DNA of 17,695 nt. It comes from a virus. Lineage: Duplodnaviria; Heunggongvirae; Uroviricota; Caudoviricetes. Positions 1 through 17,695 of the stretch are shown here, piece by piece. The notes beneath the pieces were generated by a model. That model had not been told where the DNA came from. It did not search any database and was given only the letters and a program-made list of their open reading frames with translations. The translations under genes were made by a program, and so were the position numbers. Within the stretch, counting starts at the first letter, position 1. The number at the start of each line of letters is the position of its first letter. Location of the stretch: positions 1 through 17,695 of the IMG/VR virus record IMGVR_UViG_2562617151_000007. One strand, written 5' to 3'.

Positions 1-9378: not shown

Positions 9379-9517
9379 GACCTTTCTCCTTCTGCATCAG
9401 CTTCACTTTTTCCAACTCAGCCCGGAATCGACCAGGCTGCTTGAAGCTGGACAGGAAGCGATCACGTAGTATGTGTTTGTGAATTTTGTCCTGGTAAGGA
9501 CTGAGTTGTTTTGTCAT
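9371..9517 (-). CDS. Small protein (48 aa) translationally coupled to O, unknown function
   Basis: [51 protein letters not shown] with AGGAG RBS 5 nt upstream; its TAA overlaps the O start (ATGAGTAA). Below the ORF-track size cut-off. Confidence 0.35.
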
Positions 9518-9551
9518 AATGACTCCTGTGGATTGATCCAGTCTTTCTACA

Positions 9552-9830
9552 TCAGGCCTCGAAGAATTCGCCGTTCTTCGGGGCTTTTTCTTTTGTCAGC
9601 ATTCTGGCTACTTGCTTAGCCAGTTCCGCCAACTCCTCGTCTTCAACACCCCATTCAAGAACAGCAAGAAGCATTCCCATTTTGGGGATGAAGCTGTCTT
9701 TCCATCGCGAAATTTGCGATTCATTAATCCCTAACGCGTCGGCAACCTTTCGCTGACCACGTACAGCAATTCGATTCAGGATGTTGCTTGTAATTGCATT
9801 CGCTTTCTTGCGAGTACTTGTAAGTTGCAT
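9552..9830 (-). CDS. cII: CII transcriptional activator
   Basis: 92-aa ORF with [13 protein letters not shown]...[15 protein letters not shown], matching lambda CII ([25 protein letters not shown]). Positioned after cro and nutR. Confidence 0.85.
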
Positions 9831-9887
9831 ATGTAAGTATTTCCTTAACTAATAAGAAGTTATGCGCATCAACTTATGCGCGTTGTA

Positions 9888-9932
9888 TTCCCGCATTTCG
9901 GCGGGAATGAGGACCATGACTGTTAAAGAGCG
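9888..9932 (-). promoter_or_regulatory. nutR (boxA + boxB) N-utilisation site
   Basis: On the minus strand: boxA CGCTCTTTAACA (about 9921-9932), then boxB hairpin CCCGC-CGAAAT-GCGGG (about 9890-9905), between cro and cII. The boxB is identical to the one upstream of N. Confidence 0.6.
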
Positions 9933-9938
9933 GTGTTA

Positions 9939-10139
9939 CTATTTGTTTTTCTTGTTGCTTGGGAAAGGACGAACTTCCTCTCCAATCACACTGCCATCAG
10001 GCTTTACCGTAACCATAATGTTACGGCCTGCCAGAATGGCCTTGCTGATAGCGCACTGGATTACACCAAAGTCACTGGCTGCTTTAGCCTGTCCATGGAT
10101 TTTGGCGTAATCGGCAAGTGTCATTCGAATCATATGCAC
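9939..10139 (-). CDS. cro: Cro repressor
   Basis: 66-aa ORF; ...[49 protein letters not shown] closely parallels lambda Cro ([49 protein letters not shown]). Divergent from cI. Track start is GTG. Confidence 0.85.
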
Positions 10140-10164
10140 TCTCCGTTATTAACCATGAACAAAG

Positions 10165-10228
10165 AATACTACAGGTATTCAAAGCAATCAATACTCAGGG
10201 TATTTTTAGTTTAAGTACCTTAGCTATT
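10165..10228. promoter_or_regulatory. OR operator cluster (three 15-bp palindromes AATAC-N5-GTATT) with PR/PRM
   Basis: AATACTACAGGTATT (about 10165-10179), AATACTCAGGGTATT (about 10190-10204) and a degenerate AGTACCTTAGCTATT (about 10214-10228), spaced 24-25 bp centre to centre, between cro and cI. Confidence 0.6.
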
Positions 10229-10239
10229 AGAATTAAGCT

Positions 10240-10956
10240 ATGGAAAATAAAAAATCACTGACGACAGAACAGCTCGAAGACGCTAAGCGGCTTAAGGCTT
10301 TGTATGAGTCAAAAAAGAAAGAATTGGGAATAACCCAATACTCAATCGCTGATGAACTGGGTATCACCCAAGGAGCGGTAGGGCATTATCTTAATGGCAG
10401 AAACGCGCTAAACGTTGAGGTCGCATCTGGTTTTGCACGTTTGTTGCAAGTCTCAATTGCTGATTTTAGCCAGTCAATTGCTGCCAAGGTTGCAGAACAG
10501 GCAGAAAGCCTTAAGAGCGATGCCAACGTAAGGTATGCAGGGGAATACAGAGCAGGAAAGAGGTATCCGGTGTTAAGCAGTATCCAGGCTGGCTCGTGGT
10601 GTGAAGCATGCGAACCATACACCATTAAAGACATAGATGTTTGGCTTGAGTCTGACGCGCATATTCAAGGTAATGCGTTCTGGCTTAAAGTGGAAGGTGA
10701 TTCAATGACGGCACCGGTTGGGTTAAGCATTCCAGAGGGAACATTCGTTCTTTTCGATACCGGAAGGGAGGCGATCAACGGCAGCTTGGTCATAGCAAAA
10801 CTTTCTGACTCTAACGAAGCAACATTCAAGAAGCTGATAATCGACGGCGGAAATAAATACCTCAAGGGACTTAACCCTGCATGGCCTCTCGTGCCAATCA
10901 ATGGAAACTGCAAGATTATAGGCGTTGCAATTGAGACAAAACTAAGGCTGGTTTGA
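10240..10956 (+). CDS. cI: CI repressor (HTH N-terminal domain + LexA/S24-type autocleavage C-terminal domain)
   Basis: 238-aa ORF. N-terminus TTEQLEDAKRLKALYESKKKELGITQ parallels lambda CI ([26 protein letters not shown]); C-terminus has FWLKVEGDSMTAP and ATFKKLI matching the lambda CI cleavage domain. Confidence 0.9.
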   Translation: MENKKSLTTEQLEDAKRLKALYESKKKELGITQYSIADELGITQGAVGHYLNGRNALNVEVASGFARLLQVSIADFSQSIAAKVAEQAESLKSDANVRYAGEYRAGKRYPVLSSIQAGSWCEACEPYTIKDIDVWLESDAHIQGNAFWLKVEGDSMTAPVGLSIPEGTFVLFDTGREAINGSLVIAKLSDSNEATFKKLIIDGGNKYLKGLNPAWPLVPINGNCKIIGVAIETKLRLV

Positions 10957-10975
10957 TCACGCAAGGGGGGCGCTT

Positions 10976-11344
10976 ATGGTTGGAACCGCTATAGCAAGCT
11001 TTTTGGGGATGTTGGCAATCTCAACAATTTACGGCTTAGCGCATGCTTTTATTGCGAAATCTCTATCAGAAAAAATAAGCCAGGCTTGGGCGCATAGATC
11101 AGCTCGTTTCATGATTCTAGTGGTCATAGCAATACAAGGGATATCTGCATTTATCCTCTATGGATCAAGCTTATACCTGTTGTATCAAGGAGCGACATTT
11201 ACGCCTTACACCAGTGATTACGGAACTCTATACGATGGTAGTGAAGACATCTCTATGGCTTGGATCGTCTTTGGTTTATCTATGGCCGTGTCTGTTGTAG
11301 CAGACATCATTAAGGTAATTCTCGTCTTAACCTTCGCTGACTAA
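10976..11344 (+). CDS. Small integral membrane protein (3-4 predicted TM helices), unknown function
   Basis: 122-aa ORF 20 nt after cI on the same strand, with AAGGGGG RBS. Hydrophobic stretches AIASFLGMLAISTIYGLAHAFIA, FMILVVIAIQGISAFILYG, WIVFGLSMAVSVVADIIKVILVL. Occupies the rexAB position. Confidence 0.6.
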   Translation: MVGTAIASFLGMLAISTIYGLAHAFIAKSLSEKISQAWAHRSARFMILVVIAIQGISAFILYGSSLYLLYQGATFTPYTSDYGTLYDGSEDISMAWIVFGLSMAVSVVADIIKVILVLTFAD

Positions 11345-11430
11345 CCCATAATCCCGGCAGCAATAGCTATCGGGATCCACTTCACATATCCCGCATAAAA
11401 AGCACTGAACAAGCAGATACCGAAAAAATA

Positions 11431-11515
11431 AATATCCTTTGTATTCATTTGTTTATCATTATTTCATCAAAAATAAATACCTTGGGTATTTACACAATAA
11501 AATACCTACAGTATT
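11431..11515. promoter_or_regulatory. OL operator cluster with PL
   Basis: AATACCTTGGGTATT (about 11476-11490), AATACCTACAGTATT (about 11501-11515) and degenerate AATATCCTTTGTATT (about 11431-11445); same half-sites as OR. Confidence 0.55.
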
Positions 11516-11563
11516 CTTTAGCCATCAGCAGGACGCTGGAAGCCAAACGGAACAGATTGGCAG

Positions 11564-11603
11564 GCTCTTTAACATTGATGGGATTGTCCCGCCGAAATGC
11601 GGG
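11564..11603 (+). promoter_or_regulatory. nutL (boxA + boxB)
   Basis: boxA-like GCTCTTTAACA (about 11564-11574) followed by boxB CCCGC-CGAAAT-GCGGG (about 11588-11603), upstream of N. Same boxB as nutR. Confidence 0.6.
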
Positions 11604-11711
11604 AACCAAAGAGTAGTTGGCTTTGGGGTGACGTGAAGTGCAGCTGCACGACGGCAACCGGAAGATAAGCACCCGGCGCGTCACCGCCAAAGCCAATCAT
11701 CGGAGGTCAAC

Positions 11712-12008
11712 ATGATAATCGTTACTTATCTGGCTGATGATAACACCAGAAATCGCCGCAGAGCACGCAGACAGGCTCAACGTGAACAGGCAATGCAAGA
11801 ACAGCGACTTGCGCGAAAAATTGCGCTAAAGCTCTCTGGTTGCGTCAGAGCAGATAAAGCAGCATCACTCGGAAGCCTTCGCTGCAAGAAGGCAGAAGAA
11901 GTCGAGCGTAAACAGAACCGTATTTACTACCGCAAGCCACGCAGTGAAATGGGTGTGACTTGTGTTGGTCGCCAGAAAATGAAATTAGGCAGCAAACCAC
12001 TTATTTGA
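11712..12008 (+). CDS. N: N-type transcription antiterminator (arginine-rich motif)
   Basis: 98-aa ORF. N-terminal DNTRNRRRARRQAQREQA is the boxB-binding arginine-rich motif; C-terminal NRIYYRKPRSEMGVTCVGRQKMKLGSKPLI parallels lambda N (NQRTWYSKPGERGITCSGRQKIKGKSIPLI). GGAGG RBS. Confidence 0.85.
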   Translation: MIIVTYLADDNTRNRRRARRQAQREQAMQEQRLARKIALKLSGCVRADKAASLGSLRCKKAEEVERKQNRIYYRKPRSEMGVTCVGRQKMKLGSKPLI

Positions 12009-12016
12009 GGTGAGAT

Positions 12017-12487
12017 ATGACAAAATCATGGAGCGTACCTTTTCCTGAATCAGAAACTGAACATGATGGAATGCCTGTTTTCTGGAGATTCCAAGCGACA
12101 GTTGAAGAAGATGGAATCAAAATATTCGCACTTCAATATATAGCTTTTCATCAGACAGAGCATTATGCATGGTTGGTTCCTGCGCATTGGATTGTTGATT
12201 TTAAACCAGCACCAAATCAGTGGTTACAGGAATGGAAACAAAAGAGAAATAGATATGCAATTAAGAAAGTAGCAAAAAATGCAGAAAGATCTTTTGCATT
12301 CCCAACGAAGAAACTTGCCATTGAAAGTTTATTGCGCCGGAAGAAATACCATTTAATGAGAATAAAACAAGATTTGGCTGTTGTATCAACTCTTGTTGAT
12401 GGGATGAAAAATATTGATACATCAACACCAGATATTGAATATAACTTTGGACACAACCAAGAAACAGAAAATTGGGTATTTTATTAG
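12017..12487 (+). CDS. Hypothetical protein (156 aa), AT-rich cargo gene downstream of N
   Basis: ORF with GAGGTGAG RBS, 9 nt after the N stop. No family recognised. Visibly lower GC than neighbouring core genes; followed by a 9-bp-stem hairpin (about 12502-12529) and a terminator. Confidence 0.6.
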   Translation: MTKSWSVPFPESETEHDGMPVFWRFQATVEEDGIKIFALQYIAFHQTEHYAWLVPAHWIVDFKPAPNQWLQEWKQKRNRYAIKKVAKNAERSFAFPTKKLAIESLLRRKKYHLMRIKQDLAVVSTLVDGMKNIDTSTPDIEYNFGHNQETENWVFY

Positions 12488-12591
12488 TACGAATAAGCAC
12501 TGTGTATTCATTCCAACGAGTGAATACACGGAGCAATGTCGCTCGTAACTAAACAGGAGCCGACTTGTTCTGATTATTGGAAGTCTTCTTT

Positions 12592-12617
12592 GCCCTCCGA
12601 TGTGAGGGCTTTTTTAT
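12592..12617 (+). terminator. Rho-independent terminator
   Basis: GCCCTC-CGATGT-GAGGGC followed by TTTTTTAT, downstream of the 156-aa ORF. Confidence 0.6.
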
Positions 12618-12699
12618 ATGCATACCAATAACGCTTCACGAGAGGTGTTTATTCATGAGCGTAAACGCTGATTAATGAACGCAGTTGATAGGATATAAA

Positions 12700-13212
12700 A
12701 TGGCATTTATAAAGATTCTTGAATTAATTTCCCTAAGTGAGATTAATAATGTTGTCAAATATAACCCTATTTCTGGTGAGTTCACATGGCTAAAATCTTA
12801 TGGAGCAAGAAAGATAGGTGGAACTGCCGGAACAATAACAACAAGCGGCTACTTAAGGATTTTCATTAACGGAAGACACTATGCTGCACATAGACTTGCA
12901 TGGATTATCACTTTCGGTGTTGAGCCTGAAGGTATTATCGACCATATAAATGGCATAAAGACAGATAACAGAATTTGCAATCTGAGGCTTGCAACTTACT
13001 CACAGAATTCAATGAATAGTAAAATAAATACCCTCAACAAATCAGGTTGCAAAGGAGTCACATGGAAGAAGGAAAGTAGAAAGTGGGCTGCCTATGGGAA
13101 ATTAAACGGGAAGAAAAAACATCTAGGGTACTTTAATGAATTAGAAGATGCCAAAAAAGCTTACTGCGACTTTGCCAGAAAGCATCACGGCGAATTCTAC
13201 AGGAGCAAATAA
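12700..13212 (+). CDS. HNH homing-type endonuclease with C-terminal AP2-like DNA-binding domain
   Basis: Internal ATG with AGGA RBS (the track ORF starts at an upstream TTG). HNH motif AAHRLAWIITFGVEPEGIIDHINGIKTDNRICNLRLATYSQN; AP2-like GVTWKKESRKWAAYGKLNGKKKHLGYFNELEDAKKAY. AT-rich. Confidence 0.8.
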   Translation: MAFIKILELISLSEINNVVKYNPISGEFTWLKSYGARKIGGTAGTITTSGYLRIFINGRHYAAHRLAWIITFGVEPEGIIDHINGIKTDNRICNLRLATYSQNSMNSKINTLNKSGCKGVTWKKESRKWAAYGKLNGKKKHLGYFNELEDAKKAYCDFARKHHGEFYRSK

Positions 13213-13346
13213 TGAATGAATATATTTTAGCGGGTAGCGGCGTCATGTCCGCTTTCTACCCGCACGAATCTGAATTATCACGCCGAGTTAAACAATTAAT
13301 CAGAGCAGCAAAGAAACAACTGGAGGCGTTATGCGCAATGAAATAG
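13212..13346 (+). CDS. Small ORF (44 aa), early-left operon, unknown function
   Basis: ATG overlaps the HNH stop (TAATG); AGGAG RBS 6 nt upstream. First of a chain of overlapping small ORFs. Below track cut-off. Confidence 0.3.
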   Translation: MNEYILAGSGVMSAFYPHESELSRRVKQLIRAAKKQLEALCAMK

Positions 13347-13483
13347 CCATTAATCACCAGATGCTTCGTGCTGCACAGAACAAAGCAGTAATAGCCAGAT
13401 TTATTGGTGATTCCAAAATGTGGCTTGAAGCAAATAAAGCGATGAAATCAGCTATCAACCTTCCGTGGTATCGCAGGAAATGA
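13331..13483 (+). CDS. Small ORF (50 aa), unknown function
   Basis: GGAGG RBS 4 nt upstream of the ATG; overlaps the previous and next ORFs. MRNEIAINHQMLRAAQNKAVIARFIGDSKMWLEANKAMKSAINLPWYRRK. Confidence 0.3.
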   Translation: MRNEIAINHQMLRAAQNKAVIARFIGDSKMWLEANKAMKSAINLPWYRRK

Positions 13484-13587
13484 GTTTTACAGATAACTGG
13501 TCAGACGAAGAATTCATTCGTCAGATGAACAAAATGCTCAATCAGCACAAAGAACAGGAGAAAGATGATGATTCTGACTCTGAATGA
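13480..13587 (+). CDS. Small acidic ORF (35 aa), unknown function
   Basis: ATG overlaps the previous stop (ATGA). MSFTDNWSDEEFIRQMNKMLNQHKEQEKDDDSDSE. Weak call. Confidence 0.25.
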   Translation: MSFTDNWSDEEFIRQMNKMLNQHKEQEKDDDSDSE

Positions 13588-13876
13588 TAAGCGTGAAATA
13601 TCGCAAATAATCGCAAGTTTTACTGATGAAGATTACGAGCGAATCAACAGTGAAGTTGATCGCCTCTGCAAACGTTGCGACCCAATAAGCGAAATGCTTC
13701 GCTCATATAAACCAGATGAACACACTAAGGACGCTATCGACTGGCTGGAAGATGATGACTGTAACTATCAGGAAAAAGCCGCTGAATGGTTCTGGGATGC
13801 AATAACCGAAAGAGTTAAGGCTGAATATGCCTTCGCAATATTTAAACGCAGACACATTTTTGGAGAAGCTGCATGA
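13565..13876 (+). CDS. Hypothetical protein (103 aa) immediately upstream of recT; possible host-nuclease inhibitor by position only
   Basis: ORF with AGGAG RBS; its stop overlaps the recT start (ATGA). Sits where lambdoid phages place gam/abc-type RecBCD inhibitors; no sequence family recognised. Confidence 0.5.
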   Translation: MMILTLNDKREISQIIASFTDEDYERINSEVDRLCKRCDPISEMLRSYKPDEHTKDAIDWLEDDDCNYQEKAAEWFWDAITERVKAEYAFAIFKRRHIFGEAA

Positions 13877-14775
13877 GCAATATCGTTGAATTCGTTAAAC
13901 AGCAAGAGCAGTTATTCTGCGGAGCATTGACTGAACAGACGGTGACATGGGCTAAGGAAAGCCAGTTTGCAATTCAGTATTTCCAGAAAAACGATTACCT
14001 GGCTAAAACAGCACTGGCAAATCCAACCAGCGCACAGAACGCCATCATCAATGTTGCGGCGATCGGCATCACCTTAAACCCGGCCAGCAAACTGGCTTAT
14101 CTGGTTCCTCGCGACGGCATGGTGTGCCTTGATATCAGTTACATGGGATTACTTCACCTTGCACAGTCGACAGGATCAATTAAGTGGGGGCAATGCAAAC
14201 TGGTGTACTCAAACGACACCTATGAATCAAACGGCCTTGATTCAGCACCAACCCACAAATACAACGCATTTGGTAAGCGAGGCTCTATTGTTGGTGGTTA
14301 TTGTACGGTTAAAACAGCAGATGGTGACTACCTCACTGAAGAAATGAGTCTGGCAGAAATTAAAGCTGTGGAAGCAACGAGCAAGGCAAAGAATGGACCG
14401 TGGAAGACATTCTGGGAAGAGATGGCGCGTAAAACAATAGTTAAACGCGCCAGCAAATACTGGCCTAAAGCCCAGCGACTGGATAATGCCATTCACCTGC
14501 TTAACGAAGATGAAGGTATGCATCAGGAACCAGTTATGCCGCACAAATCAGAGGAAGATATCCGCGAAGATGAACGGAAACGCCAGCAGGAAATTATGGA
14601 AAAAGCACAACTTCTTTGTGATGAAATGGCTCAGGCAGAAAACATGGATGATTTGAAGCGATATTTTGCAGAAGCATATCGCCTGACATCTGGAATGAAA
14701 TTGCAGCAGAACGTACAAGCCATTTACATAGAATGCAAAGCGAAACTGGAGGTTGCCAGTGAGCAAACTGTATGA
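13873..14775 (+). CDS. recT: RecT-family single-strand annealing recombinase
   Basis: 300-aa ORF; GPWKTFWEEMARKTIVKRASKYWP parallels Rac RecT (GPWVTHWEEMAKKTAIRRLFKYLP). Confidence 0.85.
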   Translation: MSNIVEFVKQQEQLFCGALTEQTVTWAKESQFAIQYFQKNDYLAKTALANPTSAQNAIINVAAIGITLNPASKLAYLVPRDGMVCLDISYMGLLHLAQSTGSIKWGQCKLVYSNDTYESNGLDSAPTHKYNAFGKRGSIVGGYCTVKTADGDYLTEEMSLAEIKAVEATSKAKNGPWKTFWEEMARKTIVKRASKYWPKAQRLDNAIHLLNEDEGMHQEPVMPHKSEEDIREDERKRQQEIMEKAQLLCDEMAQAENMDDLKRYFAEAYRLTSGMKLQQNVQAIYIECKAKLEVASEQTV

Positions 14776-15241
14776 AATTGCCAATGAATACGCAAAATTG
14801 ATGGATTCAGATTTAGAACCAGAGATGATTGCTGACACAATAGAAGGCATGGAAGGAGAATTTACCGATAAAATAGAGCAACTTCTTTCCGTCATTAAAA
14901 ATGAATCTGGTTATGCTGAACGCCTCAAGGAAGAGGCAAAGTCACTGAATGAGCGAGCCGCAGTAATTCAAAATAAGATTGACAGCATCAAATCATATAT
15001 AGCGTCATCGCTTGAAATGGTTGGCAAGAAAAATATTCGAGCAGGTATTCACCAGGTAACAATCCGCAAACCGTCAGAAACTGTAGAAATCATCGACTCA
15101 AGCGCCCTTCCTCCTGAATACCTTGAGTTTGAAACGACAATTAAAGCCGACAAACTGGCAATCAAGCACCAACTAAAAGCAGGAATAAATATTCCCGGTG
15201 CTCAACTCAAGGTTGGGAAACCTTCACTTCTTATCAAATAA
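14759..15241 (+). CDS. Gp157-family protein (recombination-module accessory)
   Basis: Likely GTG start 7 nt after GGAGG, overlapping the recT stop (track starts at TTG 14753). N-terminal KLYEIANEYAKLMD and C-terminal GAQLKVGKPSLLIK resemble the Siphovirus Gp157 family often found beside recT. Confidence 0.55.
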   Translation: MSKLYEIANEYAKLMDSDLEPEMIADTIEGMEGEFTDKIEQLLSVIKNESGYAERLKEEAKSLNERAAVIQNKIDSIKSYIASSLEMVGKKNIRAGIHQVTIRKPSETVEIIDSSALPPEYLEFETTIKADKLAIKHQLKAGINIPGAQLKVGKPSLLIK

Positions 15242-15252
15242 CGGTATCGCCT

Positions 15253-15567
15253 ATGAAAAAGACTCCATGGGAGAAATGGGAAGTCGATTTCTTGCGCGAA
15301 GTAGCGGCGACAATGCCAGTTGAAGTTATCGCTGAAAAACTGGAAAGGACTGAAAAAGCAGTAATGGCAAAAGCAACAAGGATTGGCGCTGACATTGTTA
15401 GCCGACTTCGTGGAAGACGATGGACAAGAGCCGAAGTATCACTTTTCGGTAAGTTCTCCGCAGAAGAAATAGCAATTGCAACCTGCCGATCAATTTATTC
15501 AGTAAGAGCTATGCGATACAAGCTAAAAAAACTCGATGAAGAAAGAGCAGGCATACGAATAAATTAA
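15253..15567 (+). CDS. Hypothetical protein with two tandem helix-rich W-x-E/A repeats (possible DNA-binding)
   Basis: 104-aa ORF with internal duplication ([32 protein letters not shown] / [31 protein letters not shown]). No family recognised. Confidence 0.5.
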
Positions 15568-15583
15568 CAAAGAGGAATTAATC

Positions 15584-15751
15584 ATGAGAGGGCTTGCATA
15601 CAATCCCGGCATTCTTCCGGCAGAAATGATTATTCGCCAACGCGTAAAGCCAATGCCATCGAGAGAGGAATTGCTTAAGAGAAATAGTTTCGGTTCTGTT
15701 AATGACAACAAATATCTGAATGCGATGTTGCGTAAAGGAGGCAAGCAGTGA
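15584..15751 (+). CDS. Small ORF (55 aa), unknown function
   Basis: AGAGGA RBS 7 nt upstream of the ATG; stop overlaps the GTG start of the next ORF. Below track cut-off. Confidence 0.35.
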
Positions 15752-16047
15752 GTGTATGTCTTATTGATAAACGTCGACGTGGGCAACAAATACCATCTGT
15801 TGGAATGCCGAATCACACATGGTTTTGCGTACTTGATATCGATGGTATGGATGCGTTGGTTGACACTCGTCATTACTGCGATACCGCAACAGCTACTCCG
15901 GCGAAAGCAAAGAAAATGGCTGCTCTGATAGAAAACTGGACTCCACCTGATGGTTGGTGCAATGGGAATGATCGAGATTGGCACGAAAAAATGAAGGGCT
16001 ATATCTGCGATTTTTTACGTAAATGCAACGGCTTCAGGGTGATGTGA
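15748..16047 (+). CDS. Hypothetical protein (99 aa)
   Basis: GTG start overlapping the preceding stop; Cys/His/Trp-rich; no family recognised. Typical early-left lambdoid accessory gene by position. Confidence 0.5.
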
Positions 16048-16048
16048 T

Positions 16049-16456
16049 ATGAACAAGATTGACTATCAGGCACTGCGTGAAGCGGCAGAGAAAGCCGGTG
16101 AAGATAAGTGGCAGGCTAAAAAAATAAATGGTGATTTTTTCGTTATTCGTCACGGTAGTTATACAAGACAGCATGGCTACACATCGTATCAACCCATTGC
16201 GGAGATTGATTGTAAGCAAGTCCGGGATTTTGTTGCCAAGGCTAATCCGGCTACCGTGCTGGAATTACTGGATGAACTGGAAGCAGCAAAAAAGCGCATT
16301 GCAGAACTGAAAGCGCGGGAAATACTGCTCCCGGAACGTAGCAGCATGCTTCATCGAACAGATTTTCACGATGATTACCAAACGGTAATGGCATACAAAG
16401 TTTCTGAAGTCATCGATGCAATCCGCGCTACTGGCATTCGCATCAAAGGAGAGTGA
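16049..16456 (+). CDS. Ead/Ea22-like protein
   Basis: 135-aa ORF; coiled-coil segment ANPATVLELLDELEAAKKRIAELKARE is characteristic of lambdoid Ead/Ea22-family proteins. Confidence 0.6.
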   Translation: MNKIDYQALREAAEKAGEDKWQAKKINGDFFVIRHGSYTRQHGYTSYQPIAEIDCKQVRDFVAKANPATVLELLDELEAAKKRIAELKAREILLPERSSMLHRTDFHDDYQTVMAYKVSEVIDAIRATGIRIKGE

Positions 16457-16457
16457 T

Positions 16458-17087
16458 ATGAGCGCTATAACCAAAGAACGTATCAAATTATTCATTAAAA
16501 ATCCGCTTGATAACGGACTTACTCGTGGCGAACAAATGGAACTGGCACGAATTGCACTGGCATCACTGGAACGCGAACAGATTCGCCACGAGCATGCCAA
16601 ATGGTCTGACTCCACATTTGGCTGCGTTGGCCCCATTGGTCCACTGAAACACCTCTCAAAAGAGGCACTGGAAGCCGCAGCCGAACCTGACGATCTCAGC
16701 GAGTGGGCTGATATGCAGTTCCTGTTGTGGGATGCACAGCGCCGTGCTGGTATCAGTGATGCTGAAATTACCGCTGCTATGGAAAATAAATTGAAGATCA
16801 ACATGGAGCGCCAGTGGCCTGAGCCAAAAGATGGTGAGCCTCGCTTGCACATTAAAGAACCCGGCAACTCTCCGGTAACTCCGGATGGTTGGATAAGCTG
16901 TAGTGATCGAATGCCGGAAGACACCAAAATGTTACTGGCATTTAGTCAAGGTAAAATCGTGGCCGCATATTGGAACTGGGTTATAAATCCAATTGATTAC
17001 AAAAAATATAGAGCTTTCACGTATTTATCAGGATATATCTTGGATGACGTAACTCACTGGATGCCGCTACCAGAGCCTCCACTTTGA
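16458..17087 (+). CDS. DUF551-domain protein
   Basis: Start at the ATG after AAGGAGAG RBS (track ORF begins upstream). C-terminus DGWISCSDRMPEDTK...VTHWMPLPEPP is the signature of the DUF551 domain common in lambdoid early regions. Confidence 0.6.
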   Translation: MSAITKERIKLFIKNPLDNGLTRGEQMELARIALASLEREQIRHEHAKWSDSTFGCVGPIGPLKHLSKEALEAAAEPDDLSEWADMQFLLWDAQRRAGISDAEITAAMENKLKINMERQWPEPKDGEPRLHIKEPGNSPVTPDGWISCSDRMPEDTKMLLAFSQGKIVAAYWNWVINPIDYKKYRAFTYLSGYILDDVTHWMPLPEPPL

Positions 17088-17183
17088 AAGCGAAGCTTAT
17101 ACATATCTTTTACATCAGCAATCTATTGTTAATCTCCAATCAATGTTACGTTGTCATCTCACTCATGCTTTGGAGGTAGTGAT

Positions 17184-17363
17184 ATGTCTTGTCCAAAATG
17201 CGGTTCTGGAAATATTGCAAAAGAAAAAACAATGCGTGGATGGTCTGGTGATTATGTGTGCTGCGATTGCGGATACAACGACTCTAAAGACGCATTTGGA
17301 GAGCGTGGTAAAAACGAGTTTGTTAAAATTAATAAAGAACGCGAAGGCAACGAAAAAAGCTAA
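17184..17363 (+). CDS. Zinc-ribbon small protein (59 aa)
   Basis: ATG 7 nt after GGAGG. Two Cys pairs (CPKCGSG ... CCDCG) form a zinc-ribbon pattern. Followed by a terminator. Confidence 0.5.
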   Translation: MSCPKCGSGNIAKEKTMRGWSGDYVCCDCGYNDSKDAFGERGKNEFVKINKEREGNEKS

Positions 17364-17428
17364 TTTATTTATTCATATATGAAAACAATGTAACCAATAT
17401 TCGAATTGAAGAACTGAAAGAACACCAA

Positions 17429-17450
17429 GCCGCCTGATGGCGGTTTTTTA
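17429..17450 (+). terminator. Rho-independent terminator
   Basis: GCCGCC-TGAT-GGCGG followed by TTTTTTA, downstream of the zinc-ribbon ORF and upstream of the excisionase gene. Confidence 0.6.
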
Positions 17451-17459
17451 TTACCTGAT

Positions 17460-17475
17460 TTGCAGGTTCGATTCC
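17460..17475 (+). other. tRNA-derived 16-nt fragment (T-arm-like TTGCAGGTTCGATTCC), possible att-related remnant
   Basis: Contains the canonical tRNA T-loop GGTTCGATTCC, but the following bases (CTATT) cannot pair to close a T-stem, so it is not a functional tRNA. Recalled as identical to part of the argW T-arm. Confidence 0.4.
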
Positions 17476-17494
17476 CTATTCGGAGATAGCACTC

Positions 17495-17695
17495 ATGCAA
17501 CACGAACTACAGCCTGATTCACTGGTTGATTTGAAATTCATCATGGCCGATACTGGCTTCGGTAAAACCTTCATCTATGACCGGATTAAGTCCGGCGACC
17601 TGCCAAAAGCCAAAGTTATCCACGGGCGAGCAAGATGGTTATATCGTGACCATTGTGAATTCAAAAATAAGCTCTTAAGCCGCGCCAATGGGTAA
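17495..17695 (+). CDS. torI: Excisionase / recombination directionality factor, TorI-like (winged-helix, AlpA/Xis family)
   Basis: 66-aa ORF MQHELQPDSLVDLKFIMADTGFGKTFIYDRIKSGDLPKAKVIHGRARWLYRDHCEFKNKLLSRANG, recalled as near-identical to E. coli TorI. At the opposite end of the element from the integrase. Confidence 0.8.
   Translation: MQHELQPDSLVDLKFIMADTGFGKTFIYDRIKSGDLPKAKVIHGRARWLYRDHCEFKNKLLSRANG

What the first reader, a model, noticed from the sequence alone, without database searches (positions are those of the whole stretch)
10976..11344. Small polytopic membrane protein in the cI operon at the rexAB position
A 122-aa protein with three to four hydrophobic helices is encoded 20 nt after cI on the same strand, before OL/PL and N. 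That is exactly where lambda carries rexA/rexB and where other lambdoid phages carry exclusion or abortive-infection cargo expressed with the repressor. It bears no resemblance to RexB that I can see.
Basis: partly seen in the sequence, partly recalled or inferred. Interest (0 to 1): 0.6.

Follow-up and report, generated by a model that had tools for sequence, protein, structure and literature searches.

The report
Orphan membrane protein beside phage repressor
The ORF is a real, conserved gene (hkaS of coliphage HK620) for a tiny three-helix inner-membrane protein made together with the prophage repressor; it sits where other lambdoid phages keep anti-phage cargo, but its function has never been tested and it resembles no known protein.

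Summary
Window 10976-11344 (+) encodes a 122-aa protein 19 nt after cI, with its own Shine-Dalgarno and no terminator in between, and upstream of OL/PL/nutL/N. It is hkaS ("unknown") of phage HK620, annotated in 2001, and PHROG 6534 (unknown function).

It is a real gene: dN/dS is 0.14-0.2, and homologs at 54-81% identity in Hafnia-type, Salmonella and Buttiauxella prophages sit in exactly the same place. The prediction is three transmembrane helices, N-out/C-in, with a basic cytoplasmic loop and an acidic periplasmic beta-hairpin (AF2 pLDDT 91).

No Pfam, NCBIfam, PADLOC, PDB or fold match is informative. hhalign gives 0.3% probability against RexB, P22 SieA and a class I holin. An exhaustive scan of 1.84 billion representatives finds only its own family. 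It occurs in 146 of 5426 complete E. coli genomes and 16 phage records, never on plasmids.

In relatives the slot is variable: lambda rexAB, Sf6 gp38, other ORFs in BHUENT3, empty in P22. That fits accessory cargo.

A defence role, which I judge most likely a block to genome entry and otherwise Abi, is plausible but purely inferred. The gene is known but uncharacterised, and of moderate interest.

The parts
10165..10228 (.). OR region: three operator sites AATAC-N-GTATT type (10165-10179, 10190-10204, 10214-10228) between cro and cI. PRM must lie here. The cI ATG is only 12 nt beyond OR3 and has no Shine-Dalgarno.
   Evidence: Pattern search, (1, 1 and 2 mismatches; spacing 25 and 24 nt); sequence; OR1-3 annotated at the same place in HK620.
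10240..10956 (+). cI repressor (238 aa), HK620 immunity type
   Evidence: Pfam HTH_3 + Peptidase_S24; 99.6% identical to HK620 cI.
10963..10970 (+). Shine-Dalgarno AAGGGGGG of hkaS, 5 nt before the ATG. An AAGGA/GAGGG motif sits at the same place in the Salmonella, Hafnia-type and Buttiauxella loci.
10976..11344 (+). hkaS: 122-aa inner-membrane protein. Predicted layout: TM1 ~2-27, basic cytoplasmic loop 28-44 (K/R 4), TM2 ~45-70, acidic periplasmic beta-hairpin loop 71-92 (D/E 4), TM3 ~93-121. Invariant intramembrane Q54, D110 and K113; invariant C-terminal I-x-VLT-x-A.
11351..11376 (+). Stem-loop (AUCCCGG.AGC-loop-GCU.AUCGGGAU) 7 nt after the hkaS stop; it has no U-tract here. A stem-loop lies at the equivalent position in every lineage, and in Buttiauxella it is a canonical Rho-independent terminator. 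It is the probable 3' end (tIMM) of the cI-hkaS transcript.
   Evidence: Fold, (window, Salmonella and Hafnia-type loci; z = -4.6 for the Hafnia-type locus, L010); L017 sequence ACCCGGA..TCCGGGTTTTTTATT. The HK620 record annotates a tIMM between hkaS and OL.
11431..11517 (+). OL/PL: operator-like site 11431-11445 (2 mismatches), OL2 11476-11490 (perfect), OL1 11501-11515, and PL -35 TTTACA / -10 TATTCT at 11489-11517 reading towards N.
   Evidence: HK620 annotation.
11564..11604 (+). nutL (boxA GCTCTTTAAC and the boxB hairpin)
   Evidence: Sequence; nutL annotated at the equivalent place in HK620 and HK630.
11712..12008 (+). N antiterminator (98 aa, arginine-rich N-terminus); it marks the far boundary of the slot.

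Best explanation
SHOWN: hkaS is a genuine, selected gene for a 122-aa protein that is almost wholly membrane-embedded. It has three transmembrane helices, N-terminus out and C-terminus in. It is the promoter-distal gene of the repressor operon, in the order PRM/PRE, cI, 19-nt gap with its own SD, hkaS, stem-loop/terminator, OL/PL.

INFERRED from that architecture: hkaS is made continuously in lysogens together with cI, and also from PRE during establishment. It is accessory cargo (a 'moron' without its own promoter) in the variable cI-OL slot.

INFERRED, the mechanism I commit to: it protects the lysogen, or here a defective prophage remnant, from heteroimmune phages by acting in the cytoplasmic membrane. 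The most likely mode is superinfection exclusion. In that mode it interferes with the inner-membrane step of genome entry, either by engaging the incoming ejection or tape-measure conduit or by masking an inner-membrane host protein that conduit needs. P22 SieA (also 3 TM), HK97 gp15 and T4 Imm each do this as single small membrane proteins. The invariant polar residues inside the bilayer (Q54, D110, K113), the conserved interfacial motif Q-x-W-x-H-(R/K)-x-A-R-F and the C-terminal VLTFAD would be the contact or oligomerisation surface.

My rough weights are: any anti-phage role ~0.5; entry block ~0.3; Abi-type ~0.2.
For: Gene reality:
- Full-length PHROG 6534 match.
- 96% identity to HK620 hkaS.
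- dN/dS 0.14-0.2 at dS 0.7 to >1.6.
- About 640 member sequences in the intact clusters, against 4 in frameshifted ones.

Topology:
- Hydropathy and charge distribution.
- Positive-inside pattern conserved in all 7 homologs.
- AF2 pLDDT 91.4, with three long helices plus a beta-hairpin.

Operon:
- An 18-20 nt gap with an SD and no terminator in four diverged lineages.
- A stem-loop or canonical terminator right after hkaS.
- No promoter-like site inside the cI 3' end.

Strict synteny:
- 146/146 E. coli genomes and 16/16 phages carrying this cI also carry hkaS.
- The same position holds in Salmonella, Hafnia-type and Buttiauxella prophages.
- In Buttiauxella the repressor has a different DNA-binding domain, different cro and different operators, so hkaS is not tied to one immunity specificity.

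Slot is variable cargo:
- lambda rexAB, P22 empty, Sf6 gp38, BHUENT3 two other ORFs.
- The literature calls the cI-N interval a mosaic hotspot holding RexAB and BstA (PMC8585504).

Other points:
- Precedent that a single 3-TM inner-membrane protein suffices for exclusion: P22 SieA (PMC10883804).
- The gene is retained intact in a prophage that has lost replication, lysis and head genes.
Against: - There is no functional data of any kind, and no paper in the library mentions hkaS with HK620.
- There is no PADLOC hit.
- There is no sequence or fold similarity to SieA, RexB, holin or anything else.
- Characterised injection blockers of lambdoid phages (SieA, HK97 gp15, Cor) sit among virion genes. 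Characterised cargo next to the repressor (RexAB, BstA, Stk) acts after DNA entry, so location favours the Abi rival.
- hkaS rides in podo-, sipho- and Stx-type virions, so it is not matched to one entry apparatus.
- Strict linkage to cI is expected anyway, because hkaS lies between cI and the OL operators that cI must bind.
- Conservation is spread evenly over both faces of the membrane (31-35% invariant per region), so no face is singled out.
Confidence: 0.3

Rival explanations
1. Abortive-infection effector. HkaS oligomerises into a latent ion-conducting or holin-like pore in the inner membrane. An infecting phage triggers it, by membrane perturbation or by a phage protein binding the cytoplasmic loop or C-tail. 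Membrane potential then collapses and the infected cell dies before progeny are made. This would be a one-protein functional analogue of RexB.
For: It sits in the same slot as rexAB and BstA (PMC8585504), both Abi systems. Characterised cargo adjacent to the repressor in lambdoid phages acts after entry (established knowledge: RexAB, BstA, Stk of 933W). It has the three-TM N-out/C-in topology of class I holins. It has invariant polar or charged residues within the helices (Q54, D110, K113) and small-residue packing motifs such as G100-x3-A104, as expected for an oligomeric pore.
Against: There is no partner sensor gene; RexB needs RexA, and nothing lies between hkaS and OL. The soluble loops are only about 17 and 22 residues, leaving little to sense with. 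There is no homology to RexB or holin. It lacks the charged C-terminal tail and the dual-start motif of class I holins. A constitutively expressed pore-former would be costly, yet the gene is stably kept in 146 genomes.
Confidence: 0.2
2. Not anti-phage. HkaS is an orphan immunity or protective factor against membrane-targeting antibacterial toxins (pore-forming colicins or microcins, CDI ionophores, T6SS membrane effectors). These toxins are classically neutralised by small 2-4 TM inner-membrane proteins, so the lysogen would gain an advantage in bacterial competition.
For: The architecture (about 110-120 aa, three TM, almost no soluble part) matches E1-type pore-forming colicin immunity proteins (my own knowledge, not tested here). 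The same prophage carries a Rap1a-like T6SS immunity homologue in another cargo slot (window 5959-6294, Pfam Rap1a E 1e-14). That shows the element does carry interbacterial-competition cargo.
Against: There is no Pfam or NCBIfam hit to any immunity family. It is never found on plasmids or next to a toxin gene. The family is confined to one prophage slot.
Confidence: 0.12
3. A lysogeny-accessory regulator. HkaS is a membrane protein that tunes the carrier phage's own decision or maintenance. It might do so by modulating membrane-bound FtsH/HflKC (cII/cIII stability) or, like RexB, by protecting phage or host proteins from proteolysis. It would be expressed from PRE at establishment and from PRM afterwards.
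For: It is co-transcribed with cI from both PRE and PRM by position. It stays linked to the repressor C-terminal domain across a swap of the DNA-binding domain. RexB has such secondary roles (established knowledge). The most conserved elements include the cytoplasmic-face motif and the C-terminal tail.
Against: Close relatives of the same cI C-terminal domain do without it (BHUENT3), and P22 has nothing in the slot, so it is dispensable for the lysogeny circuit. Linkage is explained by its position between cI and OL. There is no similarity to cIII, HflC/K or other FtsH modulators.
Confidence: 0.1
4. A hitchhiking ORF with no significant function, kept only because it is trapped between cI and its OL operators.
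For: Its position guarantees co-inheritance with the immunity module. It is a narrow orphan family. A few frameshifted alleles exist.
Against: dN/dS is 0.14-0.2 over saturating synonymous divergence. Length is exactly 122 codons in every intact lineage down to 54% identity. The SD and the downstream stem-loop are conserved while the surrounding sequence has diverged.
Confidence: 0.03

Closest known systems
HK620 HkaS (AAK28867.1) / PHROG 6534
   Same: It is the same gene: 96% amino-acid identity, the same flanks (cI upstream, tIMM/OL/PL/nutL/N downstream), and a full-length profile match at E 2e-78.
   Different: Nothing of substance differs. The family has carried the label 'unknown' or 'hypothetical protein' since 2001, and no function is attached to it.
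Lambda RexB (with RexA), the cI-rexA-rexB operon
   Same: It occupies the same genomic slot and has the same operon logic, as a membrane protein co-transcribed with cI and ending before OL/PL. It is polytopic and inner-membrane.
   Different: There is no sequence relationship (hhalign probability 0.3%; no RexB Pfam hit). It has three rather than four TM helices and 122 rather than 144 aa. It has no RexA-like partner.
P22 SieA
   Same: It is a single small inner-membrane protein with three predicted TM helices, expressed from the prophage. SieA alone is sufficient to block DNA injection (PMC10883804).
   Different: There is no homology (hhalign probability 0.25%). HkaS lacks the SieA cytoplasmic motif FxRYPxEAxxFNK. 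SieA is 162-164 aa, has its own promoter and lies next to the ejection-protein genes, not in the repressor operon.
BstA of Salmonella prophage BTP1
   Same: It lies directly downstream of the prophage repressor, presumably shares the repressor's promoter, and shows conserved synteny (PMC8585504).
   Different: BstA is a large soluble DNA-associated Abi protein with an aba self-immunity element. It has no similarity in sequence, size or localisation.
Class I holins (lambda S105, P22 gp13)
   Same: Size is about 105-120 aa, with three TM helices and N-out/C-in topology.
   Different: There is no homology, no charged C-terminal tail and no dual-start motif. It is not in a lysis cassette, and it is expressed in the lysogenic rather than the late programme.
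Sf6 gene 38 protein (cI-OL slot of a 434-immunity P22-like phage)
   Same: It is a small uncharacterised envelope-targeted protein in the same slot after a related repressor.
   Different: gp38 is a signal-peptide-bearing secreted protein, not polytopic, and is unrelated to HkaS. Its homologue in this window sits in a different slot (6310-6699).

Membership tests
HkaS / PHROG 6534 | Full-length sequence match to the family profile | tested here: met
   E 2.1e-78, residues 1-122 against profile positions 1-122 of 122; 96% identical to HK620 HkaS.
HkaS / PHROG 6534 | Position immediately 3' of a LexA-type cI repressor and 5' of OL/PL/N | tested here: met
RexB (lambda exclusion protein) | Sequence homology to RexB | tested here: not met
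   hhalign probability 0.3% against lambda RexB; no RexB family among the Pfam hits at E<=1.
RexB (lambda exclusion protein) | Adjacent RexA-like sensor partner | tested here: not met
   cI is followed directly by hkaS, then by the non-coding OL/PL region.
RexB (lambda exclusion protein) | Four transmembrane helices | tested here: not met
   Three helices by hydropathy and by AF2.
RexB (lambda exclusion protein) | Promoter-distal gene of the cI operon, before tIMM/OL | tested here: met
RexB (lambda exclusion protein) | Exclusion of T4 rII and other phages through loss of membrane potential | not testable with these tools
   Needs phage challenge and membrane-potential assays.
P22 SieA | Sequence homology, including the cytoplasmic motif FxRYPxEAxxFNK | tested here: not met
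   hhalign probability 0.25%. The motif (PMC10883804) is absent from the HkaS sequence.
P22 SieA | Inner-membrane protein with three TM segments | tested here: met
   By prediction only.
P22 SieA | Blocks DNA injection by P22-like phages | not testable with these tools
   Needs plating and DNA-entry assays.
Class I holin | Three TM, N-out/C-in | tested here: met
   Positive-inside distribution conserved in 7 homologs.
Class I holin | Homology, charged C-terminal cytoplasmic tail, dual-start motif, location in a lysis cassette | tested here: not met
   hhalign probability 0.3% against P22 gp13. The protein ends ...VLTFAD two residues after TM3 and has a single Met start. It lies in the immunity operon.
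Known anti-phage defence proteins (PADLOC-DB v2) | Match to any defence-system HMM | tested here: not met
   0 families at E<=1.
Pore-forming colicin/microcin immunity proteins | Sequence family match; adjacency to a toxin gene; plasmid or bacteriocin-locus context | tested here: not met
   No Pfam or NCBIfam immunity family hit. No plasmid copy. The neighbours are always cI and OL. A direct profile comparison with individual immunity proteins was not done.

The most novel reading that the evidence does not exclude
HkaS is a self-sufficient, 122-residue, almost entirely membrane-buried anti-phage protein of a fold family with no relatives. It would be either a new type of genome-entry blocker or a one-component RexB-like depolarising switch. 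It is expressed from the repressor promoter in about 3% of E. coli genomes and is kept even by decayed prophages.
Probability: 0.45. Interest if true: 0.55.

Novelty: new member of a known kind. Interest (0 to 1): 0.4.

Why it matters
The interval between the repressor gene and OL is one of the few places in a lambdoid prophage that is transcribed at high level throughout lysogeny. Every cargo characterised there so far (RexAB, BstA, Stk) turned out to be a phage-defence function.

hkaS is a compact, single-gene, experimentally tractable occupant of that slot. It is present in 146 of 5426 complete E. coli genomes, in Stx-converting phages, and in the model phages HK620, HK630 and mEpX2. No function has been assigned to it in 25 years.

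If it is a defence, it would add a minimal membrane-only system that current defence finders cannot see. It could also affect phage-therapy host range in E. coli, including EHEC lineages. If it is not a defence, it would be a counter-example to the 'repressor-adjacent means defence' heuristic. Either way the claim is cheaply testable.

Tried and rejected
Searches that found no relative or no informative match:
- Pfam, NCBIfam, PADLOC and PDB sequence searches gave nothing significant. The only Pfam hits, Cation_ATPase_C at 19 bits and TssN at 13.6 bits, are below cut-off and are hydrophobic-composition matches.
- The exhaustive profile search of 1.84 billion representatives found only the family itself, a 44-aa fragment, and a 5949-aa Rhs/YD-repeat protein. 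In that protein a nine-times-repeated segment (ATFQTYSSGYTTLYEW...) resembles the periplasmic hairpin ATFTPYTSDYGTLYDG. I treated this as a short-motif coincidence inflated by repetition, not as homology.
- Direct profile comparisons with lambda RexB, P22 SieA and P22 holin gp13 all gave about 0.3% probability.
- Four full-text literature searches found no paper on hkaS, and the slot-focused search returned none either.

Ideas considered and dropped:
- A convergent 35-aa hydrophobic ORF on the minus strand (11343-11450) looked like a possible small toxin or partner peptide. I rejected it because it has no SD and the frame closes after 10-12 codons in the Salmonella and Hafnia-type loci.
- A cleavable signal peptide for TM1 (A-H-A at residues 22-24) was rejected. 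There is no basic n-region and the AXA motif is not conserved in homologs.
- An oligomer prediction using concatenated copies was considered and not run.
- The tIMM coordinates in the HK620 record map to window about 11426-11456. I could find no hairpin there; the only conserved stem-loop is at 11351-11376.

Full report
**1. Observation**

The window contains a lambdoid immunity region. From left to right it holds cII (9552-9830, minus strand), cro (9939-10139, minus strand) and three OR operators at 10165-10228. Then come cI (10240-10956, plus strand), the ORF in question (10976-11344, plus strand), OL/PL (about 11431-11517), nutL and N (11712-12008).

The ORF is 122 codons long and starts with ATG. 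It lies 19 nt after the cI stop codon. A Shine-Dalgarno AAGGGGGG precedes the ATG by 5 nt. No terminator-like structure lies between cI and the ORF. The one correction is that there are three hydrophobic helices, not "three to four".

**2. Identity**

The region is 98% identical in DNA to the immunity region of coliphage HK620. In that record the ORF is annotated as hkaS, product "unknown". It lies between cI and features the authors labelled tIMM, OL3-OL1, pL and nutL.

The same cI-hkaS module is found in 16 phage records:
- P22-like podoviruses: HK620, vB_EcoP-611R6, HF4s.
- Lambda-like siphoviruses: HK630, HK140, mEpX2.
- Stx-converting phages: phi296, phi367, Stx2_EH1904, Stx2_5044.

It also occurs in 146 of 5426 complete E. 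coli genomes. In every case it is chromosomal, cI and hkaS are together, and hkaS is annotated "hypothetical protein". It is absent from 72,556 plasmids. It matches PHROG 6534 (unknown function) over its full length (E 2e-78). No paper in the searchable library mentions hkaS together with HK620.

**3. It is a real, selected gene**

Word-indexed and exhaustive HMM searches recover only a very small family. The members are the E. coli alleles, an 81%-identical form in Hafnia-type metagenomic and genomic contigs, 55-59%-identical forms in Salmonella, and a 54%-identical form in Buttiauxella.

- All intact members are exactly 122 residues long.
- dN/dS against the 81% and 59% homologs is 0.14-0.20, with dS from 0.7 to saturation.
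- Frameshifted alleles exist but are rare: 4 member sequences, against about 640 in intact clusters.
- cI diverges more slowly than HkaS (86% versus 59% identity between E. coli and Salmonella).

**4. Anatomy of the protein**

Hydropathy gives three segments, at residues 2-27, 45-70 and 93-121. The first loop (28-44) carries four K/R. The second loop (71-92) carries four D/E and no K/R. This positive-inside asymmetry is conserved in all seven diverged homologs. The predicted topology is therefore N-terminus periplasmic and C-terminus cytoplasmic.

AF2 with only five sequences gives pLDDT 91.4. The model has helices at 2-29, 31-38, 41-74 and 89-121, and a short beta-hairpin at 78-86.

The invariant residues fall into four groups:
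- A small-residue face in TM1 (G3, A5, S8, G11, S16, Y19).
- The interfacial motif K33..Q36-x-W38-x-H40-(R/K)-x-A43-R44-F45.
- Q54 in TM2 and Y67-x-L-Y70 at its periplasmic end.
- G100/A104, D110 and K113 in TM3, plus the C-terminal I-x-V-L-T-x-A.

Conservation is spread about evenly across regions, at 31-35% invariant. The nine C-terminal residues are higher, at 56%.

TM1 is not a signal peptide. It has no basic n-region, and its A-H-A is not conserved.

**5. Operon architecture, compared across lineages**

In the E. coli, Hafnia-type, Salmonella and Buttiauxella loci, the cI-hkaS gap is 18-20 nt and contains an AAGGA/GAGGG-type SD. This holds even though the spacer sequences differ.

A stem-loop follows the hkaS stop in every lineage:
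- Window 11351-11376 (10 pairs, no U-tract).
- A near-identical hairpin in the Hafnia-type locus (z = -4.6 against shuffles).
- An unrelated 12-bp hairpin followed by CAUUUC in Salmonella.
- A textbook Rho-independent terminator, ACCCGGA-loop-TCCGGGTTTTTTATT, in Buttiauxella.

No sigma-70-like promoter is detected within the 3' part of cI. The cI start codon lies 12 nt from OR3 and has no SD, as in lambda's leaderless PRM transcript (established knowledge). hkaS, in contrast, has a strong SD.

The inference is that hkaS is the distal gene of the PRM/PRE transcript and is translated independently of cI. This is inferred from sequence, not shown by transcript data.

**6. What the synteny does and does not mean**

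Every phage record whose repressor is at least 99% identical to this cI also has hkaS (16 of 16). This linkage would be expected anyway. hkaS lies between cI and the OL operators that cI must recognise, so anything in between travels with the immunity module.

Two observations are more informative:
- In Buttiauxella the gene follows a repressor whose S24 C-terminal domain is about 90% identical. Its DNA-binding domain, cro, operators (TTAAG-N-CTTAA type) and N (P22 gp24-like) are all different. hkaS has therefore survived an immunity swap and is not functionally tied to one operator specificity.
- Enterobacter phage BHUENT3 has a related cI (65% identity) but different cargo in the slot. That cargo is a 127-aa protein with a weak, sub-threshold zinc-ribbon match, plus a 109-aa coiled-coil protein with a C-terminal TM.

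Other slot contents:
- Sf6 has the secreted gp38.
- P22 has only 38 nt between c2 and OL.
- Lambda has rexA-rexB.
- Published work describes this interval as a mosaic hotspot that also houses BstA (PMC8585504).

So hkaS is dispensable, exchangeable cargo in a known accessory slot.

**7. Relationship to known proteins**

There are no significant hits in Pfam, NCBIfam, PADLOC or PDB sequences. Profile-profile comparisons with lambda RexB, P22 SieA and the P22 class I holin all give about 0.3% probability.

There is one curiosity. The periplasmic hairpin motif ATF-x-x-Y-x-S-x-Y-x-TLY recurs in a nine-fold repeat of a giant Rhs/YD protein. I regard this as a short-motif coincidence.

**8. Mechanism**

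Shown:
- A selected gene.
- An almost wholly membrane-embedded protein with predicted N-out/C-in three-TM topology.
- The distal position in the repressor operon.
- Exchangeable cargo status.

Inferred: it is expressed in lysogens, and it benefits the host-prophage pair.

I commit to an anti-phage role acting in the cytoplasmic membrane (about 0.5 overall), and within that to a block of genome entry (about 0.3). The reason is that single small polytopic inner-membrane proteins are sufficient for exactly this in P22 (SieA, three TM; PMC10883804). HK97 gp15 and T4 Imm do the same (established knowledge). HkaS also has no sensor partner or soluble domain.

The main rival is a RexB-like or holin-like depolarising Abi (about 0.2). 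It is favoured by location, because the characterised repressor-adjacent cargoes act after entry. It is also favoured by the invariant intramembrane Q/D/K residues and by the holin-like topology.

The non-defence rivals together are about 0.25:
- Immunity to membrane-targeting bacteriocins or contact-dependent toxins. The same element carries a Rap1a-like T6SS immunity homologue.
- A lysogeny-tuning role.
- Neutral hitchhiking, which purifying selection excludes.

None of these can be separated computationally with the tools at hand.

**9. Context of this particular copy**

The window is a decayed P22-like element. The replication gene O is truncated at about 8730 and abuts the last 24 or so codons of ejection gene 20, followed by gene 16. 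The helicase, nin, Q, lysis, terminase and head genes are therefore missing. Meanwhile int, tailspike, ant/sar, cI-hkaS, N and the recombination genes remain.

Retention of an intact cI-hkaS in a remnant is compatible with a host-beneficial function. It is, however, a single case.

**10. Verdict**

The finding is real and correctly located. It is not new as a sequence feature, since it is hkaS of HK620, annotated in 2001. It has no known function and no relatives outside its narrow family. The functional claim is untested.

I rate it as a new, uncharacterised member of a known kind: lysogeny-operon membrane cargo. It is of moderate interest and is a cheap, well-defined experimental target.

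Noticed in passing
window 8562-9378 (junction about 8720-8735): The prophage is defective. Replication gene O (Phage_rep_O, 221-aa ORF) loses similarity to intact O genes at about 8730 and is joined to the last 24 or so codons of ejection gene 20, followed by gene 16 (6724-8565, 75% identical to P22 gp16). Helicase/P, nin, Q, lysis, terminase, portal and coat genes are absent.
   Followed up: partly
window 5959-6294 (+) and 6310-6699 (+): Two signal-peptide-bearing ORFs occupy the slot where P22 has sieA, between gene 16 and ant. The first matches Pfam Rap1a (T6SS amidase-effector immunity protein, E 1e-14). The second (129 aa, no family) is a homologue (29% identity, E 7e-15) of Sf6 gene 38 protein, which in Sf6 sits in the cI-OL slot. 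The same cargo family therefore appears in two different moron slots.
   Followed up: partly
window 11343-11450 (-): A 35-codon ORF convergent with hkaS encodes a hydrophobic peptide (MNTKDIYFFGICLFSAFYAGYVKWIPIAIAAGIMG). It has no SD, and the frame closes after 10-12 codons in the Salmonella and Hafnia-type loci, so it is probably spurious.
   Followed up: yes
window 11431-11445: A third operator-like site (AATATCCTTTGTATT, 2 mismatches) lies 45 nt from OL2, much further than the 24-25 nt spacing at OR. It is conserved in the Salmonella locus. The HK620 record places OL3 and tIMM at other coordinates, where I see neither an operator match nor a hairpin.
   Followed up: partly
L017 (Buttiauxella sp. 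CBCPKK010000004.1) 567-2675: The repressor has the same S24 C-terminal domain as HK620 cI (about 90% identical) but an unrelated HTH domain, a different cro, TTAAG-N-CTTAA-type operators and a P22 gp24-type N, and it still carries hkaS. This is a clean example of a recombination joint inside the repressor linker.
   Followed up: partly
L015 (Enterobacter phage BHUENT3) 2670-3386: The cI-OL slot of this related repressor holds a two-gene cassette. One is a 127-aa protein with a weak, sub-threshold zinc-ribbon match. The other is a 109-aa coiled-coil protein with a C-terminal transmembrane helix and a weak XhlA-like hit. The layout recalls a sensor plus membrane effector and is uncharacterised.
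   Followed up: no
window 5389-5455 (+) and 4509-5387 (-): sar antisense RNA (Rfam RF00262, 65.6 bits) lies opposite the start of an ant antirepressor gene (Bro-N + P22_AR_C). This is a P22-type immI region, retained in the remnant.
   Followed up: no
window 12017-12487 (+) and 12685-13212 (+): Just after N there is a low-GC (35%) 156-aa ORF of unknown function (PHROG 1636). It is followed by an HNH homing-endonuclease-like gene (PHROG 99, E 1e-68) with a TTG start. Both are inserted in the early-left operon, where HK620 has hkaQ and the sieB-like hkaP.
   Followed up: no
window 1351-2022 (+): A hexapeptide-repeat acyltransferase lies between int and the tailspike 3' end, at the position of the P22 gtr O-antigen conversion genes. 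It is probably an O-antigen acetyltransferase used for lysogenic conversion.
   Followed up: no
P0013 (5949-aa Rhs/YD-repeat protein from the representative library): A segment repeated nine times (…ASATFQTYSSGYTTLYEWKGANQIDVRW…) resembles the HkaS periplasmic hairpin (GATFTPYTSDYGTLYDGSEDISMAW). The summed E-value is 1e-7. It is probably convergence on a Tyr/Gly-rich beta-hairpin, not homology.
   Followed up: partly

Follow-up and report, generated by a model that had tools for sequence, protein, structure and literature searches.

The region behind the antiterminator gene N in the PL operon of lambdoid phages is a known site of accessory genes. Known occupants of this slot are lambda Ral (PF11058), P22 gp17 (PF27050) and the SieB-type exclusion proteins, all of which show accessory, mosaic behaviour. 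In the lambda map, ral lies downstream of tL1. In HK97 the gene that directly follows N is gene 45, and close homologues occupy the same position in H-19B and the Stx phages. The family to which gp45 belongs, PHROG 1636, is labelled 'unknown function', and every source annotates its members as hypothetical. A literature search on HK97 gp45, on the accession numbers and on PL-operon accessory genes found nothing relevant. Another group of elements to be considered here is that of the free-standing HNH_3-AP2 homing endonucleases (PHROG 99), and the T4 Mob/Seg-type intergenic endonucleases serve as the working analogy for the HNH gene described below.

We analyzed a DNA stretch of 17,695 nucleotides (IMGVR_UViG_2562617151_000007, here called the window), which represents the early region of a lambdoid prophage of the P22/HK620 type; the prophage itself is a defective P22/HK620-like lambdoid. 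The PL operon lies on the + strand of the window, and the features from cI to kil are as follows.

10240-10956, cI gene, GC 45.7%
10976-11344, ORF of a 122-aa multi-pass membrane protein directly after cI and upstream of PL (phrog_6534, unknown function)
about 11489-11517, PL promoter-like site from a consensus scan
11712-12008, + strand, N-like antiterminator gene, 98 aa (phrog_271, E 4.7e-35; weak Pfam N_peptide match), with a TGA stop at 12006-12008
12017-12487, + strand, HK97 gp45-family gene, 156 aa (phrog_1636, E 1.4e-111, all 156 residues aligned with all 156 profile positions)
12497-12650, + strand, conserved non-coding linker, common to loci with different flanking genes; a recurrent mosaic junction
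12502-12529, + strand, perfect 12-bp hairpin, GTGTATTCATTC-CAAC-GAGTGAATACAC, without a T-run, identical in HK97 and CP151071
12592-12616, + strand, intrinsic terminator and putative tL1 equivalent, GCCCTC-N6-GAGGGC followed by a T-run
12640-13229, + strand, HNH cassette, delimited against HNH-less alleles by alignments with HK97, H-19B and CP127252
12700-13212, + strand, HNH_3 and AP2-like endonuclease gene, 170 aa, its stop overlapping the cIII start (TAATG)
13212-13346, + strand, cIII (Pfam cIII, E 6.8e-26)
13331-13483, + strand, kil (Pfam Lambda_Kil, E 1.7e-20), the conserved right-hand neighbour; the shared block ends at 13529

Downstream of kil there are a PHROG 3486 ORF, RecT and gp157, then ea-type ORFs and finally an excisionase-like gene whose end coincides with the final base of the window. 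Over window bases 9700-16212 the sequence is 100% identical to that of JH660541.1, an NCBI assembly contig, which shows the same gp45-HNH order.

A first-pass annotation had described the two genes between N and cIII as an AT-rich cargo pair. This observation is confirmed, and its interpretation is partly supported: the idea of an accessory slot and that of a homing endonuclease hold, while the idea that the two genes were transferred together fails. The 156-aa ORF does begin close behind N, with a spacer of 8 nt and its ATG at 12017, the ninth base after the N stop. The strong ribosome binding site that had been claimed can be read directly as a GAGGTGA Shine-Dalgarno sequence at 12007-12013. 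Both ORFs are AT-rich, as had been stated, with GC contents of 35.2% (156-aa ORF, GC3 of 25.5%) and 37.2% (HNH gene) vs 43.1% for the window and 47.8% for N, and in a windowed GC analysis their composition is distinguishable from N, cI and the window average. Only 0.8% of all 471-nt windows in the stretch are as AT-rich as the 156-aa ORF, and only 1.6% of the 1196-nt windows reach the AT content of the pair; the sole other stretch of this kind is the acyltransferase/tailspike region at about 1770-2750. The AT-richness of the pair is real, yet it is not unique within the window.

The 156-aa protein shows 98.1% amino acid identity over an equal length to HK97 gp45 (NP_037731; tblastn) and 99% identity to an unannotated ORF of H-19B. 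It had been called unrecognised, which holds for its function and does not hold for its family, since it is a full-length member of PHROG 1636. The likeness to HK97, H-19B and the Stx phages extends beyond the protein (98-99% identical, same length) to the position directly after N and to the same hairpin/terminator block downstream. The locus differs from HK97 in two respects: there nothing separates the terminator block from the cIII leader, where the window has the HNH cassette, and the N gene of the window is of a different type except for its last codons. The gp45-like gene was found in 88 phage records, mostly of Shiga-toxin phages and including HK97, H-19B, EDL933-Stx and Min27, and in 598 of 5426 complete E. 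coli genomes (about 11%), which hold 834 copies, with up to four per genome. The dN/dS ratio is 0.098 between the window and HK97 and 0.070 between Brenneria and Pectobacterium, and 40 alignment columns are invariant across six genera; the low dN/dS and the invariant columns together indicate that the ORF is a real protein-coding gene. In Brenneria and Pectobacterium the gene is AT-poorer than in E. coli, yet its GC content is still under the local level.

The hairpin and the terminator that had been placed between the two ORFs are both present, at 12502-12529 and 12592-12616. By pattern match, the terminator has a 6-bp stem with five GC pairs followed by TTTTTT, and the HK97 record annotates the same site as a putative terminator. 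It is the sole terminator-like site on the + strand within 11300-13700, and the first one on that strand downstream of PL. The linker block has an RNA fold z-score of -3.8, and an Rfam search of the hairpin and terminator block gave no match. The linker is 99% identical in loci where the upstream gene is Nmad5, another HNH gene or an 84-aa ORF, and in CP151071 a DUF2528 gene is inserted into it, between the gp45-like and HNH genes. Recurrent junctions in the relatives fall at 11955/11989/12001, 12497, 12615-12617/12650, 13230 and 13529, and the last 20-50 nt of N are part of the recurrent left junction of the gp45-like module. It was also seen that 11989-12019 (the N end, the ribosome binding site and the ATG) and 12497-12650 recur at module boundaries with differing flanking genes; judged from the alignments, these two patches look like homology patches for mosaic exchange.

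The HNH gene probably starts at ATG 12700, which has AGGA 8 nt upstream and is the start used in RefSeq relatives, and not at the mechanically called TTG 12685. Its product had been labelled HNH-AP2. The HNH_3 part of this label stands well above the Pfam cut-off (E 1.7e-15, 56.8 bits, cut-off 24.8), while the AP2 match is weak (E 1.1e-6) and at 29.2 bits lies under the cut-off of 33.3; PF00847 (AP2) is precomputed for the cluster representative and for many homologues. The protein matches phrog_99 (E 1.5e-68), and at E <1e-5 it has 705 homologues, most of them with PF13392 and PF00847; a PDB sequence search gave no relative. Based on the translation, the HNH motif residues (D81-H82, N90/N94 and N103) are intact.

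The comparison with HNH-less alleles shows precisely where this gene sits. The alleles of HK97, H-19B and CP127252 share a 60-bp stretch that consists of the cIII leader and ATGATGCACTTTCAGCTC. The HNH cassette replaces these 60 bp, including the first six cIII codons, and ends in ATGAATGAATATATTTTA. Over these six codons (13212-13229), 10 of 18 nt differ, and the encoded residues are MNEYIL with the HNH gene vs MMHFQL without it. Within the complete E. coli set the cassette-cIII junction sequence occurs in exactly the 10 HNH-positive genomes and nowhere else, and at every HNH locus examined cIII follows directly with the TAATG overlap, and then kil. This pattern is the one expected of a free-standing homing endonuclease that targets the empty allele, and the alignments point in the direction that the first-pass annotation had proposed for this gene, with one fixed site and a presence/absence polymorphism. 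Like the known homing endonucleases, and PHROG 99 members of the HNH_3-AP2 type in particular, the protein has an HNH_3 motif and a weakly scoring AP2-like C-terminus, and its gene lies between conserved genes, is present or absent at one site and has an altered flank in the carrier allele. Its setting differs from theirs: the gene belongs to the early-left operon in temperate lambdoid prophages, and its translation is coupled to that of cIII.

A possible course of events is that the HNH gene took the place of the 60-bp leader and of six cIII codons and became coupled in translation to cIII. Placed downstream of the terminator, the gene should need N for its expression. The endonuclease would then spread by cleaving the cIII-leader allele without HNH in phages that share the same cell, after which the cassette would be copied in by recombinational repair, and because the 5' end of cIII is rewritten, the HNH-carrying allele would resist its own cutting. 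Another explanation is that the gene encodes a fixed accessory nuclease, one that is of use to the phage or is in decay, and is merely inherited together with one cIII-kil allele. The strict linkage to one 5' allele of cIII could be explained by such a co-inherited cIII-kil module, the copies in the 10 of 5426 complete E. coli genomes are 99-100% identical, the AP2 match is sub-threshold, and the target site is still putative. However, the same cassette is found in phages that differ in their immunity, N and recombination modules (three recombination-module backgrounds, with varying immunity modules), its boundaries are sharp against a conserved empty-site allele, HNH_3 with AP2 is a common architecture of free-standing endonucleases, and the motif residues are preserved. 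We regard a fixed, non-homing nuclease as rather unlikely.

It had also been suggested that the HNH gene may have brought its neighbour with it, so that the two genes would form one cargo unit carried into the slot by a homing endonuclease. The two genes are indeed adjacent and similarly AT-rich, and they stand in the same order in JH660541.1, one assembly that is identical to the window. Yet the distribution refutes a common unit. Among 2310 E. coli genomes that match the region, 598 have the 156-aa gene and 10 have the HNH gene, a 60-fold gap, and both genes show presence/absence polymorphism across the relatives, which agrees with the earlier view of them as accessory cargo and not core. 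The HNH gene has at least seven kinds of left neighbour (DUF5484, P22 gp17-like, gp45-like, Nmad5, a 52-aa ORF, DUF2528 and a second HNH gene), while gp45 is present without HNH in HK97, H-19B and the Stx phages and is placed next to xis-int in Pectobacterium and Brenneria prophages. In addition, a terminator block that is common to unrelated loci separates the two genes, and it is here that CP151071 has its DUF2528 insertion. Transfer as a single unit is hardly credible on these grounds. The difference in frequency, the varied left neighbours of the HNH gene and its constant cIII neighbour lead to the view that the two genes are separate modules, gp45-like at 12017-12487 and HNH at 12640-13229. 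We consider it somewhat probable that the hypervariable N-cIII slot holds here two unrelated and independently mobile accessory modules, one for a gp45-like binding protein of lytic growth and one for an HNH homing endonuclease. As a side observation, at two loci (L005 in CP019243, 2394-3573, and L029, 2483-2899) a second and different HNH_3 gene of 138 aa lies directly upstream of the first as a tandem pair.

That the slot after N carries accessory genes, as had been pointed out for lambda and P22, is seen in the relatives, where the positions between N and cIII are occupied by ral, P22 gp17-like genes, genes annotated as 'superinfection exclusion protein', Nmad5, DUF2528, DUF5484 and other small ORFs. 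In phi367 the gp45 homologue comes behind ral, in H-19B it comes before gp17, and Ral and P22 gp17 type models do match these neighbouring genes in the relatives' loci. The 156-aa protein shares the slot and the accessory, mosaic behaviour of Ral, gp17 and the SieB-type proteins and differs from them in size and predicted fold, and it has no sequence match to them: a Pfam scan gave no family at E <=0.1, so neither PF11058 nor PF27050 was found, and there was no match to a SieB model. An NCBIfam scan likewise gave no family, and the only hit in PADLOC-DB, to Cas1_II (E 0.01, 13 bits), is at chance level.

The protein can be placed in a wider family. A profile search of 1.8 billion representatives gave 88 matches at E <1e-3, which belong to a family of proteins of 130-165 aa without a Pfam domain and only in 'unknown' PHROGs (1636, 13631 and 25384). 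Of 76 wider-family members 66 also match phrog_13631, and a reciprocal tblastn confirms the link at E 1e-4. The alignment shows a shared motif, Y/F-R ... G ... H-E/Q-T ... K..K ... R-F-A-F-x-T-K-x-x-A ... R-K. The more distant members come from Pseudomonas, Vibrio, Erwinia, Rhizobium and Bacteroidota phages. The gp45-like protein is one branch of this broad family of solo early phage proteins. Two of the wider-family matches, P0062 and P0080, were discarded as repeat artefacts, and domain fusions were sought as a clue to function in a profile search of 5.8 billion proteins, in which none was informative.

Structure prediction, which had been proposed for this protein, gave a confident model and no match to a solved structure. 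The AlphaFold2 (AF2) model was built from a 76-sequence alignment (pLDDT 96, pTM 0.83) and supersedes a poor first run with 21 close homologues (pLDDT 59). The predicted fold is a compact alpha+beta domain with three long beta-strands (19-30, 33-46 and 50-55), two short helices, a fourth strand (83-86) and a helix of 33 residues (98-130). A fold search in BFVD with this model gave 13 matches at E <1e-3, all of them uncharacterised phage proteins, from Erwinia, Achromobacter, Sinorhizobium, Rhizobium, Delftia, Tenacibaculum and Cellulophaga phages; the same model gave no match in the PDB, and sequence searches of the PDB yielded chance matches only, whether the single protein or the profile was the query. 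Residues 61-130 are strongly basic, with a pI >10 for both segments 61-97 and 98-130, while the N-terminus and the tail are acidic. A conserved basic centre is formed by K84, K87, R91, R107, K109 and R115. The near-universal residues G33, T47, K87 and A101 could be purely structural. A likeness of the RSFAFPTKKLA segment to the AP2 strand-helix was considered and rejected (hhalign probability 2%).

The position of the gene gives an indication of when it would be expressed. Unlike lambda ral, it lies upstream of the terminator. Since it comes before the first terminator of the PL operon, it should be made together with N, immediately and without antitermination. In the consensus scan there is no promoter-like site between PL and the gene, and without a promoter of its own and with a start 8 nt past N it should be silent in a repressed lysogen. 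Such silence speaks against a lysogen function of the rex/sieB type and for a role in lytic growth. The immediate-early expression is deduced here from consensus scans.

One hypothesis is that the protein is a prophage exclusion or defence factor like sieB, rex or P22 gp17, which shields the lysogen. The relatives do carry exclusion-type genes in this slot, and the gp45-like gene is AT-rich, moron-like and patchy in distribution. Against this stands the expected repression in the lysogen that follows from the position behind N with no promoter-like site after PL. PADLOC gives no match, and the relatives by fold and by profile are found in early clusters of many phages. Some of these phages, such as the N4-like phiAxp-3, are virulent. 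A lysogen-shielding role is quite improbable by these observations.

Another possibility is that the protein regulates the phage's own early transcription, replication or recombination, as an accessory factor that binds DNA or RNA. This would fit the conserved basic helix face and the immediate-early gene position adjoining N, and elsewhere the gene is found among genes for RecE, helicases and DNA-binding proteins. When 12 contexts were compared, the homologues were seen in early operons with no constant partner gene. In phi367 the gene comes after ral, Brenneria and Pectobacterium prophages have it ahead of xis-int and not beside N, and Vibrio and Pseudomonas phages have it close to genes for RecE or a helicase. 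As the Pectobacterium and Brenneria copies adjoin xis-int, the coupling to N is not general. The gene is missing from roughly three in four of the relatives that are otherwise collinear, which makes it dispensable, it has no constant neighbouring gene or site, and it moves between phages with differing N, immunity and recombination modules. For these reasons a regulator of the phage's own programme appears doubtful.

We suggest that the gp45-like protein may bind nucleic acid or else an acidic protein of the host and so act in lytic growth; it is charge and conservation that point to nucleic-acid binding. It would be a host-takeover or counter-defence factor and not an exclusion protein expressed by the lysogen. 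The expression logic and the solo early contexts place takeover or counter-defence first and a regulator of the phage's own programme second, both with low confidence. Our tentative proposal is that the superfamily represents a new immediate-early class, with a fold absent from solved structures, whose members may neutralise a defence or seize a host nucleic-acid process by direct binding. A comparison can be made with T4 MotB, a small early phage protein of the type that binds DNA non-specifically or binds host factors (PMC7827196). The gp45-like protein would resemble it in predicted early expression, small size, basic character and dispensability, as a functional analogy that implies no homology.

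These results do not overturn the current understanding, and they refine the map of a known hypervariable region. In HK97 and in many Stx-converting phages, a gene that is probably among the first to be transcribed is unnamed and has neither a Pfam family nor a structural relative. The confident model, the defined superfamily and the tractable gene 45 of HK97 make it a cheap and well-posed target for counter-defence or takeover screens; the family is already catalogued, though uncharacterised, and it is a reasonable, not an exceptional target. The HNH cassette offers a clear natural case of a homing-type endonuclease located in the early operon of a temperate lambdoid, and its empty site, the cIII leader, is exactly delimited; the recurrent junctions show the reshuffling of the slot.

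Several further observations concern the prophage. Compared with one relative, the O-like replication gene (8713-9378) is cut short at about 8730, and it abuts a gene at 6724-8565, which encodes a full-length P22 gp16-like DNA transfer (ejection) protein (phrog_770, E 7e-280); an earlier identification of this ORF as a primase was dropped. From the truncated O-like gene and the adjoining gp16-like gene it follows that the prophage lacks the genes for P/primase, nin, Q, lysis, terminase and head. The defective prophage has kept int, the tailspike, immI and the entire PL operon. Because the prophage is defective, neither the gp45-like gene nor the HNH gene need be under current selection here.

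The window starts at the exact ATG of an IntS-like integrase gene (1-1158) and ends at the exact stop of a TorI-like excisionase gene (17495-17695). In 17 E. coli genomes the integrase and TorI-like excisionase genes are about 250 nt apart. In prophages such as KplE1 and Sf6, attP lies between xis and int; if this is so here, by analogy, the window would span the prophage completely, from int to xis.

The 122-aa membrane ORF behind cI is conserved with this type of cI in other genomes. The position after cI holds rexAB in lambda, and in other phages it holds exclusion genes of the sieB or BstA type that are expressed in the lysogen. A P22-type immI region is also present: the sar antisense RNA (Rfam RF00262, 65.6 bits) is found within 5389-6699, Ant (Bro-N and P22_AR_C) is at 4509-5387 on the - strand, and Mnt/Arc at 5708-5962 is followed by an ORF of the Rap1a family (type VI amidase immunity-like; 5959-6294) and by a 129-aa ORF (6310-6699). 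Several E. coli genomes carry 5400-7100 with 100% identity. At 1351-4408, a hexapeptide-repeat acyltransferase, which may be an O-antigen acetylase, adjoins a tailspike with a P22 head-binding domain.

Follow-up and report, generated by a model that had tools for sequence, protein, structure and literature searches.

The leader of torI, the excisionase gene at the right end of a deleted P22-like prophage, contains a fragment of the tRNA gene argW that is homologous to this gene beyond chance and that is neither attR nor a functional att core. The fragment overlaps a 13-mer whose conservation among diverged relatives indicates that it is under purifying selection and was not recently acquired. 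The element belongs to the torI-attP-intS module of argW-integrating phages and is not a prophage boundary. We read it tentatively, with slightly more doubt than confidence, as a degenerate copy of the attB left half that does not recombine and that would act as a putative cis element of the torI leader.

Layout of the window and the torI module

The window (the whole stretch of DNA analysed, 17,695 nt) runs from the start codon of intS on the left to the stop codon of torI on the right (Table 1). The deleted P22-like prophage between these two genes carries genes for a tailspike, Ant, a CI-like repressor, an HNH endonuclease, RecT and Gam, and eaG. Next to a gp20-like DNA-transfer gene (6724-8565, minus strand) comes a truncated O-like replication gene (8713-9378, minus strand), and the region 6724-9378 on that strand looks like the joint of a deletion that cost a P22-like prophage its head, lysis and late-regulation genes. 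The integrase had been taken to be of the P4 type in the first-pass annotation, and its Pfam domains (Arm-DNA-bind_3, Phage_int_M and Phage_integrase) confirm this; the gene is 95-97% identical at the nucleotide level to annotated intS genes. On the intS side, argW and the attL core are situated immediately beyond the window, and in near-identical E. coli prophages the flanks are yfdC-argW on the left and dsdC on the right.

The product of torI is 100% identical to TorI of KplE1 (CPS-53) of K-12, to HkaC of HK620 and to gp18 of Sf6. The gene is the last one of the rightward early operon and has a leader of 45 nt. The open reading frame before it has a counterpart that near-identical relatives annotate as 'Eag protein' or hkaD. 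The linker between the two genes, consisting of the 3' flank of eaG and the terminator, is common not only to lambda but also to P22, Stx and HK phages. Homology to the lambdoid phages stops a few bases past the T-run of the terminator, giving the torI module a sharp mosaic boundary, and three distinct upstream contexts in E. coli converge at that T-run. We also observed the same torI module joined to a lambda-like (Bet/Exo) prophage in strain 2013C-3264 (L171). On the minus strand, positions 17418-17545 gave a weak Rfam match to the enterobacterial sRNA STnc130 (24 bits against a gathering threshold of 55, E=0.23), which runs antisense over the start of torI into the terminator, lacks a promoter-like site and was taken as noise.

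Table 1. Features of the window that bear on the torI leader (positions in the window).
Feature	Position	Strand	Remarks
intS	1..1158	+	P4-type heterobivalent tyrosine integrase; left end of the prophage
eaG-like open reading frame	17143..17382	+	final gene of the early-left operon ahead of torI
Lambdoid linker ending in a terminator	17390..17452	+	98% identical to lambda 29103-29165 and to P22, Stx and HK phages
Intrinsic terminator	17427..17449	+	stem 17427-17446, T-run to 17449; from terminator scan and sequence
TTACCTGATTTGC	17451..17463	+	counterpart of the HK620 'cII protein' site TTGCCTGATTTGC; first repeat TTAC here
argW T-arm copy TTGCAGGTTCGATTCC	17460..17475	+	16/16 identical to argW nt 46-61
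Family-conserved 13-mer AGGTTCGATTCCC	17464..17476	+	proposed attB-like left half-site (B*)
Pseudo-overlap CTATTCG	17476..17482	+	between the half-site copy and the ribosome-binding site; left breakpoint region of natural deletions
GGAG, Shine-Dalgarno of torI	17482..17485	+	9 nt to the ATG; GGAG(A)T block kept in relatives
torI	17495..17695	+	66-aa excisionase (recombination directionality factor) at the right end of the window

A copy of part of argW precedes torI

A tRNA fragment had been placed between a terminator and the excisionase start in the first-pass annotation, and both neighbours were found where this description puts them. The sequence TTGCAGGTTCGATTCC has one exact occurrence in the window and no second copy there with up to three mismatches. 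An alignment to the host gene had been proposed, and it places the complete 16-mer in the tRNA gene, at nt 46-61 of argW of E. coli K-12 (L002 455-470). By chance, about 5e-4 exact 16-mers common to argW and DNA of the size of the window are expected. The fragment comprises the end of the variable loop, the 5' strand of the T-stem, the T-loop and the first two nucleotides of the 3' strand of the T-stem, and the match runs on through CCT if one inserted C is allowed; 19 nt separate it from the ATG of torI.

The T-loop of the fragment is canonical (G-TTCGATT-C), while the T-stem can be closed by only 2 bp (GG/CC) and the acceptor strand is absent, in agreement with the earlier description of a T-loop lacking its closing stem and acceptor. 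ARAGORN found no tRNA in the window and Rfam gave nothing tRNA-like there at E<=10. These two results, the 2-bp T-stem and the missing acceptor rule out an intact or partial tRNA gene.

In argW, TTGCAGGTTCGATTCC adjoins, on the left, the published 16-nt att core of the KplE1, HK620 and Sf6 phages. The last C of TTGCAGGTTCGATTCC is the first C of the core CTGCAGGGGACACCAT, so the fragment corresponds to the left flank of the crossover region of attB. After GATTCC the leader reads on as CTATTCGGAG and not as the core. The same leader is found upstream of torI in K-12 (L002 10376-10391), where it is identical to that of the window, and in HK620 and Sf6. Of 5426 complete E. coli genomes, 1407 (about a quarter) have a match to the 250 nt from just past the terminator stem through torI (17446-17695).

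The att core lies beyond torI

The published 16-nt att core, CTGCAGGGGACACCAT, is formed by the 3' end of argW (PMC2951348). It has no match in the window with up to three mismatches. In T28R (L001 4337-4352), K-12 (L002 10685-10700) and HK620 (attP core, L003 2470-2485) the true core follows the stop codon of torI with 73 nt between, and the K-12 record annotates it as the prophage end together with the pseudogene pawZ. The attR core of relatives thus starts 74 nt beyond the torI stop, next to dsdC, and the window's own attR core would, by analogy, start 74 nt past the end of the window. The position of the core beyond torI in relatives means that torI is inside the recombined, mobile segment; the first-pass annotation had considered that the fragment might be the real attR core, with the excisionase gene outside that segment, and neither idea held.

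It is exceedingly improbable that the fragment is the genuine attR or an additional active crossover site. In its favour are only the tRNA origin and the rare deletion junctions described below, whereas the overlap and the tRNA 3' end are missing from the fragment and the true core is found past torI, and on these grounds the fragment was rejected as a functional att core. Experiments on related phages point the same way. In vitro, excision proceeds with a 135-bp attR whose sequence begins within the last 20 nt of torI (PMC3509656); this attR recombines although it omits the fragment, which is thus not needed for excision in vitro. Deletion of the 17-bp attB abolishes the integration of Kapi1 at argW (0/24 colonies versus 19/20; PMC8787464), and the att site of Kapi1 is the 16-nt core of this module plus one extra base.

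Conservation and origin of the leader element

We gathered torI homologues from annotated phages, from pattern matches in IMG/VR and from one genome per species. In some 20 lineages of the Enterobacterales the GGAG of torI homologues is preceded, at a distance of 4-7 nt, by the centre of the element, (A)GGTTCGATTCC(C). The block (C)AGGTTCGATTCC(C) was found in E. coli, Escherichia sp., Edwardsiella, Pantoea stewartii, Pantoea sp., Citrobacter, three Enterobacter species, Phytobacter, Salmonella phage g341c and the Erwinia phages Midgardsormr38 and phiEt88. The usual order is this block, 4-7 nt, GGAG(A)T, about 8 nt and the ATG; in Serratia fonticola the block is present but precedes an AGGAG site by about 13 nt. 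Within the motif-bearing set the identity of TorI to that of the window goes down to ~36-39%, and the CAGG part is not kept in the more distant TorI subfamily.

A comparison of the window with nine diverged lineages showed that 11-13 of the 13 positions of AGGTTCGATTCCC are identical, whereas synonymous third positions of torI are only ~50-65% identical and the upstream 30 nt ~40%, which argues for selection on the 13-mer and not for recency. In Erwinia phage Midgardsormr38 (L006 1955-1990) two tandem copies of CAGGTTCGATTCCC stand 16 nt apart upstream of the excisionase gene, a duplication that suggests a protein-binding site.

The element is absent from Klebsiella phage Chronis, Erwinia phage EhrS_49, Tatumella, Morganella, several Pantoea and the Yersinia group. 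The leader of Dryocola and Enterobacter R1 reads terminator-ATTGCC(T/C)G-GAGGAAA-ATG, as if a block of ~25 nt had been cleanly removed. Since functional relatives such as Chronis and EhrS_49 do without it, the element is dispensable. The motif goes together with argW-type cores as the target in all TorI/IntS relatives that have it, and it is lacking in the Yersinia group, whose core is different. The leader of alpA of CP4-57, which encodes another AlpA-type directionality factor, contains no copy of the ssrA T-arm, so the feature seems specific to this module family. Two further candidates for comparison were dropped, P22 because eaC follows the shared terminator, and the Pseudomonas F116-type phages with TorI-like proteins because of their convergent xis/int layout.

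The edges of the element differ between lineages. Serratia keeps CAGGTTCGATTCCTG, which corresponds to 15 nt of argW, and Pantoea sp. keeps GGTTCGATTCCTG; in Edwardsiella and P. stewartii the 3' strand of the T-stem, CCTG, is kept after one extra C. The E. coli form CCCTATTCGG and the P. stewartii form CCCTGTTCGG differ by one base. In most lineages the part of the leader between the element and the ATG aligns with the remainder of argW, TGCAGGGGACACCAT, better than shuffled sequences do (p 0.005-0.1, for lineages that are not independent). An extended homology of the leader and the start of torI to the P' arm of island B (CAC-CATGCA-CAC) was not significant (p=0.26). The element is probably, judged from the matches of the leader to argW, an old second copy of the 3' half of argW from which the crossover region was lost. 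Loss of the overlap from a second copy of the att core would have prevented the integrase from deleting torI.

A scar of tandem integration had also been suggested for this fragment; as a neutral scar it would be the leftover of an old att site or of a tandem integration, without a present function. The element is tRNA-derived, its edges decay differently between lineages and several relatives do without it, as would be expected of such a scar. However, the 13-mer is identical at 13 of 13 positions across lineages whose neutral sites are near saturation, which implies either selection or a very recent transfer of about 13 nt alone. We consider a neutral scar very improbable, the 13-mer being conserved where its flanks and the synonymous sites have diverged.

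Candidate promoter, operator and hairpin functions

The GenBank record of HK620 annotates in this leader a 'promoter, phage integration' together with a 'cII protein' site, TTGCCTGATTTGC, and that of Sf6 a 'pI; possible integrase expression promoter', a stretch which the Sf6 record also labels 'boundary sequence'. According to this annotation, cII would activate transcription of the integrase during lysogenisation and the tRNA-like bases would be a mere spacer between the cII repeats and the -10. The map position, right after the shared terminator and before the excisionase gene, is that of pI in lambda, where the shared linker leads into the cII site TTGCGTGTAATTGC of pI, with xis next. Moreover, in HK620, which has the TTGC repeats, the 13-mer AGGTTCGATTCCC corresponds exactly to the 13 nt from the second TTGC to the hexamer TATTCG, the same spacing as in lambda pI. 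Unlike in lambda, however, the repeats are TTGC-N5-TTGC and not N6, one of them is mutated in the window and in K-12 (the window has TTAC-N5-TTGC), and neither a recognisable -10 nor a sigma-70-like promoter was found on either strand. In addition, conservation outside the E. coli group is seen for the supposed spacer but not for the TTGC repeats or the '-10', and the annotation was made by analogy only, no experiment being found behind it. A pI-type promoter is therefore improbable. As to the first repeat, TTAC is found instead of the TTGC of HK620 at 17451-17454 of the window and at L002 10367-10370 of K-12; the retrieved viral contigs mostly carry TTGC, with a sizeable TTAC minority (42 versus 16 for the two commonest variants).

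The T-loop of the fragment also holds GTTCG, which is one of the pentamers (GTTCG, GATCG and GTCCG) that make up the TorI sites in attL (PMC2951348). TorI represses intS through such pentamer sites, so a TorI operator giving autoregulation of the excisionase could be imagined here. The sites I1-I5 in attL share GTTCG with the fragment, which differs from them in being a single copy as opposed to an array, in a conservation that reaches well past the pentamer and in being kept in a phage whose directionality-factor sites look different. The P' arm of this phage, phiEt88, has no GTTCG-type sites versus 3-6 in the other five phages examined, and yet the full 13-mer AGGTTCGATTCCC is kept, so the element does not track the site specificity of the excisionase. 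We regard a TorI operator as quite improbable, more so than the promoter. The P' arm of phiEt88 has three GTAAC/GTTAC in place of the GTTCG-type pentamers, and this arm (attP at L010 2210-2470) contains repeated GATGTAACC and GCGTTACCC motifs and GGGCATA arm-type repeats, which suggests that in this phage the specificities of the directionality factor and of the arm-type sites have changed while the argW core was kept.

The close distance of the motif to the Shine-Dalgarno sequence (4-7 nt in the relatives, ~13 nt in Serratia fonticola) fits another function, at the level of RNA. The T-loop-like sequence in the torI mRNA might act as an anti-Shine-Dalgarno, its UUCC pairing with GGAG and, in many relatives, its GGUU pairing with an AACC just before the AUG; such a leader hairpin would limit the translation of TorI from read-through transcripts. 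In RNAalifold and single-sequence folds the hairpin GGUU..AUUCC-loop-GGAG(A)U..AACC is the minimum free energy fold in 9/12 lineages, and in Citrobacter, phiEt88 and Pantoea BAV, three lineages, it is better than shuffles (z -2 to -3). Variants keep or improve the pairing, for instance GATTTCC in Citrobacter, GGAGUA in phiEt88 and Pantoea, wobble-compatible changes in E. bugandensis and UUCCUG/CAGGAG in Serratia. Against this, compensatory double changes were found in none of the nine pairs, the hairpin of the window type has only 4 bp and is no better than shuffles (-6.3 kcal/mol, z -0.18), and the same holds for the fold of the 81-nt leader (z -0.23). Further, GGTT and the unpaired CG do not vary, not even in E. 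coli and Midgardsormr38, where the partner AACC is altered, so pairing alone does not explain the conservation. A hairpin masking the ribosome-binding site is the main rival to an integrase site but is unlikely as the main function; the two are compatible.

The element as a proposed integrase half-site

Of the candidate readers of the element we rank the integrase first and the RNA hairpin second, and both may act together. The sequence GGTTCGATTCC is the left flank of attB, and in many lineages the left flanks of attP and attR read as the similar TTCGATGT, which is T-loop-like. In every motif-bearing module with downstream sequence an argW-type core (TGCAGGG...) was found. From the inverted repeat GATGTC/GACACC we infer that the overlap is TGCAGGG, and if so, the conserved 13 bp are exactly the adjoining half-site. 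The core-binding domain of the IntS family would have to read GGTTCGATTCC in attB as well as the similar TTCGATGT in attP, and an integrase recognising both should also recognise the orphan half-site in the leader. The element is thus probably, as far as these sequences tell, an attB-like site that is recognised by the integrase.

Core-type sites usually bind integrase weakly by themselves, which counts against this function. The arm-type GGGTAAAAT repeats begin right after the stop codon of torI, so that a bound integrase, perhaps bridged to these repeats, could occupy or loop out the region of the torI ribosome-binding site. IntS is constitutively present in lysogens (PMC2951348), and its occupancy next to the Shine-Dalgarno sequence could damp the production of the excisionase. 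The binding of the integrase to the element and the regulatory effect are both inferred. The more specific possibility that IntS reads the orphan attB half-site as an operator that sets the excisionase threshold, and that recombination of the same site with the core occasionally deletes torI, is worth considering but doubtful.

We also observed a motif, AATCCCCTG(C), that is present on both sides of the core across genera, about 25 nt to the left and in the P' arm, where it adjoins an IHF-like sequence ATCAAG (e.g. L003 2440-2455 and 2520-2530); no protein is assigned to it in the literature covered here.

Natural deletions of torI

Another finding was that the leader is the endpoint of natural deletions that remove torI. 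When the 250 nt of leader and torI were used in a BLAST search, one genome, that of E. coli E10, matched the first 38 nt only. E10 (NZ_CM143887.1, L166 2495-2545) has a P22-like prophage at argW up to the junction TTGCAGGTTCGATTCC-CTATTCGG-GACACCAT, which is followed by the P' arm and the integrase of a second argW island. A second case, GATTCC-CTATTCG-GACACCAT, came from a pattern search of IMG/VR (L173 4528-4551, UViG_2778261619_000010). In both, a deletion of ~292 bp joined the pseudo-site of the leader to the att core as GATTCC-CTATTCG(G)-GACACCAT and removed torI, the P arm and the left half-site of the core. In the second case exactly 7 nt remain between the half-sites, as would result if the strands were exchanged at the right-hand edge of the overlap proposed above.

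The precursor was likely, from the arrangement of the flanking sequences, a prophage with torI and a normal attR core directly before the same island. This arrangement is seen in strain 7_11_88A (L168), and tandem occupancy of argW has the general form of a P22-like or lambda-like intS/torI prophage followed by a genomic island with its own P4-type integrase, with the attR core of the prophage doubling as the attL core of the island. At least 80% of the junction query is covered in 66 genomes, most of which show this arrangement; all 25 matches listed, many of them from O26:H11 strains, are two-piece matches spanning torI. Among the 276 genomes with at least 80% coverage of the island-junction query are cases of the island by itself at argW. 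A BLAST search with a synthetic junction for the same deletion at a plain attR (on the dsdC side) gave no such case among the 15 matches listed, all of which were in two or three pieces spanning torI.

Since both endpoints are at the two att-like sites, the deletions support the reading of the leader element as a pseudo-att site; for binding or cleavage by the integrase they are indirect evidence. The two junctions have a microhomology of 2-3 nt (GG or GGA) and differ by one G, so that a microhomology-mediated deletion could have occurred in place of integrase action, and the two junctions may represent one event with a homopolymer difference. If the integrase was involved, the pairing of the leader site with a genuine core would be a side effect of the half-site in which torI and the P arm are lost and the prophage is locked in.

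Discussion

The closest kinds of known sites are, on the one hand, secondary (pseudo) att sites and, on the other hand, recombination-protein sites that double as operators, like those of IntS and TorI at attL. The fragment shares with the att core of KplE1 (CPS-53), HK620, Sf6 and Kapi1 its origin from argW, where it abuts the core, and its association with the same intS-torI module. It differs from this core in that it lacks the overlap and the tRNA 3' end, occupies an internal position in the prophage, ahead of torI, does not occur in duplicate at the two prophage ends and is not needed for recombination. With the secondary att sites of the lambda family it has in common a partial resemblance to the core with one good half-site, and rare junctions at the edge of the overlap. 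Unlike those, it lies in the phage's own genome next to the directionality-factor gene and is conserved across genera, and is thus not a chance chromosomal site.

Integrase bound at att represses its own promoter at attL (PMC2951348). This autoregulation is similar to what we propose in that sites of recombination proteins double as regulatory sites, a principle already established for this module; there, arm-type sites act on the intS promoter, whereas here, by analogy, a core-type half-site would act on torI. What would be new is that a core-type half-site is kept next to the gene for the directionality factor. The parts of the KplE1, HK620, Sf6 and Kapi1 literature covered here contain no mention of the tRNA identity of the leader, of its conservation or of torI-deleting junctions. 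Menouni et al. 2013 (PNAS) and Panis et al. 2007 (JBC) reportedly describe torI transcripts and the IntS and TorI sites mapped on attR. The first-pass annotation was right about the argW origin and close with an 'ancestral or secondary att site', whereas attR and a mere scar, two other options it raised, did not stand; it missed the conservation beyond E. coli, the pI annotation of HK620 and Sf6 and the torI deletions.

In KplE1-type prophages the production of TorI is regarded as the main control point of excision, because the integrase is always present, and the silencing of torI is only partly understood. If the element is inert, it is a well-documented att-related relic and nothing more. 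Otherwise, a conserved tRNA-derived site of the integrase type (or an anti-Shine-Dalgarno) would provide a concrete and mutable target for studying the control of torI, also in K-12, where the sequence is identical. If the proposal is true, it would mean a previously undescribed coupling of the integrase level to the control of excision and a built-in route to the domestication of prophages, in which the deletion of torI fixes the prophage in the chromosome. The torI-deleting recombinants suggest a simple molecular route to such locked-in prophages.
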